Origin: an uncultured Candidatus Saccharibacteria bacterium
Lineage (GTDB): Bacteria > Patescibacteriota > Saccharimonadia > Saccharimonadales > JAGQNJ01
Length of the DNA stretch: 64,000 nt
Direction: 5' to 3'
Assembly: GCA_964577565.1 (NCBI GenBank)
Contig: CAZNZL010000001.1
Span: 142,566 to 206,565 of the forward strand
In this document: in pieces, positions 1 through 64,000 of the stretch
Layout: every line of letters begins with the position of its first letter
Numbering within the stretch: the first letter of the stretch is position 1
Notes under the pieces: model-generated
Told to the model about the DNA's origin: nothing
Database searches by the model: none
What the model saw: only the letters and a program-made list of their open reading frames with translations
Translations under genes and position numbers: made by a program

Positions 1-305
1 AAGGCTCTTTTAACGGGTTATAATCCCAGCGAGGAGCAATTAGCTCAAGTTGAGAGTGGAAATTTCCTGAATGATGAGATTTCAGAACTTCATCATGAGC
101 ACCCTGATATTCACGAGAGGCTCGGTAAATTTGGTTACCTTTCTGAGTTGGCTCCGGTTATACCCCACTTTGTTGGTTCCTATGTCGTACCAGAAGGTGT
201 AGTAAAAGAAATAATAGGTACGTTATTTATGCGTGGCCGAGAATATCGGGAATGGGGCTGGGGCTTCCCATGGATGTCTGACCATGTTGAGCCGGAGGAT
301 ACAAA

Positions 306-309
<4 letters not shown>
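1..309 (+). CDS. hypothetical protein, 5'-truncated by window edge; not recognisable as an ATP synthase subunit
   Basis: Frame 1 is open from nt 1 to TGA 307-309. The stop overlaps the next start (ATGA at 306-309). The C-terminus ...REWGWGFPWMSDHVEPEDTK does not resemble AtpG or AtpA. Confidence 0.45.
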
Positions 310-1969
<1,660 letters not shown>

Positions 1970-1976
1970 GAGAACC

Positions 1977-2222
1977 ATGGATAGAAACAACCCAGAAGTA
2001 TTACAGTTTTATAGCGACGTCGAAGCGGAAGTAACGAGTCGTTTTAGAAGGGCTGGTTCAGGCATGATGGGCGCAGCATCTGCCGATACGTTAACGCATC
2101 AAATCCGTGCTGAGGTTCGTAGGGAGTTAACTCAGCTGGACGAGCAAAATACTCCACCACATCCACGTAGTCTTGGGAGTGCGGTTTTAACTATGACAAC
2201 CGTGGAGTCACCAGATGCTTAA
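1977..2222 (+). CDS. hypothetical 81-aa protein between atpD and atpC
   Basis: ATG lies 7 nt after the atpD TAG, with AGGAG spanning the stop. The 3' end overlaps the atpC start by 8 nt (ATGCTTAA). No recognisable motif. Confidence 0.5.
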   Translation: MDRNNPEVLQFYSDVEAEVTSRFRRAGSGMMGAASADTLTHQIRAEVRRELTQLDEQNTPPHPRSLGSAVLTMTTVESPDA

Positions 2223-2643
2223 GTTTGAGCTTGTAACATTAAGCGGAACTAAAGTTTCTAATGAGGTGCATGAAGTCTTATTGCCCACGCCGTTAGGCCA
2301 AATTGCGGTTTTTGAACATCATGCCCCGCTCGTAAGCCTTGCTAGCCCTGGCATTATAAAAGTTCGTAACAAACCGAACGATCCCGATGATTTTATGGAA
2401 GTTTTTGCGACCAACGGCGGGGTTATTGAAATAGAAGATAACACAGTAAGAGTGTTAGTTGATGAGGCTGACGATCCAGAAGAAATTAATGAAGCCGAAG
2501 CTGCCCAAGCGCATGAAGAAGCAAAAAAGATGCTTGCAGAATCTAAAGATCAAATATCACTTGACCACGCCCAAAGTCTGCTTGATCGCACAGCGGTCCG
2601 ACTTAAGGTTGCTGAAATAAAACGTCATAGAAAAAGTCGTTAG
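2215..2643 (+). CDS. atpC: F1 ATP synthase epsilon subunit
   Basis: 142 aa. N-terminal beta-sandwich-like sequence (LKFELVTLSGTKV...GQIAVFEHHAPLV) and a C-terminal helical hairpin; position after atpD. Confidence 0.88.
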   Translation: MLKFELVTLSGTKVSNEVHEVLLPTPLGQIAVFEHHAPLVSLASPGIIKVRNKPNDPDDFMEVFATNGGVIEIEDNTVRVLVDEADDPEEINEAEAAQAHEEAKKMLAESKDQISLDHAQSLLDRTAVRLKVAEIKRHRKSR

Positions 2644-2817
2644 TAAACGTTTACCTGCCAAGCGCGTGAGGCGCTTTTTAGCAGGGCTCTGTGCTGCTCT
2701 ATCAAAAAAGCTGCATCAAATTATTGTTTCTGTCTAGTGCTGTAATTTCTACCTCTGTTTATTGATTTTATTACCGTAACGGTATAACCTAGAGGTAATA
2801 TTAAAGGAGGAAGTTTC

Positions 2818-3576
2818 ATGTGGTTTAACCGTGAAAAGCTTGCATTATTATTTGCAGAGCTTATTGGCACGTTTACGCTAACGTTTGCCGTTTTATCAGT
2901 AAGTAAATCTGCCATTGGCATACCCTATTTCGTGGCTATTGGTGCAGGCGTTACATTAGCAATTTTAATTTTGGTGTTTGGCCGTACGCCCGGTTTGCAC
3001 ATTAACCCAGCTGTTACGTTTGGCATGTGGGCTATTCGCAAAATTGACACCGTATCTGCCTTGCTATTTATTGCAGTGCAATTTATGGGTGCAGCCTTTG
3101 CTTGGCGTTTGTACACGTATTTCATTGAAAACCAAATTGAAAATATCGCCGGCAGTAGTTTTGACTGGCGAATTTTAATTGCTGAACTGGTTGGTACCGC
3201 ATTATTTGTCATGGGTGTGGCTGCGGCAGTGTATAAGGGCTACGAACGTGTAACGCTTGCCGTGACAGCAGGTGGTGCGTTATTGGTTGGTATCGTGGTA
3301 GCATCTTCGGTATCAAACGGCATTTTGAACCCCGCGGTAGCGCTTGGTGTACAGTCATGGGATAAGGCATATGTGATTGGTCCGCTAGCTGGTGGTTTGA
3401 TTGGTGCTAACCTGTATGCGCTATTGTATGCGGGTGATCGTATTGGTATTTCAGCAAAACGACCGGCTTTCTTGAATGTGCGTTCTCGAACCAAAACAGC
3501 TGCTTCAAGTCGAACCTCAGCTAGAACAAAATCAAAAACAACAAAAAAACCGACCGCTCGCAAAAAGAAGCGCTAG
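2818..3576 (+). CDS. MIP-family channel (aquaporin/glycerol facilitator type) with a Lys/Arg/Thr-rich C-terminal tail
   Basis: Two NPA motifs (HINPAVTFG, LNPAVALG), six hydrophobic segments, SD AAAGGAGGAAG upstream. Confidence 0.9.
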   Translation: MWFNREKLALLFAELIGTFTLTFAVLSVSKSAIGIPYFVAIGAGVTLAILILVFGRTPGLHINPAVTFGMWAIRKIDTVSALLFIAVQFMGAAFAWRLYTYFIENQIENIAGSSFDWRILIAELVGTALFVMGVAAAVYKGYERVTLAVTAGGALLVGIVVASSVSNGILNPAVALGVQSWDKAYVIGPLAGGLIGANLYALLYAGDRIGISAKRPAFLNVRSRTKTAASSRTSARTKSKTTKKPTARKKKR

Positions 3577-3591
3577 GTCATAGACAATAGT

Positions 3592-3622
3592 AAAAAAGCC
3601 CCGTTTTAGTGCGGGGCTTTTT
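3592..3622. terminator. bidirectional intrinsic terminator between convergent genes
   Basis: aaaaaaGCCCCGttttagtgCGGGGCttttt: GC-rich stem flanked by an A-run and a T-run. Confidence 0.7.
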
Positions 3623-3643
3623 ACATGTGGCTACATCTATAAA

Positions 3644-6600
3644 TTAGGTCGTATACTTGCCTGCAATAAGATCTTCTTCAAATTGCAACACTCCTTTAAT
3701 AGTGTGTTCATAAGCAGACGTATCAGGGAAGTTAAGCGATTGGATATTACGCCACACTGCTTGGATTAAAGTTATGAAACGGTCAAGCTCGTTTTGTTTA
3801 TAGATAATTTTGAGGGGCTTTAAAAGCTTGCCGCTGTCATCGCTTTCTATAAACTCTAAAGCACCGGATGACACATGGTATTTAGCCTGGAATGCCGCCG
3901 AGTGCTCTACTAATAGTTTATAAAACATCAATTGTTGGTGGTATTTGTGCAATTTTAACTGTTCGTAATCGTACCTGCCCTTCCAGCTTGACGAGGGTTT
4001 GCCGGTTTTGTAATCTACGACGCAAATTTGGCCAGGGCCCTCAATGGTCATTTTATCTATTTTTCCGGTTAAATGAGCTTCACCAAGCAATACGCCTTCA
4101 TTGCCAAAGCCTCTCTCAATAATAGCATCGGTAGTAATGGTGTTTTCTCGTTTTTTAATATAGTGCGCAAGTGCATTTTTGCCACGATCAGCAAAGAGTT
4201 TAAACTCGTTGTCGGAGATATGCTTGCGCTGCAGCATATCACAAAAATAATCTTCTATTTGTTGACGTGTTGGTATTGATCCGGTTGAACTGTATTCTCC
4301 ATAGATCCATTGTAGTGTTTTGTGGATAGCATCGCCGTAGGCAGCATGGGGTGTCATGGCTTCTGGGAAGCGTAACAGGTTATGGGTTAAAAAGTACTCT
4401 GGACCCGCATTGATGATATCTAAGTAATTATTAAGATGCGTAACGCTTAGTTTGTAGTTGGCTAAGATTGGCTGCAGCAACGTAGGCTTATCGGCAATAA
4501 TGTCTTTAAATCGGTAGGCCCAGTCTTTTTGTAGAATAGTTTCTGACTCTTCTTCGCTGGCCAAGTTGACAAACTGTGGCGCCAAAACCGGATGAATCAC
4601 CTCCTGGCTGCTGTTACCGCCAATAAAACTTAAACCAAGCGACAACTTGTTATCAAAGTTGTGCGTATAGCTCGTAATGAACAGGCTGTGTTTCGCGCGT
4701 GTTAAGGCTACATAAAACAGGCGCAGCCGATCATTAATATCATCACCCGCCGGTTTAATTGGCAAATTGCGAGGCAAACGGATTCTGTCCGCTCGTGATC
4801 GGGCACTTTGGCCCCATACCTCATCTTGGGCGTTAATAACAAACACGACGCTAAATTCTAGCCCCTTGGCTTTATAGGCCGTCATTACTTGCACGGCGTT
4901 GGTGGTCTGGGTGTGGGGATTAGTGTCAATGATTTTCAGGCCTGCCTGTTCGTGCAAGCGCACAAACTCAACAAAATCACGAAGAAGCAGGCCTTTATCA
5001 GGCTGCCAGGCACGTAAACGATGACGAAGGGTTGCTAATTGACCCAGCAGTGCCAGATAGGTGTCGGTTTGCGTATTAAAACGTGTTTTACTAAAGTGGT
5101 ACTCTCTAAAAGGTGACTGAAAGCCTTCATTTTGAACAAGTTTAGTTGGTACCGGTTCGGCGTTTTCATTTGAGTCGATTATGGTCTCGTTATTGCCAAT
5201 AAGCCGGTCAAGCATATATTCAAGCGGCATCGTATTGCTTTGCTGAGCACCTTCTAAAAACCACCGCGCAATGTGGCTGATTCGCCTATCGGTGTGTGTG
5301 AGCATACACTCAAGCCACCGGGTGCCATTTTCGTAACATTGCAAGCTCAAATAAGCGACCGTTTCAAGACCAATTCCCCAAAACGGATAGGTTAAAACTT
5401 CTCCAAACAGCGCATCGGTGGCAGTGTGGTCATTTTGGGCAAGCGCATCGGTTAAGCGGCACATTGTAATAAGTTGTCGCATTGCAGGCGCATCAAGAAT
5501 ATTTTCTTTGCGCTCATACGCGACGGGGATTTTTTGCGAGCCAATATATGGCATAAACCGTTCAAGGTATTTGTGTTTCGGCGCAATAACAGCAATATCA
5601 TTAGGCGATATGCCGGCTTCAATCATTTCATTAATTTTTTCGGCAACCCATTGATATTGTTGGAGTTCGCTTGGAAGAACGGTTTGTGTCACAACGTTTG
5701 CTGGCAAACTGGCTTTGGCTGCCAGTTTTTTATCAACGTTATCCAGCAAATCTTCAAGTCGATTAGCGGCTTGTTTGACCAGTAATGTGCTAACATCAAG
5801 AATAGTTTGGGTTGAACGGTAATTATCGGTGAGCGTAATTAGTTTCACGTCGCGGTATTGGTTAACAAAATCAAGCATAGTAGAACTTTCAGCACCTTGA
5901 AACGCATAAATAGCTTGATCATCATCACCAACAGCCATGATATTGGGTCTTCCCTCATTGACCGGGTTTTGACCCAAGGCATGCATTATACGAGCCTGTG
6001 CTTTATTAGTATCTTGAAATTCGTCGATTAAGATGTACTGGTAACGTTCTTGTAAATTGAGACGTAATTCTTCGTTTGCTTCAAGCGCGTGAACAACTTC
6101 AATGATCATATCATCAAAATCATATAACCCTCGTTCTGTCATTTTTTGTTGCAAGCGATGATAAACTTTGCGCAAACTATACATTTTTTTTAGGGCTTTG
6201 CCGCTGTCTTTAAAAACGTAGCTTCCTTCGTCATTCTTTTCTAGCCATTTACTGCGCCATGCCGTTATTGATGGCACATAACGTGTTGAGCCTTGGGCTT
6301 GTTCTATGGCAAACGCAAGATCGGTGGCGCATGCTTCAGCGTAACTCGAGAAAGCAAATTTAGATTCGGCATTGTATTGCTGCATTGTTTTTAAAAGCAG
6401 AAGGTAGTTAGGCATGTGTTTAGCGCTTGGTGATGATACAAAAGTTTTTTGTATGACAGGCGTTAGCTTATCAATAAAACCAGCATTATCTTTTAAGACA
6501 TCTTCTAACTCGCTCGGTGTTAAGGCATTTTGTTTTAGCCAGCTAATGGTATGCAGGCTGTCACGTAAAAATATAAAATCTTCACCTACTTTTGTACTTA

Positions 6601-7009
6601 AAGGGTCGCTGTGCGGCAGATCTTCAAAGACTTGTCGCAAGATTTCATAGCTCCCAAGTTCGTCAATGGGCTGCAAAAGAGGGCGTTTTAGAAAATAATC
6701 CGGATACTGGTTGATAATATCAGAACCAAAACTATGAAAAGTATGAATGCTGACATGATATGCCGACTGTCCGATGATCTGTTCGAGGCGCTCGCGCATG
6801 TTCCGAGCCGCATTATCAGTAAATGTAATACACAAAATATTGTTAGGATTAATATCAGCTTTGCGAATAATGTTTGCCACACGCATACTTAGCAACTGAG
6901 TTTTGCCTGTGCCGGGTCCGGCTAGAACAAGCATGGGGCCGTCAATGGTGTTAACGGCCTCTTTTTGGCGTTCATTTAACTTGGCGTACTTTGCCTCGAA
7001 CTCACTCAT
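3644..7009 (-). CDS. UvrD/PcrA-type superfamily-1 helicase fused to a C-terminal PD-(D/E)XK (AddA/RecB-type) nuclease domain
   Basis: 1121 aa. Walker A AGPGTGKTQ, DEFQDT (motif II) and TDNYRS. C-terminal nuclease motifs GDAIHK, GKIDK, VVDYKTGK and QQLMFY. Confidence 0.85.
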   Translation of the reverse strand: MSEFEAKYAKLNERQKEAVNTIDGPMLVLAGPGTGKTQLLSMRVANIIRKADINPNNILCITFTDNAARNMRERLEQIIGQSAYHVSIHTFHSFGSDIINQYPDYFLKRPLLQPIDELGSYEILRQVFEDLPHSDPLSTKVGEDFIFLRDSLHTISWLKQNALTPSELEDVLKDNAGFIDKLTPVIQKTFVSSPSAKHMPNYLLLLKTMQQYNAESKFAFSSYAEACATDLAFAIEQAQGSTRYVPSITAWRSKWLEKNDEGSYVFKDSGKALKKMYSLRKVYHRLQQKMTERGLYDFDDMIIEVVHALEANEELRLNLQERYQYILIDEFQDTNKAQARIMHALGQNPVNEGRPNIMAVGDDDQAIYAFQGAESSTMLDFVNQYRDVKLITLTDNYRSTQTILDVSTLLVKQAANRLEDLLDNVDKKLAAKASLPANVVTQTVLPSELQQYQWVAEKINEMIEAGISPNDIAVIAPKHKYLERFMPYIGSQKIPVAYERKENILDAPAMRQLITMCRLTDALAQNDHTATDALFGEVLTYPFWGIGLETVAYLSLQCYENGTRWLECMLTHTDRRISHIARWFLEGAQQSNTMPLEYMLDRLIGNNETIIDSNENAEPVPTKLVQNEGFQSPFREYHFSKTRFNTQTDTYLALLGQLATLRHRLRAWQPDKGLLLRDFVEFVRLHEQAGLKIIDTNPHTQTTNAVQVMTAYKAKGLEFSVVFVINAQDEVWGQSARSRADRIRLPRNLPIKPAGDDINDRLRLFYVALTRAKHSLFITSYTHNFDNKLSLGLSFIGGNSSQEVIHPVLAPQFVNLASEEESETILQKDWAYRFKDIIADKPTLLQPILANYKLSVTHLNNYLDIINAGPEYFLTHNLLRFPEAMTPHAAYGDAIHKTLQWIYGEYSSTGSIPTRQQIEDYFCDMLQRKHISDNEFKLFADRGKNALAHYIKKRENTITTDAIIERGFGNEGVLLGEAHLTGKIDKMTIEGPGQICVVDYKTGKPSSSWKGRYDYEQLKLHKYHQQLMFYKLLVEHSAAFQAKYHVSSGALEFIESDDSGKLLKPLKIIYKQNELDRFITLIQAVWRNIQSLNFPDTSAYEHTIKGVLQFEEDLIAGKYTT

Positions 7010-7065
7010 TGTATGTAATTGTAACCCGATCTACTGTCACTAAGAACTATCTTGTAACTACGCGC

Positions 7066-7671
7066 TTACAATATTGTGCTCCAGTAATACCAAAATCGGT
7101 GAATGATGAGGGCTACTATTGTTACGTACCAGACTACAAGAATGTCGGCATGGTGGCGTTGCATAAACAGCACAATATTGTTAAAGCGAGCAGGAGTACG
7201 TATATGACCCTCTTTTAAATTATGCAGCGTGGTATACCAGAACAACGGCCAGGTTACGCTCCAAACTACCATGCAGTAGATACAAAGCGCACCAATTGAA
7301 TAGAGACTTTGATATGCCAGCCACAGACAAAAAAGTAAGCCAAAGGTTGTGCCGGCCTGCAAACCTCTCCAAAACCAGCGTTTAAACTGCGCACCCGCAA
7401 AAAGCGCCATGCCTACGGTAACAACTACGCTATAACCAACTAAGCCGATAAATGGATTAGGAAACCCAAACGCCGATGCTTGCGGTGTTCTAATAATTGA
7501 ACCACAACTCAAAACCGGATTTAGATTACAGGACGGTTGATAATCAGGGTTTTTAAGCAGCTCAATTTTCTCTAGCGATAAGATAAAAGCGCATATAAGT
7601 CCAATTGCACCCAAAACTACAAGTAGCCACGGTAAGACGTGTTTGAGCTTTTTTGTTCCAAGCTTTGCCAT
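7066..7671 (-). CDS. vitamin K epoxide reductase (VKOR) family membrane protein
   Basis: Loop Cys pair PSCNLNPVLSCGS plus the CIYC redox motif in a TM helix; 4-5 hydrophobic segments. Confidence 0.8.
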   Translation of the reverse strand: MAKLGTKKLKHVLPWLLVVLGAIGLICAFILSLEKIELLKNPDYQPSCNLNPVLSCGSIIRTPQASAFGFPNPFIGLVGYSVVVTVGMALFAGAQFKRWFWRGLQAGTTFGLLFCLWLAYQSLYSIGALCIYCMVVWSVTWPLFWYTTLHNLKEGHIRTPARFNNIVLFMQRHHADILVVWYVTIVALIIHRFWYYWSTIL

Positions 7672-7689
7672 TAGCGCTATTATATCACT

Positions 7690-8076
7690 TTAAGGGGTGC
7701 TTGTGCCATCGAGGCGATAGATTCTGTCATGATCGAGACCAAAAAAATGAGCAATTTCATGCCACAGGGTATGTTTAATGTTAGCTTTCAGCTCGGTCTT
7801 ATTTCTGCTTGTTGATTCAAGCGGCTTTTTAAATAGTATTATCTTATCAGGCAAAACCAGGCTATAATTATTGCCCCGCTGCGTTAAGGGAATACCTTCA
7901 TAAAGCCCAAAAAGTGTTTGACCAAAATGCAAATGCAGTTTTTGGCGCTGCTCTTCGGTTGGTTCATCTTCAGTAACAATTGCCACATTATTAAGGCGCT
8001 CCACGTACTCTTTTGGAAGCTCGTCAAGTGCCTGGTTGATCATCTGCTCAAACTCTTCATTAGTAACTATATACAT
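7690..8076 (-). CDS. small zincin-like metallopeptidase family protein (Zincin_1/DUF1025-like)
   Basis: HEIAHFFG (HExxH) near the C-terminus. N-terminus MYIVTNEEFEQMINQALDELP is typical of the family. ATG 8076 is preferred over the upstream TTG 8106. Confidence 0.7.
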   Translation of the reverse strand: MYIVTNEEFEQMINQALDELPKEYVERLNNVAIVTEDEPTEEQRQKLHLHFGQTLFGLYEGIPLTQRGNNYSLVLPDKIILFKKPLESTSRNKTELKANIKHTLWHEIAHFFGLDHDRIYRLDGTSTP

Positions 8077-8104
8077 TAAAGTTATTATAGCGGGCAGTTG
8101 ATAC

Positions 8105-8135
8105 AAAAAACAGCCGTGTTTTCACGGCTGTTTTT
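8105..8135. terminator. intrinsic terminator downstream of the Pro-rich ORF (minus strand), symmetric flanks
   Basis: aaaaaaCAGCCGTGttttCACGGCTGttttt. Confidence 0.7.
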
Positions 8136-8153
8136 AAGGTAGTCAGATTATTC

Positions 8154-8396
8154 TTACAGCGAGTTTCCAGCAGGAGGAACATCTGTTGGAGCTTCGTTGC
8201 TCTGAGCCGGTACTCCTAAATCTTCACCACCTGGTACTGGTTGCTCTGGGGCTACCGGTGCTTCGGGAGCTGCTGGCGCTTCAGGAGCAGGTGCAGCTGG
8301 GTCAACCGGAGGTTGTTGTACTGGTTCTTGTGGTGTTTGAGGCTCATCTGGTGTTGGCACAGGGTTCACGCCTGGATCTGGTGTTTGTGGGTCCAT
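8154..8396 (-). CDS. proline/glutamate/alanine-rich low-complexity 80-aa protein
   Basis: SD AAGGAG 6 nt upstream of the ATG and its own terminator. Sequence dominated by P-E-A-P-type repeats (APAPEAPAAPEAPVAPEQP). Confidence 0.55.
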   Translation of the reverse strand: MDPQTPDPGVNPVPTPDEPQTPQEPVQQPPVDPAAPAPEAPAAPEAPVAPEQPVPGGEDLGVPAQSNEAPTDVPPAGNSL

Positions 8397-8481
8397 ATAG
8401 GTCTCCTTATTGATTTTAATAGTAACTTCTTTACCTTACTACATTATTAACGTAACAGCAAAGCGATTGTAAAGTTTACAC

Positions 8482-9003
8482 CTATGCTGGTACGATTTTG
8501 CCACAAGCCAAGCGAGGTCCGCCGCTATGGCCGGACCCGGCTTCGCCTGGGGTGTGCGGGTCTTCATTTGCATGAACCATTAATGACGTGCCCTCTGTTG
8601 CCTGCAAGATTGAAACCGGCCCATCAGAAAGCGTAACGCGAGTGGTAATCGCTTCTAAAATACCCTTGCCTGTCTCATCGATGACAATGCTTGGCAGGTC
8701 TCCCGCGTGAAAACCATGATTAGCATCCGGATCGGTATTGCCGCTGGGGCCTGGATCAAAATGCCCGCCCGCACATTTAAAACCGTTGCATTCACAATCG
8801 CCCTTTTCATGAATGTGAACCGCATGGTTGCCGGGTGTTAGGGTTTTTGGATTACCGCTGAGCTCTAACCGCATATATACATAGGGCCAATTATTAATCT
8901 GATACTCGGTAAACTGGGCAGTACCTTTGATATCTGGTCCGCTAATGTTTGCCTTGGCGCGTTTGGTAATAGCTTTGTCATCTGATTGTAAGAGTATTGT
9001 CAT
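8482..9003 (-). CDS. sodC: Cu/Zn superoxide dismutase, apparently without a signal peptide
   Basis: HAVHIHEKGDC, GGHFDP, HAGDLP, MVHANEDP and the C-terminal ...RLACGKI. SD AAAGGAAAG. The in-frame upstream region has no alternative start. Confidence 0.88.
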   Translation of the reverse strand: MTILLQSDDKAITKRAKANISGPDIKGTAQFTEYQINNWPYVYMRLELSGNPKTLTPGNHAVHIHEKGDCECNGFKCAGGHFDPGPSGNTDPDANHGFHAGDLPSIVIDETGKGILEAITTRVTLSDGPVSILQATEGTSLMVHANEDPHTPGEAGSGHSGGPRLACGKIVPA

Positions 9004-9128
9004 TGGCGTCTTTCCTTTCGTATCATAAAATATATAGTTCCTATAAGTAGAAGCGTAACGATCGTAAACAAAACTATACTTTTTGTGGCCAGCGAATGGC
9101 TGATTGAGTGATGGGCGATTACGTGCAT
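9000..9128 (-). CDS. candidate 42-aa His-rich single-TM mini-protein coupled to sodC (or a frameshifted SodC membrane anchor)
   Basis: My own translation: MHVIAHHSISHSLATKSIVLFTIVTLLLIGTIYFMIRKERRQ. Its TGA overlaps the sodC ATG (ATGA). No clear SD. Confidence 0.3.
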   Translation of the reverse strand: MHVIAHHSISHSLATKSIVLFTIVTLLLIGTIYFMIRKERRQ

Positions 9129-9146
9129 GTAATCATTATACGATAC

Positions 9147-9716
9147 TTACGATCGACTGGCAGCTTTAGAACGAATAAGTACCCATAATAGGGCCGCCAA
9201 AACAAACAGAATGCCGCTATAGAATATGATGCCTCCGTATAGTTCTACTTTATATCCTTCGCTGGGGAACATATTAAAATAACGTATGGCTGCAGCAGCA
9301 TAGGCGCCCGAACAGACAAGTGCCGTAAATGCCAGTGCCCGTCCACTATACTCTAGAGCAACAATAATTAATGGAATGGCATACAAAATAATAGCGTTAC
9401 TGGCCATGCCTCGTTCGGCGTAAATGCTATAGGTAGCAATGCCAATATACATGGCAATTTGTAAAAAGATAATGCCGCGATAATAACTTGGTCTTAATCG
9501 TGGCTTGTGGCTAAACCACCACAGTGTTGCGTTAATGCTCATGACTGCCAATATGACAAACCATCGCGTTTGCAGTGCATTGGGCGTTAAAAGGCGCCAT
9601 GCCTGATATATAGCTGTAGATAGAATATACACTGCAATAAATACAAAACCAAGCCGAGCCGTTCTGAGGCTGGCAAGGTGCATACGGTTGCTTTCAGATA
9701 CTTCTGCTTTGTTCAT
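9147..9716 (-). CDS. polytopic membrane protein, unknown function
   Basis: 189 aa with about six hydrophobic segments; no motif recognised. Confidence 0.6.
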   Translation of the reverse strand: MNKAEVSESNRMHLASLRTARLGFVFIAVYILSTAIYQAWRLLTPNALQTRWFVILAVMSINATLWWFSHKPRLRPSYYRGIIFLQIAMYIGIATYSIYAERGMASNAIILYAIPLIIVALEYSGRALAFTALVCSGAYAAAAIRYFNMFPSEGYKVELYGGIIFYSGILFVLAALLWVLIRSKAASRS

Positions 9717-9772
9717 CTGTAAATATTAAACATAAGGGTAATCGTATTGTCAATTTTGTTACGGGTGAATAT

Positions 9773-10276
9773 CTACCAGCCGCCTTTAACGCGAAACCAT
9801 TTCCATATTAATCCATCAAGCAGCAGATGGCTGAAGTAGCCTGTAACAGCTGCCCCGTAAAATAGTAGGCTTGGTATTAGATTGTCGTGTTGGTATAAGT
9901 ATGGGATTGCTACAATGGGTATGGGTACCAGTAGCATTGCCAATTTATTATGTGTCCATCCCCTATGCTTGCCCACGATTGGTGTCATTGCCAGCAGTCC
10001 CAAATATGCAGCGGCTTCAAGCCGGCCAACTAGAATCAATAACACATTAAGACTAAAGGCAATGCCATAAAAAATGTCTTGTGCTTTAGAATTTGTATCA
10101 ACATCCGGCCAAAGACCAAACAGCATAGCTACTACAAATAGCGCCGCAAGCATTTGCCAGCTACTCAGCATACCGCCTGTTTTAGTCGCAATATCACCCG
10201 GAAGTACAGAAATAACCGCAACATATGCAAAGCAACCAATAACTGCGCCTCCCAAGTGCCCTTTATAATTAGCCAT
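9773..10276 (-). CDS. membrane-bound metal-dependent hydrolase family (YdjM/DUF457-like)
   Basis: N-terminal KGHLGGA, then GKHRGWTHN and FSHLLLDG His-rich motifs in a multi-TM protein. Confidence 0.65.
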   Translation of the reverse strand: MANYKGHLGGAVIGCFAYVAVISVLPGDIATKTGGMLSSWQMLAALFVVAMLFGLWPDVDTNSKAQDIFYGIAFSLNVLLILVGRLEAAAYLGLLAMTPIVGKHRGWTHNKLAMLLVPIPIVAIPYLYQHDNLIPSLLFYGAAVTGYFSHLLLDGLIWKWFRVKGGW

Positions 10277-10331
10277 GGCTTAAATATGTACCGCTTATGG
10301 TTGTGAGTCAAGTCAGGTTGCGCTTACGATG

Positions 10332-10595
10332 TTAATTACTCGACTGGCGACTAAAGTATTTAATAAGGGCAATCACAATAACAGAACCAATTACAGGAAA
10401 CACGAACGCGTTGAACGTTATAAGAAATTCCGATGTTTTATCAAAGAGCGCAAATAAACTGCCACCAGCTAGGGCTCCCATAATGCCATAGCCGATGTAT
10501 TTGTATGTTACTGTGTTGTTTTGATTGTCTTCTACCATTGCCGCAATCCAACCGGACAATGCCCCAAAAATTACCCAAAAGAAAATGAGTATCAC
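10332..10595 (-). CDS. GlsB/YeaQ/YmgE-family transglycosylase-associated small membrane protein
   Basis: 87 aa. FGALSGWIAAMV and GIMGALAGG glycine-zipper helices. GTG start with SD AAGGAGGAG. Confidence 0.75.
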   Translation of the reverse strand: MILIFFWVIFGALSGWIAAMVEDNQNNTVTYKYIGYGIMGALAGGSLFALFDKTSEFLITFNAFVFPVIGSVIVIALIKYFSRQSSN

Positions 10596-10634
10596 GCGTA
10601 TCTCCTCCTTGCTATTGTTGTTTGAGCCATTTTT

Positions 10635-10754
10635 CTATGTCAACCGCCCAAACACACGGTCACCCCGGCCATCAATAATTGCTATCAGCGCTTTCGGAAA
10701 ACGAGGAAAGTTTGCCCCGTTTCGTACACGTATAGCCTGTGGTGTGCTATGCAT
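10635..10754 (-). CDS. candidate 39-aa small ORF with consensus SD
   Basis: My own translation: MHSTPQAIRVRNGANFPRFPKALIAIIDGRGDRVFGRLT. TAAGGAGG lies 6 nt upstream of the ATG. Sits just upstream of the GlsB-family gene. Confidence 0.35.
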   Translation of the reverse strand: MHSTPQAIRVRNGANFPRFPKALIAIIDGRGDRVFGRLT

Positions 10755-10877
10755 TTCACGCCTCCTTAATACTCCCGACTATTAATAATCGCCCGCTTTG
10801 TGCACTGGTGCAGTAAAAAAAATTCCTTACCGTGTGTAATATATTTCACACATTTTTAATAATCTCTCGATAAAATA

Positions 10878-12746
10878 ATGATATCAATGCATTCCCGCAA
10901 ATTATTGACGAGACTTCGAAGGCCACGAAAAGATCCTTTAGCTTTTTTACGAACTCAAAAAATATATGGCCGAAACTCACATCTAGTTGCTACCTTGCTT
11001 GTGTTGCTTACCTGCTTGGCGGCTACGGGCGCGGTATGGTATGGGGCTCGAAAAAATGCCGATAAAGTGTTCCAGCAAGAAGCAGAAAAGCGCATTGAAG
11101 ACTCCAACCAGACTATCGGTAATCGTCTCGTACTAGTTACTACCGTACTTTCTAGTGGTAGCGGTTTGTTTGGTGCCTCAGAACAAGTCACCAGAGTAGA
11201 ATGGAATTCTTTTATTGGTCAGGTGTATCAGCAAAGATTATTTCCGGGCGTTAGAGCGTTTGGTTATGTCTCGTATGTAAAATCAGGGGAATTGCAAGAG
11301 CACACAACTGCCATGCGACAAATCAGTAAGCCGGATTACGCTGTAGTGCCGGTTACTAACGAAACCGATATTCATGCTCCGATTAGTTTTCTGGCTCCTC
11401 CAAATACAAAACGTGAAAGAGTCATAGGTTATAATATGTACTCCAACGAAACAAGGCGAAACGCTATAAATATCGCCCGTGATAGCGGCAAAGTCTCTCT
11501 CTCGGGAAAAGTTGACTTAGTAGCCCATAGAAACGGAACGCCGTCCGAACGTGGTCTTATCTTGTTTCAACCTATATATCATAAAAACAAGCCCCTAGGG
11601 ACCGTTGAGCAAAGACGACAAAACATAATGGGCTTCACGTATGCTGTCATTGTCATTGATGAAATGTTCTCTGGTGTATTCGGTTCGAATAATAATAACG
11701 ACATCGGCATTGAAATTTATGATAACAACCATAAAAGCGAGGCCGACCTCATGTATCGGTCAGAAAATTACGACGCCATTGCATCCAGCAGTAGAAGTTT
11801 TGTAAAAGAAAGAAAAGAAACGATAACTGATCATGAATGGTTGATAACGTATGCAGTAGCCCATGATACCCTTTCCCCAGCAGAAAGAGACGCGCCCTTT
11901 TCTACCCTGCTAAGGGGTGTGGTTTTAAGTCTCGCGTTAGCATTTTTTGTGTACTATCTTTTAACGTACCGGACGAGAAAAATACTTGAAGCTAAGCACT
12001 ATGAGGTTCAAAGTGCGAAAGATGACTTGTTATCATTAGCATCCCATCAGTTACGTACCCCCGCCACCGTTGTTAAGCAATACGTCGGTATGTTACTCCA
12101 GGGTTACGGTGGAGAGCTGAACGATCAACAAAAAAATATGCTAGAGAGCGCCTATACGAGCAATGAAAGGCAACTCCAAATTATTAACCAAATTCTCTAT
12201 GTCGCCCGTCTGGATGCCGGCCAAATAAGGCTTCATAAAGAGCGAACTAATTTGAACAAGCTGCTCAAAGAGGTAGCCGATGAACACCGCCCATCGTTTA
12301 GGGAAAATAAGCAAAAGTTTAATCTTCGACTACCCACCAAAACAATTTATATTCGTGGCGATCGACAGTATCTTCATATGGTACTTGATAATCTACTTAG
12401 CAATGCTGGCAAATACACCCCACCAGGCGGTAGAGTTTCGACTATTTTAACATCGGGTGAAGGACGAGCGACCATAACGGTTAAAGATAGCGGAGTGGGT
12501 GTTACAAAGGGTGAATTAGCAGGTATTTTTGATAAATTCACTCGAGGGACAAGTGAAATGACAGCTCAGGTAAGCGGCAGTGGCATAGGGTTGTATCTGG
12601 TCAAAAAAATTACTGAGCTGCACCGTGGCAGTATAGAGGCACGGCCAAATAAGCCAAGCGGTACCATTTTTGAGCTTTGTTTACCGCTCGGGATATCAAG
12701 GCGAATAAAAGCGAGGAAGGATACACGTGATAGAAATTCCGCTTAA
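10878..12746 (+). CDS. sensor histidine kinase with extracytoplasmic CHASE-like domain
   Basis: Two TM segments flank a roughly 280-aa domain with CHASE-like blocks (VRAFGYVSYV..., IGYNMYSNETRRNAINIARDSG, LILFQPIY). H-box SHQLRTP and an HATPase region (DSGVGV, GSGIGL). Confidence 0.85.
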   Translation: MISMHSRKLLTRLRRPRKDPLAFLRTQKIYGRNSHLVATLLVLLTCLAATGAVWYGARKNADKVFQQEAEKRIEDSNQTIGNRLVLVTTVLSSGSGLFGASEQVTRVEWNSFIGQVYQQRLFPGVRAFGYVSYVKSGELQEHTTAMRQISKPDYAVVPVTNETDIHAPISFLAPPNTKRERVIGYNMYSNETRRNAINIARDSGKVSLSGKVDLVAHRNGTPSERGLILFQPIYHKNKPLGTVEQRRQNIMGFTYAVIVIDEMFSGVFGSNNNNDIGIEIYDNNHKSEADLMYRSENYDAIASSSRSFVKERKETITDHEWLITYAVAHDTLSPAERDAPFSTLLRGVVLSLALAFFVYYLLTYRTRKILEAKHYEVQSAKDDLLSLASHQLRTPATVVKQYVGMLLQGYGGELNDQQKNMLESAYTSNERQLQIINQILYVARLDAGQIRLHKERTNLNKLLKEVADEHRPSFRENKQKFNLRLPTKTIYIRGDRQYLHMVLDNLLSNAGKYTPPGGRVSTILTSGEGRATITVKDSGVGVTKGELAGIFDKFTRGTSEMTAQVSGSGIGLYLVKKITELHRGSIEARPNKPSGTIFELCLPLGISRRIKARKDTRDRNSA

Positions 12747-13131
12747 ATCTATCAAGCAACGTGACTTCAAACCGAAAGTACTGCTGGTTGAAGATGAGCA
12801 ACCGTTGCGCGATGCGTTCTCGTTCTTATTAATGTCAGAAAAATATCCTCATGAAACAGCTTCAGACGGGATAGCTGCGCTTAAAAAACTGCGTTCCTTC
12901 AAGCCCGACATTATTCTACTAGACTTACTTATGCCCATGATGGATGGCATAGAATTTTTACACAAAGCCAATCTTAAACTAAACCATCCTAACTGTAAGG
13001 TAATAATTATGAGTAATTTGGCCGACGTAATACGGGTACGCGACGTAGCTCACTTTAATGTTAAAAAAGTTCTTATAAAAGCTAACTTATCGCCGCGCGA
13101 AATCGTGCACGTAATACAAAAATACGCCTAA
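12727..13131 (+). CDS. single-domain response regulator (REC only)
   Basis: KVLLVEDE...DIILLDLLMPMMDG...MSN...K. GTG start overlaps the kinase 3' end. Confidence 0.85.
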   Translation: MIEIPLKSIKQRDFKPKVLLVEDEQPLRDAFSFLLMSEKYPHETASDGIAALKKLRSFKPDIILLDLLMPMMDGIEFLHKANLKLNHPNCKVIIMSNLADVIRVRDVAHFNVKKVLIKANLSPREIVHVIQKYA

Positions 13132-13233
13132 TGCATCTCAAAATCACAGCTGTGCTATTTCTCACATAAGTATTCATTTATGCAAAATAATTATAAAATA
13201 GTATTACCAGCTACGTTGTAGAGGGGGTTTACA

Positions 13234-14439
13234 ATGAGGCAGTTAAGCGCAGAAACCTTAGACCACGCATACGAAGAGTTTCAAAACGAGCTTGAGTTTC
13301 AGGCTGCCCATCTTCCTGAGCACGATCTGTATGTGAGAGCTTTTTCGGCAGCAATGCTGCATCTGCTTGAGCATGATAGTGACGTTGCAGCTACAATGAG
13401 AGAAGTAGTTAAGGCGAGACTTGATAAAGGTAATGCCAGCGCAACCTATCTGTCGCATTTAACACTGAGAGCGTGCCAACGTGTATTTTGGTTTGGATTC
13501 ATGACTGATCCGCATTTTCAAACCTATGATGCAGCGTCCTATCCGATTGGCTACGGCGATCGTGAAAAATGGTTGGCTGACTTGCCCAGGATTATTTTAA
13601 GCGAAGATGAATTCTTATCTTACGTTCGCACCAGAGATCTGCAGAGCAATATACCAGACCGCTACACTTCATTTAAACTACTAGGGCAGTTATATGGTAA
13701 CCGCTTTGGTGTATCACCCTCTATTCTTGATGTGGGATGTAGTGCAGACCTAGGACTAAAATTGCTTGATAAAAACAGTGGCTTGTTTGTGCCAACAATT
13801 CATCGTGCCTATGATGGCGATGAAATAGCTGAATTACCGGTAGGGTTGGTTGAAGCACTGCACAGTAAAGTAACATCAGGTGCAAGAATTGGTGAAAGTG
13901 TCGGCGTAGATAAAACGCCTCCCGTAAGCCTTAAGGATGACAATGATACGTTTCAGTGGATTTTTGCGTGCTCACTTACACCGTCAGAATATATGGATAA
14001 AGAGCGTAAAGCGCAATTTTACAACTTACTAGCCTATAAGCCCGAGGGCGTTCATTTTCAACAAGCAGATTTTGCCGAGGATGGTGTCACGATTGAAGTT
14101 CCGTCTGGTATCGAAGGTTTTAATATGGCAACTTTTTGTACCGTTATATATCAGATTCCCACATCAGAGCGCGACAAGGTTATTGCGAATGCAAAAAGGC
14201 ATTTACTACCCAATGGAATCATAGTCGTTCAAGACTTTGTCAATGTAGATCCAGATGATCCTCATAACCTTGTCTTTCCTGAGCATTGGTTTTATGAAGA
14301 ATATGGTTACCGAACCTTGGTGTTAGATATGCAAAATGAAGAAGTTGGTTTTCAGGAGGTATTTAGGTGGCGCAACGGACGTTGCCATGATCTAGCACCA
14401 AATGTAGGCGCGGCGTGTTTACAGCAGCTTATTGGTTGA
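13234..14439 (+). CDS. hypothetical 401-aa protein with class-I SAM-methyltransferase-like motifs
   Basis: ILDVGCSADLG (motif-I-like) and LLPNGIIVVQDF. The N-terminal roughly 160 aa is helical and unrecognised. SD GAGGGGG. Confidence 0.55.
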   Translation: MRQLSAETLDHAYEEFQNELEFQAAHLPEHDLYVRAFSAAMLHLLEHDSDVAATMREVVKARLDKGNASATYLSHLTLRACQRVFWFGFMTDPHFQTYDAASYPIGYGDREKWLADLPRIILSEDEFLSYVRTRDLQSNIPDRYTSFKLLGQLYGNRFGVSPSILDVGCSADLGLKLLDKNSGLFVPTIHRAYDGDEIAELPVGLVEALHSKVTSGARIGESVGVDKTPPVSLKDDNDTFQWIFACSLTPSEYMDKERKAQFYNLLAYKPEGVHFQQADFAEDGVTIEVPSGIEGFNMATFCTVIYQIPTSERDKVIANAKRHLLPNGIIVVQDFVNVDPDDPHNLVFPEHWFYEEYGYRTLVLDMQNEEVGFQEVFRWRNGRCHDLAPNVGAACLQQLIG

Positions 14440-14998
14440 GTTTTTGTGATACCAATTGGCTGTACTCTGCCATAAATGTTTGTTGGTGCGGGCCAATATT
14501 GGGTTTAGGCAAGAAATAGCTAAAGATTAATGCCCCGCCATTTTTATGAGTTAACGGATACACAAAGCTACATTCAATACCAGCAGCTGCCTGATTAAAG
14601 CGTGCCGCTTGTGCTGGCATATCGGGTATAAAAAGCAGCTCCCAGTCAGAGGTAGAATACGGCTTGGTGTGGCTAATTGCTTTAGCAATGATATTGCGAT
14701 CATGATTAAGCGGAATCTTAATATCCTCAAATCGTTTTTGCGACATGTCGAGCGCATGCTGAGCAAAGTCAGTTCTAGATAAAGCAATCCTATCAATGGT
14801 TTTCTTCTTGTGATTACTAAAAAGCAAAACAACAATACCCAACCCCATTCTAAGAGATGTTAGTTTATTGGCACGAAATGGTCCGTTCACAATAGCATCT
14901 TGAAGTTCTTTTTGAGTTTTGTACTGTTCTAGTTCTTTAGTTACAGCTATTAGGTATGCCTTGAGTTCTCGGGATATCATAGTAAAAGTATACGCCAC
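14429..14998 (-). CDS. hypothetical protein, possibly GAF-like fold
   Basis: 189 aa, convergent with the previous gene and overlapping it by 11 nt. Weak GAF-like C-terminal pattern (GGALIFSY); low functional confidence. Confidence 0.5.
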   Translation of the reverse strand: MAYTFTMISRELKAYLIAVTKELEQYKTQKELQDAIVNGPFRANKLTSLRMGLGIVVLLFSNHKKKTIDRIALSRTDFAQHALDMSQKRFEDIKIPLNHDRNIIAKAISHTKPYSTSDWELLFIPDMPAQAARFNQAAAGIECSFVYPLTHKNGGALIFSYFLPKPNIGPHQQTFMAEYSQLVSQKLNQ

Positions 14999-15143
14999 AT
15001 TATTTCCTACCCCTAGTGTAAACTTTTATGGGCCATAACAGGTGCTCACCCGGATATTCTGGATTTTTTACATAAACGTTATCGAACGAATCTCGAATTT
15101 ATGATTAAGCTTTGGCAGGGATGGAGTTTTAGCATATTGCTCG

Positions 15144-15218
15144 TGGCTGGGACGGAGGGATTCGAACCCCCGAATGCCGGGACCAAAACCCGGTGCCTTA
15201 CCACTTGGCCACGTCCCA
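15144..15218 (-). tRNA. tRNA-Gln (anticodon UUG), CCA encoded
   Basis: Reverse complement is TGGGACGTGGCCAAGTGGTAAGGCACCGGGTTTTGGTCCCGG...GGTTCGAATCCCTCCGTCCCAGCCA. Cloverleaf checked by hand. Confidence 0.9.
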
Positions 15219-15310
15219 TTGCTTGTGCGTACGGTTGACTATTTCGAGAACAGAGGTATTGTACCGTAAAAAGACTACAAAAACAACGGTGGTAGGTTAT
15301 AATTAAGCGT

Positions 15311-16177
15311 ATGCGTATCATTGAGCCGCACTACAGAAGACGGTCAAACCAACGTAAGTCCAAAAAGGTTCTGTTTGTTATGGTGTTGGTGATTATTGGT
15401 AGTGTTTGGTTTTTGGCGCAGAGATTATCGCCTGACACTCCCGTGCAAAATGACGGCGTTGTGCTTGCCGACCAAAAGCAGCATGATCGACGGATAAGCG
15501 CTCCCCAGCGGCAAGAATTTAAACAATTTGCAGGAGACGATTTTAAAATACTGTACGAGAGTATTGCATACCCAAATACGCAGCATTTGCTACAGCCACC
15601 TGAGATTACTGGTAATCTAGAGGCAGACAATCGTATTCGCACTATTGCTCTCAGTCGAGGGTATGTTTTACGTAGCGTACCGGTTGCACCGATTGAAAAG
15701 AGTAACGAGCCAGACTTAGCGTCAGATGGCTTACTGCAACAAAAGGCTCTTGCTGCCTGGGGTGAACTAAAATCAGCGGCACACGAGGCCGGGATTCCTC
15801 TAAAACTTAATTCGGGTTATCGTTCCGTTGAGATGCAGCGCCAGCTTTTCTTGGGTAGGTTGCGTGCTCTTAACGTAACCACTAGTCAAATTGCGCGTGG
15901 TCAGGCTGATTCACAAGTGGTAGAGGTTTTGTCTCGTGCAGCAATACCTGGTTATTCGCGCCATCATACCGGGTACACTATCGACTTACTGTGCGGTACC
16001 GCCGTCCAGGCTTTTGAAACCACAACTTGTTTTAAGTGGCTCAGCCAAGATAATTATATAAATGCCAAAAAATTTGGGTGGATACCCAGCTACCCAGAAA
16101 ATACCAACAATCAGGGTCCCGAGCCAGAGTCTTGGGAGTATGTATGGGTCGGTAAAAATGCTGTTTTAAGGGACTAA
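15311..16177 (+). CDS. M15B (VanY-type) D-alanyl-D-alanine carboxypeptidase, membrane anchored
   Basis: SGYRSVEMQ, SRHHTGYTIDL, EPESWEY; N-terminal TM segment. Confidence 0.82.
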   Translation: MRIIEPHYRRRSNQRKSKKVLFVMVLVIIGSVWFLAQRLSPDTPVQNDGVVLADQKQHDRRISAPQRQEFKQFAGDDFKILYESIAYPNTQHLLQPPEITGNLEADNRIRTIALSRGYVLRSVPVAPIEKSNEPDLASDGLLQQKALAAWGELKSAAHEAGIPLKLNSGYRSVEMQRQLFLGRLRALNVTTSQIARGQADSQVVEVLSRAAIPGYSRHHTGYTIDLLCGTAVQAFETTTCFKWLSQDNYINAKKFGWIPSYPENTNNQGPEPESWEYVWVGKNAVLRD

Positions 16178-16178
16178 G

Positions 16179-17450
16179 ATGGACGATGAATTGTTGCGTA
16201 GAACCAACCAAGAGATAAACCAAGAATTTATGCCGCCTCATAAACCACAGAAAAAAACCAAAAGCAGGGCAATTGTTTTGTGTATTATTGCGCTGGTACT
16301 AGTGACTGCTGTTGGATTTTTCATGTTTAGGGATAGTAGTTCTCAATCAACTACCAATGAAGCAACTGGTCAATCTGCTCAAGCTCAGCAAAAAAAGAAG
16401 CGCGTTCGCTTGATTGCTACGGGCGACATGATTCCTCACGATGCCATTAATAAAGCTGCCCAACAAGCTGATGAGAGTTATGAATATTCCCCTATGTTTG
16501 GTGACATGAAACGACTGTTTGATGCTAGTGACGTACGGTTTTGTAATCAAGCGGTGCTGGCTGGTGGGAGGGAGTTTGGTGTAAGTGGCTACCCTAAATT
16601 TAATTCACCTATCGAGTTTACGCGTGATATGGCAGAACTAGGCTGCAATGTTATTAACACGGGCAGTAACCATACCAATGATTTTAATCAAGATGTTATT
16701 TCAGCCTCGGTGCAGGCATGGGGTGGCCAGCCGGGTGTCTTGGCTGTTGCCGGTGCTAATGCTGTAGCTGCCGATAAACAAAAAGTGCACTATTTTGAAA
16801 AAAATGGCATTACGTTTGCATTTGTTTCGTATACGACGTACACTAACGAGCCTTCGCCAAATGGCTATAGCGTGACAATGTATGATGACGCCCTTGCGCA
16901 AACGCAGCTCGCAGAAGCCCGCAACAAAGCTGATATTGTAATTGCCAGTTTACGCTGGGGAACGGAATATTCTCCTGATATTAATAGTCAGCAAAAAATA
17001 ATTGGCCAGAAGATTGCCAATTATGGCGCTGATATTATTGTTGGCCACGGGCCACACGTGCTTCAGCCGTTTGAGATCCTAACGCTTGATGATGGTCGCA
17101 AAGCATATATTTGGTACAGCCTTGGTAATTTTTTAAATGCCCAGCTAGAGCTTGAGACTCTGTTTAATGTGATTGCTGTCATGGACATCAACCCCGATAC
17201 TAAAAAGATAGATTCTGTTGGGTATGTTCCAATATATATGCATTATGAATGGAGCGCGGCCGATAAAGCAGCAGGTCGTTTGTTGGAACGAAAAAACTTT
17301 AGCATGTTTACGTTTGAAGATGGGCAAGATGCGCTTGATAGATCACAAAACGATACCACCTTTGATGCACAGAAACACCGCATCAGTGAGACACTCAGCA
17401 AATTTACCCAGCTAAAACTATTAACTAAAGACGATTATCTGGGTTCATAA
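16179..17450 (+). CDS. CapA-family (PGA_cap) metallophosphatase-like envelope protein
   Basis: IATGDMIPHD, GSNHTND, RWGTEYS, GHGPHVLQP; N-terminal TM segment. Confidence 0.82.
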   Translation: MDDELLRRTNQEINQEFMPPHKPQKKTKSRAIVLCIIALVLVTAVGFFMFRDSSSQSTTNEATGQSAQAQQKKKRVRLIATGDMIPHDAINKAAQQADESYEYSPMFGDMKRLFDASDVRFCNQAVLAGGREFGVSGYPKFNSPIEFTRDMAELGCNVINTGSNHTNDFNQDVISASVQAWGGQPGVLAVAGANAVAADKQKVHYFEKNGITFAFVSYTTYTNEPSPNGYSVTMYDDALAQTQLAEARNKADIVIASLRWGTEYSPDINSQQKIIGQKIANYGADIIVGHGPHVLQPFEILTLDDGRKAYIWYSLGNFLNAQLELETLFNVIAVMDINPDTKKIDSVGYVPIYMHYEWSAADKAAGRLLERKNFSMFTFEDGQDALDRSQNDTTFDAQKHRISETLSKFTQLKLLTKDDYLGS

Positions 17451-18265
17451 CTATTTGCAGCCGGTAGGTTAAAAAACTCTTCCAATGTTTGGCCAGTTTT
17501 TTGAATTTCTGCGGCCAGTTCTTTGCCAACAAATCGAAAATGCCACGGTTCATATTGGTAACCCGTGATGTTTTCTTTACCTTGCGGGTAGCGCAATATG
17601 AAACCGTATTTATAGGCATTAGCTGCGGCCCACTTACCTTCAGCTGTATCTTGCCAACATGTTTGCAAATGACACCTGCCGTCAGGACTGGTTAGGTCAA
17701 CTGAAAAACCGGTTTGGTGTTCACTGTGCCCCGGTCTCGCACTATACGTGTCGGCGGCCGCCTGCCCATCTTTGGCTTTATACGATTCATAAAATTGCCG
17801 TTGGAGTGCACCTGATCGGTAGCCGCTCCCGAAAACTAACGTTACCCCCTCGTTCTGTGCGGCTATAAACATTGCTTCGATTGCCGGTGCTGTCTGCGTA
17901 TTGATATTCATTTGCTGTTCGCTCCTTGCAAGCCGCAAGCGTACACTTGCAACCGTTAGGTCAGGTACGAAATCTATTGGTATGCTACGGCGTTTGTTCA
18001 CAATAACCCAGATACTATTTGGGTCAGATAAAGAATATTGATCTTTATCAAAGCTGTTTTCATCAGTGGTCTTATCTACATGTTCACTCACCTCAGGTTG
18101 AGCTGTAGTCACAGGCTCAGAGGAGTTTTGGGTAAGTACTTTATATAGTAAACCGGCTCCAATAACCAACACAGGCAACCCTAATATAATCCACTTTTTC
18201 ATATGGTTATTGTACCAAAATACTTTTGCTTGACGTTTGCCTCGCTTCTCGCGTAAAGTTTTCAT
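17435..18265 (-). CDS. second M15B (VanY-type) D,D-carboxypeptidase
   Basis: SGYRSGALQ, PGHSEHQTGFSVDL, YEPWHFRFVG. TM anchor; start could be M22 (18202). Confidence 0.82.
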   Translation of the reverse strand: MKTLREKRGKRQAKVFWYNNHMKKWIILGLPVLVIGAGLLYKVLTQNSSEPVTTAQPEVSEHVDKTTDENSFDKDQYSLSDPNSIWVIVNKRRSIPIDFVPDLTVASVRLRLARSEQQMNINTQTAPAIEAMFIAAQNEGVTLVFGSGYRSGALQRQFYESYKAKDGQAAADTYSARPGHSEHQTGFSVDLTSPDGRCHLQTCWQDTAEGKWAAANAYKYGFILRYPQGKENITGYQYEPWHFRFVGKELAAEIQKTGQTLEEFFNLPAANSYEPR

Positions 18266-18271
18266 AAGATT

Positions 18272-19195
18272 ATGCCCAAACGTAAACCATTACGAATCCA
18301 AGATTATATAACCGAGTTTGATATTAATAATCTTCACGGACGCATGCTCCGTTTGCCAGCACCACGTCATAAAAAGCGCGAGATTTTACTAATTTATGGG
18401 CATCATGCAAGCATAGAGCGCATGCAGGGTCTGGCAGAAGAGCTCAATCGTTACGGTGCGGTTACCCTGCCGGATTTACCGGGGTTTGGCGGTATGGAAA
18501 GTTTCTATAAATTAAAGCAAAAGCCTACGCTTGATAATCTAGCTGATTATTTAGCGGCCTTTATCAAGCTGCGCTATAAGCAGCGCCGTGTCACCATTAT
18601 GGCCATGTCGTTCGGGTTCTTGATTACAACTCGCATGTTACAAAAGTATCCTGAAATTGCTGCAAAAGTCGACATGCTTATTAGTACAGTTGGCTTTGCT
18701 CACAGGGATGATTTTGTATTGCCTCGCCGGATCAAATGGCCACTTCACCTAACTGCGCTGCTTTTCTCTAACCGCATCCCGGCTTGGCTGTTAAAAACAT
18801 TCATATTACGTGGCCCCATTATACGTGCCAGTTATGCAATGGTGGCCGATTCACATGACAAGTTAAAAGATGCTGATCCTCAACACAGAAAACAGCGCGT
18901 TGATTTTGAGATTATACTATGGAAGATTAATGATATACGTACGTACATGGATACAACCTTAACGATGTTAAAGGCTAACGTGTGTGATGTACAGGTTGAC
19001 CTACCGGTTTATCATATCGCCGCTGATGTTGATCGCTATTTCGATAACCACCGTGTTGAGCAACATCTCGCGATAATTTATAAAAAAGTTGAAGTTATTA
19101 ATATAACCATCGGCGCACATGCCCCAACCGTAGTAGCCACTGCAAAGGACGCTGCGCCGTTTATTCCCCCAAAGCTTCGCCGTCTATTATATTGA
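18272..19195 (+). CDS. alpha/beta-hydrolase fold protein
   Basis: ILLIYGHHAS (oxyanion region) and the nucleophile-elbow-like AMSFG. Confidence 0.65.
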   Translation: MPKRKPLRIQDYITEFDINNLHGRMLRLPAPRHKKREILLIYGHHASIERMQGLAEELNRYGAVTLPDLPGFGGMESFYKLKQKPTLDNLADYLAAFIKLRYKQRRVTIMAMSFGFLITTRMLQKYPEIAAKVDMLISTVGFAHRDDFVLPRRIKWPLHLTALLFSNRIPAWLLKTFILRGPIIRASYAMVADSHDKLKDADPQHRKQRVDFEIILWKINDIRTYMDTTLTMLKANVCDVQVDLPVYHIAADVDRYFDNHRVEQHLAIIYKKVEVINITIGAHAPTVVATAKDAAPFIPPKLRRLLY

Positions 19196-19226
19196 GCAGA
19201 TTTTTGCTATACTAACGAATAACGTT

Positions 19227-20345
19227 ATGAAAATTGGGCTGATCTGTCCTTACAACATATTTAAAAATGGTGGCGTACAGGAATGTGTACTTGCGCTTCA
19301 GGCTGAATACACCCGCAAGGGCCACCAATCATTAATTTTGACACCTCGGCCTATTGGCGTAGAAACAGAAAACTTTGATGGTATACGCTTAATCGGTGCC
19401 TCACGTGACTTTAAATCACCATTTCATACAACAGCACAGGTGTCGGTTAGTTTTGATAATACTGCAATCAATACCTTGCTTGATGAAAATCAGTTCGACA
19501 TTCTACATTTTCATGAGCCGTGGGTTCCTATTGTAAGCCGGCAAATTCTTACACGCTCTACGGCCGTAAATATTGCTACGTTTCATGCTAAATTGCCAGA
19601 AACAATGATGAGTAAAACTATCGAGCGTGTGGTTACGCCGTATACACGATCAATCTTAAAGTATATTGATGAATTCACGGCTGTTTCTGACGCTGCGGCT
19701 GAGTATCTTCAATCGATTTACGAGGGGCACATTGATATCATCCCCAACGGTATAGATCTAGACAAGTTTAAAATAACCCAAAAAAAGCGAGACAAGCATA
19801 CGATATTGTACATCGGACGGCTCGAGAAGCGAAAAGGCGTCAAGTATTTGTTAGATGCCTTCGCTTTGTTAAAGAACGACTTTAAGGGTGCTAAGTTAAT
19901 TATTGCTGGGGATGGTCCTGACCGCGAAAAGCTTGAAACGTATGCTCGTGATCTCAAACTGCGTGACATTTCTTTTTTGGGCTTTGTAGATGATCATACA
20001 AAGGTTCGCTTGCTACATGAAGCAACAGTTTTTTGTTCGCCTGCTTTATATGGGGAAAGCTTTGGGATCGTGCTACTAGAAGCAATGGCAGCTGGTGCGG
20101 TAACAGTTGCTGCCAATAACCCTGGTTATGCCAGTGTAATGCAAGATAAGGGTGCAATTTCGTTAGTTTATGTCAAAGAAGCAGATAACCTGGCAAGGAG
20201 ATTGAAGCTGCTCATGAGTGACACCGACATGAGAAAACTATGGTTAGACTGGTCACAAGAATACGTACAACAATTTAATTATGAGCGTATTGCCAGTTTG
20301 TACCTCAATGTATATACGCAGGCTATAAGAAGACATAAAGCATGA
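19227..20345 (+). CDS. GT4-family glycosyltransferase
   Basis: GRLEKRKG, the E-x7-E region ESFGIVLLEAMAAG; about 370 aa with a GT-B layout. Confidence 0.85.
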   Translation: MKIGLICPYNIFKNGGVQECVLALQAEYTRKGHQSLILTPRPIGVETENFDGIRLIGASRDFKSPFHTTAQVSVSFDNTAINTLLDENQFDILHFHEPWVPIVSRQILTRSTAVNIATFHAKLPETMMSKTIERVVTPYTRSILKYIDEFTAVSDAAAEYLQSIYEGHIDIIPNGIDLDKFKITQKKRDKHTILYIGRLEKRKGVKYLLDAFALLKNDFKGAKLIIAGDGPDREKLETYARDLKLRDISFLGFVDDHTKVRLLHEATVFCSPALYGESFGIVLLEAMAAGAVTVAANNPGYASVMQDKGAISLVYVKEADNLARRLKLLMSDTDMRKLWLDWSQEYVQQFNYERIASLYLNVYTQAIRRHKA

Positions 20346-21457
20346 AAATTGGTTTAGTACTTGATGACACGCTTGATCGCAATGATGGAGTCCAGCAATA
20401 CGTAATACTAGTTGGCTCGTGGCTAGAAAAGCAGGGCCATGACGTCCACTATCTCACGAGTTTAACTAAACGCACCGATCTTAAGAATGTACATAGCCTG
20501 GGTAAGAATATCAAAGTTGCGTTTAATAAAAATATTTTGGCCATGCCCCTGCCCGCCTCTGGTAAAAACATTAAACAGCTGCTGCAGCGCGAACAATTTG
20601 ATATTTTGCATATACAAATGCCTTATAGTCCATTCTTAGCAGCAAAAGTCATTAAATATGCGCAATCTTCTACCGCTTTGGTGGGAACATTTCATATTGC
20701 GCCTCATAGTCGTCTCGTAAGCGCTTCTACGCGTATGCTAGCCAAGGTATTAGCTCGATATACCAAACGCTTTCATGCATTTATAAGCGTATCACCAATT
20801 GCCCAGCAGTTTGCAATAGAAGCATTTGGTATTACGAGCACCGTAGTCCCTAATGCGATTGATCTTGATGTGTGGCGACCAAGCAAAAAAGTCTCACCGT
20901 CAACTGATGTAATCTTTGTAGGCAGGTTAGTTGTTCGTAAGGGATGTACTTTTTTTGTACAAGCAGTTGCACAACTTAAGCAAGTACCAAAAAAAATAAA
21001 AATTGTTGGCAACGGACCACAACGCAAGCGGCTTGAGCAGTATGTAAAACAACATCATTTTCAAAATATCCAGTTTACGGGGTATGTGCCTGAAAACACA
21101 AAGCGACAGTTACTGCGCGAATCAAAAATTGCTATATTTCCGTCTACCGGCGGTGAAAGTTTTGGCATTGTACTGCTAGAAGCAATGGCAGCGGGGGTTG
21201 TGGTGTTGGCCGGAGATAATCCAGGCTACAGAAGTGTGTTGGGTGCCACTCCCGAGGCATTGTTTAACGTTAACGCTACGTCTATTGCAACCAAGCTTGA
21301 TCATTACCTACATGATAGCGCTTCTTTGAAAAAGCTTAAGCAGAAGCAGCAAAAGCTCATCCAGCAATATGATATAAATATTGTGGGTAATGATATAATG
21401 AACGTATATAAACAAGCCAAACGGCAAATAGAGAAAATTAACCATGGCCGAACTTGA
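20342..21457 (+). CDS. GT4-family glycosyltransferase (tandem paralog)
   Basis: GRLVVRKG and an identical ESFGIVLLEAMAAG block. ATGA overlap with the upstream GT4. Confidence 0.85.
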   Translation: MKIGLVLDDTLDRNDGVQQYVILVGSWLEKQGHDVHYLTSLTKRTDLKNVHSLGKNIKVAFNKNILAMPLPASGKNIKQLLQREQFDILHIQMPYSPFLAAKVIKYAQSSTALVGTFHIAPHSRLVSASTRMLAKVLARYTKRFHAFISVSPIAQQFAIEAFGITSTVVPNAIDLDVWRPSKKVSPSTDVIFVGRLVVRKGCTFFVQAVAQLKQVPKKIKIVGNGPQRKRLEQYVKQHHFQNIQFTGYVPENTKRQLLRESKIAIFPSTGGESFGIVLLEAMAAGVVVLAGDNPGYRSVLGATPEALFNVNATSIATKLDHYLHDSASLKKLKQKQQKLIQQYDINIVGNDIMNVYKQAKRQIEKINHGRT

Positions 21458-22541
21458 TAAGCAGAAAACGGTGACCGTCACCTTTACCAACCGAACCGTA
21501 ATACGCATTGTTCTGTTTGTTGCGATTGGTTTTTTACTTGTAAGGTTGCTCTCGTCTATATCGTTTGCGCTGCAACTAATTGCTATTTCTTTCTTTTTAG
21601 CTTTAGCCTTAAACCCTGCAGTGAGCTGGATTGCAAAACATCTTAAAAGTAAAAGCCGAACATTGGCTACCGCGGTAGCATATCTGGTAGTATTGCTTTT
21701 ATTAGGTGTCTTTTTGTGGCTGGTAGTGCCGCCTTTTATTAATCAAACAGCCGGTGTTGTGCAAGAGATTCCCACTAGTGTCGAAGACATACAGAATCAA
21801 AATACACCACTCGTGCAGTTTATTCGAGATAATGATTTAACCGAGCAGTATACCAGTGTCGTCAGTGACATTAAAGATAATCTTGAAGGTTTCACCTCAA
21901 GGGTATTTTCAACATTGACAGCTGTTGGCGGCGGTATTGTTGCTGTAATTACGGTACTTGTTATGACATTTATGATGTTGGTTGAAGGACCACGCTGGAT
22001 TCAAAAATTTATTGCCATGCAGCCCAAAAACAAGATTGATAAACGAATGCGTGTTTTAAAGAGTATGTACCGCATGGTTACCGGCTATGTTAATGGCCAA
22101 TTGTTTATTGCAACAATCGCAGCGGTGTTCGCAATGATTGCGCTTCTTATAACGAGTACTATTCTTGATGTAAGTATTAACGCAGTGGCCCTTGCCTCAA
22201 TCGTTGGCCTCATCGGTCTCATTCCTATGATTGGTAATACCATCGCTGCGATTATTGTCGTGATGCTGTGTTTGTTTGTTTCGTTGCCACTAGCTATTAT
22301 CATGGCCGCTTTCTTTTTAATCTATCAACAAATCGAAAACGCCACGTTGCAACCCTACATCCAATCAAAATACAACGAGTTGACACCATTAACTGTGTTT
22401 GTTTCTGCACTCTTAGGAGTGAGTATCGGCGGTTTTTTGGGTGCGTTAGTTGCTATACCAGTGGCTGGGTGTATACGAATTTATCTTATCGAGTATTACG
22501 GGCATAAATTAGCTCCTAATAATTCAGAAAAAACTGCCTGA
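21444..22541 (+). CDS. AI-2E family transporter (PerM/UPF0118)
   Basis: 365 aa with 7-8 TM segments; IPMIGNTIAA and ATLQPYIQ blocks typical of the family. Confidence 0.75.
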   Translation: MAELDKQKTVTVTFTNRTVIRIVLFVAIGFLLVRLLSSISFALQLIAISFFLALALNPAVSWIAKHLKSKSRTLATAVAYLVVLLLLGVFLWLVVPPFINQTAGVVQEIPTSVEDIQNQNTPLVQFIRDNDLTEQYTSVVSDIKDNLEGFTSRVFSTLTAVGGGIVAVITVLVMTFMMLVEGPRWIQKFIAMQPKNKIDKRMRVLKSMYRMVTGYVNGQLFIATIAAVFAMIALLITSTILDVSINAVALASIVGLIGLIPMIGNTIAAIIVVMLCLFVSLPLAIIMAAFFLIYQQIENATLQPYIQSKYNELTPLTVFVSALLGVSIGGFLGALVAIPVAGCIRIYLIEYYGHKLAPNNSEKTA

Positions 22542-22543
22542 AG

Positions 22544-23971
22544 CTAGAGTCGATACCAAATGGTACCGTAGTGGCTGTCGCGTATGCCAATGTTCTTTGC
22601 CACCAAGGCTGATCGTAGCTTATCTGCTTCATCCCATTTTTTGCTCATACGGGCTGTTTCGCGCGCATGCAACAATTGTTTTATAGACTCATCTACATCG
22701 TCTTTTATGAGGTTTATGCCAAGCAAGGTTTGAATGTCTTCTAGTAATTTATGAAATGATGTTTCGCTTGTTGGCTCTAGGCCATCTTTTGCTATGGCAG
22801 TGAATAGTTCATCGATAATAGCCAGTGCCAGTGGTGTGTCAAGGTTATCTTGAAGTGCAAGGAGTAATCGCTGCGAGGTAGCAATGATTTGCTCTTCTTG
22901 GTGGCCCGTTTCATGGTTAGTCGGTTCATTATTACTTGTATCTTGCTTAACTTGCCAACGTAAGTCTGCCGTAGCCTGCCAATTGTTTAAGCGATTTTGG
23001 GCTGCCTCAAGAATCTCCCAGGTAAAATTGCCCTCGGTTTGATAGTGTTTGCTCAAAACAAATAACTTAAATGCTCGGAGGTCATAACCTTTATTGAAGA
23101 TATCCTGCAGCGTATAAATATTGCCTAAGCTCTTTGATATTTTTGTACCGTTAACCTTGAGATGATTAGCATGTAGCCAGAAAGTTGCAAATGGCCTACC
23201 CGTAACTGCCTCTGTTTGCGCAATCTCATTTGTATGATGGACTGGTATATGTTCAATCCCGCCAGTGTGAATATCAATCTGATCACCAAGATATTCTCTT
23301 GCAATTACGGAGCACTCTAGATGCCAGCCCGGAAAGCCCACACCCCAGGGGCTCTCCCACTCCATATCACGCTTTTCTTCTGGTTTACTAAACTTCCAGA
23401 CTGCAAAGTCGGTCGGATTTTTTTTGCCCGTATCGGCAACTCGGGCACCAAAGCGTAAACCATCAATGTCAAGTCGCGCAAGCTTTCCATAGTCTGATAA
23501 TTTGCTTGTATCAAAATATAACCCGTCGCTAATCTGATAAACGAAGCCTTTTTCTTCTAGTTGTTGAACAAAGTTAATTTGCTGCGGTATTAAGTCTGTT
23601 GCACGGGGCATATGATCAGGCTTGTGTAAACCAAGTATGTCGAACGCTTCGTGATCAGCTATGCGAATGTATTTATCAGCAACCTCCCATGCAGTCTTAC
23701 CTTCTTTTAAAGCACTTACAAGCATCTTATCTTCGCCGGCGTCTTCATCGCTGGTAAGATGCCCAACATCAGTTATGTTTTGCACTCGCGTAACGGAATA
23801 CCCGCTTGCAATCAGTGTTCTCACTAAAATATCCCAATAAATATACGCTACCCAGTTACCAATGTGGGGCTGGCTATAGACCGTAAGACCACAGGTGTAT
23901 AGTTTAACCACATTATCCTTTAGGGGTTTAAAATCTTCTTTTTTTCTCGTCAGGGTATTATAAAGTTTCAT
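22544..23971 (-). CDS. cysS: cysteinyl-tRNA synthetase
   Basis: HIGN (PHIGNWVAY), WHLEC, KISKSLGN (KMSKS). Confidence 0.95.
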   Translation of the reverse strand: MKLYNTLTRKKEDFKPLKDNVVKLYTCGLTVYSQPHIGNWVAYIYWDILVRTLIASGYSVTRVQNITDVGHLTSDEDAGEDKMLVSALKEGKTAWEVADKYIRIADHEAFDILGLHKPDHMPRATDLIPQQINFVQQLEEKGFVYQISDGLYFDTSKLSDYGKLARLDIDGLRFGARVADTGKKNPTDFAVWKFSKPEEKRDMEWESPWGVGFPGWHLECSVIAREYLGDQIDIHTGGIEHIPVHHTNEIAQTEAVTGRPFATFWLHANHLKVNGTKISKSLGNIYTLQDIFNKGYDLRAFKLFVLSKHYQTEGNFTWEILEAAQNRLNNWQATADLRWQVKQDTSNNEPTNHETGHQEEQIIATSQRLLLALQDNLDTPLALAIIDELFTAIAKDGLEPTSETSFHKLLEDIQTLLGINLIKDDVDESIKQLLHARETARMSKKWDEADKLRSALVAKNIGIRDSHYGTIWYRL

Positions 23972-23981
23972 AATGGCAACT

Positions 23982-24977
23982 TTATTTTATCAATAATTTT
24001 GATGCTACTTCTATACACTCTGTTTTTACGTCACTGAACTGCCTATTGGTTACCTTAAAGCCGCTGGCGTAGGGATGGCCGCCACCGTTGAAGTGCTCGG
24101 CGAGTTCTTTGGCGATTCCATATCCGTAATTGGCGCGTATCTTAGCCGTTATGCGCCCATTTGGGTAGAGTTTAAACGCGATTGCCAGTTTTGTGTTTTC
24201 GGTTAAGCGCATATCATCAATAACTAACATCGAAGGGTTATATAGCGAGCTGTATTTCTCTATCTCCTCCCATGGAATTGTGATAGATGCAATGCTACCA
24301 TCGTGATGATACTCGATACGTTGCAATAACTCACCTTTATAACGCACCAGCTCTTGGCTTTTACGCATTGTTTCACGACGCGCCTCCTCAAGCTCGGGTA
24401 GCTTAACCCCTCCTTCAACAAGCTCGGCAATTATACGAATACTGCGAGGCGTGGTTGCTTCTGTCATAAGGCCGAGGCTGTCAGACAAGATAGATACCGT
24501 GATCATATTTTTTGCGTTGATGTCGAGTGGCCATTGGAGCTCGTTAGCGAGTTCGTAAATAACCTCTCCTGTTGCGACTGCATCACTATCGTTGTAGATT
24601 ATGGTTGCCTCAATGGTTGGGGTTACGTCGTGATGGTCGATGATAATGAGTGGTTTTGCAAGAAGCCACTGTAGTTGCCCGTTATTATCGGCAACTTCGA
24701 GTAGATTGCGGCTGCTGCAGTCAACCAATATAGCGGCATCAAAGTTATGCGGTAAATCTTTTTCTACTCTATCCCAACCCGGCAAATGACGAAGGTGTTT
24801 TGGTATATCAATACCGCAGTACAAAAACGGTTGCTTACCGAGGTCATGTAAGATTTGTTCCAGCGCCAAGGCGCTGGCAAGGCTATCTCCATCTGGGTTA
24901 TCTGCCTGGACAATAACGATGTGTGTCGCTTTGGTAAGAATATTAGCTATAGCTGTCGTGCGTGATACGGTGCTCAT
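23982..24977 (-). CDS. DHH/DHHA1 phosphoesterase (NrnA-like oligoribonuclease/pAp phosphatase)
   Basis: DNPDGDSLAS, IIIDHH, GGGHPYASGF. Confidence 0.85.
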   Translation of the reverse strand: MSTVSRTTAIANILTKATHIVIVQADNPDGDSLASALALEQILHDLGKQPFLYCGIDIPKHLRHLPGWDRVEKDLPHNFDAAILVDCSSRNLLEVADNNGQLQWLLAKPLIIIDHHDVTPTIEATIIYNDSDAVATGEVIYELANELQWPLDINAKNMITVSILSDSLGLMTEATTPRSIRIIAELVEGGVKLPELEEARRETMRKSQELVRYKGELLQRIEYHHDGSIASITIPWEEIEKYSSLYNPSMLVIDDMRLTENTKLAIAFKLYPNGRITAKIRANYGYGIAKELAEHFNGGGHPYASGFKVTNRQFSDVKTECIEVASKLLIK

Positions 24978-25579
24978 AATGACTGTCGCCCTTCTAGTGC
25001 TCGGGTGAGCGTTATCTGATCGGCATATTCTAAGTCTACACCAATCGGCAGCCCACGGGCCAATCGAGTTAAACGGACATCTTTGTTGGGTAGTTGTTTT
25101 TGTATGTACAGAGCGGTAGATTCGCCTTCTACGCTTGCGTTGGTAGCAAGAATAATTTCTTTTACACCATCTTCTTCAACACGTTTAATAAGTTGATTGA
25201 TAGTTAATTCATCAGGCCCAACCCCATCAATGGGTGAAATGAGACCGCCCAGCACATGGTAGGTTCCCTTAAAGGTTCCCGTATTTTCAATGGCGACAAT
25301 GTCAAAGGGCTCCGCCACCACCGCTACAACGGTTTTATCTCGCTTGGGATTGGTATAAAGTTCAGAATATTCTTGTCCTTTTTGAATGAGTGCAAAAGTT
25401 TTTTTGCAATACGTAATATTGGTGTGTAGTTTTGATAATGAATCTGAAATCTTGTGTGCATTACTTTGGTTAGAGCGTAGCAAATAATACGCATAGCGTT
25501 CAGCACTTCGTGGGCCGACGCCAGGAAGCGCTTGCAGCGCATCAATAACAGTCTGTAATGCGGGCGGAAGAACACTCAT
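24974..25579 (-). CDS. recR: recombination protein RecR
   Basis: LPGVGPRSAERYAY HhH motif and a Toprim region (VVAVVAEPFD...E). The zinc-finger position is degenerate (only one Cys seen). Confidence 0.9.
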   Translation of the reverse strand: MSVLPPALQTVIDALQALPGVGPRSAERYAYYLLRSNQSNAHKISDSLSKLHTNITYCKKTFALIQKGQEYSELYTNPKRDKTVVAVVAEPFDIVAIENTGTFKGTYHVLGGLISPIDGVGPDELTINQLIKRVEEDGVKEIILATNASVEGESTALYIQKQLPNKDVRLTRLARGLPIGVDLEYADQITLTRALEGRQSL

Positions 25580-25585
25580 TAACGT

Positions 25586-25879
25586 TTACTGTCCGAGCCC
25601 ACCCAACATCCCCATAAAGGGTTGCATTTTCTCAGCAGCTAACTTCTGGCTCTGCTGAATTGCGTCTTTAACAGCGTCTTCAATCCATCGTTCAAGCAAA
25701 CCAATGTCATTAAGATCAACCGAATCAGGATTTATTCTGATCTTTTTTATTTTTTGTTCTCCGTTGATTTCAACTGTTACGGCGCCGTCGCCTTGTTCTA
25801 CGGTTATGGTCTCTTTTTGTAATTCTTTTTGAATTTTTTTAGCCTTTAATAGCATTTTTGCTTGATCAAACCGACTCAT
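25586..25879 (-). CDS. ybaB: YbaB/EbfC nucleoid-associated protein
   Basis: 97 aa; GDGAVTVEINGEQKIKKIRINP pattern; upstream of recR. Confidence 0.88.
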   Translation of the reverse strand: MSRFDQAKMLLKAKKIQKELQKETITVEQGDGAVTVEINGEQKIKKIRINPDSVDLNDIGLLERWIEDAVKDAIQQSQKLAAEKMQPFMGMLGGLGQ

Positions 25880-25900
25880 GGTAACTCCTTATTAACTGCT

Positions 25901-27100
25901 TTATTGTATCAGATTTGGTGGGGATTCTTGGAACGAAGCTTGAGTCACTGGATTATTACTCCAGGCTACAAAGTAGCGGGTGACATTATAATAAATACTG
26001 ATGCCAATAACCGATGTCAGTAGTGTCAGCCCTATCAGCCGGGCTATGGGGTTATTTGGAAAGACAGTAAACCATTGGTGTAGCAGCAGCATAATACCGC
26101 TTGCAACCGTTAGGTAAATAATTGGTAGTAGTAATACAATACTAACTTGCGGACTTATGCCAATTATCAACCAGGCAATGATACCAGCCCCGGTAAGAGT
26201 TTTGGTTCTTACTAAACTAAAGCGTAGCGTAAATGCATAGGCACCTAAAATTGCCAAACAGGCAGTTACTAAGTCTATATAAGGCAGTCTGCCTAAATTA
26301 TGAACTGGGTTGGCTAATGATCGTACTAATAGTGAAGCTGGCACAAATAGTAATTCCTTTATTATTTCAGGTAAATGTATGGTTCGCGGTAAGGCTAACC
26401 AGTCGAGAGTCAGGCTAGGGTTTAATACAATGGCATAACCTAAAGGCGCAAGTAGCACAAGTCCACAAAGGGCAAAAAGTACCGTTACATAAAGTGGCGT
26501 TTTACGAAGCAACATTGTAATATGTCGGTGTTCAGCAAAAATAGCTAAGCCCACAAACCAAATAATTCCTGGTATGTATAAAGCAGTGCTTATGATGAGC
26601 ATAGTACCTAGTAAGGCAGTTTTAATATGTTTTGTACCATGGAGCCACCATGCCGAGGCGAGTAGTCCAAGCATCGCGAGCGGTAATAGTATATCGGGCA
26701 CAGCTACACGACTGTGATGAAGAAAAAGGGCCGACGTGGCCAACGCTAATGAGCTTAACCAAGCGATACGCGGCGAAAACCAGTAGCGTGCTAAAGCGTA
26801 AAATAACACCACAAACGCAATGCCAAATAGTGCTGAAATAGCTCTAAATAAATATACCGACTCATTACCGAGTTTAATCAGCGCATATTGGCCGAGCTTA
26901 AAAGGCAAAAACAATGGATTTTCAACGATTCGTTGCCCGCTTGCTGCGCTTTCAATTGCTGCAACCTCGGAGCTACTTAATTGGCCTTCTGTAATGCTTT
27001 CTAATTGAAAGAAACTTACAAATACAAGAATTGCTACACTTACAAGGCAAAGTAGAATAAGTTGCCAGTTCGCACTAAAAACAAGCCAAAACTTCTTCAT
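25901..27100 (-). CDS. polytopic membrane protein (possible GT-C-type glycosyltransferase; function uncertain)
   Basis: 399 aa with about 10 TM segments; no catalytic motif confidently recognised. Confidence 0.5.
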   Translation of the reverse strand: MKKFWLVFSANWQLILLCLVSVAILVFVSFFQLESITEGQLSSSEVAAIESAASGQRIVENPLFLPFKLGQYALIKLGNESVYLFRAISALFGIAFVVLFYALARYWFSPRIAWLSSLALATSALFLHHSRVAVPDILLPLAMLGLLASAWWLHGTKHIKTALLGTMLIISTALYIPGIIWFVGLAIFAEHRHITMLLRKTPLYVTVLFALCGLVLLAPLGYAIVLNPSLTLDWLALPRTIHLPEIIKELLFVPASLLVRSLANPVHNLGRLPYIDLVTACLAILGAYAFTLRFSLVRTKTLTGAGIIAWLIIGISPQVSIVLLLPIIYLTVASGIMLLLHQWFTVFPNNPIARLIGLTLLTSVIGISIYYNVTRYFVAWSNNPVTQASFQESPPNLIQ

Positions 27101-27132
27101 TTCTGTACCTTAGTATACCATTAACGGTTCGA

Positions 27133-28491
27133 TTAAGTATCAAACGGCGTAGCGTGTTTGGTGTCAAGTGAACGAAAGCGTTGTTTTTCTTTGTCAAAAT
27201 ATAACTCAACGGAATCAGTGGGTCCGTTACGATGTTTTTTAATCATAATATCAGCAATATTGCGTCGCTCTGAATCTTTATTGTAGTATTCTTCGCGGTA
27301 AATAAAGGCAACAACATCAGCGTCTTGTTCGATTGAACCCGATTCTCGTAAGTCTTGAAGTTGCGGTATCTGCGGACTGCGGCTTTCAACCGAGCGGCTT
27401 AGCTGGCTTAAGGCTATTAAGGGCACATTAAGTTCACGAGCAATAGCTTTAAGGCCACGGGATATTTCTGAGATTTCTTGTACGCGGTTGCCATCGCCAC
27501 CAAAACGAGCGCCACCACTCATAAGCTGCAGGTAATCTACGATAATAAGACCAAGAGGGTGTTGATGCGACTCGCGGCGCGCTTTGGTACGGAGATCACT
27601 TACGGTGATACCAGGTGTATCATCAATGTAAATTTGTGCCTCACTAAGGGTTCCCATAGCATGGCCAATACGTTCAAAATCTTGGTCGCTCAAGTTACCC
27701 GTTCGGAGTGACCATGCGTTCACTCCAGACTCCATTGCAAGCATTCTGTCCACCAATTGTTCTTTACTCATCTCAAGGCTAAAAAGCAATACTGGCTCTC
27801 CGGCTTTGGTCGCCACATTATGAGCTAAGTTTAGGGCCAGGGCGGTTTTGCCCATAGAAGGTCGTGCTGCCAAAATGATTAAATCAGAGCGCTGAAAGCC
27901 GGCTAAGACATTATCAAGATCTTTAAAGCCGGTTGGTACGCCCCTAATTTTACCTTTGTCTTTGTGAAGCTCATCTAACCGATCAAAACTTTCGCTTAAG
28001 ATGGTTTCAAGACTGATAATATCTTGTTTAATGTGACGTTGGCTTACTTCAAATAGTTTTGTCTCGGCCTCTTCAATTAGTTCTTGTAAGCTTTTAGCTT
28101 CGTCATAGCCAAGCGTTACAATTTCGTTACTGGCTTTTATCAGGCGCCGTCTTAACGCTTTTTGGGCCACAATAGAAGCGTACTGCTCAACATGGGCTGC
28201 CGTGGGCACATAATTGGTCAGTTCTGTTAGGTATGCAGCACCGCCTACCATATCAAGCTGTCCAGTGCTTCTGAGACGGTCGGTAACGGTCAGTACGTCA
28301 ATGGGGCTGTGGCGTTCGTAAAGTTGCTTTATTGCATCATAAATTATGGCATGGCGTTGATCATAAAAATCATGAGCCGAAACTGTATCAGCGATTTTTA
28401 CAATAGCGTCGCTGTCAATTAAAATTGCACCGAGCAAACTGGACTCAGCGTCGAGATTCTGTGGCGGTAGTGGTACCTGATTTGGCGGCAT
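27133..28491 (-). CDS. dnaB: replicative DNA helicase DnaB
   Basis: PPQNLDAESSLLGAIL, Walker A ARPSMGKT, IIVDYLQLM. ATG 28491 lies 1 nt after the dnaX stop. Confidence 0.93.
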   Translation of the reverse strand: MPPNQVPLPPQNLDAESSLLGAILIDSDAIVKIADTVSAHDFYDQRHAIIYDAIKQLYERHSPIDVLTVTDRLRSTGQLDMVGGAAYLTELTNYVPTAAHVEQYASIVAQKALRRRLIKASNEIVTLGYDEAKSLQELIEEAETKLFEVSQRHIKQDIISLETILSESFDRLDELHKDKGKIRGVPTGFKDLDNVLAGFQRSDLIILAARPSMGKTALALNLAHNVATKAGEPVLLFSLEMSKEQLVDRMLAMESGVNAWSLRTGNLSDQDFERIGHAMGTLSEAQIYIDDTPGITVSDLRTKARRESHQHPLGLIIVDYLQLMSGGARFGGDGNRVQEISEISRGLKAIARELNVPLIALSQLSRSVESRSPQIPQLQDLRESGSIEQDADVVAFIYREEYYNKDSERRNIADIMIKKHRNGPTDSVELYFDKEKQRFRSLDTKHATPFDT

Positions 28492-28492
28492 A

Positions 28493-29953
28493 TTACGTAT
28501 CCAGCACTTCTCCACCCCCAAAAATTTGTGTTATTGATTCTAGTGTATCAGATGTTTGGGGTGTATTTTTAGGAATGTGACCTTTTGGTTTAGCAGCAAG
28601 ACTTTCATCAACCACTACAGTTATAACGGGTTGGTTGCCAAGGGTTTTGTCAAGAACGGTGCGAAGGATGAGGCCGTTTTTTTCATCGGTTAGTCGTCGA
28701 TGATGAAACTTAAACGGTACCTTTAACGTGATTTCTTGACCTACAATTTCTGGCTTAGCCATTCGAGCAATTCCGTACAAAGTATTATTTGTTTTTTTTA
28801 GAGCTGCGAGCACTGCTTCCCAATCATCTGGTGAGATTGTTCCGCTTGATGTGGCTTTGGTATTCACGGCTGCTGTAGAAGCTGGCTTTGAAGGTGTTTT
28901 TTGGGGCTTTTTTTCGATAGGGGTGGCCTTCTTTGTGGTTGAGTCTTTGTCTTTTTTAGTAGATGAGGCTTTTGGTTCGGTTATTAGCGTAGCGTCAATA
29001 TTTTTAATACCATACTCAATTAAACTAAGCTCTAAAAAATCACGTGGGTATGGAGCGTTTGGCGTTTGCAGTAGCGTAGACATAAGTCTCGTTGTATCGG
29101 CACCGAAGATAAAGTTGTTGTTAATAATTTCTTGCCTCAAATAGGCAATTAAGCTTTTGGCGATTTGAGTGGCGTAGTATCCGTGATGTTCTGCTCTATC
29201 AAGTATAGAAATTAATGCCTGGAGGTTACCCGTTTGCATAGCCTCAATGATTGACGTAATTGTTTCTTCGGTAGGAATTCCCAGGGCGCTTTGAACTGAC
29301 TCAATGCTAATGGTGCCGCCAATTGCTAATTGATCAAGCAAACTAATGCTGTCACGAAAGCTACCCTCACCATGCTTGGCTATTAGTTCAATAGCTTCGT
29401 CTGAAATAGCAATGTTTTCGTGCGTAGCGAGTTGCCGCAAATGAGCGGCTACATCATCTACGGTAATCGGTTTAAACGCAAAGCGTTGGGTTCGGCTAAC
29501 GATAGTTTCAGGCACTTTATGGACTTCAGTTGTGGCTAAGATAAAAATAACATGAGCCGGCGGTTCTTCAAGCGTTTTTAAAAGCGCGTTAAACGCTTCA
29601 CGGGTAAGCATATGCACTTCATCGATTATATACACTTTATACTTTCCCATAACAGGGGCGGTATGAACCTTGTCACGAATCTCGCGTATTTCATCAATGC
29701 GTCTATTGCTGGCAGCGTCAATCTCGATTATATCAAGTGAGCCTTTTGTGTCGGCATACGCAAGACCATTAACTTCATACGCAAGAATTCTTGCAATACT
29801 GGTCTTGCCTACACCTCTAGGCCCGGAAAACAAGTACCCATGACTAACCATGCCCTTTTTCAGGGCACGTTCTAACGTCTGTGTGATGTGCGGCTGGCCC
29901 ACTACATCAGCTAACCGTTGTGGCCGGTGTTTCCGGTAGAGTGCTTCTCCCAT
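28493..29953 (-). CDS. dnaX: DNA polymerase III gamma/tau subunit
   Basis: GPRGVGKTS, IIDEVHMLT, LLKTLEEPP, SRTQRF. Confidence 0.93.
   Translation of the reverse strand: MGEALYRKHRPQRLADVVGQPHITQTLERALKKGMVSHGYLFSGPRGVGKTSIARILAYEVNGLAYADTKGSLDIIEIDAASNRRIDEIREIRDKVHTAPVMGKYKVYIIDEVHMLTREAFNALLKTLEEPPAHVIFILATTEVHKVPETIVSRTQRFAFKPITVDDVAAHLRQLATHENIAISDEAIELIAKHGEGSFRDSISLLDQLAIGGTISIESVQSALGIPTEETITSIIEAMQTGNLQALISILDRAEHHGYYATQIAKSLIAYLRQEIINNNFIFGADTTRLMSTLLQTPNAPYPRDFLELSLIEYGIKNIDATLITEPKASSTKKDKDSTTKKATPIEKKPQKTPSKPASTAAVNTKATSSGTISPDDWEAVLAALKKTNNTLYGIARMAKPEIVGQEITLKVPFKFHHRRLTDEKNGLILRTVLDKTLGNQPVITVVVDESLAAKPKGHIPKNTPQTSDTLESITQIFGGGEVLDT
28785..28801 (-). other. candidate -1 ribosomal frameshift site inside dnaX (A_AAA_AAA heptamer, then a stop in the -1 frame)
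   Basis: Minus strand reads CTA AAA AAA ACA AAT AAT in frame 0 (L385 K K T). A -1 slip gives AAA AAA AAC AAA TAA. Confidence 0.3.
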
Positions 29954-30007
29954 TACCCTTTTAATTATAGAGGTTACGCACTAATATTTCGATTGTTATT
30001 ATTACAT

Positions 30008-30517
30008 TTATAGGGCTGCTTCTAGTGCTGCCCATTCGGCGTTGGTGTAATCTTCTGGCAAATCAACGCTTACTTGATCACCAGGTTTAGCTTTAAAATA
30101 GGTTACGCTGGCCAACAACACCCGAAACTTCTTTTTATCTATCTCGACATAATATTGACCGTTTTCCAACGTTAGCATACCGACTTTTTGCACGCGCGGG
30201 ACGGGACCAATTTGCTTGTATAAAAACGTACCGTCATCGGCAATCGTTAATTTCAGAATGTCACCCTGTACTAACTTTGACTTGGATGCATAGTTTGCTG
30301 GTACCGGGTATGTTTTGCCGTCGCTGCCTACCATTGCCTGGCCGTCAAATACGCCTTCTATAATTTTACCGATTGGCTCATCCTGAAGCTTTGCTGCTTC
30401 CGGCTTGTCATCACCCACTACGCTAACAAGGAGTTCCTTTGCAGCGGCAAGGCTCGTCTCCGCTTCTTCAATTAAAATTCTTAAGCGCTTAATTTGTTTT
30501 TCGGGTAAATCTGGCAT
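30008..30517 (-). CDS. hypothetical 169-aa protein
   Basis: Clean ORF between the rplL terminator and dnaX; no motif recognised. Confidence 0.65.
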   Translation of the reverse strand: MPDLPEKQIKRLRILIEEAETSLAAAKELLVSVVGDDKPEAAKLQDEPIGKIIEGVFDGQAMVGSDGKTYPVPANYASKSKLVQGDILKLTIADDGTFLYKQIGPVPRVQKVGMLTLENGQYYVEIDKKKFRVLLASVTYFKAKPGDQVSVDLPEDYTNAEWAALEAAL

Positions 30518-30618
30518 AAATAAAGTCTCTCTTTTGTTTTTAGACTACACTCTCTTGCCTAAAATTATCACGTCTGACCCATAATGTCAAAAAATAAAGA
30601 GTATAGCTGTGGATAAAT

Positions 30619-30651
30619 AAAAAACTGCCCGTTAATTTTGGGCAGTTTTTT
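30619..30651 (-). terminator. intrinsic terminator after rplL
   Basis: aaaaaaCTGCCCgttaattttGGGCAGtttttt. Confidence 0.75.
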
Positions 30652-30669
30652 ATGTGTGTTGACCGATAT

Positions 30670-31056
30670 TTAGGCAAGCTCCACAATTGCGCCTGCGTCT
30701 TCAAGCGCTTTCTTGGCGTTTTCAGCATCTTCTTTTTTGGCTTTTTCAAGCACTGGCTTTGGTGCGCCGTCTACAACGGCTTTAGCTTCACCAAGACCAA
30801 GACCAGTAATTTCTTTTACTGCCTTAATAACAGCTACTTTTTGTGCGCCTGCATCTTTAAGAATGACATCAAATTCACTCTTTTCTTCTGCGGCACCAGC
30901 ATCGTCGCCACCTGCAGCAGCAGGACCAGCTACGGCTACGGCTGCAGCTGCGGGTTCAATACCGTACTCATCTTTTAATAGGTTTTTTAGTTCATTTACC
31001 TCTAGAACAGTTAAGCTTGTCAGCTCTTCTGCAAGTTTCTTTAAATCTTTTGCCAT
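30670..31056 (-). CDS. rplL: ribosomal protein L7/L12
   Basis: [13 protein letters not shown]...Ala-rich hinge...[20 protein letters not shown]. Confidence 0.96.
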
Positions 31057-31075
31057 TATATTCTCCTTAATTATT

Positions 31076-31600
31076 TTAGGCAGTTGCCTTTGCTTCTATA
31101 CCGTCCAGTATTGCATGTAGGTTACCGGAAAGTGCGTTGGTAACATCATTGAGTGGTGAAGCCAATATAGCTATCACTTGGGCAATAAGCTCGTTCTTGC
31201 CCGGTAGGTTTGCTAATGCCTTGACGTCATCAGCACCGAAAAACTGACCTTCTGCCGTGATAGCGCCAACAAATTGTAGGTTTGGGTTGTTTTTGGCGAA
31301 TGCTGCAAGTACCTGAGCAGGTGCTACCTCATCGGCGTTATTAAACGCGTATAGAAGTTGTCCTCGTAAGGCGCTTACGTCGGCAGTTTTGAGCTGCTCG
31401 TTGCTTTCAATTGCCTTAATGACGAGTCGGTTTTTTATTACCTTAACAACAGTGCCGTTTGCTTTCGCGTTACGACGTAGCTCTTGCAAGGCTTTAACGC
31501 CCGTACCTTGATAAGCGGCAGCAACTGTTAACTTTGATTCGCCAAGTAAAGTGGTTACTTCACTTACCACTGACTGCTTTTGTTCTTTTGTTAAAGCCAT
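31076..31600 (-). CDS. rplJ: ribosomal protein L10
   Basis: [12 protein letters not shown]...; SD AAAGGA before ATG 31600 (the track's upstream start is unlikely). Confidence 0.9.
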
Positions 31601-31808
31601 AGGGTATCCTTTACTTGTTATAGTTGTATCGACCAAATTTTAAATGTTCTTTTACCAAAAAAGCCTTTGGCATTCCAAAGACTTTTATACGATTTTTGCT
31701 TAAACGGCTTCTCGTACCTCGGTAGCATTCTTAATTCGCTCGTGAGCGAACGCTACTGTCTTTGGTAAATAACATCTTAATTTTAACAAATTATTATTGT
31801 TTCGTCAA
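31601..31808 (-). promoter_or_regulatory. rplJ promoter plus L10-leader-like 5' UTR with an internal hairpin and U-run
   Basis: Minus strand: TTGACG (31808-31803), 17 nt, TAAAAT (31785-31780). Leader hairpins TTCGCTcacgAGCGAA and CTTTGGaatgCCAAAG followed by T6 (31657-31681). Not checked with a covariance model. Confidence 0.45.
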
Positions 31809-32410
31809 TCGGTGTATTCTTCACACTCAACCGCAACAGTAGCACTGAGCACAGGAGCTGCTCGATGTTGATTTAAGAAATCTAATGTAGATCGCATTTG
31901 TCGTTGATGAGACGTTGGTAACTCAGATTGGATAACGGGGCCGGTGCGGTTACATTCAGTCGACAGGCCTTCGGGTAACTCAAATTGTCGAATAATGGCC
32001 TGGGATTGTTCGTCATAAGAAACGACATGTAAGCCTGGAGTCCATGTGTCCAGTGGATTAAAAGCACGAACGAAGATTACATCATCATTACTGGCTGGCC
32101 GTAAATGCCGACGAAAAATTGGCTGAACGTCCATGGTTGTCCGTTGCAAATCCTCAGACACAACAATCACACGAAACCATGGATGATCATTGCCGGGTTT
32201 TGTGCTACGAGGCCTCCCTTCATTCAAAAGTGCCCACGAGTCGATGGTTCGTTTTTTTGCCTGCCAACCATGTTCTTCAGCCAGTCGGTGTAATTGTTGA
32301 AACGATGCTTCATCGTATTGAGCTACATACTTGCGAGCAGCCTCTGCCAGGCTGTGTGTTCCTTCATCTGTCATATTGTTAGATCGTTCATAACTATGTT
32401 GCGCGGCCAT
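31805..32410 (-). CDS. hypothetical 201-aa protein (orphan)
   Basis: ATG 32410 preceded by GAAGGAA. The stop TGA is embedded in the -35 of the rplJ promoter. Confidence 0.6.
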   Translation of the reverse strand: MAAQHSYERSNNMTDEGTHSLAEAARKYVAQYDEASFQQLHRLAEEHGWQAKKRTIDSWALLNEGRPRSTKPGNDHPWFRVIVVSEDLQRTTMDVQPIFRRHLRPASNDDVIFVRAFNPLDTWTPGLHVVSYDEQSQAIIRQFELPEGLSTECNRTGPVIQSELPTSHQRQMRSTLDFLNQHRAAPVLSATVAVECEEYTD

Positions 32411-32428
32411 TATGTGTTCCTTCAATCT

Positions 32429-32451
32429 AAAAACCCCGCTTGAGCGGGGTT
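32429..32451 (-). terminator. hairpin plus U-run located 18 nt upstream of the ORF start at 32410 (leader terminator/attenuator)
   Basis: Minus strand: aaCCCCGCtcaaGCGGGGttttt. Confidence 0.65.
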
Positions 32452-32548
32452 GTTGCTTTACTTATTTGCTATAACAAACACTACACCCGCTTGCGCGTGT
32501 AATCAATAATCTTAGAGATAATTATTGCTCGTGTCATTACAAGCAACA

Positions 32549-32577
32549 TTTATACGCTTAACTATTGCTATTGTCAA
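32549..32577 (-). promoter_or_regulatory. sigma70-like promoter for the 31805-32410 gene
   Basis: Minus strand: TTGACA (32577-32572), 17 nt, TATAAA (32554-32549). The -35 overlaps the stop codon of the upstream ORF. Confidence 0.55.
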
Positions 32578-32873
32578 GCAGGTAGATTGAGTCGCTGAGC
32601 ATTGGTTGTCATAGTGATAGTGTGCGGTCTGTCACCCTCCTGACTTTCGGACCCGTCAAAAGGCACGATAACGATAGTATCCGAAATAGGTCCTCGAATG
32701 TTGTTATCTGCGGGATATGTTCTTTGTTCGTACATATCAGGGCCAGCTACTTCAACGGTTGTTTTGTGTGTAGCGCCTGCAACTTGCGTGCGCACACCGT
32801 TGGTTATATGTGTAACGTCTACATTGCTTGAACGCTCCAAATAGTCTTTTACTTTTTCTGAAATTGCCATCAT
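32574..32873 (-). CDS. hypothetical 99-aa protein (orphan)
   Basis: SD AAGGAAAC before the ATGATG start; no motif recognised. Confidence 0.6.
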   Translation of the reverse strand: MMAISEKVKDYLERSSNVDVTHITNGVRTQVAGATHKTTVEVAGPDMYEQRTYPADNNIRGPISDTIVIVPFDGSESQEGDRPHTITMTTNAQRLNLPA

Positions 32874-32900
32874 GTTTCCTTATATCAAATTAATTGCGTT

Positions 32901-32982
32901 AAAAAAGCCCAATGTTGATCGGGCTGTGCTGGTCGGTAGAATGTATTTACCGTTCAGGCTTCGCGTATGCTAAGCACAGCCC
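32901..32982 (-). promoter_or_regulatory. leader with mutually exclusive helices (10-bp long-range helix versus a short hairpin plus U6) upstream of the 32574-32873 gene
   Basis: Plus 32921-32930 gggctgtgct is the perfect reverse complement of plus 32973-32982 agcacagccc. The gggct at 32921-32925 is also one arm of the hairpin agccc/gggct (32906-32925), which is followed on the minus strand by T6. Confidence 0.5.
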
Positions 32983-33037
32983 TTTAAGGCCGAGGAGGAG
33001 GTCAAGACCAAGCTGTACTTTATAGATCATTAATGGC

Positions 33038-33065
33038 ATTATAGCAAAATTAGGCTACTTGACAA
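33038..33065 (-). promoter_or_regulatory. sigma70-like promoter for the 32574-32873 gene
   Basis: Minus strand: TTGTCA (33065-33060), 16 nt, TATAAT (33043-33038). Confidence 0.55.
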
Positions 33066-33087
33066 GTTTTTTGAAAGAGCGTACATT
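33059..33087 (+). promoter_or_regulatory. divergent plus-strand promoter sharing the -35 region with the minus-strand promoter
   Basis: TTGACA (33059-33064), 17 nt, TACATT (33082-33087). Confidence 0.45.
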
Positions 33088-33212
33088 AAATACTCGTGAA
33101 TACATTTCAACACATTATTGCTAAGATCTGCATGGGCCGCAACTACGGTTTTGTGCTCGTGGTTGCATAATTTGTTGGAGTAGGTTCGCAAGCAAACAAT
33201 TTGGTAGACAAC

Positions 33213-33246
33213 AAACCGGACTCCAACAACAAGGTCCGGTTTTTTA
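33213..33246 (+). terminator. intrinsic terminator about 150 nt downstream of the plus-strand promoter (end of an sRNA, or leader terminator of the 33373 gene)
   Basis: AAACCGGACtccaacaacaagGTCCGGTTTttt. Confidence 0.7.
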
Positions 33247-33372
33247 CTGCGGCGAATCGATGATTGTCCTCGGTTGAGAATAATCATGGGAGCACCGCTT
33301 CCATATAAGTCTGTCCTGCACTGCGTAGGATAGCCATCCGAAAGGATGACCTTAACAAGGGGGAAGAATAGT

Positions 33373-33567
33373 ATGGTTGACGTGTATCTCGATGAGGTAG
33401 CCGAAGACCGGGTCAGGCGCATGAGTGAAGCAGCGCGCGTTGACCGGGCCATGCGCCGTACTCGTCGCTTGCTCCAGTCACCGATGGCGGCTGATGCAAC
33501 TCTGCGTCAACGCTGGGAGAACAAGCTTCGCAATCAAGAGCGTCAGTTGTCATCACTTTGTCGCTAG
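33373..33567 (+). CDS. hypothetical 64-aa Arg-rich helical protein (orphan)
   Basis: ATG 33373 preceded by AAGGGGGAAG. Sequence MVDVYLDEVAEDRVRRMSEAARVDRAMRRTRRLL... Confidence 0.45.
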   Translation: MVDVYLDEVAEDRVRRMSEAARVDRAMRRTRRLLQSPMAADATLRQRWENKLRNQERQLSSLCR

Positions 33568-33744
33568 ACGACAAAGCTATTGATATGGTGGGGCTGCAGG
33601 GTTTGACCTTGCAGTAAGCAGTTTGTGATAACAACTGTTTTCTGATGATTCATCAGGACCCACCACACCCATACCGCTTACCACTGCTATAACTATAATC
33701 AGACATATTCTTCCCCCTAAATAAACAAAATTAGGAACGTATTT

Positions 33745-33969
33745 ATGAATCAGAATGGGGAATTTGAGGCCACCGGCGATGCAATAATAGAATCTCTAGA
33801 ACGCAACTGGCAAGAGGTGCGTCGGAATGGAATTGTTAGTAGTGTTATAGTTGAGCCCTCAGCTTTAATACTGAGTGTTCGCGATGAAACCTGGGACGGT
33901 ATTAAATCAGGTCGTCTTCAACGAACGGATACACCTCCCGAACACCACTATGTTTATGAAGATGTATAG
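33745..33969 (+). CDS. hypothetical 74-aa protein (orphan)
   Basis: Weak SD (AGGAA). Convergent with the tmk-thyX stop, 2 nt away. Confidence 0.45.
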   Translation: MNQNGEFEATGDAIIESLERNWQEVRRNGIVSSVIVEPSALILSVRDETWDGIKSGRLQRTDTPPEHHYVYEDV

Positions 33970-33971
33970 CT

Positions 33972-36290
33972 TTAAGACTTGTCTAGTTGTTTTAATTTAA
34001 ATTGTGTATATCGTTCAGCTGCCAACCGTGTTAATTCAGGGTCCTCACCCTGATTTACAAACTTCATGGCTTCAGCAATTAATGGATGTACTTCTGCAAG
34101 CTTTTCGTGCATTTGTTGTACGAGTTTTCGATAGCCAGGGTGGCCTTGTGGTGAGGTTCGTAGCTCATGAAGGTGAAATGCTTCGCGGGCATTATACGTT
34201 ACCTTCCAGCGCATTTTATGACCAAGTAGTGTTGCATATTGGGCTTCAAGTTCGTACCCAGCTGCCTGAAGTTCGCTGTAGAGCTGAAGGCTACTATCGA
34301 AACACTTTTCAAACAAATCAACCAACCCGGCCTCTTCAATTAATTTTGGAATATCATAGCCGTAACGCGGGGTTAAATACTGCCATTCAAGGTCATCAAC
34401 GATGCGGTGGCGCTGTAGGTCTCTAAAGATACCGTAGTCACATATTAAATCCCAGCTATAATGAGCTTTTTCTAAGGCTCTGCCTGGCTTGTGCCGGCGA
34501 TTTAACCGCTCACCCATATAACTTCTAAAGATTTCTACGCGCTTATCGTATGGCAAATTAAGGACGCTACGATTTAAGTCTTCCAGTGGTAGGTTGGTGT
34601 GTTCATATAACATATCTGCAACCAAATCGAGCTCGTTGCGTGGCCAATAGCTCGTTAGGGTGACGGCTTCGTTTGCTTCGCTATAATGGCTTGGTACTAC
34701 TTCTTGGGCGTGTTGCTTCATGGCGGCGCGGGTGTTTGACCAATAGGCAATAGTAGCACCGCCTCGATCAGCTTTATCGGCTCGTTCTAAGAAAGTTGAG
34801 ACTACTTTTCGACTTTCATCAAGCAGGGCCTGACCTACGTCACGTGCTTCTGGCAAATCATCGCTAAGTAAGTGCATAATTAAGCTTTCTAAGGCCTGGC
34901 CAGAAGCATAAATGCCAACCGTTGACGTCGTAGCAACGGGCAGAACCGGACGTACGGCATCACATGCCTGAGCTCGGGTAGCTCCCTTCCACGCTAGATC
35001 TTGCTCTTTTTTTGGAACGTTAGAGTTTTTTCGTACGTGATCAGTAAGTTTGTGAACCATTTCAGAATATAAATCAAAAATTTTGTCCATGCTGTCGATG
35101 TATTTTTGTTTTACATCATCATTAAAGTGTTTTGGCGTTAAGTAGCGGTAATTGCCGTTTTTGTCTTTTTGGTCAAAATATATGTAGCGAGTTGACTGTT
35201 CTAAATATGAAGCCAATCGGCCCCACTCAAGCTTTTTGGTTAGCAAATTCGAGGCGTTTTCTACCACAACATGTTGCCCTGCAAGCTGCTGTACGGAGTC
35301 ATCTCCGTAGGCAGTAATAACGCGGCGCAGCAAATCCTTGTCTTTATCTGCTTTATTGGCAAACTCATCTAAGATTGTTATACGCATATCATCGCCGCGA
35401 CGGCTTAAACGCGCCATAGCCGCAGCAATTGTGACCGTGCTTAGCTCGTCGGTAAACGCATAAACATTGTCAGTTGTATTTGTAACGGCTTTTTGAAGAT
35501 ATGCCTTGCCATTATCGGTGATTTCATAGCCGTTTTCAGTCTTACGCAGCAATTCAGTTTCGTCTTGTTGCTTATTGCTGGTTTTTAGCATAGGTTTGAC
35601 TTTCTCCCATATTAAGTTATGAATTTCATCAATACTGAGTAGTTTGCCGTCACGTATACTGTCAATACGCTGAAAGTCTTTTGGAAACAACTCGCATAAA
35701 TCTTTATATACTTCAAGTGAGCGCTCAATGTGTGCTTCATCAGCTTCATGAATGTCTTTTTTGACATGCGTGCTTGAGTTCTCTTTTGCAGCTAGCCGTT
35801 CTTTGATGACTTCAAGTGGTGTATATAAAACAAAGCTTAAGTTTGGACGGGGTATGCCGAGCATTTCAAACTCTAAATTATCGAGCCAAATAAAATACCC
35901 CCGCCGTTCTTCTGGGTTGTTAAATTTTGTACCTTGGTGCGCCATGTTTGAGCCCACATACCGGTCGCACAACACAATTTTACCGGCCCTAAGAGCGTCT
36001 TTGATTTCTTTGGCGGCCTGGTAACGGTCTAAGGCATAAAACATCGAGCTCTTGTACGGCCCTACCTCGTTAGCCTCGCCGTACTTACCTGCGAGGTATT
36101 CGCGAACAAAGTAGCTTGATTCTTCATCGTAACGAGGAAAATGAATATTCAGGATATCATAGCCCTCGTCGGTTAGCTTTTTTTGCAGCGCTTCATACTG
36201 CGTAGATTTACCTGACCCGTCAGTACCCTCAATGACGATGAACAAACCAGTTTCTTCCCCACCCTTGTTAAGTGTGGAAGAATTATTCAT
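33972..36290 (-). CDS. fusion protein: N-terminal thymidylate kinase plus a roughly 540-aa tandem ThyX-like (flavin-dependent thymidylate synthase) module
   Basis: Tmk part: IVIEGTDGSGKSTQ P-loop and CDRYVGSNMAHQ. C-terminal part: LASYLEQSTRYIYF (S..S.RY block) in the first repeat, FRDLQRHRIVD (RHR) in the second, and FHLHELRTSPQGHPGYR. ATG 36290 overlaps the dcd stop by 8 nt. Confidence 0.75.
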   Translation of the reverse strand: MNNSSTLNKGGEETGLFIVIEGTDGSGKSTQYEALQKKLTDEGYDILNIHFPRYDEESSYFVREYLAGKYGEANEVGPYKSSMFYALDRYQAAKEIKDALRAGKIVLCDRYVGSNMAHQGTKFNNPEERRGYFIWLDNLEFEMLGIPRPNLSFVLYTPLEVIKERLAAKENSSTHVKKDIHEADEAHIERSLEVYKDLCELFPKDFQRIDSIRDGKLLSIDEIHNLIWEKVKPMLKTSNKQQDETELLRKTENGYEITDNGKAYLQKAVTNTTDNVYAFTDELSTVTIAAAMARLSRRGDDMRITILDEFANKADKDKDLLRRVITAYGDDSVQQLAGQHVVVENASNLLTKKLEWGRLASYLEQSTRYIYFDQKDKNGNYRYLTPKHFNDDVKQKYIDSMDKIFDLYSEMVHKLTDHVRKNSNVPKKEQDLAWKGATRAQACDAVRPVLPVATTSTVGIYASGQALESLIMHLLSDDLPEARDVGQALLDESRKVVSTFLERADKADRGGATIAYWSNTRAAMKQHAQEVVPSHYSEANEAVTLTSYWPRNELDLVADMLYEHTNLPLEDLNRSVLNLPYDKRVEIFRSYMGERLNRRHKPGRALEKAHYSWDLICDYGIFRDLQRHRIVDDLEWQYLTPRYGYDIPKLIEEAGLVDLFEKCFDSSLQLYSELQAAGYELEAQYATLLGHKMRWKVTYNAREAFHLHELRTSPQGHPGYRKLVQQMHEKLAEVHPLIAEAMKFVNQGEDPELTRLAAERYTQFKLKQLDKS

Positions 36291-36987
36291 ATTTAATACC
36301 TTTAATGGCCTCCGGCTTGATTCTCGTGTCTTTGTACGCACGTGGCAGCATTTGATCCGGGCTCCAGGCTGAAACAATACTTTCAATATTGTTACTAGTG
36401 TTTGACTGATATTTGCCGCTCAATTTTTTATACTCTTGGTCAACGGGCCCTGTTTCGTAAAAGACCATTTGTGCAATACGTTCGCCTACCGGTAAGACGA
36501 CACTTTCATGTTGGTTCATGTTGTAGATCTCCATGGTCCACCTATTAACATAACCCGGGTCGCCCCAACCGGCATCAAGGCAAACTGCTACACCGTTTCT
36601 GCCCCATGTGCTTCGAGCCTGCATAGTGCTTGTTCCTGGTGCTTTGATACCAATAAATTCATGAGTATGAGCCAATATGCGCTCGTGCGGCCGCAACACA
36701 ATAATAGGATGGTCTGGTGGAATATTTTTAAATAGAGCGCGCCCGTGAGCTTTTGCCCACTGTTTGTGAATCTCTGCTTTGAACGGGCCGCTAAAATAAT
36801 TATCTACTGACTGTTTATCAAAAGGGTTATAAAACCCACCTTGGCTCGGACGCTCGGTGCGGTAATACCAATAGCCCAACGTAACATCTACGCTGCTGCC
36901 AGCAATGTTTTTCTCGGTATAGGGGTGAAAAACTATATGCCCGTCTTTAACAGCTTTTTTTATTTGTCGGTTACTATATACTCCCAT
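36283..36987 (-). CDS. dcd: dCTP deaminase / dUTPase-superfamily protein
   Basis: SNRQIKKAVKDGHIVFHPY, GSSVDVTLG, ERIAQMVFYE. ATG 36987 with GAGGGAG upstream (the alternative ATG 37014 is possible). Confidence 0.82.
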   Translation of the reverse strand: MGVYSNRQIKKAVKDGHIVFHPYTEKNIAGSSVDVTLGYWYYRTERPSQGGFYNPFDKQSVDNYFSGPFKAEIHKQWAKAHGRALFKNIPPDHPIIVLRPHERILAHTHEFIGIKAPGTSTMQARSTWGRNGVAVCLDAGWGDPGYVNRWTMEIYNMNQHESVVLPVGERIAQMVFYETGPVDQEYKKLSGKYQSNTSNNIESIVSAWSPDQMLPRAYKDTRIKPEAIKGIKYE

Positions 36988-37111
36988 GACTCCCTCGTTT
37001 TCTCTATTGTACACAAGAATGACACCGTAGGGCTAGGGGTAACGAGCATATTACAACATAAACGAACCGCCTGCTTGAAACAGGCGGTCAACCGTTACGA
37101 AAAGTCGATTT

Positions 37112-38026
37112 TTAAACGTCGCTATTATTTACGTGAATACTAGGGCCCATAGTCGTGGTTACAAAAACAGACTGGATGTAGCTGCCTTTTAGGCTGGCCG
37201 GCTTGGCGGTCTTGATGGCGTTTATGATGGCATTGGCGTTTTGCTCTAGATCTTCAGGTTTAAAGCTTGCTTTACCAATGCTTAAATGGATTATGCCGGT
37301 GCTATCTACGCGGTATTCAACCTTGCCTGCCTTGGCTTCTTTAACGGCTGTTGCTACGTCTTTTGTAACCGTGCCGCTCTTTGGGTTTGGCATAAGGCCT
37401 TTAGGGCCAAGTAACCGAGCGTATTTGCCGAGTTTAGCCATCATTTGTGGCGTTGATATTAAAACGTCAAAGTCAAGTTGTTCTTTGTCGAGTTTTTGTA
37501 GAAAGTCATCTGAACCGGTAATATCGGCACCTGCTGCCTGAGCCTTTTTAGCATCGTCAACATCTGCGAATACAGCTACACGTACCGTTCTGCCGCTACC
37601 CGCTGGCAAGGTAACGGTTCCGCGTATATTTTGGTCTGCTTGGCGTGGATCGACACCGAGCTTAATATGAAGCTCTACGCTTGCATCAAACTTGGCAGGA
37701 TTAGTCTTGCCTGCTAGTTCAAGGGCTTCAGCCAGGCTGTATTCTTTGGTTTTATCAATCAACTTAGCTGCTTCTCGAAATTTCTTACCTTTACGTTCTA
37801 AGATAGAACGAGCCGGTTTAACAGGTTGTTTTGGCTTAGCTTTATCAGTCTCTTCTGTAGCGTTTTCTTTGCGTGCTTCTTTGGCTTGCTTTTCTTCAGC
37901 TTCTTTAAGAGCTTTTGTACTGCGCTTTCCGGCTTTTGCGGTAGTAGCAGCTTTTGGCGTTTCTTTTACCTCAGCAACCTGTGCTGCTGTTTCTTCTTTA
38001 GTTTGCTCTTTCTTGGCTTCTGCCAT
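37112..38026 (-). CDS. rplA: ribosomal protein L1 with a roughly 75-aa Lys/Glu/Ala-rich N-terminal extension
   Basis: Core [13 protein letters not shown]...[24 protein letters not shown]...; SD AAAGGAG before ATG 38026. Confidence 0.92.
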
Positions 38027-38153
38027 AACTTCTCCTTTCGTGGTGCAAACATCTGTCAACGTGGCAGACTCCCACAGTTTAATGTAATTATTATAACATC
38101 GAATTTAAAACTATTCTAGTGTTTCAGTTGTTCGCAACGTTTTATGTGCTTTT

Positions 38154-38441
38154 TTAACTTGCATCACCCATGTCGCGATATTTTTGAAGGTACTCTCGCA
38201 GTAGATGCGCAGCTTGATAACTTTCACCTATTGTTGCCTGTTCATGCCAGCGAACATATGTCTCTATGCTTGGAACCTTAATTTCATGTGCAGGGACATC
38301 AGGTCTTCCAACCGACGGCACTGAGCGTATAAGCGCATAATACAATTGACGGTCTTGTTCGGTAAAAAGAAGATCAGGTCGAGCTTTTTCAAGCTCGGTC
38401 ATAGGTTGAATTTTACCATCTAATTGACCGGCGTACTGCAC
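38154..38441 (-). CDS. hypothetical 95-aa protein, third gene of the cassette inserted between rplK and rplA
   Basis: GTG start overlaps the upstream TAG by 1 nt (TAGTG). Helical; no motif recognised. Confidence 0.5.
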   Translation of the reverse strand: MQYAGQLDGKIQPMTELEKARPDLLFTEQDRQLYYALIRSVPSVGRPDVPAHEIKVPSIETYVRWHEQATIGESYQAAHLLREYLQKYRDMGDAS

Positions 38442-38659
38442 TATTGATCAAGCTCTTGCGGACTTCCCGTTTTTTCTTTTATAAAGCCAGTAAGTTGCGC
38501 AACTTGATCATCCGTGAGGATCAGTGAACCAATTTCATATCGTCGTGCTATATCTAAGAGTGCGCGTTTCTCCTCTCCTTCGGCCCATGCCCTAATTGCT
38601 GGTGAATCTGGACTAGCATCGGGTGCTCGACTATAACGTACAATTCCATCGCTTGCCAT
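38441..38659 (-). CDS. hypothetical 72-aa protein, second gene of the cassette
   Basis: ATG lies 9 nt after the upstream stop, with AGGAGA in the spacer. Confidence 0.5.
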   Translation of the reverse strand: MASDGIVRYSRAPDASPDSPAIRAWAEGEEKRALLDIARRYEIGSLILTDDQVAQLTGFIKEKTGSPQELDQ

Positions 38660-38668
38660 AATGATCTC

Positions 38669-39007
38669 CTATCTTTCTTCGGTTGATAATTGGTTTAGGC
38701 CTGGAGCTGGCTGGTCGAGGCCAACAACAGACTGCAATAGCTCAGGGCTAACATCTTTACGCGGAACGATTTCAAACATCTCGCCGCCGCTTCTACCTAA
38801 ACCTGCTGGGCGTACAAAAAAGGCTTGGGGCTCACCAGATCCACCCGTATCAAGCGTCAAGGCCTCTTGTGGATGGGTTACATCTACGATGGTTACCTGT
38901 CTAATCGCACGTAAAAATCCTGTATCTACCCAACCAAATGCACCAGGAGCAAAAGAGCGAACTTTATCAACTAACTCTACTGCTGAGCGTTCTGGGCTTC
39001 GCGACAT
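38669..39007 (-). CDS. hypothetical 112-aa protein, first gene of the cassette
   Basis: ATG lies 4 nt after the rplK TAA; a GAAGG SD lies inside the rplK 3' end. Confidence 0.55.
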   Translation of the reverse strand: MSRSPERSAVELVDKVRSFAPGAFGWVDTGFLRAIRQVTIVDVTHPQEALTLDTGGSGEPQAFFVRPAGLGRSGGEMFEIVPRKDVSPELLQSVVGLDQPAPGLNQLSTEER

Positions 39008-39011
39008 AGTT

Positions 39012-39443
39012 TTAACCTTCTACTTCTACTCCCATTGAGCGAGCGGTTCCGGCAACCATTTTCTTAACGGCCTCGACATCATCGGTGTTCATGTCATTAG
39101 CTTTCGTTTGAGCGATTTCAGTTAACTGTGCATCATTCAGTTTTTTTGCAACCTTTTCACTGTTGGGCTTACCAGAGCCTTTATCGATGCCGAGTTTGGC
39201 ACGAATCATGTCGTCAGTTGGTTGGCCAACAACCCTAAAATCCATACTACGATCATCATAGATGGTAATATGAGCAGTTACCGTAACATTGCCCATGTCA
39301 CGAGTTTGTTCGTTGAATGGATTAACAAAATCCATCATGTTAACACCGTACTGACCAAGTGTGCTACCTACAGGAGGGCCTGCACTGGCTTTGCCAGCTG
39401 GTATCTTCATCTTTAGATTAGCTTTAACTTCTTTTTGTGCCAT
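39012..39443 (-). CDS. rplK: ribosomal protein L11
   Basis: KMKIPAGKASAGPPVGSTLGQYGVNMMDF; SD AAAGGAA before ATG 39443. Confidence 0.95.
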   Translation of the reverse strand: MAQKEVKANLKMKIPAGKASAGPPVGSTLGQYGVNMMDFVNPFNEQTRDMGNVTVTAHITIYDDRSMDFRVVGQPTDDMIRAKLGIDKGSGKPNSEKVAKKLNDAQLTEIAQTKANDMNTDDVEAVKKMVAGTARSMGVEVEG

Positions 39444-39503
39444 CGTTATTTCCTTTGCATATTGTATCGCTGAAGCATGCGATGTAATGTGCGTAACTTT
39501 ACT

Positions 39504-39532
39504 ATTATAACAAAAACTACCCCTGTTGTCCA
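39504..39532 (-). promoter_or_regulatory. near-consensus promoter for rplK
   Basis: Minus strand: TGGACA (39532-39527), 17 nt, TATAAT (39509-39504). The -35 lies inside the last codons of the inserted ORF 39517-39774. Confidence 0.5.
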
Positions 39533-39774
39533 GTGTGATGATGTCTTGGGTTATCTGGATTTCTATCATCATCTAAAGGGAGGAATTTACCCACCGTGCG
39601 CATTTTGTCTGATATATCCCACATGCGTGGGTCTCCTGACCTAACTGCATCCATAAATTGGGCATACAATTCTTGCCAATAGGCTTCGGTAAAGGCTCCA
39701 TCGGTTGGGTCTCTCAAAAAATTTGCTTCTGCTATTTCGGCAAAAGTTGGTAATGAGCTTTCAGGCGTAGACAT
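39517..39774 (-). CDS. hypothetical acidic 85-aa protein inserted between nusG and rplK
   Basis: ATG lies 5 nt after the nusG TAG; no motif recognised. Confidence 0.55.
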   Translation of the reverse strand: MSTPESSLPTFAEIAEANFLRDPTDGAFTEAYWQELYAQFMDAVRSGDPRMWDISDKMRTVGKFLPLDDDRNPDNPRHHHTGQQG

Positions 39775-39779
39775 GATGA

Positions 39780-40322
39780 CTACACTCTCTTAACTTGTAG
39801 AGAGTCAAGTTCAACCGGTGTTTCGCGGCCAAACATGTTAACAAGTACTTTAAGCTTGCCTTTTTGAGCGTCAATCTCGTTAATAGAGCCGTCAAAACCC
39901 TTAAACGGACCATCAACAATGTTAACAACCTCGCCAATGCGGTAGTCAATCTTATGCTTGGGTTCGGCGCGGCCCATACGCTTCATGATTTTTTCAATCT
40001 CAGCCTCGCTTACCGGGCTTGGTTCAGTACCACTACCAACAAAGCCGGTTACGCTTGGCGTGTTTCGTACAATGTACCATGCATCTTCGGTTAGCTTCAT
40101 TTGTACCAACACGTATCCTTGAAAAATGCGTTTTTCTACTACTTTACGTTTGCCGTTTTTAACCTCGATCATTTTTTCTTTTGGTACTAATACCTGAAAA
40201 ATTTTGTCTTTCATGTCTAAACTGTCGGCACGCTGCCGAATGCTTTCAGCAACTTTTTCTTCATAACCGCTATAAGTATGAATCGCATACCATTGCTTTG
40301 ATGAATCATAACGTTTATTCAT
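39780..40322 (-). CDS. nusG: transcription termination/antitermination factor NusG
   Basis: KQWYAIHTYSGYEEKV NGN domain; KOW region GEVVNIVDGPFKGFDGSI. Confidence 0.95.
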   Translation of the reverse strand: MNKRYDSSKQWYAIHTYSGYEEKVAESIRQRADSLDMKDKIFQVLVPKEKMIEVKNGKRKVVEKRIFQGYVLVQMKLTEDAWYIVRNTPSVTGFVGSGTEPSPVSEAEIEKIMKRMGRAEPKHKIDYRIGEVVNIVDGPFKGFDGSINEIDAQKGKLKVLVNMFGRETPVELDSLQVKRV

Positions 40323-40391
40323 CCCGTTAGAATCCTCTCTTTCTTGATGTGGTTATAGATAAACTCATTTTCGTGTTTCTAGCGGAACTCA

Positions 40392-40760
40392 TTATAGTAA
40401 TACCTCTTTAAATAATTTATCGAGCCCGTAGTCAACAACTGCAATTAATAACCCAAAACCAATCGCAAATGCAAAAACGGCTATAGTAAGCTGGGCTGTT
40501 TCGCGCCTACCTGGCCATGTTACCTTACGAAGCTCTTGCCAGCTTGCTTGTAAATACCCAAGAAAAAGAATTTTAGATATGATCTTGCCAATAAACCGAA
40601 ACGGCTTTGCTTTGAAGGGACGGGCGGCAAACTTAGCTGGCTTTATGGCTTTTTGGCCAACTACTGACGCAGAACGACGCATGCGCCCTAAGCGCTTGTT
40701 GGTCTTAGCTGACTCAGTTTTAGCTTTACCTTTTGTTGGTAATTTTCGGGTACGGGCCAC
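40392..40760 (-). CDS. secE: preprotein translocase subunit SecE with a roughly 60-aa basic N-terminal extension
   Basis: C-terminal SWQELRKVTWPGRRETAQLTIAVFAFAIGFGLLIAVVD. Confidence 0.85.
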   Translation of the reverse strand: MARTRKLPTKGKAKTESAKTNKRLGRMRRSASVVGQKAIKPAKFAARPFKAKPFRFIGKIISKILFLGYLQASWQELRKVTWPGRRETAQLTIAVFAFAIGFGLLIAVVDYGLDKLFKEVLL

Positions 40761-40781
40761 AAAATTCTCCTAAAATAAAAT

Positions 40782-40801
40782 ACCTACTATAAATAGTAGG
40801 T
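40782..40801 (-). terminator. AT-rich hairpin followed by a T-rich tract after the PAS kinase gene
   Basis: Minus strand: ACCTACTAtttaTAGTAGGTattttatttt. Confidence 0.4.
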
Positions 40802-40843
40802 CGACATGTCAATACTACTACATTGGCACAGTGAAGTCAATGT

Positions 40844-41956
40844 TTAGTTTAGGTTAGGAAAAGCAATTGTAAAAAGTGAACCTTTGTTAAGCTCGCTTTT
40901 TACATCTATGCGGGCATGAATAAGGTTGGCTAACTTCATGGTGACATACAAGCCAAGTCCCGTGCCGCTAGTTTCTCGGGTGCGAAAATCTTCTGACCTA
41001 AAAAACTTTTCAAAGATTTTTGCTTGGTCATTTCGGCTGATGCCAATGCCGGTGTCTTGTATATAAAACATTACTCCGTTTGGTTGCTGTCGGGCTCCAA
41101 TGGCAACACCGCCCTTTTCCGTATATTTTACGGCGTTGGTAATAAAGTTTTGTAATATTTCACGCACATATAATTTACTAGAACGCAGTAATTCGAGTTT
41201 TGGGTCAAGGTCAACGGTAAGCTGCAATCCTTTTTTTTGTGCTTCCGGAAGGTAGCTATTATAAAGCTCTGTTATGAGCTCATGAATATTTATACTTTCG
41301 ATATCAACGGCTAGACGTTGACGTTCAGCGCGTGAAAGCGTTGAAAGGTCATTGATCATCTCGCTCAAGAAAACAATTTGCTCATGCGCTTGTTTTAAGG
41401 CTTGATTTACCTTTTGTAAATCGCCGCCACGTTCTGCGGCAATCAGCGCATTACTAATGTTGCCCTCTGCAATCGTGATCGGTGTACGTAGCTCATGGCT
41501 GACAACGCTAATAAATTCGTCTCTCTCCTCTTCTAGTGATTTTTCTCGGGTAATATCACGCAATAATATAACGTGCCCCTCTGCCCCTTTTTGGCCGTAC
41601 CCAAGCCTAACGGGCGCTATGCTGATATATAGGTTAATAACGCTTCCGTCTGGATACTGAAGCCTAAAATCTCTGTTTGAATAGGCAACATGTGTTTCGC
41701 TTATAAGTCGAGTTACATTTACTAACTGGCCATTCTTATCGATGAGACGCAATACCTCGCTCAGCGGTTTGTTGGTAATCGCGGTGTTAATATCAAGAAT
41801 ATTAAGCGTTGCCCCATTGTAAATAGCGACCCGCTGCTGGTTGTCAATTGCCAGCACGCCGTCTCCCATACTGTTAATAAGGCTATTGAGGCGCTCATGT
41901 TCAAGAGTAGTGTTTTTGTTGGGCCAGACTGGTTTGTTTTGACCTTGCGTATCCAT
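40844..41956 (-). CDS. cytoplasmic PAS-domain sensor histidine kinase (orphan, no adjacent regulator)
   Basis: PAS-like N-terminus (SMGDGVLAIDNQQRVAIYNGA), H-box SHELRTP, HATPase blocks (DTGIGI, GTGLGL). Confidence 0.85.
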   Translation of the reverse strand: MDTQGQNKPVWPNKNTTLEHERLNSLINSMGDGVLAIDNQQRVAIYNGATLNILDINTAITNKPLSEVLRLIDKNGQLVNVTRLISETHVAYSNRDFRLQYPDGSVINLYISIAPVRLGYGQKGAEGHVILLRDITREKSLEEERDEFISVVSHELRTPITIAEGNISNALIAAERGGDLQKVNQALKQAHEQIVFLSEMINDLSTLSRAERQRLAVDIESINIHELITELYNSYLPEAQKKGLQLTVDLDPKLELLRSSKLYVREILQNFITNAVKYTEKGGVAIGARQQPNGVMFYIQDTGIGISRNDQAKIFEKFFRSEDFRTRETSGTGLGLYVTMKLANLIHARIDVKSELNKGSLFTIAFPNLN

Positions 41957-41986
41957 CAGTAGTTATTATGACATAGTTCTTATGAT

Positions 41987-42685
41987 TTAAGTGGTAATAA
42001 TGTCGGGTGAGTACTGCTTCAATGTACGCCTTAGTTCGCGATACTGCGGTTGGTGCACTTCTACCAGCTGCCAAAAATCTTTGCTGTGATTCATATGAAC
42101 CGTATGGGCCAGTTCATGTATAATTACGTAATCGATCACCTCCCACGGCAGCTGAATTAGAAATAAACTAAAGGCTAGATCTTGTTTGCTGCTGCAACTC
42201 CCCCAGCGACTGCGGAGGTTTTTAATCTCAATTTTGCCCACCGAAAAATGAAAGCGTTCAGCAAACTGTCTCACTCGCGGTAGAATGAGCTCTTCGGCTT
42301 CTATCATTAAAGCGCGTCGAGTATAGAGTTCAAGCTTTTTTTGGACTACTGCAGACTCGATGGTGGCATCAATCGGCACCTTAACATTAATTTTCTCCGG
42401 TAAAATCCTACCAGAAATTCGATTGCCACTACCATGGGCAATATGTAAAGAATGCCGTTTGCCAATCTGTACACCATCAGCTAATAAATGTTTAGTTTTG
42501 CGGTGTTGATTGATCCAGTCGACACGCTGTAAAACATATAAAAGCGCAGCCTTATAAGGCATCCAATTGGGCATCGTAATACGAACATCATTACCATTTA
42601 TGCGAATACGCACATTACGTGCACCACGCCGTTTATAAAATGGAAGCTCACCAACGCCTTCTACATGAAGAATCTTTTGTGGCAT
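41987..42685 (-). CDS. M48/YgjP-like (DUF45) metal-dependent hydrolase
   Basis: WGSCS...IHELAHTVHMNHS (HExxH). Confidence 0.78.
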   Translation of the reverse strand: MPQKILHVEGVGELPFYKRRGARNVRIRINGNDVRITMPNWMPYKAALLYVLQRVDWINQHRKTKHLLADGVQIGKRHSLHIAHGSGNRISGRILPEKINVKVPIDATIESAVVQKKLELYTRRALMIEAEELILPRVRQFAERFHFSVGKIEIKNLRSRWGSCSSKQDLAFSLFLIQLPWEVIDYVIIHELAHTVHMNHSKDFWQLVEVHQPQYRELRRTLKQYSPDIITT

Positions 42686-43341
42686 TATCGAATAGTAATG
42701 TTGCGACGTGTCATGTCGACTCGACCAGCTGTCGGCACAAGATTTACAAGGCCAGGTTTAACAACATTTTGAGATACATTTTCAGGTTTAATAAGTTTAA
42801 GATCATAAAACTTACGCGCTAACGCACTGCGCTGCATAGGGAACGAGTGCTTTCCGCTTAAAACGATGTAGTCTTCATCGTGCCCGGGGTTTTGCATATG
42901 TCCGGTAATTTCGTCAAATAATGGTCGATCAATAACCTGGGCAACTTTGTCTTCACTTTTTCGCCTATCACGTTGAGAGGCGCGCGCAAAGGCGCTTTCT
43001 GGGTCAATTTGTAGCCACACAAGAACATGCTGCGCCTTCTTTTTACGCGCTATGTCGCGCAAGATCCGGCGTTGACTTTTTTTGATTGCATTGGTATCAA
43101 AAATAACGCTTACTCCCGCCTCTAAAAACTCCTCTGTCATATACTCCATGAGGCGATCTACAATTTCGTTTTCGGCTTTGTCATATCGTGGCGTTTCAAA
43201 AAGCTGGTACCGTATTTTGTCACCGTATACATGGGCAGCTTTTATGGTGCTACCCATATTTTGTGCAAAATAAGTTTTACCAGACCCAGGAAAGCCGTAC
43301 AGCATAATAAGTGTCGGTTTGCTCAACTCGAGTTTTGCCAT
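42685..43341 (-). CDS. P-loop kinase-like ATPase (AAA_33/zeta-toxin-like fold)
   Basis: LYGFPGSGKTYFA Walker A; ATG 43341 is preferred over the upstream start at 43389. Confidence 0.65.
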   Translation of the reverse strand: MAKLELSKPTLIMLYGFPGSGKTYFAQNMGSTIKAAHVYGDKIRYQLFETPRYDKAENEIVDRLMEYMTEEFLEAGVSVIFDTNAIKKSQRRILRDIARKKKAQHVLVWLQIDPESAFARASQRDRRKSEDKVAQVIDRPLFDEITGHMQNPGHDEDYIVLSGKHSFPMQRSALARKFYDLKLIKPENVSQNVVKPGLVNLVPTAGRVDMTRRNITIR

Positions 43342-43488
43342 GGTACTTATTGTATAACAGATTATCAAGTTTATGAAAAGTATTGTCACATCGGTGACAA
43401 AAAATATACAGGATGTAATTCGGTAGTTTACTTATTCATGAAAATTCATGAGTCATTAATGAAGGAGCGTAGCCCTGTTTGTTAGAAC

Positions 43489-43521
43489 GTAGGTTATATA
43501 ACCTACAATCAGTGGTATAAT
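43489..43521 (+). promoter_or_regulatory. perfect 18-bp palindrome next to an extended -10 box upstream of the LAGLIDADG-like ORF
   Basis: GTAGGTTATATAACCTAC (43489-43506); TGgTATAAT (-10 at 43516-43521), only 6 nt before the GTG at 43528. Confidence 0.35.
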
Positions 43522-43527
43522 TTATTT

Positions 43528-44019
43528 GTGAATGTAAGAGTGGCAGCAATGAACGCAGCACGTCAGCAAAAAGCTATAGAACGTGACAAGCTGCTGGCGG
43601 AACGGGCGGAAGCAATAGTCAGCGGTTTCGGAATTAACACAAATCATCACAGAATATTGTGCGCCATAATGTACTGGTGTGAAGGCGAAAAGTCTACAGG
43701 GTCAGGTGTGCGCTTTATGAACTCGGATCCAATAATGATTAAGCTCTTTATATCATCTTTGCGCAAAGGATTCGATATCGATGAAACAAAATTTCGTGCT
43801 CTCGTGCAGTTACATCAATACCATAACGAAACACAACAAATTGAGTTCTGGTCCGAAATTACTTGCATACCAACACATCAGTTTCATAGATCATATATAA
43901 AATCTAATACTGGCACGAATAGTCGCGAAGGGTACCCCGGTTGTTTGAGCTTACGTTATGGTGATTCAAGTCTCGCAAAACTCCTTAAAATGATATATAG
44001 TAATCTAAGTAAAATTTAG
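43528..44019 (+). CDS. LAGLIDADG-like (single-motif, I-CreI-sized) homing-endonuclease-family protein
   Basis: 163 aa. ILCAIMYWCEGEKS at the position of the LAGLIDADG helix, followed by RFMNSDPIMIKLF. The stop TAG overlaps the first 2 nt of tRNA-Trp. Assignment rests on motif memory only. Confidence 0.4.
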   Translation: MNVRVAAMNAARQQKAIERDKLLAERAEAIVSGFGINTNHHRILCAIMYWCEGEKSTGSGVRFMNSDPIMIKLFISSLRKGFDIDETKFRALVQLHQYHNETQQIEFWSEITCIPTHQFHRSYIKSNTGTNSREGYPGCLSLRYGDSSLAKLLKMIYSNLSKI

Positions 44020-44093
44020 GGGCATAGTGTTAATGGCTAGCACGGGAGTCTCCAAAACTTCTAGTTCGGGTTCAAATCCTGATGCCCCTGCCA
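44018..44093 (+). tRNA. tRNA-Trp (anticodon CCA), CCA encoded
   Basis: AGGGGCATAGTGTTAATGGCTAGCACGGGAGTCTCCAAAACTTCTAGTTCGGGTTCAAATCCTGATGCCCCTGCCA. Cloverleaf checked by hand. Confidence 0.9.
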
Positions 44094-44539
44094 CATAGGT
44101 TGAAGTGTCTGAAACACGATTTCATCAACCTTTTCGCTACGGTTATTTTGTCCGTTTTTTGTAGTTCTATCAACTAATTTTAAAGATCTCAAGTTCTCCA
44201 TCGATTCTGCGCTTTTGTTTGCAAATAGACGCGCGTATTTAGTGAAGCTAACAGATACATTTTTACCCTCTGACGTGAATTCTTCGAAAAGTTCTATCAA
44301 AATACTGCGCTTCTCGTCAGATTCTGGTGTCCTCTCGGTTTGCGTCAGGACTTCTGGCGCTTTACCTATGCCGTAGAGTTTTTTGTCTTTTGAGCTTTAG
44401 TAATCCCGCTAGCAGCACCGTTTGTCCAGACCTAGGCTACAGAATAGCGGTGATATTTTATATGTAAAAAATCCAGTAGGTTATAAGCGTCTGACCACTG
44501 CCTTACTTAATCCATCCTTTGGTTATCATAAAAAACCAT

Positions 44540-44941
44540 TTAGGAGATCATTTGCGCTGCGCTTCTAATGTGGTGACGAAACTTTGTAAGTGGTAGCTTG
44601 TCTAGCTCAAACATACCAGTCTGCGCGACTTCTTTTGTGGGCTTAATTGCCCCAAGATCTAGGTTAATTTTAACAATGTATCTGTAATCTGGTGAATGAG
44701 GTATCCTGGCCTTTATGATTTTCTTTACCGCGCTTTTATCGGCAAGATCAACGCCTAGCTCCTCTGAAATCTCTCGTTTAATAGCCTCCCAGACTGTTTC
44801 ATTAGGCTCAATTTTACCGCCGGGGAGCTTCCAGTTTGGGTCGTCAACTTCTAAAACCAATAAAATACGAGTATCGTTTAAACATATAATACGCACCACA
44901 TCCTTCAGTGGTGTGGCGCAATATTCATCCAACAGTTCCAT
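44540..44941 (-). CDS. NUDIX hydrolase
   Basis: Nudix box GGKIEPNETVWEAIKREISEELGV. Confidence 0.85.
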   Translation of the reverse strand: MELLDEYCATPLKDVVRIICLNDTRILLVLEVDDPNWKLPGGKIEPNETVWEAIKREISEELGVDLADKSAVKKIIKARIPHSPDYRYIVKINLDLGAIKPTKEVAQTGMFELDKLPLTKFRHHIRSAAQMIS

Positions 44942-44944
44942 GAA

Positions 44945-45151
44945 TTAGCGTTTTTTAGGTTTTACTTCGTTACGGCCCAAACTTTTTTTGGTTTCAGTAA
45001 ACAAAACATGTTTTCGCAATTTTGGATCGTATTTACGAAGTTGAAGTTTATCAGGTGTATTCTGATGATTTTTGATTGTGTAGTAATTACGATTGCCCGA
45101 TTCTTCGGAAACAAGACCAATAACTTTACGCTTAGCTGACTTTTTTGCCAT
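44945..45151 (-). CDS. rpmG: ribosomal protein L33
   Basis: [55 protein letters not shown]; SD AAAGGTGAGG before ATG 45151. Confidence 0.85.
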
Positions 45152-45353
45152 TCTTTGTAACCTCACCTTTCTTTGGCATGATGATTGCAAGTACGATATA
45201 ACCAATGATTCCAGGAATTGCACCTGTCATAACAGCTAATAATGCATAACCAGCACGAATCAGCGTAGGGTCAATATCAAAATATTCTGCAATACCGGCA
45301 CAAACACCATCAATAATCTTATTGTCTTCTGATTTGTATAGTATTTTTTTCAC
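45132..45353 (-). CDS. PspC-domain membrane protein
   Basis: [29 protein letters not shown] plus one TM segment. The 3' end overlaps the rpmG start by 20 nt. Confidence 0.8.
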
Positions 45354-45389
45354 TTTGATAATAATAACAGATATTAAGAATTAATTCAA

Positions 45390-45464
<75 letters not shown>

Positions 45465-45564
45465 ATAACCGACCTATTTTAACAGATTGAATCCATTATA
45501 TGAACAGTCTTACATAATATTGCGAACGATGTTCACTATTTATATATATGACTGTATCAAAATT

Positions 45565-45918
45565 CTACTCGTTGGGAGGTCGCTGTTGTACTAACTCTAT
45601 CTTTCGACCATCATAATCTTGAACAACTGCTATTCTTCCCCTAGAGGTATCTTTGGGCGGCATTACAACTCTGTCTTCTGCTAATTGAGAAATTATTTCA
45701 TCAACCGAGCCAACAGTGAAGCCGATTCTTGGCTCTCCGCCATCCGGATAAAGTTCAAAGACAAAATCGCCCAACTCTGCTGCATAATGCTTAGGTCCAT
45801 CACCATGTTTTTCTTCCTCGAATTCCAGCCCTAATGATGAATAAAATTCAACGGACTCTTCTAAATGACCTGTTCTAAATACGCTTAAATTTATCTGTGG
45901 GTATTCCATAGTAGCCAT
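45565..45918 (-). CDS. VOC (glyoxalase/bleomycin-resistance) family protein
   Basis: 117 aa. LEESVEFYSSLGLEF...HYAAELGDFVFELY...GRKIELVQ, a paired beta-alpha-beta-beta-beta pattern. ATG lies 5 nt after the tRNA-Tyr 3' end. Confidence 0.7.
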   Translation of the reverse strand: MATMEYPQINLSVFRTGHLEESVEFYSSLGLEFEEEKHGDGPKHYAAELGDFVFELYPDGGEPRIGFTVGSVDEIISQLAEDRVVMPPKDTSRGRIAVVQDYDGRKIELVQQRPPNE

Positions 45919-45923
45919 AGTTG

Positions 45924-46009
45924 TGGTGCAGGGAGAGGGATTCGAACCCCCGAAGGCATAAGCCAGCAGATTTACAGTCTGCCGTGTTTGACCGCTTCAC
46001 TATCCCTGC
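45924..46009 (-). tRNA. tRNA-Tyr (anticodon GUA), long variable arm, CCA encoded
   Basis: Reverse complement is GCAGGGATAGTGAAGCGGTCAAACACGGCAGACTGTAAATCTGCTGGCTTATGCCTTCGGGGGTTCGAATCCCTCTCCCTGCACCA. Confidence 0.9.
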
Positions 46010-46088
46010 ATAACTAGCTATGTAATAGCTAGTAAACACTTCTCTGAACTTCCCTCAACGTGCTTAGATGTTCTCGCAATATATCTAA

Positions 46089-46165
46089 TGGAGCCGCCTG
46101 TCGGATTCGAACCGACGACTTACAGTTTACAAAACTGTCGCTCTAACCAACTGAGCTAAGGCGGC
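46089..46165 (-). tRNA. tRNA-Thr (anticodon UGU), CCA encoded
   Basis: Reverse complement is GCCGCCTTAGCTCAGTTGGTTAGAGCGACAGTTTTGTAAACTGTAAGTCGTCGGTTCGAATCCGACAGGCGGCTCCA. Confidence 0.9.
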
Positions 46166-46236
46166 ATCTAATTACGCGTATATTTGAGTCTTCTGCATTC
46201 TCGGCTTGCACCCCGAAAATTTTAGCATAACAGAGG

Positions 46237-46896
46237 TTAAATTACAACTCGACGCTTTGGCCGAACAACTCGTTTTGGTTTGCCACTAGGCACGACAAGC
46301 TTAGATAGCCGTTTATCAATAGCTGCTGCTTCTTCCTCTTGTCCGCGGCTTTCGTAGGCACGGTGCAAAAGTGAAAGTGATTCTTTGTTCGGTTCTAGTT
46401 CAACAGCTTTTTCTAATTCTTGGAACATTAACTTATCATTGCCGAGTTTTTCTTGAACTTTAGCATAAGCTATATGCCGAGCGGCTAAATCGTCCTCTAA
46501 TTTAAGCGCTTGCTCAAATGCGGTGGCAGCCTTGTCGTAATGTTCAGTTTCGTAATAAATAAGGCCAAGGTTGTGTAGGCTCGAGGGGCTTGGTTCAATG
46601 CTTGAGGCAATCTCAAAACAATCAATCGCGTCCTTATATTCTTTTTGTTTAGCATATAAAATACCCAGGCGGTTATAAGCCGCTGCGTTTTTTTCATCAA
46701 TTTTAAGAATAGTTAGAAGTGCCTTTTCGGCACGCAAAAAACGGTTCTCGCGCATACCCTGATGAGCAATATCCCATAGCTGCCCTAATTTACCACTAAC
46801 TTTTAATGATAAGGGCGATAGATCGTCTTCTTCGATCACCGCGCTTCTAAACGCAAAATAGGCAAATATAACTAAAATAATTAACGCTAGCATCAA
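46237..46896 (-). CDS. membrane-anchored TPR-repeat protein
   Basis: N-terminal TM segment, then 4-5 TPR-like repeats (AAAYNRLGILYAKQKEYKDAIDCFEIASSIEP...). Confidence 0.8.
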   Translation of the reverse strand: MMLALIILVIFAYFAFRSAVIEEDDLSPLSLKVSGKLGQLWDIAHQGMRENRFLRAEKALLTILKIDEKNAAAYNRLGILYAKQKEYKDAIDCFEIASSIEPSPSSLHNLGLIYYETEHYDKAATAFEQALKLEDDLAARHIAYAKVQEKLGNDKLMFQELEKAVELEPNKESLSLLHRAYESRGQEEEAAAIDKRLSKLVVPSGKPKRVVRPKRRVVI

Positions 46897-46916
46897 CGTG
46901 AATTATTATACACTCG

Positions 46917-47765
46917 TTACAATGCTAAGGCTAGGTTAGTGAGAAGTAACTTTGCGTTTGCGTTATGGCGGCTATTTAGTTGCGCTTGCATTATAGATGA
47001 TCTAATTTTGTGCCAACGCTTTGCTTGCTCTGGTTTGGCGGCTTGTACGGCTTGCCTAAAGCCGGCCTGGCTCACAATAGAAAGTGCATCGAGCACTTGG
47101 CTAAAATCTTGTTTTGATAACTCATCAACTTTTGCAAGTCTCTCGTACGTTGTTACACGAATAAACGTTTTTGCAGTGTCAATTGATTGTAATAATGAAT
47201 GGTCGGCTTGTTTCAGGAGGGCATCCATAAGGCCTATGCGCGCATTACTTATGAGCAGTGCTTTGTCGACTTCTTTTGGTAAAAAAGACTGTTTAAAATG
47301 TTCTTCCAGGGCTTCAGAGGATGGTCGTCGCAGGCGGATAGTTGTAAGTCGTGAGTGCAAGGTAGGTAACAAGCTTCCGGGCTGGGCGACTGACAAAATA
47401 ATACAGGTCTGGGGCGACGGCTCTTCAAGAGTTTTTAGCAAGGCTTGCTGAGCTTCGGCGGTCATTGCGTGAGCATCTTCAACAATGACAACACGTGCAA
47501 TAGGTTGGCGTAATACAGACTTAAGCTTTAAAAAATGGGTAACGCGTCGTGATTGATCTATGCTGATACTTCTCTTTTCATCGGGTTGTACAATCAATAG
47601 CGAATGGTCGTTAATATTTTGTTTCCCCAACAGGCTTTCAGCAATAAAACGAGCTGTACTTTTTTTGCCTGTGCCAGCATCCCCCAATATTCCAAGCGCA
47701 TGCGAAGGTTTACGCATAAAGGCTTTAATTTCACGTTGCGTTTGTGGATGTAAGACTAAGCTCAT
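46917..47765 (-). CDS. holB: DNA polymerase III delta' subunit
   Basis: LGILGDAGTGKKS, IVEDAHAMTAEAQQALLKTLEEP. ATG 47765 is preferred (the track start 47897 overlaps the upstream gene). Confidence 0.72.
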   Translation of the reverse strand: MSLVLHPQTQREIKAFMRKPSHALGILGDAGTGKKSTARFIAESLLGKQNINDHSLLIVQPDEKRSISIDQSRRVTHFLKLKSVLRQPIARVVIVEDAHAMTAEAQQALLKTLEEPSPQTCIILSVAQPGSLLPTLHSRLTTIRLRRPSSEALEEHFKQSFLPKEVDKALLISNARIGLMDALLKQADHSLLQSIDTAKTFIRVTTYERLAKVDELSKQDFSQVLDALSIVSQAGFRQAVQAAKPEQAKRWHKIRSSIMQAQLNSRHNANAKLLLTNLALAL

Positions 47766-47772
47766 ACTACTA

Positions 47773-48621
47773 TTATAACTTGAACGCTTGTGGGAGTGGC
47801 GAGGTAAAGGTTTGTCGCACTTTGTTTGGCAAGGTAAGTTCAAGTTGATGTGCGTGCAGCATGAGTCGCTTAGCAGGTTCACCCTCATATAAAACATCGC
47901 CTATGATAGGATATCCTAGTTGTTTTAGATGGACACGTAATTGGTGAGTGCGGCCAGTATGCGGTTTTAGCTCTAATAGGGTGTGTTCACCCGTAGTTTC
48001 GATGGTTTTATACTCTGTTTGAGCAGGCTTACCGTTTTTACCTACTCTGAATTTTTTTGGTTGTTTTGGATCCCGTTCAATCGGCATATCAATGACTGCT
48101 TGATTTGGTTTTAAACCGGCAGGTACAACGGCAATATATGTTTTTTTGGTTTTTCTCTGCGAAAACTGCTTTTGCAGCCATTGTAATGCCGATGGGTTTT
48201 TGGCACAAATCATTACACCTGACGTTGCACGGTCAAGGCGATGTACTATGCCGGCACGCTCACCCTCCATTCCAGTCAGCCTTAGCTTTATAAAGGATGC
48301 TACCGTCGGCTCAGGGTTAAAGGCTCCTTTGCTGTGCGTTAAAATGCCCTCTGGTTTATCTAGAACAATACAGTCGTCATCTTCGTAGAGGATTGGTAAG
48401 TCGATTTCTGGGATTTTTCGTAAACCCTGCACGTTAAAATTAATGATAATTTTATCACCTTGACTAAGCTTATAGCTGACTTTTTCAACCACGCCATTAA
48501 CTGTAACGTTGCCATCATTAATGAGCTGCTGTGCTAACCCCCTACTGATCGTCTCTGACTGTTGCACATAAACATCTAGCCGAGTACTTGAATCACCAGT
48601 CCAATCTAATTTTTTCATCAA
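47773..48621 (-). CDS. RluA-family (RluD-like) pseudouridine synthase with N-terminal S4 domain
   Basis: GIVHRLDRATSGVMICAK, HQLRVHL. Confidence 0.88.
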   Translation of the reverse strand: MMKKLDWTGDSSTRLDVYVQQSETISRGLAQQLINDGNVTVNGVVEKVSYKLSQGDKIIINFNVQGLRKIPEIDLPILYEDDDCIVLDKPEGILTHSKGAFNPEPTVASFIKLRLTGMEGERAGIVHRLDRATSGVMICAKNPSALQWLQKQFSQRKTKKTYIAVVPAGLKPNQAVIDMPIERDPKQPKKFRVGKNGKPAQTEYKTIETTGEHTLLELKPHTGRTHQLRVHLKQLGYPIIGDVLYEGEPAKRLMLHAHQLELTLPNKVRQTFTSPLPQAFKL

Positions 48622-48709
48622 TCTTCCTATAAATGTATCGCTTGCATTATATCTTTAGTTTTTAGAATATGTTTTCGTTCTTGCCCTACCACCTATTAAT
48701 ACATTCTAA

Positions 48710-49732
48710 TCATGAACGTAACCCTATGGCTTTTTGGACACGCAGCAATGTTTCATTAGCTACTTTGTTCATAGCTTGTTCTGATGCTTCAAGTTTTTGC
48801 CGGAGGGCTTGCTCATCCACATCTGTAAGTCTGGCCTGAAAGTTTCGTAAAAAATTTGCAACTGCATCAGCAACCGCAGTCTTTAATGGTCCGTATTGAG
48901 TTTGCCCAATAAACGCATTCTGATCACCGCCTAAGAACTTATAGATATCCAGTAGGTTGCTGATACCTGGCTGTTTTTGATAATCATAAACTATCTTTCC
49001 TAATGAATCTGTAGTGGAGCCCATAACTTTTCGATGTGCATTTTCTGGCGTATCGCCCAAGAATATAACCCCTTTACTGCTACCTTCGGATTTACTCATT
49101 TTTTTCTCTGGGTTAACTAAATCTCTGACGCGTAAACGCTGCTGTTGGCTCGCAAAAGCAATCTGCTCTTTTTCTGGCGCAGGAGGTGTGAATAGCTCAC
49201 CAAATTTGTTATTCATTCTAATCGCAATATCTCGCGCAAGTTCAACGTGTTGAGTTTGGTCTGCACCAACGGGTACATATTTTGCGCCATACAATAAAAT
49301 ATCAGCCGCCATGAGGACGGGGTAATCAAATAGCCCAACGCTGACACTACTCTTGCCTTGCCCTTTTTCTTTGAATTGCGTCATGCGATTTAATTCACCG
49401 ATATACGTAAAACTATTTAAAATAATAGTTAGCTCGCTGTGTGCAGGGATGAAGCTTTGACGGTATAAATAGGTGTCTAACTGATTAAGGTCAAGGCCTG
49501 CCGCAATATAGAGCTTGAGATTATGCATGGTTTGTTCATACAATCGTGAATGGTCAATTGGTGTCGTAAAACTGTGTAAATCTGGTACAAATAGATTAAT
49601 TTGATATTCGCCCGTATATTTCTTTTGCAGTTCCACCATAGGGAGCAACGCCCCTAGATAGTTACCGAGGTGCAAGTCATTATTTGCTCTTAAGCCAGTT
49701 AGAATTACTGGTTTACTCATATTTAACTTCAT
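48710..49732 (-). CDS. trpS: tryptophanyl-tRNA synthetase
   Basis: LHLGNYLGAL (HIGH-like), GADQTQH, KMSKS. The start could be 49720. Confidence 0.93.
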   Translation of the reverse strand: MKLNMSKPVILTGLRANNDLHLGNYLGALLPMVELQKKYTGEYQINLFVPDLHSFTTPIDHSRLYEQTMHNLKLYIAAGLDLNQLDTYLYRQSFIPAHSELTIILNSFTYIGELNRMTQFKEKGQGKSSVSVGLFDYPVLMAADILLYGAKYVPVGADQTQHVELARDIAIRMNNKFGELFTPPAPEKEQIAFASQQQRLRVRDLVNPEKKMSKSEGSSKGVIFLGDTPENAHRKVMGSTTDSLGKIVYDYQKQPGISNLLDIYKFLGGDQNAFIGQTQYGPLKTAVADAVANFLRNFQARLTDVDEQALRQKLEASEQAMNKVANETLLRVQKAIGLRS

Positions 49733-49744
49733 TATAGCGCATAT

Positions 49745-50656
49745 TTATGCAAAGTATGGTGTAGAATCTGTGGCACGGATTGGTGCTGTAATTTGGCGGA
49801 TTCGTGCACGTTTGATTATTGTTACATATTGTTTTGCAATGTCGGGTGAGACGGGTGGGTCAACTGGGCTTTCAAGATTGCTTGCCTCACACAGTACCGC
49901 GGCGGGTGCGTAGCCACTGGTAGCTAACTCGGCGATGTGTCGCAGGGCGCGTTCTTGTGCAATAGCTGACTTTTGGAATTCGCCAGCAGGGTCATGGGCC
50001 ATTTCTGACCCATGAGCGGCATCAACGACCATTAAACCATTAGTAGCGGTGTAGGCTTCAATATAGAGTTTTTCCCACGCTTCTGGTGTTTTTGCAGCTT
50101 CTCCGCCACGAAATACTAAGAAAACTGGTGCTCCTGCGTCTCCGCGTGCAGCGTTTAACCGGTCAACCGTTATTAATGCAGGTTCAACTTCGCCTGACAA
50201 AGGATTCTTCTCACCTAATGGTATAGCAGGATCCTCTAGGGCTATTTCTTCTTTTTCATCCTCGTCTTCAAGGCGACTACCCAACCACCCAAGTGCTATT
50301 CTTGAGCCGTACCGTACCACGTGTTCTAGTCGCCCAAGCTCCATCGCAACATTGCCGCGCAGTTTTGCTTGCTTATCGATGCGAGCAAACGCACCAACTG
50401 GATCCGTTGTCTCCATGCCAAACCAACTTGTCGGCAAGGTACGCGGTTTCCAGACGCACATACGCTCTAACGTTGCATCGATAACTTCTTCTTCAGCCGT
50501 AAGTGCACACGGTCCTTGTATATCAATAAAGCCCCGGCCCGACATAGTTTTTGTAACAAGATTACGATGGTAATCTCGGCGCTCTTCTAACTCAGGCGTG
50601 AATTCAAACATGTCATGCAATTCTTCTGCCGTTGGTGTTTCTGGTGCAAATTTCAT
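49745..50656 (-). CDS. divergent DAHP-synthase (AroG-like class I) family protein
   Basis: By-eye alignment to E. coli AroG blocks: IDIQGPCA (GPCS), VWKPRTL (KPRTT), WLGSR (GART), LGEKN (GFKNG), FRGGE (LRGG), VVDAAHGS (IDFSHANS), LCEAS (VESH). SD GGAAAGGA. Confidence 0.5.
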   Translation of the reverse strand: MKFAPETPTAEELHDMFEFTPELEERRDYHRNLVTKTMSGRGFIDIQGPCALTAEEEVIDATLERMCVWKPRTLPTSWFGMETTDPVGAFARIDKQAKLRGNVAMELGRLEHVVRYGSRIALGWLGSRLEDEDEKEEIALEDPAIPLGEKNPLSGEVEPALITVDRLNAARGDAGAPVFLVFRGGEAAKTPEAWEKLYIEAYTATNGLMVVDAAHGSEMAHDPAGEFQKSAIAQERALRHIAELATSGYAPAAVLCEASNLESPVDPPVSPDIAKQYVTIIKRARIRQITAPIRATDSTPYFA

Positions 50657-50675
50657 ATATTCCTTTCCTAGTATT

Positions 50676-50830
50676 AAAAAAACCGCCGTGTGGCGGTTTG
50701 GTTTAACAATTTATTACAAATCTAAGCCGAACGCCACACGTGTGGGTTTGTAAACCAAACGTAAAAATAGTTTACCGTTCGACGTATCATAACGACTATG
50801 ACAATACTATATAAAGGTTGCTCACGTCAA
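50676..50830 (-). promoter_or_regulatory. candidate promoter plus structured leader ending in a strong hairpin/U7 20 nt upstream of the DAHP-synthase-like gene
   Basis: Minus strand: TTGACG (50830-50825). A 10-bp long-range helix, gtttggttta (50760-50751) with taaaccaaac (50705-50696), encloses a CCACACGTGTGG palindrome. Then AACCGCCacacGGCGGTTttttt (50698-50676). Confidence 0.45.
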
Positions 50831-51059
50831 ATAAATTGTGCGAAAAAGCGAAAAGATTAGCATAATCATACATGTCAGCACAATATGAAGGATCACGCGT
50901 TTTTTGCCATATATCAGATAAATCATTACAGCACTCATTAGTAACGCGTGGCGCCCAGTATAATAAAGTTCTTAAGTATAAGAACGATACTAACCAGCGA
51001 AAACGGTGTCAACCAAAAATCTTTTGGCCGAATATACGGCATGGTAAAAGTATAGCAAA

Positions 51060-51458
51060 TTAGCGTTTCGTAAACTGGCGTTGTTTACGAGCGCCTTTAA
51101 GGCCAAACTTTTTGCGTTCTTTTTCGCGGGGATCACGACCAAGCATATCGGCACGCTTTAAGGTGCTCTTAAGGTCACTGTTCATAGTTGCCAAGGCGCG
51201 GGCAATTCCAAGCCTTATGGCATCTACTTGGCCAGCGTGACCGCCGCCTGACACACGAGCACTTACATCAAACTTATTAACCTGATCTAGAATGACAAAT
51301 GGTTTTTGAAGTTCGTTTAGTAGTGCTTTGCTTGTAGCAAAGTATTCTTCAGCAGGCTTCCCGTTGACGCTTATAGCACCCTTGCCGTTCGTCAAACGAA
51401 CACGCGCAGTGGCACTTTTTCGTCGCCCTAGAGCATAAAAATAAGTATCTTTTACCAT
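51060..51458 (-). CDS. rpsI: ribosomal protein S9
   Basis: YALGRRKSATARV...GGGHAGQVDAIRLGIARAL...KQRQFTKR. Confidence 0.95.
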   Translation of the reverse strand: MVKDTYFYALGRRKSATARVRLTNGKGAISVNGKPAEEYFATSKALLNELQKPFVILDQVNKFDVSARVSGGGHAGQVDAIRLGIARALATMNSDLKSTLKRADMLGRDPREKERKKFGLKGARKQRQFTKR

Positions 51459-51459
51459 A

Positions 51460-51900
51460 TTATTTTGCTTCCTTTACGTCAATTTTCTCAGGTTTCTGAG
51501 CATTGTGATTATGATCTTCTCCACCATATACTTTAAGCCGTGCTAAGCGTCCATCACGTAGTTTGTTGGGTGGTATCATACCGCGAATAGCTTTAATAAC
51601 AACTTGACGTGAATCTTTTTCTAGTTGCTTAGCAAGGTTAGTATCCTTTATGCCGCCAGGATAGCCTGTGTGGCGATAATAAATCTTGTCAGTTAGTTTC
51701 TTGCCGGTAACTCTAAGGTTATCTGCGTTAATTACAATAACATAATCACCGCAATCTATATGAGCAGTGTATTGAGGTTTTAGTTTACCAGTTAATAGAT
51801 CGGCTGCTTGGGTGGCAACACGGCCAAGTGTAGCCTGGCTTGCGTCCAAAATGTACCATTTACGTGTAATATCAGCCGGTTTTGCACTATAGGTTTTCAT
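51460..51900 (-). CDS. rplM: ribosomal protein L13
   Basis: RKWYILDASQATLGRVATQAADLLTGK. Confidence 0.95.
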   Translation of the reverse strand: MKTYSAKPADITRKWYILDASQATLGRVATQAADLLTGKLKPQYTAHIDCGDYVIVINADNLRVTGKKLTDKIYYRHTGYPGGIKDTNLAKQLEKDSRQVVIKAIRGMIPPNKLRDGRLARLKVYGGEDHNHNAQKPEKIDVKEAK

Positions 51901-52370
51901 TATTTCTTTGCCTCCGCAACTTGCTTTGTAGCTGGTTTTTTAGGTGTAGGAGCCTTGGTTTCTTTGGCGGGAGCTTTAACCGGCGCCTCTTTTGCTGCTG
52001 ATTTAGCTTTTAGATCATCCACAAAACTTACTCGTGCCAGTTGCGCATTATCACCACGGCGTAAAACGGTGCGTTCAATACGCAAGTGCCCGCTGTTTCG
52101 TGCTTGTAATTTTGGTGCAATTTCATCGATTAGTTTATGAGCGCTTTGTACCGTGTGAAGAGCACTAATAACTTGCCGGCGATTATGTAAGTCACCCTTT
52201 TTTGCTTTGGTAATGAGCTTTTCAACGTACGGAACAACTTCTTTGGCTTTTGGCAGGGTGGTTTCGATTGATTCATGAACAATTAATGACTCAGCTAAGC
52301 CCTTAATAAGAGCTTCGCGTTGATCGCGTTCACGTCCAAATTTTCGACCTTTGTATCCGTGACGATGCAT
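51900..52370 (-). CDS. rplQ: ribosomal protein L17 with Lys/Ala/Pro-rich C-terminal extension
   Basis: MHRHGYKGRKFGRERDQREALIKGL... Confidence 0.93.
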   Translation of the reverse strand: MHRHGYKGRKFGRERDQREALIKGLAESLIVHESIETTLPKAKEVVPYVEKLITKAKKGDLHNRRQVISALHTVQSAHKLIDEIAPKLQARNSGHLRIERTVLRRGDNAQLARVSFVDDLKAKSAAKEAPVKAPAKETKAPTPKKPATKQVAEAKK

Positions 52371-52372
52371 TG

Positions 52373-53308
52373 TTAAATCTCCAGCTCCGCCATTTTATCT
52401 TTAACTTCATCAAGCGCTTTTGCGCCAAAACCCTTAAGGTCACGCAATTCAGCATCATTAAGGCTAAATAGGTCTTTTAGAGTGTGGATGTCATTGTTAA
52501 TGAGAGCGTTAGTAGTTCGAGCTGACAAGCCAAGATCTTCAATTGGGGTCATAAGCTCAGCGCTGTCTTCTGTCGTATTATTGTTTTCTTGCATATCTAT
52601 GGGGCTTGCCTCTGGTTCAACTCGTGTTTGGCCTGCCAAGGCAGTATACTGGTTCACCAAAATTGCAGCAGCCTCTTCAAAAGCATCATGAGGACTAATA
52701 GTACCATCAGTGTCAATCGTGATAATAAGTTTATCAAGATCGGTCATTTGGCCAACACGCGTATTCTCTACCTTATACCGAACGCGATGAACTGGACTAA
52801 AAATTGCGTCCAAGGTAATCATGTCGCTTGATTTACGATGCGCAGTTTCGTCTATTGGCCGGTAGCCTCGGCCTGTTTCAACAACAATTTCTATTGATAG
52901 GCTGGCTTTAGGATCATCAATGTTTGCAATGACATGATCTTTATTTACTACCTCAATGTCAGCATTGGTTGTGATATCCGCAGCCGTTACAGCGCCCTTA
53001 CCCTTTTTGTTGATCGTAAGTGTTTGGGGTTCGCTAGAGTAAACTTTAAAACGCAGACCTTTTAGTGCAAGCATAATACCAACAATATCTTCTTTTACTC
53101 CTGGAATAGTAGTAAATTCGTGCGTTGCACCTTCAACACGAAAGGAGGTGATAGCAGCGCCGGCAATGCTTGACAGCAACACCCGTCGCAAACTGTTACC
53201 AAGCGTCATACCATAACCGGTATGAAGCGGTTCCACAGCAAAAGTAGCACTGAGAGCTGAGTGCTCTTGTACGGTTACGACACCTGGTGTGTGAATATTT
53301 TTTGACAT
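52373..53308 (-). CDS. rpoA: DNA-directed RNA polymerase alpha subunit
   Basis: PLHTGYGMTLGNSLRRVLLSSI...; C-terminal HhH region LGLSARTTNAL. Confidence 0.95.
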   Translation of the reverse strand: MSKNIHTPGVVTVQEHSALSATFAVEPLHTGYGMTLGNSLRRVLLSSIAGAAITSFRVEGATHEFTTIPGVKEDIVGIMLALKGLRFKVYSSEPQTLTINKKGKGAVTAADITTNADIEVVNKDHVIANIDDPKASLSIEIVVETGRGYRPIDETAHRKSSDMITLDAIFSPVHRVRYKVENTRVGQMTDLDKLIITIDTDGTISPHDAFEEAAAILVNQYTALAGQTRVEPEASPIDMQENNNTTEDSAELMTPIEDLGLSARTTNALINNDIHTLKDLFSLNDAELRDLKGFGAKALDEVKDKMAELEI

Positions 53309-53324
53309 GTTACTCCTTGCCTCC

Positions 53325-53948
53325 TTAGCGTGAGTAGTACTCTACTATTAATTGCTCATTTATGTCCGGTTCGACTTCTTCTCGTGAAGGGATACCGGTT
53401 ACGTTAACTTCAAACTTCTTACGGTTGACTTTTAGCCAGCTGGCTTCATTTTCTTGACCGCCGGGGCTAGTTTCGTCAATCTTTTTGAAATACTCATTCT
53501 TAGTGCTTGCTTCTCGTAGGGTAATGACATCACCGGGTTTAAGGCGTATAGAAGGAATATCAACCCGTCGGCCGTTTAGCATAAAATGACCGTGCGTAAC
53601 GAGCTGTCGTGCAGCCCGGCGGCTTACAGCAAAACCGCTGCGGTAAACTGCGTTATCAAGGCGCTGTTCCAGAAAACGAAGCAATGTTTCGCCAGATTGC
53701 CCTTCTGAAGCAACAGCTTCGCTCATAAGCTTTCTAAACTGTCGCTCGAGTAGCCCATAAAGTCGTTTTACCTTTTGCTTTTCACGCAGTTGAATTGCAT
53801 ATTGTGTAGGTTTATTGCGGCTGTGACGACCGCTGGTTTGCTGGCCGGGAGGTGTTGTTCGTTTTACTAAAGCTTTATGGGCTTTAGGGTGAAGAGCATA
53901 CCCTTCGCGACGACTCATTTTTACAATTGATTGCAGATCTCGTGCCAT
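53325..53948 (-). CDS. rpsD: ribosomal protein S4
   Basis: KMSRREGYAL...YAIQLREKQKVKRLYG... Confidence 0.95.
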   Translation of the reverse strand: MARDLQSIVKMSRREGYALHPKAHKALVKRTTPPGQQTSGRHSRNKPTQYAIQLREKQKVKRLYGLLERQFRKLMSEAVASEGQSGETLLRFLEQRLDNAVYRSGFAVSRRAARQLVTHGHFMLNGRRVDIPSIRLKPGDVITLREASTKNEYFKKIDETSPGGQENEASWLKVNRKKFEVNVTGIPSREEVEPDINEQLIVEYYSR

Positions 53949-53951
53949 AAA

Positions 53952-54368
53952 CTAAACCCTTCGTGCCTTTCGTGGCCGTACGCCACCATGTGGAACACCG
54001 GTTATATCGGTAAGCCTCTCTACTTTAATGTCTTGACCGCTCAAGGTGCGCACTGCCGCTTCGCGTCCTAAGCCAATGCCTTTAATAAAAACATCAACCT
54101 TAGACATGCCATGAAGCTGCTTAACAGCGGTTGCGGCGCGCTCAGTTGCAATCTGAGCTGCATATGCGGTACCTTTTTTCGAGCCACGAAAACCGCATCC
54201 ACCCGCGCTTGCACTCACAAGGGCGCCACCCTTTTGATCAGTAAAGGTGATAATCGTATTATTGAATGTTGCCAGCACATGCATTCGACCATACGGAACT
54301 GGTCGTTTTGCTTTGCGCTTTTTTGCAACAGTTGGAGTTGTGGTTGGAGTAGTTGTTTCTGCCATCAT
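53952..54368 (-). CDS. rpsK: ribosomal protein S11
   Basis: GRMHVLATFNNTIITFTD...GFRGSKKGTAYAAQ. Confidence 0.94.
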   Translation of the reverse strand: MMAETTTPTTTPTVAKKRKAKRPVPYGRMHVLATFNNTIITFTDQKGGALVSASAGGCGFRGSKKGTAYAAQIATERAATAVKQLHGMSKVDVFIKGIGLGREAAVRTLSGQDIKVERLTDITGVPHGGVRPRKARRV

Positions 54369-54374
54369 GATACC

Positions 54375-54761
54375 TTATGTCTTAGCCGGAGCCTTCTTCT
54401 TAGTGCCACCAACGGTAAGCTTTTTACCGCGGCGTGTACGTGCATTTGTACGGGTGCGTTGGCCTCGTGCTGGCAAATTAGCCTTATGACGTAGCCCGCG
54501 GTATGCGTTAATGTCTTTAAGCCGCTTTATATTAGTGGTAACAATACGCTGTAATTCACCCTCAACAGTGAGGGTATTGTTAATGACTTCTTGAATTTGG
54601 GAAATTTCTGCATCAGTTAGGTCTTTTACTCGCGTGGTTGGATCAACCTGAGTGCTGGCAAGTACCTCTTGGCTAGTTGTTCGTCCAATACCATAAATAT
54701 ACGTTAAAGCAATTTCAACTTGTTTATCGGCCGGAATGGTTACTCCTGAAATTCGAGCCAT
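54375..54761 (-). CDS. rpsM: ribosomal protein S13
   Basis: [26 protein letters not shown]. Confidence 0.95.
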
Positions 54762-54764
54762 AGC

Positions 54765-54881
54765 CTAGCCTTGCCTCTGCTTATGCTTAGGCTTTAGTTT
54801 GTTGATAACGTACAAACGGCCCTTGCGGCGGACCAGTTTGTCATCCGGACTAATCTTTTTTACACTTGCACGCACTTTCAT
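54765..54881 (-). CDS. rpmJ: ribosomal protein L36
   Basis: Not in the ORF track (38 aa). My translation: [48 protein letters not shown] upstream. Confidence 0.85.
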
Positions 54882-54925
54882 GCGGATCATCGCTCCTTTC
54901 AAGCTTGCAATGACTCACTGCTTAT

Positions 54926-55147
54926 TTAGTTCTTGCGATAGGTGATTCTTCCCTTAGTGAGATCGTAAGGGGTCAACTCAACCGTAACGCTGTCGCCCGG
55001 AACAATTCTGATAAAATGCTTGCGCATCTTCCCGGCAACATGAGCTATAATTTGATGGCCGTTTTCGAGTTCAACCTTAAACTGCGTACCCGGTAGGGTC
55101 TCAACAATTGTACCGGTCAACTCAATCACTTCTTTATTATTGGCCAT
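54926..55147 (-). CDS. infA: translation initiation factor IF-1
   Basis: [41 protein letters not shown]. Confidence 0.95.
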
Positions 55148-55201
55148 AAATATATAACAAGACTTAAGTATAGCAAATATAACCCCTGTTTGTAAAGGGT
55201 T

Positions 55202-56704
55202 TTATTTCTTTTTTCTTGGAAGGGACGGCCGTTTAATGAACCGAAGGCGTCTTCCACCGGTACCAGCTTCGGCAGGCGTGGTGGCTTCATACAGAAAATC
55301 AGGTTGTTCGTATTGATCATACGTTAACATTAGTGCTTGCGATTCTAGCTTTCGCAGCGTTTCAAGCGCTACCGCCACCAAAATTAGTATACTTGTACCA
55401 CCAATTGTTATGTTTACGTTTAAAAAGGCTTGACCAATGATTGGCATTACCGCAAGCAGTCCCAGGCTTAGTGCACCAAACAGTGTGAGGCGGTTAACTA
55501 CACGCGACAAATATTTTTCGGTTTGTTGACCAGATCGAACACCTTCTATAAAACCACCTTGCTTTTGGAGATTTTCGGCAATGTCATGGGCATTAAAGGC
55601 AATGCTGGTGTAAAAGAAAGTAAATATAAACACTAGTAAGAAATATACGACGGGATAAATATAGGGCTGCACGCCACCCAATGCAAAGGTTTGCGGAGTT
55701 GGGGTTTGAAACCACGTGACTAAATTGGTACCAATCTCTTGTAGTCGTGCGCTTTCTGACCCGGCCATAATTTGGCCTGCGAATGCCGGCACACTCAAAA
55801 ATGCAACCGCGAAGATAATCGGAACAACTCCAGCAGTAATTAACTTTATAGGGAGTACGGTAGTCACGCCGCCATAAATGCGGTTGCCCTGAACACGTTT
55901 AGCGTAATTAATCGTCAGGTTACGAGAGGCTTCATTAAGCTTTACAACCAGAATGGTTGTTATGATTACGATGGCAAGAATAATCAGGGCATACCAAAAG
56001 GCGCGTTGGTCAATCGGCAGCTGCCACCCAAAAATATTCCATTTTTTATCTTCTTGGATAATGCTATTCATTAAGTTTGCAATGGTTGAGGGCAGTTGGC
56101 TGACAATGCCTACTGTAATTATCAGCGATATACCGTTACCAATGTTGTGTTCTGTTATTAACTCACCAAGCCACATCAATAGCATTGCGCCACCGGTTAA
56201 GGCCGTTACCATAACTACCCATTGCCACAAACTGGCATTTGCAGTGATGTCACCCAAGCCCCCAAGGCTGGATGCGGTTTGCTTTACCAAATATATAGAC
56301 CCTATGGATTGAATTATTGCCAAGGGTAAAGTGATGAGGCGTGTGTATTGATTAAGCTTCTTGCGCCCAAATTCGCCTTCTTTATTTAGGGCTTCAAGCT
56401 TCGGTATAGCGCGTGTCAATAACTGCATGATAATTGAGGCATTAATGTACGGGCCGAGCCCTACAAGCATGATTGAAAAGTTTGCTAAAGCACCGCCCGA
56501 CAGAACGTCAACAAAACTAAGTAGTTGAGAAGACTGCGCAGAGTTAAATAGCGTTTCAAGGATTTGCTTCAGTGTATCGCCGCTTGCAATAGGAATAGGA
56601 ATATGAGCAAGAACGCGAAAAACTAGAATCATACCAAGTACGGCGAAAATTTTCTTTCGCATTTCAGCATTTGCCAATGCTTTACCAATTGTTTTCCAGT
56701 TCAT
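55202..56704 (-). CDS. secY: preprotein translocase subunit SecY with basic C-terminal tail
   Basis: 500 aa, 10 TM segments; GLGPYINASIIMQLL, GNGISLII. Confidence 0.95.
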   Translation of the reverse strand: MNWKTIGKALANAEMRKKIFAVLGMILVFRVLAHIPIPIASGDTLKQILETLFNSAQSSQLLSFVDVLSGGALANFSIMLVGLGPYINASIIMQLLTRAIPKLEALNKEGEFGRKKLNQYTRLITLPLAIIQSIGSIYLVKQTASSLGGLGDITANASLWQWVVMVTALTGGAMLLMWLGELITEHNIGNGISLIITVGIVSQLPSTIANLMNSIIQEDKKWNIFGWQLPIDQRAFWYALIILAIVIITTILVVKLNEASRNLTINYAKRVQGNRIYGGVTTVLPIKLITAGVVPIIFAVAFLSVPAFAGQIMAGSESARLQEIGTNLVTWFQTPTPQTFALGGVQPYIYPVVYFLLVFIFTFFYTSIAFNAHDIAENLQKQGGFIEGVRSGQQTEKYLSRVVNRLTLFGALSLGLLAVMPIIGQAFLNVNITIGGTSILILVAVALETLRKLESQALMLTYDQYEQPDFLYEATTPAEAGTGGRRLRFIKRPSLPRKKK

Positions 56705-56760
56705 TATTTGACCCTCATCTTATCCTCATTGTAGCCTATACTGAGCGAGAAATCGTGTTG

Positions 56761-57228
56761 TTATTTTGTGGTTTTTTCTTTTGCGGCTCGTTTTGGTCGG
56801 GCAACAATATCAAAATCACCGCCCGCCTTCTTGACGGCTTCAGCTGCAGCTTTGCTTGCACCTTGCAGTTTTATCGTATGTTTTTTGGTGACAGCGGTGT
56901 CAAATAATAACTTTACTCGTACGTACGGACTTGATATAAGCCCCGCTTCAAACAAGACATTGTTGTCAACGCGAGCGGCCAGCGAGTCAAGTTGGCTGGT
57001 ATAAACATTCTCAGCTTTGGCGTGGATTGATCGAAAGCCCGGAAGCTTAGGAATGCGTTGTACAAGCGGATTTTGACCACCTTCAAAGCCAGGTCGTACA
57101 CCACCGCCCGTACGAGAGTTTTGGCCCTTTGTACCGCGTCCGGCAGTTTTACCCTTGCCTGCGGCAATACCTCGGCCCGGTCGTGTAGCTGGTGTTTGTT
57201 TATTAAGTGACAATTCATTATACTTCAT
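56761..57228 (-). CDS. rplO: ribosomal protein L15
   Basis: [21 protein letters not shown]. Confidence 0.93.
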
Positions 57229-57776
57229 TACTTTGTTACCTCTGCTTTAGCTTTTGCAGGCTTTTTCGGTGCTGTTGTTTTTGCCTTTTTGGTGGTAACC
57301 CAAGCCTTTTGTGGTTGAATTTCAGTAAGAGCTTTAATGGTAGCGTAGGCAATATTAATTTTGTTTGTAGAACCAAGTGACTTTGAAAGGGCGTTATTAA
57401 CGCCAGAAACCTCAAGAACGGTTCTTACGACACCACCAGCAATTAACCCCGTACCGGCGCTTGCTGGCTTAATAAGAATACGAGCTCCGGCTACTTTTGC
57501 TTCTGACTCATGAGGAACCGTTCCTTTATAAAGAGGGATAGTTACCATGTTCTTTTTAGCTTTATCAGTAGCTTTTGAAACAGCACTGGTTACATCTAAC
57601 CCTTTTGATACCCCAGCACCAACGCGACCTTTATGATCACCAACCACTACCAAAGCACGAAAACGAAAACGGCGGCCACCTTTAACAACACGAGCAACGC
57701 GGTCAATATGAACCATACGCTCATCAAGCTGGTTTTCGTCATTTAGTTCTTTTTGTACATTTCTATTGTCGGCCAT
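57228..57776 (-). CDS. rpsE: ribosomal protein S5 with Lys/Ala-rich C-terminal extension
   Basis: [26 protein letters not shown]. Confidence 0.95.
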
Positions 57777-58133
57777 TTAAAACTCCAATCCGCCTTCGCG
57801 GGCTTTATCTGCAAGTGCTTTAATGCGTCCGTGGTACAGTCGTCCACCGCGGTCTAAAACAACTTTTTTAACCTTTAATGACACTGCTTTCTTTGCTATT
57901 TCTTCTCCAACCCATGTAGCTTTTTCTGTCATGGTGCTTTTTGCCGTTTTACTACCAATAGTTGAGACAGCTGCTAGAGTTATGTGTTTGCTGTCATCAA
58001 TTAATTGTGCGCTAACGTTAGTATTGCTTATATTTACTGCTAGTCGAGGACGCTCAGTTGTGCCGCTAACCACTTTACGAATACGCATTTTACGGCGTAT
58101 AAGGTTGTTCGATTTTTGCACTAATCTATTCAT
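57777..58133 (-). CDS. rplR: ribosomal protein L18
   Basis: RPRLAVNISNTNVSAQLIDD...DRGGRLYHGRIKALAD. Confidence 0.93.
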   Translation of the reverse strand: MNRLVQKSNNLIRRKMRIRKVVSGTTERPRLAVNISNTNVSAQLIDDSKHITLAAVSTIGSKTAKSTMTEKATWVGEEIAKKAVSLKVKKVVLDRGGRLYHGRIKALADKAREGGLEF

Positions 58134-58142
58134 AACGATACC

Positions 58143-58682
58143 TTATTTATCCTTTCCTGACTTGCCGCTCTTGCGAATAATATATTCACCTTCGTAACGA
58201 ATACCCTTACCTTTATATGGTTCGGGCTTTCGTAGTGCACGTATTTCAGACGCAACTTGACCTACTTGCTGTTTATTAATACCAGAAACCGTGATAGTGT
58301 TTTGTTCTACCGAAGCAGTAATGCCCTCGGGAATCTGATATATTACATCATGCGAATAACCCAAATTCATCTTGAGTTGGTTACCTGCCAACGCAACACG
58401 GTATCCAACACCGTGAATTTCAAGCTTTTTATTAAAACCTTCAGTTACACCAAGTACCATGTTATTTACAAGCGACCTCATAAGGCCATGCTTGGCACGA
58501 TTTTCTGGCTCATCATTGATACGTTTTACGCTTAGCGTGTCACCATCTTGCACAAGGGTGATACCGCTTAAAGCGAACTGTTTAAGGGTGCCTTTAGGTC
58601 CAGAAACAGCAACCTCATGATCGTCGACAGTAATTGTCACACCAGATGGAATTTTGATTGGTAGTTTTCCTACTCGACTCAT
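58143..58682 (-). CDS. rplF: ribosomal protein L6
   Basis: MSRVGKLPIKIPSGVTITV... Confidence 0.95.
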   Translation of the reverse strand: MSRVGKLPIKIPSGVTITVDDHEVAVSGPKGTLKQFALSGITLVQDGDTLSVKRINDEPENRAKHGLMRSLVNNMVLGVTEGFNKKLEIHGVGYRVALAGNQLKMNLGYSHDVIYQIPEGITASVEQNTITVSGINKQQVGQVASEIRALRKPEPYKGKGIRYEGEYIIRKSGKSGKDK

Positions 58683-58697
58683 CGTAATTACCTCTTA

Positions 58698-59096
58698 TTA
58701 ATAAACCTTACAAATTAATTCACCGCCCAAGCGCTTAGCGCGAGCTTGGTTGCCTGTCATTAACCCTTGCGAGGTTGACACAATAACAATTCCTCGGCCA
58801 CGCTTAACGGTTGGGATGGCGTCACTTTTAACATATTGCCTACGGCCTGGCTTGCTTAAGCGTTGAATTTCAGTAATGACGGCATTTTGATTCTCGGCAT
58901 TAATGGTGATGATTAGCGTTTTTGACACGCCTTCACCTTCAACGCGCACACTATTAATAAAGTTGTTTTCAACGAGTAGTTTTGCGATTGATTCTTTAAT
59001 GCGTGAATATGGCACCGAAACCTGGTTTTTATGAACCATCATTGCGTTTCGGATTCGTGTTAGCATGTCTGATACTGGGTCTGTTGATACCATCAT
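58698..59096 (-). CDS. rpsH: ribosomal protein S8
   Basis: DPVSDMLTRIRNA... Confidence 0.95.
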   Translation of the reverse strand: MMVSTDPVSDMLTRIRNAMMVHKNQVSVPYSRIKESIAKLLVENNFINSVRVEGEGVSKTLIITINAENQNAVITEIQRLSKPGRRQYVKSDAIPTVKRGRGIVIVSTSQGLMTGNQARAKRLGGELICKVY

Positions 59097-59103
59097 GTAC
59101 TCC

Positions 59104-59373
59104 TTACCAACTTGCCTTTGTTACGCCAGGAATCTCGCCCTTAGAAGCGTGTTCGCGGAACGAAATACGGCTCATACCAAACGTACGCATGTAACCACGT
59201 GGCCGGCCCGTTTCAATGCAGCGGTTCTTCCAGCGGGTTGGTGAAGAATTACGAGGCAATTTGTGCAGTGTCTCAAAATCTCCGGCCGCTTTTAACTCGG
59301 CACGCTTGCTGGCGTACTTTTTAATCATTTCTTGTCGTTTTTTATCGCGGGCTACAATTGATTTCTTAGCCAT
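59104..59373 (-). CDS. rpsN: ribosomal protein S14 (long, non-zinc type)
   Basis: [20 protein letters not shown]...[26 protein letters not shown]. Confidence 0.93.
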
Positions 59374-59664
59374 TTAATTTTCTCCTCTATCAATATTTTC
59401 AAATTCCTGCGCTAACATCTCTGCTTCAACCCCCACAAGTGCAGACCGGATTGCATCGCCAGGCAACTGGATTTGGCCGAGTTTTCTTGCAAATGCTTCT
59501 TCTCCGCCTATGCCCGGAAATAGCGCTGCCCTTCTTCCGTATTTAGCAACTGCATCCATAACTGCTTCTTCATTCTCACCTGTCGTTATCATTCTGTATT
59601 CGATTGCTCTTGCATCTGGATGCCACGTTAGAATAGAAGCTTGAGTATCAATTTTTCCGACCAT
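59374..59664 (-). CDS. hypothetical 96-aa acidic protein inserted between rplE and rpsN
   Basis: ATG 59664 lies 1 nt after the rplE TAA (AAGGAGG sits 8 nt upstream). Its TAA is immediately followed by the rpsN ATG. No motif recognised. Confidence 0.55.
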   Translation of the reverse strand: MVGKIDTQASILTWHPDARAIEYRMITTGENEEAVMDAVAKYGRRAALFPGIGGEEAFARKLGQIQLPGDAIRSALVGVEAEMLAQEFENIDRGEN

Positions 59665-59665
59665 G

Positions 59666-60244
59666 TTACTTCGCCTCCTTGTTAGATTTTTCAAAGGGCA
59701 TGCCTAACTTCTCAAGCAATGCTTTCGCGTGCTCTGGCTGTTCTGAGTTAACCACGCAAACAATTTGCATGCCGTGAGTTATTGGCGTGTCTTCAAAAGT
59801 TAGCTCAGGGAACACGGTCTGGTCGCTCAGGCCTAGACTGTAGTTACCCTGTTTGTCAAAAGCTTTATTATTAACACCGTGAAAGTCACGCAATCGTGGC
59901 AGTACAATATTTACCAATCGGTCTAAAAATTCGTACATTCGATCGCCGCGTAAGGTAACTTTGAGGCCAATTTTGTTGCCTTCTCGCAATTTAAAGCTTG
60001 CGATCGACAGCTTTGCGGTTGTTTGAACAGGTTCTTGACCAGTTATTTTACGAAGTGTGGTGGTGGCAACTTCCATAAGCCGTTTATCGTCTTTTGCACG
60101 CCCAAGGCCAATATTAATGACAATTTTTTCAAGGCTTGGTACTTGATGAACATTCTTCAACCCGAGCTCTTTCAAGAGTTCTTTAGCAATGGTTTCTTTA
60201 TATTGGCTCTTTAAGCGAGCAGTTTGTACTGTCTTGGCCGCCAT
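59666..60244 (-). CDS. rplE: ribosomal protein L5
   Basis: RLKSQYKETIAKEL...VINIGLG... Confidence 0.95.
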   Translation of the reverse strand: MAAKTVQTARLKSQYKETIAKELLKELGLKNVHQVPSLEKIVINIGLGRAKDDKRLMEVATTTLRKITGQEPVQTTAKLSIASFKLREGNKIGLKVTLRGDRMYEFLDRLVNIVLPRLRDFHGVNNKAFDKQGNYSLGLSDQTVFPELTFEDTPITHGMQIVCVVNSEQPEHAKALLEKLGMPFEKSNKEAK

Positions 60245-60576
60245 TACTTGATCTCCTTGTTCGTTTTCTTATATACACGTATTCGTTTACCATCTTTGGT
60301 AAGTTGTGAGCCAATTCGACTTGCCTTTTTGCTCGTAGGTTCAACAATAGCAACCTTCGAAACATAAATTGGCTTGGTAATTTCAATAATGCCACCTTGC
60401 GGGTATTGCTTGTTGGGCTTGGTGTGGCGTTTTGCAATATTAATGCCCTCAACCGTAACTTTATTTTCACGCGGGTGCGTAGCTACAACCTTGCCGGTTT
60501 TGCCTTTATCTTTACCAACGCGAACAATTACTTGGTCACCTTTTTGTAAACGAATTTTATACATAGTTTCTTTCAT
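60244..60576 (-). CDS. rplX: ribosomal protein L24
   Basis: KGDQVIVRVGKDKGKTGKV KOW motif. Confidence 0.93.
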   Translation of the reverse strand: MKETMYKIRLQKGDQVIVRVGKDKGKTGKVVATHPRENKVTVEGINIAKRHTKPNKQYPQGGIIEITKPIYVSKVAIVEPTSKKASRIGSQLTKDGKRIRVYKKTNKEIK

Positions 60577-60944
60577 TACAGTACCTCCGGTGCAAGGCTG
60601 ATGATTTTAGCGTAGCCTTGGTCACGCAATTCGCGTGGAACGGGGCCAAAAATACGGGTAGCCTTTGGCATCTTATCGTCACCAATAATCACGGCGGCAT
60701 TGTCGTCAAACTTAATGGTTGAACCGTCTTTGCGCTTGATCGGGTACTTTGACCGCACCACAACTGCACGCACCACTGATTTCTTCTTTACGTTACCACT
60801 TGGACTGGCGTCTTTGACGGTCGCAACAATAACGTCACCAACACGTGCATACCGACGTCGAGTACCACCAAGCACACGAATGCAAAGAATTTCTTTTGCA
60901 CCACTGTTATCGGTTACTTTTAGTCGTGATTCTTGCTGAATCAT
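60576..60944 (-). CDS. rplN: ribosomal protein L14
   Basis: [27 protein letters not shown]. Confidence 0.96.
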
Positions 60945-61222
60945 ACAGCGCCTCCATCACCCGCAATTTTGCTGTCACGCAAGACCGGACGCTCCACTAT
61001 CTTTTGTAAACGATATCGTTTACTTGAGCTTAATGGTCGAGTCTCGGCAATTAAAACTTTATCGCCAATTTTAGCCTCGTTCTTTTCATCATGAGCCATA
61101 ACTTTTTGGCTTGAAATATAACGCTTTTTATAAATCGGATGGCTCTTATGAGTCACAATTGTAACTACAATTGATTTGTCTGGCTTATCAGACGTAACAG
61201 TACCTTGTAATACCTTTGCCAT
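60941..61222 (-). CDS. rpsQ: ribosomal protein S17
   Basis: [29 protein letters not shown]. Confidence 0.93.
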
Positions 61223-61422
61223 TATATGTTCTCCTTTGCTAGCTGTTCGCTGAGGACGGTCAACATGCGCGCAAGATCACGACGCTTATTGCGAATAAGT
61301 CGTGTGTTTTGAATCTCGCCCATTATCATCTGGCGGCGCAGTTCAGCAATTTCTTCACGAAGCTTGGTAGTTTCAAGCGTCAAATCATTTGTAGACAATT
61401 TACGGATTTCTGCAATCTTCAT
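61222..61422 (-). CDS. rpmC: ribosomal protein L29
   Basis: 66 aa; EIRKLSTNDLTLETTKLREEIAELR. Confidence 0.9.
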   Translation of the reverse strand: MKIAEIRKLSTNDLTLETTKLREEIAELRRQMIMGEIQNTRLIRNKRRDLARMLTVLSEQLAKENI

Positions 61423-61836
61423 TTATGCATCCTCCCGCACTAAGAATTTAGTTTTAACTGGTAGCTTGTGAGCAGCCAAACGCATAGCTTCACGTGCTAC
61501 TTCTTCAGGAACACCCTGCATCTCAAACATAATGGTGCCAGGATGTACTTTTGCAACAAAAAATTCAGGACTACCCTTACCGCTACCCATTTTAGTACCC
61601 AGCGCTTTGCGGGTTACCGGTGTGTGCGGAAAGATACGAATCCAAATTTTACCACCACGCTTAATGTAACGGGTCATTGCCTGACGAGCAGCCTCGATTT
61701 GGCGTGATGTAATGCGCTCCATGCCTTGCGATTGCAAAGCAAATTGGCCAAAGGCAATAGTGTTACCGCTGGTTGCGACACCCTTCATGCGACCAACGCG
61801 AACGCGTCGAAACTTAGTTTTCTTAGGAATCAACAT
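61423..61836 (-). CDS. rplP: ribosomal protein L16
   Basis: [19 protein letters not shown]...; ATG 61836 overlaps the rpsC stop (TAATG). Confidence 0.95.
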
Positions 61837-62465
61837 TACGCTGTCTCCCCCTTGTAGATCCAAACCTTTACGCCGATAATGCCGGCTGGGGTTTGTGCAG
61901 GAATATATGCATAGTCAATATCAGCCCGTAGGGTGTGTAATGGTACGCTGCCGGCAATTTCTTTTTCGCGGCGTGCCATTTCTGCACCGTTTAATCGGCC
62001 AGAAACTTCAATACGAATACCTTTTGCACCGGAGCGCATTGTGGCAGCAGCAGTAGATTTAATAGCACGACGGAACGAGATACGACGTTGCAATTGAAAC
62101 GCAATATTCTCAGCAACTAACTTAGCGTATAGCTCGGGCTTCTTAATTTCTTCAATATTAACGCGAGTTGGCACACCGTAGATTTTCTCAATAGCATTCT
62201 TTAGTTCTTGAACACCGCTACCACCACGGCCAATGACAACACCAGCCTTAGCCGTTGAGAGTGTTACGGTTACAAGGTTTGGAGATCGTTCAATATCAAC
62301 CTTGTTAATAGCAGCCCTAGAACCAAGCTTGGTCTCAATTAGTTTACGCACTTTAAGGTCTTGGGTTAGGTAATTTGCGTAATCTTTTTTGTTAGCAAAC
62401 CACTTACTGCGCCAATCTTTGTTGACCTGCAAGCGCATTGAAATTGGGTTAACTTTTTGTCCCAT
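61836..62465 (-). CDS. rpsC: ribosomal protein S3
   Basis: [23 protein letters not shown]...; ATG 62465 lies 1 nt after the rplV stop. Confidence 0.95.
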
Positions 62466-62466
62466 C

Positions 62467-62931
62467 TTACTTCTCCTCTTTCTTAGCGCTTGTAGCGGCT
62501 GGTTTTTTAACTTCACGCTTAGCGCCATCAACTATCACACGAATATGTGAGGCTTTGCGCTCAAATGGCAATGCACGGCCATGTGCAGCTGGGCGATAGC
62601 GTTTTAAGCGTTGCCCAGGCGTTACGGTAATCTCAACAATGTTCAATGTATCTGGCTTGTAGTTATGATTATGCTCAGCATTGGCTCGAGCAGACTTAAT
62701 AACACGCGCAACAGCATCGGCAGAGCGTCGAGGTGTGTTTTCTAAGATAGTTAGTGCCTCATTAACAGTTCGGCCCCGAACTAAAGCAGCTACCACGCCT
62801 ACTTTGCGTGGGCTCATGCGAACACCTTTAGCTATAGCTTGCACGCCCACCCCGTTAGAACTACTTACATTTGTAGTATTACTTGCGGATTTAGGCTGAG
62901 TTGCATTCCGAGAATTTCTAACGGGGCTCAT
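62467..62931 (-). CDS. rplV: ribosomal protein L22 with N- and C-terminal extensions
   Basis: AKGVRMSPRKVGVVAALVRGRTVNEAL. Confidence 0.92.
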   Translation of the reverse strand: MSPVRNSRNATQPKSASNTTNVSSSNGVGVQAIAKGVRMSPRKVGVVAALVRGRTVNEALTILENTPRRSADAVARVIKSARANAEHNHNYKPDTLNIVEITVTPGQRLKRYRPAAHGRALPFERKASHIRVIVDGAKREVKKPAATSAKKEEK

Positions 62932-63206
62932 TACTTCTGACCTTTCGCTAACTTACCACCATGTGAGCGGAATTTTCGGGTTGGAGAAAACTCACCAAGC
63001 TTGTGACCAACCATGTTTTCAGTTACAAATACGGGTACATGAACCTTGCCGTTATGAACAGCAAATGTTTTGCCTACAAATTCTGGTGCAATGGTAGAGC
63101 TTCGAGCCCATGTTTTAATAATGGTTCGGTCTTCAGCCCCTAAAGCGCTAACTTTTTTAGCAAGCTTAGGGTCTACAAATGGTCCTTTTTTCAGTGATCG
63201 ACTCAT
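62931..63206 (-). CDS. rpsS: ribosomal protein S19
   Basis: [15 protein letters not shown]...[13 protein letters not shown]. Confidence 0.95.
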
Positions 63207-63212
63207 AATTTA

Positions 63213-64000
63213 TTACCTTCTCTTACTTTCATGGCGTGAACGCACAATAAACTTATTACTGGTCTTACGTCGGCGTGTCTTGTAACCAAGTGTCTTTTGG
63301 CCCCAAGGTGTGCGGGGTGCCGCACCGTGGTTTTTACCACCACCAATACCATGACGACCACCGTCACCACCACCGTGTGGGTGATCAGCCGCGTTCATAA
63401 CAACACCACGAACAGTTGGGCGAATACCCATATGGCGCTTACGCCCTGCACTACCATACTTCACATTCTGATGCTGTTCATTACCAACAGAACCAATGGT
63501 GGCGGTACAATTGATGTTTACCATACGGACTTCACCACTTGGCAGTTTAACCTGAGCGTAATTGCCCTCTTTAGCGGCCAACTGTGCACTCGCACCGGCG
63601 CTACGCACCATTTGAGCACCTTTACCGGGCTGAAGTTCAATGGCGTGAATTGTGCTACCAACCGGAATGTTTTTAAGTGGCATGCGGTTGCCGGTTTCAA
63701 TTGCAGCTTCTTCATTTGCCTCAATTTTTTGGCCAACCTTCATACCGTTAGTTGCAAGTACATAATGATAGGTATTTGTGCTGTCTTTAATGCGAGCAAT
63801 GTTAGCAGAACGGTTTGGATCGTACTCAATCGCCTCAATAACAGCACTGGTACCAAGCGGAAGCTTAAAGTTAACGATTCGGTAAAACTTTCGGGCGCCA
63901 CCACCGCGATGACGTACTGTAATCCGGCCTTGGTTGTTGCGACCATTACCGCGTCTTTTGACAACAGTCAAAGATTTAAGCGGGCGCTTCGCAGTTACTT
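63213..64000 (-). CDS. rplB: ribosomal protein L2 (5' end beyond the window edge)
   Basis: [16 protein letters not shown]...HPHGGGDG. The frame stays open to nt 64000, so the track's TTG at 63971 is not the real start. Confidence 0.95.

What the first reader, a model, noticed from the sequence alone, without database searches (positions are those of the whole stretch)
31805..33969. 2.2-kb islet of four orphan genes splitting rplA from rplJ
rplA and rplJ are normally neighbours. Here they are about 5.5 kb apart, separated by dcd, the tmk-thyX fusion and an islet of four ORFs with no recognisable motifs:
- 201 aa and 99 aa on the minus strand
- 64 aa and 74 aa on the plus strand

Unlike the rest of the window, the islet is not operonic. 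Back-to-back promoters sit at 33038-33087 and share one -35 region. Each gene appears to have its own leader.

In two cases the TGA stop codon of one gene is embedded in the TTGAC -35 element of the next promoter (32572-32577 and 31803-31808).
Basis: partly seen in the sequence, partly recalled or inferred. Interest (0 to 1): 0.55.

Follow-up and report, generated by a model that had tools for sequence, protein, structure and literature searches.

The report
Amino-acid-sensing leaders gating orphan genes
The four unknown genes are real. Three of them sit behind small leader-peptide switches, conserved across dozens of Saccharibacteria and not in Rfam, that most likely turn genes on when leucine, isoleucine or related amino acids run short.

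Summary
The four ORFs, the back-to-back promoters with one shared -35, and the two TGA-in-TTGAC overlaps are all at the stated coordinates.

The window comes from a Saccharimonadales (Saccharibacteria) genome.
- In all 69 related species where both flanks were on the contig, the order is rplA-dcd-tmk/thyX-[variable gap]-rplJ.
- The gap runs from 278 to 6013 nt, median 2194; the window's is 2372. The split is ancestral, and the islet fills a variable hotspot.

What is conserved in that hotspot is RNA, not the orphan genes. There are three leaders (A, B, C). Each has:
- a promoter, followed 7-11 nt after the -10 by the start of a tiny ORF, so the ORF is probably leaderless;
- a run of Leu (A), Ile (C) or Val/Leu/Ile (B) codons;
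- an intrinsic terminator about 35 nt before the gene (B in the window: about 125 nt).

Antiterminator covariation is clear for A and B and weak for C.

On one scaffold the codon run switches between Leu and Ile. Downstream proteins are depleted in the matching amino acid, and this was reproduced in an independent metagenome set. Where the downstream gene is recognisable it matches the codon run: LeuA-like, IlvA, RidA, TrpRS.

Best explanation: classical ribosome-mediated attenuators, not in Rfam and not found described for this phylum, gating fast-evolving orphan proteins. What those proteins do remains unknown.

The parts
31780..31808 (-). Promoter of the rplJ-rplL unit (TTGACG-17-TAAAAT). 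ORF1's TGA stop lies inside the -35 box.
   Evidence: Promoter scan, (10/12, TG before the -10). Sequence read. It sits directly upstream of the Rfam L10 leader.
31648..31783 (-). Ribosomal protein L10 leader (RF00557), a known attenuator in front of rplJ.
   Evidence: cmscan 56.4 bits against a gathering score of 44, full-length model match 1-138.
31805..32410 (-). ORF1, 201 aa. A real protein of unknown function from a rare family. Ile content 3.5%.
   Evidence: Nine relatives of 159-202 aa among 1.84 billion representatives, best E = 8e-19. Invariant W49, R80, Q96, P97, F113, R115. AlphaFold model: pLDDT above 90 in most of residues 20-150, mean 78. No PDB fold or sequence match. The L002 homologue follows the same leader C.
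32432..32577 (-). Leader C, an Ile-type attenuator.
- Promoter: TTGACA 32577..32572 and TATAAA 32554..32549.
- uORF 32537..32481: MTRAIIISKIIDYTRKRV*.
- GCGGGUG at the uORF end can pair with the 5' arm of the terminator at 32451..32432 (ACCCCGC-tcaa-GCGGGGU5).
- SD and ORF1 ATG follow about 20 nt later.
   Evidence: nhmmer finds the element in about 20 loci, always as the second leader after the leader-A gene. Alignment and Ile-rich uORFs. Terminator. The generic scan picks it up. Antiterminator pairing is 79% paired, with few events: 3 of 500 shuffles reach the pairing percentage, 11 of 500 reach the number of double-change cells. In other loci it precedes IlvA and RidA.
32574..32870 (-). ORF2, 98 aa. 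A small, probably disordered protein with the family C-terminal tail ...IVIVPFDGSESQEGDRPHTITMTTNAQRLNLPA. Leu 3 of 98.
   Evidence: No homologue when searched as a single sequence. The tail motif (V/I)PYxGTEGxxDxP...ANLPA/ANMIA is shared with small proteins that follow leader A in other loci. A profile search finds 13 database proteins, all hypothetical. AlphaFold pLDDT is 40.6.
32906..33065 (-). Leader A, a Leu-type attenuator.
- Promoter: -35 TTGTCA 33065..33060, -10 TATAAT 33043..33038.
- Leaderless uORF 33030..32947: MIYKVQLGLDLLLGLKGLCLAYAKPER* (CUC CUC CUC at 33000..32992).
- GGGCUGUGCU (32982..32973) pairs either with upstream AAGUACAGCUU (33020..33010) or with AGCACAGCCC (32930..32921).
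- The second pairing overlaps the terminator at 32925..32906, which is followed by U6.
   Evidence: DNA conservation across loci. 51 instances aligned. uORF in frame in 48 of 51. Helix covariation: 94% and 84% of cells paired, 16 of 22 pairs with compensatory change, 0 of 500 shuffles reach the observed values. 48 of 51 have a terminator. Fold and energetics of the window copy.
33059..33245 (+). Leader B, a Val/Leu/Ile-type attenuator.
- Promoter: -35 TTGACA 33059-33064, overlapping leader A's -35; -10 TACATT 33082-33087.
- uORF 33096-33170, GTG start: MNTFQHIIAKICMGRNYGFVLVVA*.
- GUUGGAGU (33174-33181) pairs with ACUCCAAC (33220-33227), inside the terminator 33216-33239 plus U6.
   Evidence: 28 loci. 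The uORF start lies 32-39 nt from the -35 start, 36-39 nt in 27 of them. Antiterminator helix: 81% paired, 19 double-change cells against 7.3 in shuffles, 0 of 500. Terminator: 77% paired.
33247..33372 (+). Structured spacer between the leader-B terminator and ORF3. Role unexplained. It holds a mini-ORF, MGAPLPYKSVLHCVG*.
   Evidence: MFE -47.9 kcal/mol, z = -3.7. Conserved in L002, L003 and L004, and partly in L010, L012 and L034. The hairpin CAUCC-GAAA-GGAUG covaries in L003.
33373..33567 (+). ORF3, 64 aa, basic, apparently helical, ending in ...SLCR. Function unknown.
   Evidence: Homologues in L002 (68%), L012 and L034. dN/dS about 0.10 against L002. SD GGGGGAAG lies 8 nt before the ATG at 33373.
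33745..33969 (+). ORF4, 74 aa, function unknown. Its stop is 2 nt from the convergent tmk-thyX stop.
   Evidence: One homologue, in L002: 41% over 51 aa, E = 4e-7. dN/dS about 0.24. No other relative found. No attenuator seen upstream.

Best explanation
The interval between tmk-thyX and rplJ is a lineage-wide variable slot, and its fixed content is regulatory RNA. It holds three ribosome-mediated transcription attenuators, followed by the known L10 leader.

**How each attenuator is built.** Each starts at a sigma-70-type promoter. The -10 box lies 7-11 nt before the start codon of a 17-27-codon leader ORF, so the leader ORF is probably translated without a 5' UTR.

**How it would work.**
1. 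The leader ORF carries a run of codons for one amino acid class: Leu in A, Ile in C, Val/Leu/Ile in B.
2. When the cognate charged tRNA is plentiful, the ribosome runs to the stop codon. It then either occludes the upstream half of an antiterminator helix or lets it re-pair elsewhere.
3. The intrinsic terminator forms and transcription stops, about 35 nt before the gene's start codon in most loci.
4. When the ribosome stalls in the codon run, the antiterminator forms first and RNA polymerase reads into the gene.

**In the window.** Leader A gates ORF2, leader C gates ORF1, and leader B gates ORF3 and possibly ORF4. A and B diverge from one shared, palindrome-like -35 box (CTTGACAAG), so only one polymerase can occupy it at a time.

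**Shown**
- Conservation of promoters, uORFs, stop positions and terminators.
- Covariation of the alternative helices in A and B; weak in C.
- Codon-run swapping on a constant scaffold.
- Cognate-amino-acid depletion of the regulated proteins.
- Matching enzyme functions in other genomes.

**Inferred**
- The transcription start sites.
- Actual stalling and read-through.
- The biochemical role of the four orphan proteins. My best guess is fast-evolving proteins needed during branched-chain amino-acid starvation of an auxotrophic epibiont. ORF2-type proteins would use a conserved C-terminal tail to dock to a common partner.
For: **1. Synteny and conservation**
- 80 loci were recovered with tmk-thyX, and gene order is conserved.
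- DNA-level conservation is confined to window 33303..32887 and 32558..32424.
- nhmmer finds leader A in 50 loci, the A+B pair in 28, and C in about 20.

**2. uORFs**
- Leader A has a uORF in the same frame in 48 of 51 instances, with the stop at a fixed place in the structure.
- B and C have uORF starts at a near-fixed distance from the -35: B 32-39 nt (36-39 in 27 of 28), C 34-40 nt.
- Of 30 recognisable leader-A promoters, 21 have 7-8 nt between the -10 and the start codon.

**3. Codon run**
- On the same RNA scaffold the run is CTC CTC CTC in 26 loci and ATT ATT ATT in 6. In L071 and L044 it is a mixed L/V/I run read in another frame, so the peptide sequence downstream of the run is not what is conserved.
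- CTC is the rarest Leu codon in the window (9%) but makes up 61% of the Leu codons in the run.

**4. Structure**
- Leader A helices: 94% and 84% of cells paired, 16 of 22 pairs with compensatory changes, 0 of 500 shuffles as high, slid controls 29-44%.
- Leader B antiterminator: 81% paired, 0 of 500 shuffles.
- 48 of 51 leader-A copies have a terminator hairpin plus T-run.
- The MFE fold of the window copy is the terminated form, with the CUC run in a hairpin loop.
- Placing a ribosome on the first CUC shifts the antiterminator-minus-terminator energy from +4.1 to -0.4 kcal/mol.

**5. Regulated proteins**
- Leu is 4.4% after Leu-type leaders, against 9.2% and 9.4% after B and C (p about 1e-16). 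Ile is unchanged.
- Ile is 0.7% after pure Ile-type leader A, against 6.4% (p = 4e-9).
- Ile is 3.8% after leader C, against 5.7% (p = 3e-4).
- In 78 non-redundant metagenome instances not used to form the idea, Ile is 2.3% against 7.0% (p = 6e-13).

**6. Function match**
- 12 of 13 LeuA-like genes follow leaders classed as Leu-type. The other two run as ILLL (L077) and ISLLL (L020), so all 14 carry an LLL run.
- Leader C precedes threonine dehydratase IlvA in L021 and RidA in L007.
- A fourth leader in the window, with aromatic codons, precedes trpS, whose product has no Trp.

**7. Rfam**
- No family reaches its gathering score.
- The only weak hits are to leader-peptide families: Trp_leader, and Phe_leader at 28 bits.
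Against: - There are no expression data. Transcription start sites, termination and read-through are all inferred.
- Simple equilibrium folding with ribosome masks does not remove the terminator from the MFE: it stays in 44 of 50.
- A kinetic proxy gives only a modest effect (31 against 11 loci, p = 0.004) and is uninformative for the window's own subtype.
- The two well-supported helices of leader A cross each other, so the exact switching scheme is unresolved: pseudoknot or alternatives.
- Proteins downstream of leader B are not depleted in Val, Leu or Ile. B's signal is therefore uncertain.
- Covariation for leader C's antiterminator rests on very few events.
- Saccharibacteria are generally held to lack amino-acid biosynthesis (my background knowledge). 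Attenuators of this type in front of non-biosynthetic orphans therefore have no precedent to lean on.
- The function of ORF1-4 is unknown.
Confidence: 0.78

Rival explanations
1. The tiny ORFs encode functional hydrophobic peptides, for example membrane peptides or type I toxin-like products. The hairpins with U-runs simply end those short transcripts, and the orphan genes downstream have their own promoters.
For: - The leader-A peptide is well conserved beyond the codon run (...GLCF(S/N)MVEA*) and hydrophobic.
- Leader B's peptide...CR.YGFVLV.A*, is also conserved.
- Leader peptides with functions in trans are known, for example peTrpL (PMC7298713, abstract listed).
Against: - L071 and L044 keep the RNA sequence but read it in another frame.
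- The conserved residues coincide with paired RNA segments that show compensatory changes.
- The Leu-to-Ile swap tracks the composition of the downstream proteins.
- In most loci only about 35 nt separate the terminator from the next ATG. Those nucleotides hold an SD and no promoter.
Confidence: 0.06
2. The leaders are ligand- or protein-binding RNA switches, or SD-sequestering elements like the actinobacterial LEU element. Translation of the uORF is incidental.
For: - The crossing helices in leader A resemble the pseudoknot described upstream of actinobacterial leuA (PMC1262725).
- The CUCCUC run is complementary to the GGAG-type SD of the downstream genes, read.
- Equilibrium folding does not reproduce a ribosome-driven switch.
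Against: - The start codon sits at a near-fixed distance from the -10, and the frame is open in 48 of 51 with a conserved stop position.
- The codon identity changes between Leu and Ile while the putative binding scaffold stays the same, and the regulated proteins follow the codon.
- Terminators with U-runs are present in 48 of 51.
Confidence: 0.08
3. One reading: a horizontally acquired islet of four independent orphan genes with ordinary promoters and leaders has been inserted between rplA and rplJ.
For: - All four proteins are singletons at 90% identity and lack any family annotation.
- Gene content of the interval differs even in the closest relative, where ORF2 is replaced.
- GC rises to 0.53 around ORF3.
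Against: - The rplA/rplJ separation and the slot itself are ancestral.
- The promoters and leaders are vertically conserved across many species.
- There are no mobile-element hallmarks and no phage or plasmid similarity.
- L002 keeps the same architecture, with ORF1, ORF3 and ORF4 homologues.
Confidence: 0.05

Closest known systems
Enterobacterial leu, ilvGMEDA, ilvBN, thr, his, phe and trp leader-peptide attenuators (Rfam Leu_leader, Trp_leader, Phe_leader and others)
   Same: - A short leader ORF with a run of codons for the sensed amino acid.
- Mutually exclusive antiterminator and terminator hairpins.
- A U-run terminator just upstream of the regulated gene.
- In other loci, the expected enzyme classes downstream: LeuA, IlvA, TrpRS.
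   Different: - No sequence or structure match. No Rfam family reaches its gathering score.
- The leader ORFs appear leaderless, not SD-led.
- One RNA scaffold is reused with Leu, Ile or mixed codon runs.
- Most regulated genes are not biosynthetic. They are small orphan proteins, in a phylum regarded as auxotrophic.
Actinobacterial leader peptides: Corynebacterium ilvB (with a mapped start site, so leaderless), Corynebacterium leu, Streptomyces trpS and leuS attenuators, and the LEU element upstream of leuA (PMC5784534, PMC1262725)
   Same: - A start site mapped at the leader start codon is reported for C. diphtheriae ilvB.
- Leader peptides are very similar in style: MNIIRLVVITTRRLP and MNRANLLLLRRGGSQA there, against MTRNIILVVITTPRGARF (L058) and ...LNLLLGL... 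here.
- A uORF plus a pseudoknot-like pair of helices upstream of leuA.
- Attenuators in front of a tRNA synthetase gene.
   Different: - Homology was not tested; the resemblance is of peptides only.
- The LEU element is described without a terminator and is proposed to act on the SD. Here a terminator is present in 48 of 51 copies.
- A different phylum, though some cultured Saccharibacteria live on Actinobacteria (my background knowledge).
Mycobacterial polycysteine leaderless short ORFs (bioRxiv 10.1101/834739)
   Same: Leaderless short ORFs, as the first cistron, sense one amino acid through a codon run and control the genes downstream.
   Different: A different amino acid and different RNA. 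I took only the abstract listed, so the mechanisms were not compared in detail.
Ribosomal protein L10 leader (RF00557)
   Same: It is present in the same interval (31648-31783), also ends in a terminator just before its gene, and forms the last of four leaders in series.
   Different: It is a protein-binding (L10/L12) autoregulatory leader, not a leader-peptide attenuator (PMC4538822, abstract listed). It is a bona fide member of a known family.

Membership tests
Ribosome-mediated (leader-peptide) transcription attenuators | A short ORF with start and in-frame stop lies between the promoter and the regulated gene. | tested here: met
   - A: 48 of 51 in frame.
- B: 28 of 28.
- C: 20 of 22 hits.
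- Window uORFs: 33030..32947, 33096-33170 and 32537..32481.
Ribosome-mediated (leader-peptide) transcription attenuators | A run of codons for the sensed amino acid lies inside the leader ORF. | tested here: met
   - LLL, III or mixed runs at a fixed position in A.
- IIIxKII in C.
- FVLVV in B.
- The rare CTC codon is preferred.
Ribosome-mediated (leader-peptide) transcription attenuators | An intrinsic terminator lies between the leader ORF and the gene. | tested here: met
   - 48 of 51 leader-A copies, mean hairpin energy -11 kcal/mol plus a T-run.
- Window terminators: 32925..32906, 32451..32432 and 33216-33245.
Ribosome-mediated (leader-peptide) transcription attenuators | An alternative helix overlaps the terminator and is positioned so that ribosome location decides between them. 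| tested here: inconclusive
   - The alternative helices exist and covary (weak for C).
- Their geometry relative to the codon run and the stop codon fits.
- Ribosome-mask folding gives only weak support, and leader A's two helices cross.
Ribosome-mediated (leader-peptide) transcription attenuators | The amino acid encoded by the run is linked to the regulated genes. | tested here: met
   - LeuA-like genes follow leaders with an LLL run in all 13 cases, 11 of them classed as Leu-type; IlvA and RidA follow the Ile-rich leader C; trpS follows the aromatic leader.
- Cognate-specific depletion of the regulated proteins, replicated in an independent set.
Ribosome-mediated (leader-peptide) transcription attenuators | Read-through rises when the cognate charged tRNA is limiting. 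| not testable with these tools
   Needs expression data or reporter assays.
Rfam leader families (Leu_leader, Trp_leader, Phe_leader, His_leader, Thr_leader) | The covariance-model score reaches the family's gathering threshold. | tested here: not met
   - Window 31500-34100: only Trp_leader at 22.8 bits (threshold 41), on the leader-C terminator.
- L053 leader C: Phe_leader at 28.1 bits (threshold 55).
- Nothing on leader A or B.
Ribosomal protein L10 leader (RF00557) | A covariance-model match above the gathering score, directly upstream of rplJ. | tested here: met
   56.4 bits against 44, positions 31783..31648; rplJ starts at 31600.
Genomic island or mobile element | An integrase or transposase, flanking direct repeats, a tRNA target, or similarity to phages or plasmids. 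| tested here: not met
   - No family hits for any ORF.
- No meaningful repeats.
- The nearest tRNA is more than 10 kb away.
- No phage or plasmid match.
Actinobacterial LEU element | A uORF with a Leu run, a pseudoknot, and pairing of the Leu run with the SD of leuA. | tested here: inconclusive
   - The uORF and the crossing helices are present.
- CUCCUC is complementary to the downstream GGAG-type SDs by inspection.
- Sequence homology could not be tested because the published alignment is not held.
Anti-phage defence systems (PADLOC) | Any of the four proteins matches a defence-system model. | tested here: not met
   Only a 14-bit chance-level hit of ORF4 to a ThsA Macro-domain model, E = 0.004.

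The most novel reading that the evidence does not exclude
In epibiotic, amino-acid-auxotrophic Saccharibacteria, the tmk-thyX/rplJ slot may be a starvation-gated cassette locus.
- Leaderless leader-peptide attenuators would read out Leu, Ile and Val supply, which ultimately comes from the host.
- They would switch on rapidly diversifying small proteins. Many of these share a disordered body and a conserved C-terminal docking or export tail (...PYxGTEG..D.P...ANLPA).
- Those proteins would act on the host, or on the parasite's own uptake machinery, to restore amino-acid supply.
- The attenuator scaffold itself may have been exchanged with actinobacterial hosts, whose ilvB and leu leader peptides look strikingly similar.
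Probability: 0.15. Interest if true: 0.85.

Novelty: new variant of a known kind. Interest (0 to 1): 0.66.

Why it matters
Very little is known about gene regulation in Patescibacteria (the Candidate Phyla Radiation). Their genomes encode few recognisable regulators, and most of their lineage-specific small proteins have no assigned function.

**What this gives**
- Three RNA element families that are easy to recognise, widespread and absent from Rfam.
- A physiological signal, shortage of a specific amino acid, attached to dozens of otherwise unannotatable orphan genes.
- A bioinformatic handle for finding the amino-acid starvation regulon of these organisms: follow the leaders.
- A testable prediction that regulated proteins avoid the sensed amino acid. 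It already held in an independent data set.

**The open question.** Why would an organism thought not to make leucine or isoleucine keep LeuA-like, IlvA and RidA genes, together with many orphans, under classical biosynthetic-style attenuation?

**For annotation.** The 'split' of rplA from rplJ is a normal feature of the order, not an anomaly.

Tried and rejected
1. **A conserved ncRNA gene.** On seeing 400 nt of DNA conservation I first suspected a divergent RNase P RNA, tmRNA, SRP RNA or 6S RNA. I rejected this. ARAGORN and Rfam find none. The alignment resolves into a divergent promoter plus two translated leaders.
2. **Family searches for ORF1-4.** Pfam, PHROGs, NCBIfam and PADLOC gave nothing.
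3. **Database homologues.** Word-seeded searches for ORF2 and ORF4 returned only the queries themselves.
4. **ORF1 structure.**
   - The model is confident.
   - Foldseek against the PDB gives no significant match: best E = 0.03, TM 0.25.
   - A PDB profile search gives nothing meaningful.
5. **ORF2 structure.** The model has pLDDT 40.6, too poor to search with. A PDB profile search is empty.
6. **Mobile-element origin.** No phage or plasmid similarity and no flanking repeats.
7. **orf303 as a DAHP synthase.** My guess that the 303-aa protein after the aromatic leader (49745-50656) is a DAHP synthase is not supported by Pfam, NCBIfam or PDB sequence searches.
8. **Consensus folding.** RNAalifold on leaders B and C recovers only fragments, because of the alternative structures.
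9. **Ribosome-mask folding.**
   - MFE folding does not flip the terminator.
   - The truncated-transcript proxy is modest, and misleading for the window subtype.
10. **Strict attenuator scan.** A strict generic scan of the window missed B and C. A relaxed version found A, C, the aromatic leader and the L10 leader, and nothing else.
11. **Literature.** Searches for attenuators in Saccharibacteria or Patescibacteria found nothing in the held library.

Full report
**1. What is at the coordinates**

The four ORFs are present as described:
- 31805-32410 (-), 201 aa
- 32574-32870 (-), 98 aa
- 33373-33567 (+), 64 aa
- 33745-33969 (+), 74 aa

These exact products are in the public protein collection. 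Each is a singleton cluster at 90% identity, from a 483-kb contig.

None matches Pfam, PHROGs, NCBIfam or PADLOC.

The promoter scan finds the divergent pair: TTGTCA-16-TATAAT (33065..33038, minus) and TTGACA-17-TACATT (33059-33087, plus). It also finds TTGACG-17-TAAAAT at 31808..31780.

Both 'TGA inside TTGAC' overlaps can be read directly from the sequence. The promoter at 31808 drives a bona fide L10 leader, RF00557, at 56.4 bits against a gathering score of 44 (31783..31648).

**2. Context: the split is ancestral and the slot is variable**

A scan of species-representative genomes with the tmk-thyX fusion returned 80 loci. Nearly all are labelled Saccharibacteria or Saccharimonadales, at 63-87% identity.

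tblastn of the window's proteins shows the order rplA - dcd - tmk-thyX - gap - rplJ - rplL - p169 - dnaX in essentially every locus long enough to show it.

| Interval | n | Min (nt) | Median (nt) | Max (nt) | Window (nt) |
|---|---|---|---|---|---|
| tmk-thyX end to rplJ start | 69 | 278 | 2194 | 6013 | 2372 |
| rplA end to dcd start | 69 | 66 | 896 | 3141 | - |

So rplA and rplJ are not neighbours anywhere in this order. The islet occupies a slot whose content turns over.

The region has no similarity to phages or plasmids and no flanking repeats. The nearest tRNA is more than 10 kb away.

**3. What is conserved in the slot is RNA**

blastn of the islet against the loci shows that DNA-level conservation is confined to two stretches:
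- window 33303..32887, extending to 33668 in the closest relative L002;
- window 32558..32424.

Iterated nhmmer finds the first element just downstream of tmk-thyX in 50 of 80 loci. The full two-sided form is in 28. The second element is in about 20 loci, always after the first gene.

My first idea, a divergent housekeeping ncRNA gene, was dropped when the alignments resolved into promoters, tiny ORFs and terminators.

**4. Leader A (window minus strand, 33065..32906)**

*Layout*
- The -10 TATAAT is followed after 7 nt by ATG.
- The uORF reads MIYKVQLGLDLLLGLKGLCLAYAKPER* (33030..32947).
- The terminator AGCCCGAU-caac-AUUGGGCU plus U6 lies at 32925..32906.
- The SD and ORF2's ATG follow about 30 nt later.

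*Across 51 instances*
- The uORF is in the same frame in 48, with the stop at a fixed place.
- 48 have a terminator hairpin plus T-run.
- Where a promoter is recognisable (30), the -10-to-start distance is 7-8 nt in 21. This points to leaderless translation.

*Helices.* Two helices are supported by covariation:
- GGGCUGUGCU/AGCACAGCCC, 94% of cells paired;
- in most loci, GUUGAAGCC(UGA)/(UCA)GGCUUCAAC, 84% paired. This one joins the uORF's last codons to the 5' arm of the terminator.

16 of 22 pairs show compensatory change, 0 of 500 shuffles reach the observed values, and slid controls give 29-44%.

The window, L002 and L003 form a subtype in which AGCACAGCCC itself supplies the 5' arm of the terminator.

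*Window copy.* Its MFE fold pairs AAGUACAGCUU with GGGCUGUGCUU, leaves the CUC run in the loop, and forms the terminator. This is the classical 1:2 / 3:4 state.

*The key observation.* The codon run changes while the scaffold stays the same:
- CTC CTC CTC in 26 loci;
- ATT ATT ATT in 6;
- a mixed L/V/I run in others;
- in L071 and L044, a run LVLVIIV read in a different frame.

CTC is the rarest Leu codon in the window (9%) but makes up 61% of the Leu codons in the run.

**5. Leader B (window plus strand, 33059-33245)**

It shares the -35 with A. The sequence is CTTGACAAG, so the two hexamers are offset by 1 nt.

- A GTG or ATG start lies 32-39 nt from the -35 start in all 28 loci, 36-39 nt in 27 of them.
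- The peptide consensus is M....II(A/T)K..CR.YGFVLV(V/M)A(K)*. The window has MNTFQHIIAKICMGRNYGFVLVVA* at 33096-33170.
- The stop lies 3 nt before GUUGGAGU (33174-33181). That segment pairs with ACUCCAAC inside the terminator CCGGACUCC...GGUCCGG-U6 (33216-33245).
- The antiterminator helix is 81% paired, with 19 double-change cells against 7.3 in shuffles (0 of 500). The terminator is 77% paired.

In the window and a few relatives, a further 125-nt structured spacer lies before ORF3 (z = -3.7). I cannot explain it.

**6. Leader C (window minus strand, 32577..32432)**

- Promoter TTGACA-17-TATAAA, then ATG 11 nt later.
- uORF MTRAIIISKIIDYTRKRV*.
- The uORF-end segment GCGGGUG is complementary to the 5' arm of the terminator ACCCCGC-tcaa-GCGGGGU5 (32451..32432).
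- ORF1's SD and ATG follow.

Related copies encode MAHNIIISKIIAISQTRV*, MSLTSIIIKIIETRHQRD* and MTCAIIIEIIEETPTRA*, among others.

Covariation for the antiterminator is thin: 79% paired, with few events. L023 and L062 do change both sides together.

**7. Do the codons mean anything? Two independent tests**

*(a) Function.* Wherever the downstream gene is recognisable, it fits the codon run.
- All 13 LeuA-like genes follow a leader carrying an LLL run. 11 are classed as Leu-type: 5 of 7 in the genome set and 5 of 5 in the metagenome set. The other two run as ILLL (L077) and ISLLL (L020).
- These genes hit HMGL-like in Pfam, with 2-isopropylmalate synthase as the best NCBIfam hit, below its cut-off.
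- Leader C precedes threonine dehydratase IlvA in L021 and RidA in L007.
- A generic scan of the whole window for promoter + short ORF + terminator + gene finds only A, C, the L10 leader and one more element.
- That fourth element has the uORF MIRRTVNYFYVWFTNPHVWRSA* at 50790..50722. It precedes an unknown 303-aa protein and trpS. The TrpRS contains no tryptophan.

*(b) Composition.* Regulated proteins avoid the sensed amino acid.

| Group | Residue | Content | Comparison | p |
|---|---|---|---|---|
| After Leu-type leader A | Leu | 4.4% | 9.2% after B, 9.4% after C | about 1e-16 |
| After Leu-type leader A | Ile | 6.4% | 5.7% after B | not significant |
| After pure Ile-type leader A | Ile | 0.7% | 6.4% after Leu-type A | 4e-9 |
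| After leader C | Ile | 3.8% | 5.7% after B | 3e-4 |

The idea was formed on these data, so I tested it on 78 non-redundant metagenome instances fetched afterwards. Ile is 2.3% after Ile-type leaders against 7.0% after Leu-type (p = 6e-13). Leu is 5.3% against 7.1% (p = 0.016).

The window's genes follow the rule: ORF2 has 3 Leu in 98 residues, and ORF1 has 3.5% Ile.

Leader B is the exception. Its targets are not depleted in Val, Leu or Ile.

**8. Mechanism and its limits**

The anatomy is that of classical ribosome-mediated attenuation. In A (majority type), B and C, the stop codon abuts or lies inside the upstream half of the antiterminator. A terminating ribosome would therefore block it, while a ribosome stalled in the run would leave it free.

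For the window's leader A, explicit energies move the right way: antiterminator minus terminator is +4.1 kcal/mol without a ribosome, -0.4 with a ribosome on the first CUC, and +2.6 at the stop.

The modelling is otherwise weak.
- Equilibrium folding with masks never removes the terminator.
- A co-transcriptional proxy gives only a modest effect.
- Leader A's two helices cross, so the exact scheme is open.

I treat the modelling as weakly supportive and rest the case on the comparative evidence. There are no expression data.

**9. The four proteins**

- **ORF1.** A rare family: 9 relatives in 1.84 billion representatives. It has invariant W, R, QP and F.R positions and a confident alpha+beta model (pLDDT 78, above 90 in most of the core). 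No PDB fold or sequence relative was found.
- **ORF2.** No full-length relatives. It carries a C-terminal module, (V/I)PYxGTEGxxDxP...(R/W/M)ANLPA or ANMIA at the very C-terminus. About 15 small proteins after leader A share it, as do 13 database proteins, all 'hypothetical'. The model is disordered (pLDDT 41). That fits a short linear docking motif, but this is inference.
- **ORF3.** It has homologues in L002, L012 and L034, with dN/dS about 0.10.
- **ORF4.** It has one homologue, in L002, with dN/dS about 0.24.

All four therefore look like real genes. None has an assignable biochemical function.

The closest relative L002 has the same layout: ORF4-ORF3 <- B | A -> gene -> C -> ORF1 -> L10 leader. 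It carries a different gene in ORF2's place.

**10. Comparison with what is known**

The kind is known: leader-peptide attenuators of the leu/ilv/trp/phe type. These particular RNAs are not in Rfam. The only weak hits are to leader-peptide families.

The nearest published parallels are actinobacterial.
- The C. diphtheriae ilvB leader is translated from a transcript whose start site maps to the leader start, so it is leaderless. No start site could be assigned for the leu or trp leaders (PMC5784534).
- Streptomyces has trpS and leuS attenuators, and the 'LEU element' is a uORF plus pseudoknot upstream of leuA (PMC1262725).
- Mycobacteria have leaderless poly-Cys uORFs (bioRxiv 10.1101/834739).

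Some leader-C peptides here, such as MTRNIILVVITTPRGARF, look very like the Corynebacterium ilvB leader MNIIRLVVITTRRLP. Homology was not tested.

I found no report of such elements in Saccharibacteria or Patescibacteria in the held library.

Four things are unusual:
- the phylum;
- the reuse of one scaffold with different codon runs;
- the shared -35 of a divergent attenuator pair;
- most targets being hypervariable orphan proteins rather than biosynthetic operons.

**11. Verdict**

- The finding as written (an islet that splits rplA from rplJ) is mostly ordinary for this lineage.
- The 'leaders' it noticed are a family of attenuators that I could not find described. They give these orphan genes a physiological context.
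- Confidence that they are amino-acid-responsive leader-peptide attenuators is about 0.78.
- The function of ORF1-4 remains unknown.

Noticed in passing
window 50681-50802 (-), with genes 49745-50656 and 48710-49732: A fourth leader-peptide attenuator of the leader-C type.
- Its codons are aromatic: uORF MIRRTVNYFYVWFTNPHVWRSA*.
- It is followed by a 303-aa protein with no family match, then by trpS.
- The TrpRS contains no tryptophan.
   Followed up: partly
window 33247-33372 (+): A strongly structured 125-nt spacer between the leader-B terminator and ORF3 (z = -3.7).
- It is conserved in L002, L003 and L004, and partly in L010, L012 and L034.
- It contains a mini-ORF whose first codons (M-G/E-A-x-L-P) are conserved.
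- It may be a second regulatory layer.
-.
   Followed up: partly
loci L002-L081: rplA-dcd, rplL-p169 and p169-dnaX intervals: Other intergenic slots in this conserved ribosomal and replication gene block also vary greatly in length.
- rplA to dcd runs from 66 to 3141 nt.
- This suggests several insertion-tolerant hotspots.
-.
   Followed up: no
window 30008-30517 (-): A 169-aa protein with no Pfam hit lies between rplL and dnaX. It is conserved there in 61 of the related loci, at 71-96% identity.
   Followed up: no
window 33967-33974: ORF4 and tmk-thyX converge with their stop codons 2 nt apart and no terminator between them. Their transcripts should therefore overlap.
   Followed up: no
window 37112-38059 (-): rplA encodes a 315-aa protein with a Lys/Glu/Ala-rich N-terminal extension of roughly 80-90 residues ahead of the L1 domain.
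   Followed up: no
L061 12331-12490 and 16243-16396: This genome carries two leader-A copies. The second lies after rplL, outside the usual slot, and precedes a 216-aa protein with a weak Aca2/YdiL-like hit.
   Followed up: no
L058 13390-13500 and L060 4186-4297: The leader-C peptides MTRNIILVVITTPRGARF and MTQNLILVAITTPRGARF closely resemble the published Corynebacterium ilvB leader peptide MNIIRLVVITTRRLP. This could reflect common origin or transfer between Saccharibacteria and Actinobacteria.
   Followed up: no
loci with LeuA-like genes (L003, L007, L018, L020, L032, L074, L077): These Saccharimonadales carry 387-496-aa LeuA-like enzymes.
- The catalytic HMGL domain is present.
- For L003 (391 aa) the match covers only the first ~336 of 516 positions of the bacterial LeuA model, so the usual C-terminal regulatory domain appears to be missing; the others were not checked.
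- Six of the seven contain only 3.6-4.6% Leu (L032: 6.9%).
- Their metabolic role in a supposedly auxotrophic lineage is unclear.
-.
   Followed up: partly
The element family is therefore common in metagenomes.
   Followed up: partly

What the first reader, a model, noticed from the sequence alone, without database searches (positions are those of the whole stretch)
32429..33065. Promoter, structured leader, hairpin+U-run and SD architecture in front of orphan genes (candidate attenuators or riboswitches)
Three genes of unknown or odd function start 18-32 nt downstream of a hairpin followed by a U-run. A sigma70-like promoter lies 110-170 nt further upstream. So the hairpins look like leader terminators rather than terminators of the preceding gene.

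Gene 32574-32873 (best supported):
- Promoter TTGTCA, 16 nt, TATAAT at 33065-33038.
- A perfect 10-bp long-range helix (32973-32982 with 32921-32930).
- The helix's 3' strand contains one arm of the hairpin agccc/gggct+U6 (32901-32925). The two structures are therefore mutually exclusive, as in a riboswitch expression platform.

Gene 31805-32410:
- Promoter TTGACA, 17 nt, TATAAA at 32577-32549.
- Hairpin CCCCGC/GCGGGG+U5 at 32429-32451.

DAHP-synthase-like gene: see 50676-50830.

The leaders of the first and third genes share the 10-mer GAACGGTAAA on the minus strand (plus tttaccgttc at 32947-32956 and 50771-50780). Several leaders also contain a CT(A/T)AG(A/C)(A/T)T element.

The rplJ leader in the same region has the same layout, consistent with the known L10 leader.
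Basis: partly seen in the sequence, partly recalled or inferred. Interest (0 to 1): 0.65.

Follow-up and report, generated by a model that had tools for sequence, protein, structure and literature searches.

The report
Leader-peptide attenuators in a Saccharibacteria genome
The hairpin-plus-U-run leaders are most likely classical ribosome-mediated transcription attenuators: each starts with a tiny, almost leaderless reading frame rich in leucine, isoleucine or tryptophan codons, which is a known kind of switch found here in new, unannotated families in a parasitic, amino-acid-dependent bacterium.

Summary
They are conserved as units in related Saccharibacteria. No Rfam family matches them, apart from the neighbouring L10 leader.

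- Leader A: 33030-32947, MIYKVQLGLDLLLGLKGLCLAYAKPER, Leu-rich. The frame is open in 14/14 homologues.
- Leader B: 32537-32481, MTRAIIISKIIDYTRKRV, Ile-rich in 7 genomes.
- Leader C: 50790-50722, MIRRTVNYFYVWFTNPHVWRSA, two Trp codons in 5 genomes.

In each leader, a segment at or near the short ORF's 3' end can pair with the terminator's 5' arm. This antiterminator pairing is conserved, with compensatory changes.

Links to the matching amino acid exist. Leader C precedes trpS. Leader A precedes a LeuA-like gene in one relative. A B-like leader precedes ilvA in another.

In this window, A and B control fast-evolving proteins of unknown function. Gene B has syntenic remote homologues.

Verdict: these are leader-peptide attenuators, not riboswitches. 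They are new members of a known kind. A fourth unit lies on the + strand at 33059-33245. Nothing here was tested experimentally.

The parts
33038..33065 (-). Promoter of leader A: -35 TTGTCA at 33065-33060, -10 TATAAT at 33043-33038. The -35 box overlaps the -35 box of the divergent + strand promoter.
   Evidence: Scan gives 11/12 matches with TG before the -10 box. TTGTCAAG and the -10 box are conserved in 4 genomes.
32947..33030 (-). Short ORF A (leader peptide, 27 codons): MIYKVQLGLDLLLGLKGLCLAYAKPER. Its ATG lies 7 nt after the -10 box, so the mRNA is leaderless. The Leu run CTC CTC CTC is at 33000-32992.
   Evidence: The frame is open in 14/14 family members. The +1 and +2 frames are open in 1 and 2 of 14. 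Leu/Ile/Val codons interchange at the conserved positions. The closest relative, L167, has 10 Leu encoded by mixed synonymous codons.
32973..32982 (-). Segment 2 of leader A (GGGCUGUGCU, codons 17-20). It is the 5' strand of the antiterminator helix Pa. Alternatively it pairs locally with CGGCCU (32992-32987) or with AAGUACAGC (33020-33012).
   Evidence: Compensatory changes occur in L002 and L014.
32921..32930 (-). Segment 3 of leader A (AGCACAGCCC). It is the 3' strand of Pa, and its last five bases form the 5' arm of the terminator.
   Evidence: Pa is 94% paired in 5 window-type members and 93.7% paired in 9 other members (helix 1).
32901..32925 (-). Intrinsic terminator of leader A: stem 32925-32906, T-run to 32901.
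   Evidence: It is conserved in L002, L081, L165 and L167.
32574..32873 (-). Gene A (98-99 aa, function unknown), controlled by leader A. SD AAGGA at 32881-32877.
   Evidence: Only a self hit among 5.8 billion proteins. Codon-usage score 0.307 per codon, similar to real genes. Its C-terminus resembles the 116-aa ORF that follows leader A in L165.
32549..32577 (-). Promoter of leader B: -35 TTGACA at 32577-32572, -10 TATAAA at 32554-32549. It overlaps the stop codon of gene A.
   Evidence: Read from the sequence. GCTTGACA and GTATAA are invariant in 3 genomes and also present in L081, L165 and L167.
32481..32537 (-). Short ORF B (leader peptide, 18 codons): MTRAIIISKIIDYTRKRV. Ile codons are at 32525-32517 and 32510-32505. 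Segment 1 is UACACGCG (32501-32494). Segment 2, with core GCGGG (32490-32486), overlaps the last codons and the stop.
   Evidence: Seven genomes keep an Ile-rich ORF. The first five have 5-7 Ile in 16-17 codons (binomial P 1e-4 to 6e-3). L165 and L167 each have 4 Ile. The best upstream partner of the terminator's 5' arm is this GCGGG segment in all 5 members tested.
32429..32451 (-). Intrinsic terminator of leader B: stem 32451-32432, T5 at 32433-32429.
31805..32410 (-). Gene B (201 aa), a member of a small, fast-evolving family of unknown function. It is controlled by leader B and runs directly into the L10 leader and rplJ-rplL.
33059..33245 (+). Fourth unit (D), divergent from leader A. Promoter TTGACA-17-TACATT at 33059-33087. 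GTG short ORF at 33096-33170 (MNTFQHIIAKICMGRNYGFVLVVA). Antiterminator segment TTGTTGGAGT at 33172-33181. Terminator stem 33216-33239 with T-run 33240-33245.
   Evidence: The downstream orf64 (33373-33567) is conserved in relatives.
50673..50830 (-). Leader C. Promoter at 50830-50801. Short ORF at 50790-50722 (MIRRTVNYFYVWFTNPHVWRSA). Terminator stem 50699-50680 with T-run. It lies upstream of the 303-aa gene (49745-50656) and trpS (48710-49732).
31648..31783 (-). Known L10 leader upstream of rplJ. It is a neighbour, not part of the new families.
   Evidence: Rfam RF00557, 56.4 bits against a gathering score of 44.

Best explanation
Leaders A (33065-32901) and B (32577-32429), and leader C (50830-50673), are ribosome-mediated (leader-peptide) transcription attenuators.

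**Proposed mechanism**
1. Transcription starts 7-11 nt after the -10 box, essentially at the start codon of a 17-27-codon ORF. This ORF is translated without a Shine-Dalgarno sequence.
2. When charged tRNA is plentiful (Leu for A, Ile for B, Trp and other aromatics for C), the ribosome runs to the stop codon. Segment 2 is then either covered by the ribosome or recaptured by segment 1.
3. The terminator (segments 3:4 plus the U-run) then forms, and RNA polymerase stops 6-32 nt before the gene's start codon (6 nt counted to an upstream TTG for gene B, 21 nt to its ATG).
4. When the cognate aminoacyl-tRNA is scarce, the ribosome stalls on the codon run just upstream. Segment 1 is masked and segment 2 is free.
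5. Segment 2 then pairs with the terminator's 5' arm (antiterminator 2:3), and polymerase reads through into the gene.

**Shown here**
- Conservation of the promoter, the ORF frame, the codon enrichment, the three alternative helices and the terminator.
- Links to genes of the matching amino acid (trpS, LeuA-like, ilvA) in this genome or in relatives.

**Inferred, not shown**
- The transcription start site.
- Translation of the short ORFs.
- Stalling.
- Starvation-dependent read-through.

**Targets**
In this window, A and B control fast-evolving lineage-specific proteins (genes A and B). Read-through from B would continue into the L10 leader and rplJ-rplL.
For: **1. Conservation as units.** Only the leader stretches align with the nearest relatives; the ORFs between them do not.

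**2. Short ORFs.**
- Leader A's frame is open in 14/14 members, against 1/14 and 2/14 for the other two frames.
- Starts lie 7-10 nt after a -10-like hexamer.
- CTC, ATT and GTC codons interchange at the run positions, which points to selection on the amino-acid class.
- L167 has 10 Leu written with 5 different Leu codons.
- Five B peptides carry 5-7 Ile in 16-17 codons (P 1e-4 to 6e-3). L165 and L167 carry 4 each.
- C peptides carry 2 Trp and 6 aromatic residues in 20-21 codons in 5 genomes.

**3. Alternative RNA pairings.**
- In 9 A members, the off-state (Pa + Pc + terminator) is 93.1% paired, with 6 pairs changed on both sides (0-1 of 500 shuffles reach this).
- The competing antiterminator is 93.3% paired, with 3 compensatory pairs. 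Slid controls give 23-51%.
- L087 shows a three-way compensatory change across segments 2, 3 and 4.
- In B and C, the best upstream partner of the terminator's 5' arm is always the segment at the ORF's 3' end (dG -10.5 to -16.3, z -1.8 to -4.0).

**4. Genes of the matching amino acid.**
- trpS lies downstream of C (TIGR00233, 270 bits).
- DAHP synthase plus trpS lie downstream of C homologues.
- A LeuA-like gene follows A in L002.
- IlvA follows a B-like leader in L008.

**5. Ribosome-mask folding.** The window A terminator probability falls from 0.96 to 0.22 with the A site on D10/L11. The C terminator falls to 0-0.15 on Y8-W12.

**6.** No Rfam family matches.
Against: - No experimental data exist. 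The transcription start sites, translation of the short ORFs and premature 3' ends are all unverified.
- Equilibrium ribosome-mask simulations show no switching for window B, and inconsistent results for many A homologues. B's antiterminator core is only 5 G-C pairs against an 8-bp terminator.
- In A members outside the window's subgroup, Leu is not significantly enriched (4-5 of 26). The motif LGLxGLCF is conserved beyond what codon-counting needs, although these bases also form helices Pa and Pc.
- Within the window's own subgroup, Pa is almost invariant, so it carries little covariation.
- The genes controlled in this window have no known link to Leu or Ile.
- The published actinobacterial ilvB/leuA leader peptides did not behave as strict attenuators on mutation (PMC1262725).
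Confidence: 0.78

Rival explanations
1. The leaders are metabolite-binding riboswitches. A conserved aptamer would bind a small ligand and toggle the terminator, and the short ORFs would be accidental.
For: There are conserved, mutually exclusive helices with a possible pseudoknot (Pa plus antiterminator) and a covarying hairpin. The downstream genes are varied, as seen with some general-signal riboswitches.
Against: There is no Rfam hit even at E <= 10. The reading frame is kept in 14/14 members despite indels. Synonymous and class-conserving codon replacements occur. Three unrelated leaders are each enriched in a different amino acid that matches trpS, leuA or ilvA in this genome or in relatives. 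Start codons sit at a fixed 7-11 nt from the -10 box.
Confidence: 0.05
2. The units are independent small-protein or small-RNA genes, each with its own promoter and terminator. They could be functional micropeptides, a type I toxin with a divergent antitoxin RNA, or trans-acting sRNAs. The downstream ORFs would be expressed only by incidental read-through.
For: The A and D peptides are conserved beyond their codon runs (LGLxGLCF; YGFVLV) and are fairly hydrophobic. A and D are transcribed divergently from overlapping -35 boxes. Attenuator-derived RNAs and peptides with trans functions are known (PMC6614838).
Against: The B and C peptides are not hydrophobic. No antisense overlap exists between A and D beyond the promoters. 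An SD and start codon sit at a fixed short distance after every terminator. Segment 2, which competes for the terminator arm, is conserved and covaries. This has no role in a simple gene terminator.
Confidence: 0.1
3. The short ORFs are stalling sensors of another kind. The stall would depend on an antibiotic or on the nascent peptide (as with erm, bmrCD or tnaC) rather than on tRNA charging, and would induce the downstream unknown genes.
For: The genes controlled in the window have unknown function. The A and D peptides have conserved residues that are not the putative regulatory amino acid.
Against: There are links to trpS, DAHP synthase, LeuA-like and IlvA genes. B and C show clear single-amino-acid enrichment. 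No resistance-type gene lies downstream.
Confidence: 0.05
4. The hairpins are ordinary terminators of the upstream genes, and the promoter-like hexamers are chance matches.
For: Hairpin B lies 123 nt after gene A's stop and would also end gene A's transcript. Promoter-like matches in the region are no more frequent than in shuffles.
Against: No coding gene precedes hairpin A for about 900 nt; orf137 scores as non-coding at -0.036. The promoters are conserved base for base in relatives. There is no room for another promoter between the hairpins and the genes.
Confidence: 0.02

Closest known systems
Classical leader-peptide attenuators of Proteobacteria (trpL, leuL, ilvL/ivbL, pheL, and pheM of pheST)
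   Same: A short ORF with a run of codons for the sensed amino acid. Four-segment 1:2 / 2:3 / 3:4 alternative pairing. An intrinsic terminator just before the first gene. Control of an aminoacyl-tRNA synthetase, as in pheM-pheST. This description of the known systems rests on established knowledge, plus PMC1183508 for the principle.
   Different: The short ORF has no Shine-Dalgarno sequence; it starts 7-11 nt after the -10 box. The sequences are unrelated: there is no Rfam hit to the Leu, Trp or other leader models. In this window, A and B precede lineage-specific proteins of unknown function rather than biosynthetic operons. The organism is a Saccharibacteria (Patescibacteria/CPR) epibiont.
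Actinobacterial attenuators and the LEU element (PMC1262725), including predicted attenuators of trpS and leuS in Streptomyces and ilvB leader peptides
   Same: Leader peptides with Leu or Ile/Val/Leu runs followed by terminators. An attenuator upstream of trpS. In the LEU element, a Leu-codon run can pair with the SD of leuA and a pseudoknot is proposed. Family A likewise has a CUC run complementary to the downstream GGAG/GAGAA SD, and a possible Pa-plus-antiterminator pseudoknot. One member precedes a LeuA-like gene.
   Different: Homology to the LEU element was not tested because no model was available. The Leu-run:SD pairing was seen only by eye. The family A terminator and antiterminator are clear, whereas LEU elements lack obvious terminators.
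Mycobacterial leaderless polycysteine short-ORF attenuators (bioRxiv 10.1101/834739)
   Same: Leaderless short ORFs as the first cistron, whose translation senses one amino acid and controls downstream genes.
   Different: Those sense Cys. I did not read the paper beyond its abstract, so whether they use an intrinsic terminator was not compared. The leaders here carry canonical hairpin-plus-U-run terminators.
L10 leader (Rfam RF00557)
   Same: The same promoter, structured leader, hairpin-plus-U-run and SD layout, and a position immediately downstream of gene B.
   Different: It is an r-protein autoregulatory leader with no leader peptide. It is a confirmed member (56.4 bits) and unrelated in sequence to A, B and C.

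Membership tests
Ribosome-mediated (leader-peptide) transcription attenuator | A short ORF in the leader, conserved in frame | tested here: met
   A: 14/14 frames open, against 1/14 and 2/14 for the other frames. B: 7 genomes. C: 5 genomes. Actual translation cannot be tested here.
Ribosome-mediated (leader-peptide) transcription attenuator | A run or enrichment of codons for one amino acid (the regulatory codons) | tested here: met
   B: 5-7 Ile in 16-17 codons in five genomes (P 1e-4 to 6e-3), and 4 each in L165 and L167. C: 2 Trp plus 4 Tyr/Phe. A, window subgroup: 7-10 Leu, including 3-5 in a row. A members of the other subgroup show mixed L/I/V runs without significant Leu excess.
Ribosome-mediated (leader-peptide) transcription attenuator | An intrinsic terminator between the short ORF and the first structural gene | tested here: met
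   Stems of 8 bp followed by T5-T7 lie 21-32 nt before the start codons.
Ribosome-mediated (leader-peptide) transcription attenuator | An antiterminator (2:3) that competes for the terminator's 5' arm, conserved or covarying | tested here: met
   A: 93.3% paired with 3 compensatory pairs; slid controls 23-51%. Pa in the window subgroup is 94% paired. B and C: the partner is always at the ORF's 3' end, z -1.8 to -4.0.
Ribosome-mediated (leader-peptide) transcription attenuator | An anti-antiterminator (1:2) placed where a stalled ribosome would mask segment 1 | tested here: inconclusive
   Helix Pc is 100% paired in 9 A members. Local 1:2 hairpins exist in all B members. Equilibrium ribosome-mask simulations support window A and C, but not B or many A homologues.
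Ribosome-mediated (leader-peptide) transcription attenuator | Controlled genes concern the sensed amino acid | tested here: inconclusive
   Met for C (trpS; DAHP synthase in relatives). For A only in L002 (LeuA-like). For B only in L008 (IlvA). Genes A and B in the window have unknown function.
Ribosome-mediated (leader-peptide) transcription attenuator | Read-through increases on starvation for the amino acid | not testable with these tools
   This needs Term-seq or reporter assays.
Riboswitch or T-box (any Rfam cis-regulatory family) | A match to a curated covariance model or a conserved ligand- or tRNA-binding core | tested here: not met
   The gathering-threshold scan of the whole window finds only tRNAs and the L10 leader. 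A scan of 31500-34100 at E <= 10 gives only sub-threshold chance-level hits. The best is Trp_leader at 22.8 bits against a gathering score of 41, over the B terminator.
Type I toxin-antitoxin | A hydrophobic transmembrane peptide plus an antisense or complementary antitoxin RNA | tested here: not met
   The B and C peptides are polar or charged. The A peptide has D, K or R within its hydrophobic stretch. The divergent D transcript overlaps A only at the -35 boxes. No RNA-RNA duplex search between A and D was run.
L10 leader (RF00557), neighbouring element only | A score above Rfam's gathering threshold, upstream of rplJ | tested here: met
   56.4 bits against 44, at 31648-31783, directly upstream of rplJ.
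Actinobacterial LEU element (PMC1262725) | A upstream ORF with a Leu run, a pseudoknot, and a base stem between the Leu run and the SD of leuA | not tested
   A Leu-run upstream ORF is present, and one member precedes a LeuA-like gene. CUC-run:SD complementarity was noted by eye only. No LEU-element model or sequences were available for comparison.

The most novel reading that the evidence does not exclude
An amino-acid-auxotrophic epibiont has kept a small set of leader-peptide attenuators (Leu, Ile, Trp, and a fourth of unclear specificity). It has re-used them as sensors of host-derived amino-acid supply. Their original biosynthetic targets (leuA, ilvA, DAHP synthase) survive only in some lineages. 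Elsewhere the same conserved switches now drive fast-evolving lineage-specific proteins, and B's read-through runs into the rplJ-rplL operon. Starvation for one amino acid would therefore induce host-interaction or survival genes and tune ribosomal protein synthesis. The abundant terminated leader RNAs or peptides might also act in trans, as rnTrpL does.
Probability: 0.25. Interest if true: 0.75.

Novelty: new member of a known kind. Interest (0 to 1): 0.55.

Why it matters
Saccharibacteria and other Patescibacteria have tiny genomes and, to my knowledge, few known regulators and no amino-acid biosynthesis. How they sense nutrient supply from their host is largely unknown.

Four sequence-defined, conserved attenuators in one 64-kb window give concrete, testable sensors for Leu, Ile and Trp charging. 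They add unannotated RNA and short-ORF families that are absent from Rfam.

They also flag the fast-evolving proteins behind them (genes A and B, orf64) as candidates for a starvation response. The same switch sits in front of leuA or ilvA in some species and in front of unrelated genes in others. This is a clean natural example of a regulatory element outliving its original target.

I found no paper describing leader-peptide attenuation in this phylum in the library searched.

Tried and rejected
- **Rfam scans** at gathering threshold and at E <= 10: nothing but the L10 leader and tRNAs.
- **Pfam, NCBIfam and PDB sequence searches** of genes A and B, the 303-aa gene and the gene B family profile: no match.
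- **AlphaFold2 single-sequence models** of genes A and B: pLDDT 38-40, unusable, so no fold search was run.
- **Equilibrium folding with a masked ribosome footprint.** I tracked the terminator probability in the full leader, and pairing of the terminator's 5' arm in transcripts cut at the loop. The result is clear for window A and C. It is flat for B and for members with 11-bp terminators, and noisy for the truncated transcripts. Equilibrium models are poor proxies for a kinetic switch, so I treat this as inconclusive.
- **Genes A and B as decayed leuA or ilvA:** rejected. There is no similarity, codon usage is gene-like, and gene B has its own family.
- **The shared 10-mer and the CTWAGMWT element as common motifs:** rejected.
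- **orf137 (33039-33452) as a gene:** rejected, non-coding score. Its weak tblastn hits come from the conserved D element on the other strand.
- **A covariance model of family A was not built.** nhmmer plus anchored alignments sufficed.
Full report
**Context.** The window comes from a Saccharibacteria (TM7) genome. RplJ finds its best relatives (up to 79% identity) only in Saccharibacteria assemblies. On the minus strand the order is:
- a tmk-thyX fusion gene (33972-36386);
- a gap of about 2.3 kb;
- the L10 leader (Rfam RF00557, 31648-31783, 56.4 bits);
- rplJ, rplL, a conserved 169-aa protein and dnaX.

This order is conserved in relatives. The gap between thyX and rplJ varies from 1.4 to 4 kb, and most of its ORFs cannot be aligned between species. 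The finding lies inside this gap.

**Observation.** All the stated features are present: promoters, the 10-bp helix, both hairpins with U-runs, the SD sequences and the start codons. Two side claims fail:
- The shared 10-mer GAACGGTAAA occurs twice (0.22 expected). It lies in different reading frames in the two leaders and is absent from homologues.
- CT(A/T)AG(A/C)(A/T)T is not enriched: 21 found, 22.6 expected.

**The leaders are conserved and the ORFs behind them are not.** blastn of 31600-34000 against related loci aligns only three stretches apart from the L10 leader:
- 33303-32887, which ends just past hairpin A;
- 32558-32424, which ends just past hairpin B;
- parts of the first stretch again in L008.

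Alignments show conserved -35 and -10 boxes, leader, terminator, SD and ATG in register. A different ORF follows in each genome. nhmmer over 160 related loci finds 14-15 members of family A and 5 close members of family B, plus 2 Val/Leu-rich cousins. Three further loci were added later.

**Each leader starts with a short ORF.**
- *Family A.* A frame anchored on the invariant core CTG TGC is open in 14/14 members, from a start codon 7-10 nt after a -10-like hexamer to a stop before the 3' strand of the long helix. The other two frames are open in 1 and 2 of 14.
  - The window peptide is MIYKVQLGLDLLLGLKGLCLAYAKPER (33030-32947).
  - At the run positions, CTC (Leu), ATT/ATC (Ile) and GTC (Val) replace one another. 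These are two-base changes that keep the amino-acid class.
  - The closest relative has ten Leu written with five different Leu codons.
- *Family B.* The window encodes MTRAIIISKIIDYTRKRV (32537-32481). Relatives encode MAHNIIISKIIAISQTRV, MTQSIIIAIIKNSPPRD, MTQHIIISKIINNSFQRA, MAQIIINQIIITSIHVRA, MTHYSIIVKIIETSHPRA and MAHQIIIALIKTSSMRD. The first five, window included, carry 5-7 Ile in 16-17 codons, against a genomic Ile frequency of 7.3% (P 1e-4 to 6e-3). The last two carry 4 each.
- *Leader C.* It encodes MIRRTVNYFYVWFTNPHVWRSA (50790-50722). Four relatives fetched through TrpS homologues have the same kind of ORF, with two Trp and four Tyr/Phe codons.

None of these start codons has room for an SD. 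The transcripts would be leaderless, or nearly so.

**Alternative RNA structures.**
- In nine A members the RNAalifold consensus is Pa (GGGCUGU:ACAGCCC) stacked on Pc (GCUUC:GAAGC), plus a terminator. It is 93.1% paired, with six pairs changed on both sides; 0-1 of 500 shuffles reach this.
- Segment 2 (GUUGAAGCCU) can instead pair with the terminator's 5' arm (AGGCUUCAAC). This helix is 93.3% paired, with three compensatory pairs. Slid controls reach only 23-51%.
- L087 changes segments 2, 3 and 4 together: GGAGCC / GGCUCC / UGGAG.
- A 5-bp hairpin, which often carries the stop codon in its loop, has a different sequence in almost every member (read by eye).
- In the window's own subgroup the terminator is built from the 3' strand of Pa. 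It is 94% paired in five genomes but almost invariant, with one compensatory change.
- In families B and C, the best upstream partner of the terminator's 5' arm is always the segment at the ORF's 3' end. In B this is GCGGG next to the stop codon. In C it is GUGGCG, which contains the second Trp codon. Values are dG -10.5 to -16.3 and z -1.8 to -4.0, with register shifts that preserve the pairing in L117, L162 and L163.

**Does the geometry fit a stalled ribosome?** I masked a ribosome footprint and refolded.
- The window A terminator probability falls from 0.96 to 0.22-0.24 with the A site on D10/L11.
- The window C terminator falls to 0-0.15 on Y8-W12.
- B stays at 0.88-0.97.
- Across homologues the equilibrium model is inconsistent.

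This does not decide a kinetic mechanism, so I count it as inconclusive.

**What is controlled.**
- *Leader C* precedes a 303-aa protein and trpS (TIGR00233, 270 bits). In two relatives a genuine DAHP_synth_1 protein sits between the leader and trpS. The window's 303-aa protein shares only a GPC...KPRT motif with it.
- *Leader A* precedes a LeuA-like HMGL-domain protein in L002.
- *A B-like leader* in L008 precedes a full IlvA (PALP plus two Thr_dehydrat_C domains). That leader has ATA in place of ATG and a weak terminator.

Each of the three leader types is thus linked somewhere to the matching amino acid.

In the window itself, genes A and B have gene-like codon usage: 0.307 and 0.225 per codon, against 0.278 +/- 0.082 for real genes and -0.10 +/- 0.125 for decoys. 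They have no Pfam, NCBIfam or PDB match.
- A word-indexed search found only self hits.
- An exhaustive phmmer search found nine remote homologues of gene B at 30-39% identity, with motifs NPWFR, DVQPIF and FVR.
- Two of these, and one ORF in L081, sit in the same place: behind a B leader and in front of the L10 leader.
- Gene A's C-terminus resembles the ORF behind leader A in L165.

These are therefore fast-evolving positional orthologues, not accidental ORFs.

**Interpretation.** The best explanation is leader-peptide (ribosome-mediated) transcription attenuation with leaderless short ORFs. A senses Leu (branched-chain amino acids in other members), B senses Ile, and C senses Trp and other aromatics. 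Riboswitch, small-protein or toxin gene, drug-sensing leader and plain-terminator readings fit less well, as set out in the rival explanations.

**Comparison with known systems.** The closest known systems are:
- the classical proteobacterial attenuators;
- the actinobacterial leader peptides, including predicted trpS attenuators and the LEU element, whose Leu run pairs with the leuA SD (PMC1262725);
- the mycobacterial leaderless Cys short ORFs (10.1101/834739).

Family A's CUC run is complementary to the downstream GGAG/GAGAA SD, which recalls the LEU element. I saw this by eye only and could not test homology.

**Novelty.** The mechanism is textbook. The families, the phylum and the targets are new to the sources I could search. 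I therefore class this as a new member of a known kind. No step of the mechanism has been shown experimentally.

Noticed in passing
window 33059-33245 (+ strand), then 33373-33567 and 33745-33969: A fourth attenuator-like unit lies divergent from leader A. It has promoter TTGACA-17-TACATT and a GTG-initiated 24-codon ORF (MNTFQHIIAKICMGRNYGFVLVVA). This ORF is conserved in 6 genomes with synonymous changes. TTGTTGGAGT, right after the stop, pairs with ACTCCAACAA in the terminator, with compensatory changes in L001 and L008. It precedes a conserved 64-72-aa protein. No single amino acid is enriched, so its signal is unclear.
   Followed up: partly
window 33246-33372 (+ strand): A stretch of about 115 nt lies between the D terminator and orf64. 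It is conserved between the window and L002 (for example CATGGGAGCAYYGCTTCCA) but absent in L001 and L008, where the gene follows the terminator directly. Its function is unknown.
   Followed up: no
window 33972-36386 (- strand): An 804-aa fusion of thymidylate kinase (PF02223) and ThyX (PF02511), conserved as a fusion in relatives.
   Followed up: no
window 49745-50656 (- strand); L163 1048-2199; L164 1315-2466: The 303-aa protein between leader C and trpS has no family match. It shares a GPC...KPRT motif with 383-aa DAHP_synth_1 proteins that hold the same position in relatives. It may be a degenerate DAHP synthase. A DAHP synthase next to trpS is unexpected in organisms that, to my knowledge, lack aromatic amino-acid biosynthesis.
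   Followed up: partly
L008 4226-5761; L002 4142-5317; L011 4567-5724; L014 5147-5773: The variable thyX-rplJ gap carries biosynthesis-type genes in some Saccharibacteria: a full-length IlvA, a LeuA-like protein lacking the C-terminal regulatory domain, and M20 peptidases. Other species have unrelated small ORFs there.
   Followed up: partly
L008 4061-4211: The B-like leader upstream of ilvA has ATA where relatives have the ATG start, and its terminator stem is degenerate. It may be a decaying or constitutively open attenuator.
   Followed up: no
L013 5221-5342; L099 1207-1312; L019 6588-6700; L028 103-215: Further leaderless-looking short ORFs followed by terminators and SD-led genes. L013 and L099 encode MQKLFVLSLVIVSPGG and MRKQLFLSVLVIARPGG (Val/Leu-rich), with the same GGCGGG antiterminator logic as family B. 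L019 and L028 encode the Ile-rich MSASKQIILSIILTTQPARR and MIIKITSNILNHHTTVNP. This kind of control may be widespread in the phylum.
   Followed up: partly
window 30008-30517 (- strand): A 169-aa protein between rplL and dnaX is conserved at 65-84% identity in 63 of 80 related loci but has no Pfam family.
   Followed up: no
window 31780-31808 (- strand): A promoter-like site (TTGACG-17-TAAAAT, with TG) for the L10 leader overlaps the stop codon of gene B. rplJ-rplL can therefore be transcribed both from its own promoter and by read-through from attenuator B.
   Followed up: no

What the first reader, a model, noticed from the sequence alone, without database searches (positions are those of the whole stretch)
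33972..36987. dcd followed by a thymidylate kinase fused to a duplicated ThyX-like module
A single 772-aa ORF combines two parts.

- A complete Tmk: P-loop GTDGSGKST and a DRY-type motif, CDRYVGSNMAHQ.
- About 540 aa that read as two tandem ThyX-like repeats.

The ThyX signature looks split between the repeats. The first repeat keeps the S..S.RY block (LEQSTRY) but has WGR where RHR is expected. The second repeat keeps QRHR but not the serine block.

The ORF overlaps dcd by 8 nt (ATGAATAA). One transcription and translation unit would therefore channel dCTP to dU-nucleotide, then dTMP, then dTDP. I cannot confirm that either a covalent Tmk-ThyX fusion or a pseudo-dimeric ThyX has been described.
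Basis: partly seen in the sequence, partly recalled or inferred. Interest (0 to 1): 0.6.

Follow-up and report, generated by a model that had tools for sequence, protein, structure and literature searches.

The report
Thymidylate kinase fused to double ThyX
A Saccharibacteria gene joins thymidylate kinase to a two-copy, Chlamydia-type thymidylate synthase (ThyX) whose catalytic residues are divided between the copies; it is a real, conserved but uncharacterised variant of known enzymes.

Summary
On the minus strand, dcd (36283-36987) overlaps by 8 nt (ATGAATAA) a 772-aa ORF (33972-36290). That ORF encodes an intact Mycobacterium-type dTMP kinase domain, a short variable linker, and two ThyX-fold repeats.

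It is not a frameshift artefact. Full-length relatives occur in at least 120 protein clusters and in 253 stretches of species-representative genomes. The best 80 are nearly all labelled Saccharibacteria, and dcd lies upstream in 76 of those 80.

The double ThyX is not new in itself. It belongs to the roughly 530-aa "long ThyX" family that includes the Chlamydia trachomatis and C. pneumoniae enzymes, and the C. trachomatis protein has been assayed as active.

The split signature holds in all 68 diverse members examined. Repeat 1 keeps the dUMP-loop residues (E..S.RY plus the Arg147 equivalent). Repeat 2 keeps RHR, N.R, the Arg174 equivalent and His. Canonical ThyX draws these residue sets from different subunits, so a homodimer should form a pseudo-tetramer with two live and two degenerate sites. 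That would give one synthase site per fused kinase.

Two non-orthologous Tmk types are fused to the same module at syntenic loci, and one relative has overlapping but unfused tmk and thyX. I found no paper on the fusion. Moderate interest.

The parts
36283..36987 (-). dcd, a dCTP deaminase-like gene of 234 aa from the ATG. An alternative GTG start lies at 37014.
   Evidence: Pfam PF22769 DCD at E 1.8e-33. NCBIfam TIGR02274 scores 90.7 bits, just under the 92.8 cutoff. The best solved relative is dCTP deaminase 4xjc at E 1e-14. It lies upstream of the fusion in 76 of 80 related loci.
36283..36290 (-). 8-nt overlap ATGAATAA between the dcd stop (TAA) and the fusion start (ATG)
   Evidence: Sequence read directly. 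Overlaps of 4, 8 or 10 nt occur in 27 of 56 related loci evaluated.
33972..36290 (-). Complete ORF for the Tmk::ThyX-ThyX fusion protein: 772 aa plus stop
   Evidence: Full-length homologues at 66-100% identity occur in at least 120 clusters and in 253 genome stretches.
35580..36248 (-). dTMP kinase domain (aa 15-237), Mycobacterium-type. P-loop at 36201-36227 and the DRY block at 35934-35969.
   Evidence: Pfam PF02223 at E 5e-21. NCBIfam PRK07933 scores 141.9 bits. M. tuberculosis TMPK 1g3u matches at E 7e-19 with FPRY, ALDR, DRY and SN aligned. Foldseek matches to solved Tmk structures have TMt 0.73-0.85.
35550..35579 (-). Inter-domain linker (aa 238-247, SNKQQDETEL)
   Evidence: It is the least conserved segment, with mean top-residue frequency 0.34. 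pLDDT is below 50 at aa 239-243.
35469..35549 (-). N-terminal extension of the double-ThyX module (aa 248-274). Stand-alone long ThyX proteins have it too.
   Evidence: Alignment A2 and the alignment to C. pneumoniae ThyX, which starts at module residue 9.
34776..35468 (-). ThyX repeat 1 (aa 275-505), the 'dUMP-loop' repeat. It contains GDDSV (35292-35306), WGRLASYLEQSTRY (35184-35225) and R447 (34950-34952).
   Evidence: The profile hits M. tuberculosis ThyX residues 37-228 at E 2.7e-13. E364, S366, R368 and R447 are invariant in 95 fusions and 68 diverse tandem proteins, and Y369 is nearly so (95 of 95 and 66 of 68). The His of RHR is never present.
34665..34775 (-). Inter-repeat connector (aa 506-542), predicted to include a long helix
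   Evidence: Secondary structure of the AF2 models. Conservation is lower, at 0.64.
34056..34664 (-). ThyX repeat 2 (aa 543-745), the 'RHR/FAD' repeat. It contains RDLQRHR (34404-34424) and NAREAFHLHELRTSPQGH (34140-34193).
   Evidence: The profile hits H. pylori 3ah5 at E 8.6e-7 and T. maritima 1kq4 at E 7e-5. R627, R629, R702, R711 and H717 are invariant, and H628 is present in 66 of 68. There is no Ser/Arg dUMP loop.
33972..34055 (-). C-terminal helix tail (aa 746-772) and stop codon
   Evidence: AF2 predicts a helix at 751-771. The tail is conserved among the fusions, at 0.79.
37065..37089 (-). Terminator-like hairpin between rplA and dcd, suggesting dcd plus the fusion may be a separate transcription unit
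   Evidence: 11-bp stem with 6 GC pairs and a T-rich tail. This is a consensus match only.

Best explanation
**What the gene encodes.** It encodes one polypeptide carrying two consecutive steps of dTTP synthesis.
- The C-terminal 525 aa are a Chlamydia-type 'long' flavin-dependent thymidylate synthase, an internally duplicated ThyX.
- The N-terminal 237 aa are a dTMP kinase.

**How the synthase site is built.** In canonical ThyX homotetramers each active site uses three subunits.
- One subunit gives RHR and the Arg174-type arginine.
- A second gives the N.R arginine.
- A third gives the Ser88/Arg90/Tyr91 dUMP loop.

Here the two repeats have each kept only one side of that division.
- Repeat 2 supplies RHR, N.R, Arg711 and His717.
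- Repeat 1 supplies Glu364, Ser366, Arg368, Tyr369, Asp444 and Arg447.

**Inferred assembly.** A homodimer would reproduce the tetramer as a pseudo-tetramer with two complete sites and two degenerate ones. Most likely the two repeat-2 domains face each other across the dimer axis. That gives one synthase site per chain, matched 1:1 to one fused kinase. Tmk enzymes are themselves homodimers.

**Inferred pathway.** The upstream, translationally overlapping dcd supplies dU-nucleotide. The unit would then run dCTP to dU-nucleotide to dTMP to dTDP.

**Shown versus inferred.**
- Shown: domain identities, residue conservation, synteny, and membership in the Chlamydia-type family.
- Inferred: the quaternary arrangement, the number of live sites, activity of both enzymes, and any channelling.
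For: **Domains.** Pfam and NCBIfam hits. M. tuberculosis TMPK aligns with all dTMP-site motifs. PDB profile hits exist for each repeat. The AF2 model of the module has pLDDT 90.3 and pTM 0.88, so the two repeats pack confidently into one body. All top Foldseek hits are ThyX-family proteins.

**Complementary conservation.** The tallies over 95 fusions and 68 diverse tandem proteins show it. The two repeats are equally conserved, 0.82 against 0.83, so repeat 1 is not decaying.

**Subunit origin of canonical site residues.** The review PMC6514825 assigns RHR and Arg199 to subunit A, Ser71 and Arg190 to subunit B, and Arg87, Ser105, Arg107 and Tyr108 to subunit C.

**Arrangement of repeat 2.** Repeat 2, not repeat 1, keeps the equivalents of Glu58, Asn163 and Arg165. 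This favours a repeat 2-repeat 2' pairing.

**Family membership and activity.**
- The module is 31% identical over 522 aa to C. pneumoniae ThyX, at E 1e-75.
- C. trachomatis ThyX is 529 aa and belongs to the Chlamydia long-ThyX group recovered in the same search.
- The C. trachomatis enzyme was purified and assayed (PMC3498832).
- C. trachomatis lacks ThyA (PMC4913046).

**Selection for the linkage.**
- The fusion occurs in 253 genome stretches.
- dcd is adjacent in 76 of 80 loci.
- A classical TIGR00041-type kinase is fused to a module about 66% identical, at a syntenic dcd-fusion-rplJ locus.
- An unfused tmk/thyX pair overlaps by 8 nt downstream of rplA.
Against: - No coordinates of the models were available, so the intrachain repeat interface and the dimer geometry could not be inspected.
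- The Ser71-type residue of the 'second subunit' role is kept in repeat 1 (S332), not in repeat 2 (R604). The assignment of that role is therefore not clean.
- One subclade, which includes Chlamydia, still has N.R in repeat 1. The 'degenerate' sites may retain some function there.
- Several invariant repeat-1 residues are not explained by the model: GDDSV, K352, E355 and R358.
- The NCBIfam equivalog cutoffs for both tmk and thyX are not reached.
- Neither activity has been measured for any fused protein.
- Channelling is unsupported beyond the covalent link.
Confidence: 0.7

Rival explanations
1. The fusion has no kinetic meaning. Overlapping tmk and thyX genes were joined by a small indel, and the product is simply two independent enzymes on one chain. 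It is kept because it is harmless or fixes their stoichiometry.
For: An unfused tmk/thyX pair overlapping by 8 nt in different frames exists at the same position after rplA (L081). A single-base indel would fuse it. The linker is short and unconserved.
Against: - Two non-orthologous kinase types, 24% identical to each other, are fused to near-identical ThyX modules at syntenic loci. This implies repeated fusion or replacement with the link retained.
- The fusion persists across hundreds of species.
- Active sites would be matched 1:1 under the two-site model.
Confidence: 0.3
2. The double ThyX module in this lineage is not a dTMP synthase. It would be another flavin-dependent pyrimidine-modifying enzyme, such as a PolB-like UMP methylase or an enzyme acting on a different nucleotide. 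Alternatively, repeat 1 is a purely regulatory pseudo-domain.
For: - TIGR02170 (thyX equivalog) scores 61.7 bits, below the 87.9 cutoff.
- No single repeat carries the full ThyX motif.
- PolB (4p5b) is among the structural matches.
Against: - All residues that contact dUMP and activate it in canonical ThyX are invariant when the two repeats are taken together.
- The gene sits between dcd and a fused dTMP kinase.
- The family includes the Chlamydia enzyme, which has been assayed as ThyX in an organism that lacks ThyA.
Confidence: 0.07
3. A sequencing or assembly frameshift has artificially joined two separate genes.
For: Adjacent unfused tmk and thyX genes do exist in one relative.
Against: - The same reading frame is continuous in at least 120 protein clusters drawn from NCBI, JGI, ENA and Logan assemblies.
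- It is also continuous in 253 genome stretches.
- Conserved protein sequence runs on both sides of the junction.
Confidence: 0.01

Closest known systems
Chlamydia trachomatis / C. pneumoniae ThyX (CT632, CPn_0746; 529-531 aa 'long' FAD-dependent thymidylate synthase)
   Same: - The alignment is colinear over both repeats: 31% identity over 522 aa, E 1e-75.
- The division of motifs is the same: SPLEKSTRY in repeat 1, and RHR plus NAR...ELRS..QGH in repeat 2.
- The C. trachomatis enzyme is experimentally active (PMC3498832).
   Different: - It has no kinase domain.
- Repeat 1 of the Chlamydia subclade still has N-G-R where the window has S-G-Q.
- I found no paper that describes its tandem nature or the split active site.
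Canonical ThyX homotetramers (T. maritima TM0449, M. tuberculosis Rv2754c, H. pylori, PBCV-1 A674R)
   Same: The fold matches (Foldseek TMt 0.60-0.74). The catalytic residue set and the inter-subunit construction of the active site also match (PMC6514825).
   Different: They have one domain per chain, a contiguous RHRxxSxxxxSxR motif, and four equivalent sites per tetramer. The window protein has two diverged domains per chain (16% identity in the hhalign profile-profile comparison) and is predicted to have two sites per dimer.
Mycobacterium tuberculosis thymidylate kinase (TMPK, Rv3247c; PRK07933)
   Same: It is the best solved match to the N-terminal domain, at E 7e-19. The P-loop Asp/Lys, FPRY, ALDR, DRY and SN motifs all align.
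   Different: It is a free-standing enzyme. Y103 corresponds to H118 here. The NCBIfam equivalog cutoff is not reached (141.9 against 193 bits).
Bifunctional DHFR-TS of protozoa and plants (own knowledge)
   Same: Two consecutive enzymes of thymidylate metabolism are covalently fused into one dimeric protein. It is the textbook case for substrate channelling.
   Different: The enzymes are unrelated (ThyA and DHFR). The fused steps are dTMP synthesis and folate recycling, not dTMP synthesis and phosphorylation.
Engineered ThyX heterotetramers (Leduc et al. [quoted passage not shown]
   Same: The principle is the same: ThyX chains each defective in a different part of the site can together build working sites.
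   Different: That was an experimental mixture of point mutants. Here the complementation is fixed by gene duplication and fusion.

Membership tests
dTMP kinase (Tmk; PF02223 / TIGR00041 / PRK07933) | P-loop GxxxxGK[ST] with the preceding Asp | tested here: met
   EGTDGSGKST at aa 21-30. D24, G27 and K28 are invariant in 95 fusions.
dTMP kinase (Tmk; PF02223 / TIGR00041 / PRK07933) | DR(Y/H/F) motif and the dTMP-binding residues of M. tuberculosis TMPK (FPRY, ALDR, SN) | tested here: met
   D109-R110-Y111, F51-P52-R53-Y54, D88-R89 and S114-N115 align to 1g3u. R110, F51, P52, D88 and R89 are invariant.
dTMP kinase (Tmk; PF02223 / TIGR00041 / PRK07933) | Score above the curated family cutoff | tested here: inconclusive
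   Pfam 75.6 bits exceeds the cutoff of 27. NCBIfam equivalogs fall short: PRK07933 141.9 against 193, and TIGR00041 77.3 against 83.25.
dTMP kinase (Tmk; PF02223 / TIGR00041 / PRK07933) | Phosphorylates dTMP to dTDP | not testable with these tools
   Needs an enzyme assay or complementation of a tmk mutant.
Flavin-dependent thymidylate synthase ThyX (PF02511 / TIGR02170) | ThyX fold | tested here: met
   Pfam Thy1 scores 123.3 bits against a cutoff of 24.8, with two stretches. Foldseek probability is 1.00 to T. maritima, PBCV-1 and T. thermophilus ThyX. PDB profile hits exist for both repeats.
Flavin-dependent thymidylate synthase ThyX (PF02511 / TIGR02170) | Contiguous ThyX motif RHRxxSxxxxSxR in one domain | tested here: not met
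   Repeat 1 reads WGRLASYLEQSTRY and has no R-H. Repeat 2 reads RHRIVDDLEWQYL and has no Ser/Arg loop. The full residue set exists only across the two repeats.
Flavin-dependent thymidylate synthase ThyX (PF02511 / TIGR02170) | NCBIfam equivalog score | tested here: not met
   TIGR02170 scores 61.7 bits against a cutoff of 87.9. The model is built on single-domain ThyX.
Flavin-dependent thymidylate synthase ThyX (PF02511 / TIGR02170) | Homotetramer with four FAD/dUMP sites at three-subunit interfaces | not testable with these tools
   Only monomer models without coordinates were available. A homodimeric pseudo-tetramer with two sites is inferred.
Chlamydia-type long (tandem) ThyX | Colinear similarity over both repeats to the 529-531 aa Chlamydia enzymes | tested here: met
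   31% identity over 522 aa, E 1e-75, against C. pneumoniae CPn_0746. Cluster names confirm C. trachomatis, C. muridarum and C. pneumoniae.
Chlamydia-type long (tandem) ThyX | Complementary motif pattern: dUMP loop in repeat 1; RHR, N.R and R...H in repeat 2 | tested here: met
   The pattern is present in 68 of 68 diverse members and in the C. pneumoniae alignment.
dCTP deaminase (Dcd; PF22769 / TIGR02274) | Family score, and the distinction between the monofunctional and the dUMP-forming bifunctional type | tested here: inconclusive
   Pfam 116 bits exceeds the cutoff of 27. TIGR02274 scores 90.7 against 92.8. PDB hits include both monofunctional (4xjc) and bifunctional (1ogh, 2qxx) enzymes. 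The type was not resolved.

The most novel reading that the evidence does not exclude
The Tmk::ThyX-ThyX protein is a dedicated 'thymidylate module' in which one composite synthase site per chain feeds one kinase site directly.

- The link was selected at least twice, with two unrelated Tmk types. One is Mycobacterium-like and may have come from the actinobacterial hosts of Saccharibacteria.
- The two degenerate ThyX sites of the pseudo-tetramer still carry invariant residues (GDDSV, K352, E355, R358). They may have been re-used for something new, such as a regulatory nucleotide site, a separate NADPH or folate site, or a docking surface for the kinase.
Probability: 0.2. Interest if true: 0.7.

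Novelty: new variant of a known kind. Interest (0 to 1): 0.45.

Why it matters
- **A natural experiment on ThyX.** ThyX is an antibacterial target because humans lack it. All solved structures and mechanistic work use single-domain homotetramers with four identical sites. The long tandem form, which Chlamydia depends on, has no solved structure. It appears to have split the active-site residues between two diverged domains. This gives a natural test of which subunit contributes what, and a different interface to target.
- **Relevance to Saccharibacteria.** These bacteria have minimal genomes and depend on hosts for nucleotides. A conserved dcd plus Tmk-ThyX unit shows which part of dTTP synthesis they keep for themselves. 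It is also a clean candidate for testing metabolite channelling.
- **Evidence of selection.** The presence of two different kinase types on the same synthase module suggests the covalent link is selected, not accidental.

Tried and rejected
- **Frameshift artefact.** Rejected, because the fused frame is conserved in hundreds of independent assemblies.
- **Single-sequence PDB search.** phmmer of the C-terminal 526 aa found no ThyX even at E 10. Profiles were needed.
- **Foldseek with the full-length model.** It returned only Tmk in the top 50. The module had to be modelled alone.
- **L081 as the direct ancestor of the window's fusion.** Rejected. Its Tmk is the classical TIGR00041 type, only 24% identical to the window's kinase. 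It fits the other fusion class instead.
- **Literature.** Nine searches found nothing on a Tmk-ThyX fusion, tandem ThyX or ThyX in Saccharibacteria. Reads of PMC5954106, PMC9931769, PMC2826268, PMC12455944 and PMC11974145 also found nothing. Leduc et al. 2004 (PMC409905) is not held.
- **The Chlamydia lead.** It began as a sequence I recalled from memory and used only as a search query. The evidence is what the database returned.
Full report
**1. What is in the sequence**

On the minus strand, an ORF runs from the ATG at 36290 to the stop at 33972 and encodes 772 aa. The mechanical ORF list extends it to a TTG at 36386 (804 aa). That start would add 32 codons inside dcd. It is not supported by homologues, which are about 770-780 aa with a nearly invariant M1.

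The upstream gene is dcd, at 36283-36987 from its ATG. It ends in TAA inside the string ATGAATAA that also holds the fusion's ATG, giving an 8-nt overlap.

**2. Domain identities**

*Database matches.*
- Pfam gives Thymidylate_kin at aa 20-211 (E 5e-21).
- Pfam gives Thy1/ThyX at E 1.4e-35 with two matched stretches.
- The dcd product matches the dCTP-deaminase family at E 2e-33.

*The kinase domain.*
- Its best match is the mycobacterial-type dTMP kinase model PRK07933.
- Its best solved relative is M. tuberculosis TMPK, at E 7e-19.
- The P-loop, FPRY, ALDR, DRY and SN motifs all align.
- Foldseek on the full-length model returns only thymidylate kinases, with target-normalised TM-score (TMt) 0.73-0.85.

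*The C-terminal 525 aa.*
- As a single sequence it finds nothing in the PDB.
- As a profile of 68 diverse relatives, its first half matches M. tuberculosis ThyX residues 37-228 at E 2.7e-13.
- Its second half matches H. pylori and T. maritima ThyX at 1e-6 to 1e-5.
- The two halves align to each other in the expected register at only 16% identity (hhalign E 6.6e-4).
- An AlphaFold model of the module alone is confident, with pLDDT 90.3 and pTM 0.88. It shows the same order of secondary-structure elements twice.
- Its top 50 PDB matches are all single-domain ThyX-family proteins, namely ThyX enzymes and the UMP/dUMP methylase PolB.

The linker between kinase and synthase (aa 238-247) is the least conserved and least confident part of the protein.

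**3. It is a real gene**

Full-length relatives at 66-100% identity with the same Pfam pair fill the top 120 protein clusters, drawn from NCBI, JGI, ENA and Logan. In the species-representative genome collection, 253 stretches encode a relative. The best 80 are nearly all labelled Saccharibacteria or Saccharimonadales. This rules out a sequencing frameshift.

dcd lies immediately upstream in 76 of 80 loci. In 27 of 56 loci evaluated, the dcd stop and the fusion start overlap by 4, 8 or 10 nt.

**4. The double ThyX is a known, large family**

A search of 1.8 billion representatives with the module gave 3625 hits at E up to 1e-3 and 718 at E up to 1e-30. They are a mixture of stand-alone proteins of about 520-560 aa and fusions of about 640-800 aa. 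Stand-alone members are abundant in Acidimicrobiia, other Actinomycetota and Acidobacteriota, and are routinely named FAD-dependent thymidylate synthase.

I recalled that Chlamydia ThyX is unusually long, so I used a remembered sequence purely as a search query. The database returned 528-545 aa proteins named ThyX from these taxa:
- C. trachomatis, C. muridarum, C. pneumoniae, C. abortus and other Chlamydiales;
- a few Verrucomicrobia and Victivallaceae.

The window's module aligns colinearly with C. pneumoniae CPn_0746 at 31% identity over 522 aa, E 1e-75.

The C. trachomatis enzyme has been cloned, purified and assayed as a ThyX (PMC3498832). C. trachomatis has no ThyA or Tdk (PMC4913046). 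An earlier remark that chlamydial ThyX was left out of phylogenies for lack of identity (PMC6171736) fits this. No solved structure is a tandem ThyX: every PDB ThyX chain found is at most 270 aa.

**5. The split signature and what it implies**

I mapped the residues through the PDB alignments. T. maritima numbering is the PDB chain index minus 12, checked on R74, Q75, R78-R80, S83, R147, N163, R165, R174 and H178.

| Canonical residue (T. maritima) | Repeat 1 | Repeat 2 |
|---|---|---|
| R74 | K352 | R623 |
| R78-H79-R80 | W356-G357-R358 | R627-H628-R629 |
| S83 | S361 | D632 |
| E86 / S88 / R90 / Y91 | E364 / S366 / R368 / Y369 | no equivalent loop |
| E144 / R147 | D444 / R447 | not conserved / Q684 |
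| N163-x-R165 | S463-G464-Q465 | N700-A701-R702 |
| N169 | not mapped | H706 |
| R174 | H473 | R711 |
| H178 | not mapped | H717 |

Across 95 fusions and 68 diverse tandem proteins the pattern is constant:
- E364, S366, R368 and R447 in repeat 1 are invariant, and Y369 is nearly so (66 of 68).
- R627, R629, R702, R711 and H717 in repeat 2 are invariant, and H628 is present in 66 of 68.
- Repeat 1 never has the His of RHR.
- Repeat 2 never has the Ser/Arg loop.
- The two repeats are equally conserved, 0.82 against 0.83.

The review PMC6514825 states how one canonical site is built:
- RHR and Arg199 (T. maritima R174) come from subunit A.
- Ser71 and Arg190 (T. maritima R165) come from subunit B.
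- Arg87, Ser105, Arg107 and Tyr108 (T. maritima S88, R90, Y91) come from subunit C.
- The two FADs of subunits A and B face each other.

The residues each repeat has kept are therefore exactly those that different subunits contribute. If repeat 2 plays A and repeat 1 plays C, symmetry leaves two possible arrangements. Repeat 2 also keeps the Glu58, Asn163 and Arg165 equivalents, so the more economical one has the two repeat-2 domains of a homodimer as the A-B pair and the repeat-1 domains as C and D. That gives two complete sites and two degenerate ones. This step is inference, because I could not inspect coordinates.

Some points do not fit neatly:
- The Ser71 equivalent sits in repeat 1.
- Several invariant repeat-1 residues (GDDSV, K352, E355, R358) are unexplained.
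- The Chlamydia subclade keeps N-G-R in repeat 1.

**6. The kinase fusion**

Among 38 representatives of at least 640 aa:
- 17 carry a kinase domain 46-63% identical to the window's (Mycobacterium-type, FPRY/FPQY).
- About 14 carry one only 21-27% identical (P-loop GPEGVGKT, motif REPD).

The second type is the classical dTMP kinase. P0122 scores 109 bits on TIGR00041, above the 83.25 cutoff. Yet its ThyX module is about 66% identical to the window's. Its locus is also syntenic: dcd with an 8-nt overlap, then the fusion, rplJ, rplL and dnaX.

A stand-alone relative (L081) has secE-nusG-rplK-rplA, then a 211-aa classical tmk, then a 537-aa tandem thyX. The two genes overlap by 8 nt (TTGCCTGA) in different frames. 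Another stand-alone relative has dcd and tmk nearby but not adjacent.

So the dcd, tmk and thyX genes are clustered across this group. A one-base change could fuse tmk and thyX. The same synthase module carries two unrelated kinases in different lineages. That argues the covalent link is selected.

The likely benefits are fixed 1:1 stoichiometry with the single synthase site per chain, and possibly handing dTMP straight to the kinase. Tmk enzymes are homodimers (established knowledge), which fits a dimeric assembly. Channelling itself is untested.

**7. Comparison and novelty**

The parts are known enzymes, and the tandem synthase is the Chlamydia type. I could not find three things described in nine literature searches and several full-text reads:
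- the covalent Tmk-ThyX fusion;
- its two kinase versions;
- the explicit reading of the tandem enzyme as a fixed complementary heterodimer.

Automated annotation already names the architecture. I rate it a new variant of a known kind, of moderate interest.

Noticed in passing
window 31076-40322 (minus strand): The gene order is nusG, rplK, two small ORFs, rplA, dcd, tmk::thyX, about 2.3 kb, then rplJ. The thymidylate genes therefore sit inside the usually contiguous rplKAJL ribosomal-protein cluster. rplA is found upstream in 69 of 80 related loci and rplJ downstream in 67 of 80.
   Followed up: partly
window 31805-33970: The stretch between the fusion and rplJ holds only small or unannotatable ORFs: 206 aa with no Pfam hit, plus ORFs of 99, 137 and 74 aa. 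These have no detectable similarity in 79 of 80 related loci; only L001 matches, weakly. It looks like a lineage-specific variable spacer.
   Followed up: partly
window 37112-38059 (rplA) and 39012-39572 (rplK): Ribosomal protein L1 carries a Lys/Ala/Glu-rich N-terminal extension of about 115 aa before the Pfam L1 domain, which starts at aa 118. L11 has an extension of about 50 aa.
   Followed up: no
L084 932-3277 (P0122) versus window 33972-36290: At a syntenic dcd-fusion-rplJ locus, the ThyX module is about 66% identical but the kinase domain only 24% identical and of a different Tmk family (TIGR00041 against PRK07933-like). This points to domain replacement or independent fusion.
   Followed up: partly
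L083 1-7409 (P0140, an 802-aa divergent fusion): Immediately upstream of this fusion lie an rve-family integrase, DHFR, a dCMP-deaminase-like gene and a ThyA gene. This organism therefore seems to carry both thymidylate synthase types, possibly on an inserted element. rplJ, rplL and dnaX follow downstream.
   Followed up: no
L030 and L059: Contigs carrying a typical Saccharibacteria fusion at 65-67% identity are deposited under 'Nevskiaceae bacterium' and 'Candidatus Limnocylindrales bacterium' MAG names. This is probably binning contamination.
   Followed up: no
window 37065-37089 (minus strand): A strong terminator-like hairpin (11-bp stem, 6 GC pairs, T-rich tail) sits between the rplA stop and the dcd start. 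No sigma-70-like promoter was detected in the 97-nt gap.
   Followed up: no
window 42685-43389 (minus strand): A separate 234-aa P-loop kinase-like ORF matches AAA_33, KTI12 and Zeta_toxin. It is not a second Tmk.
   Followed up: no
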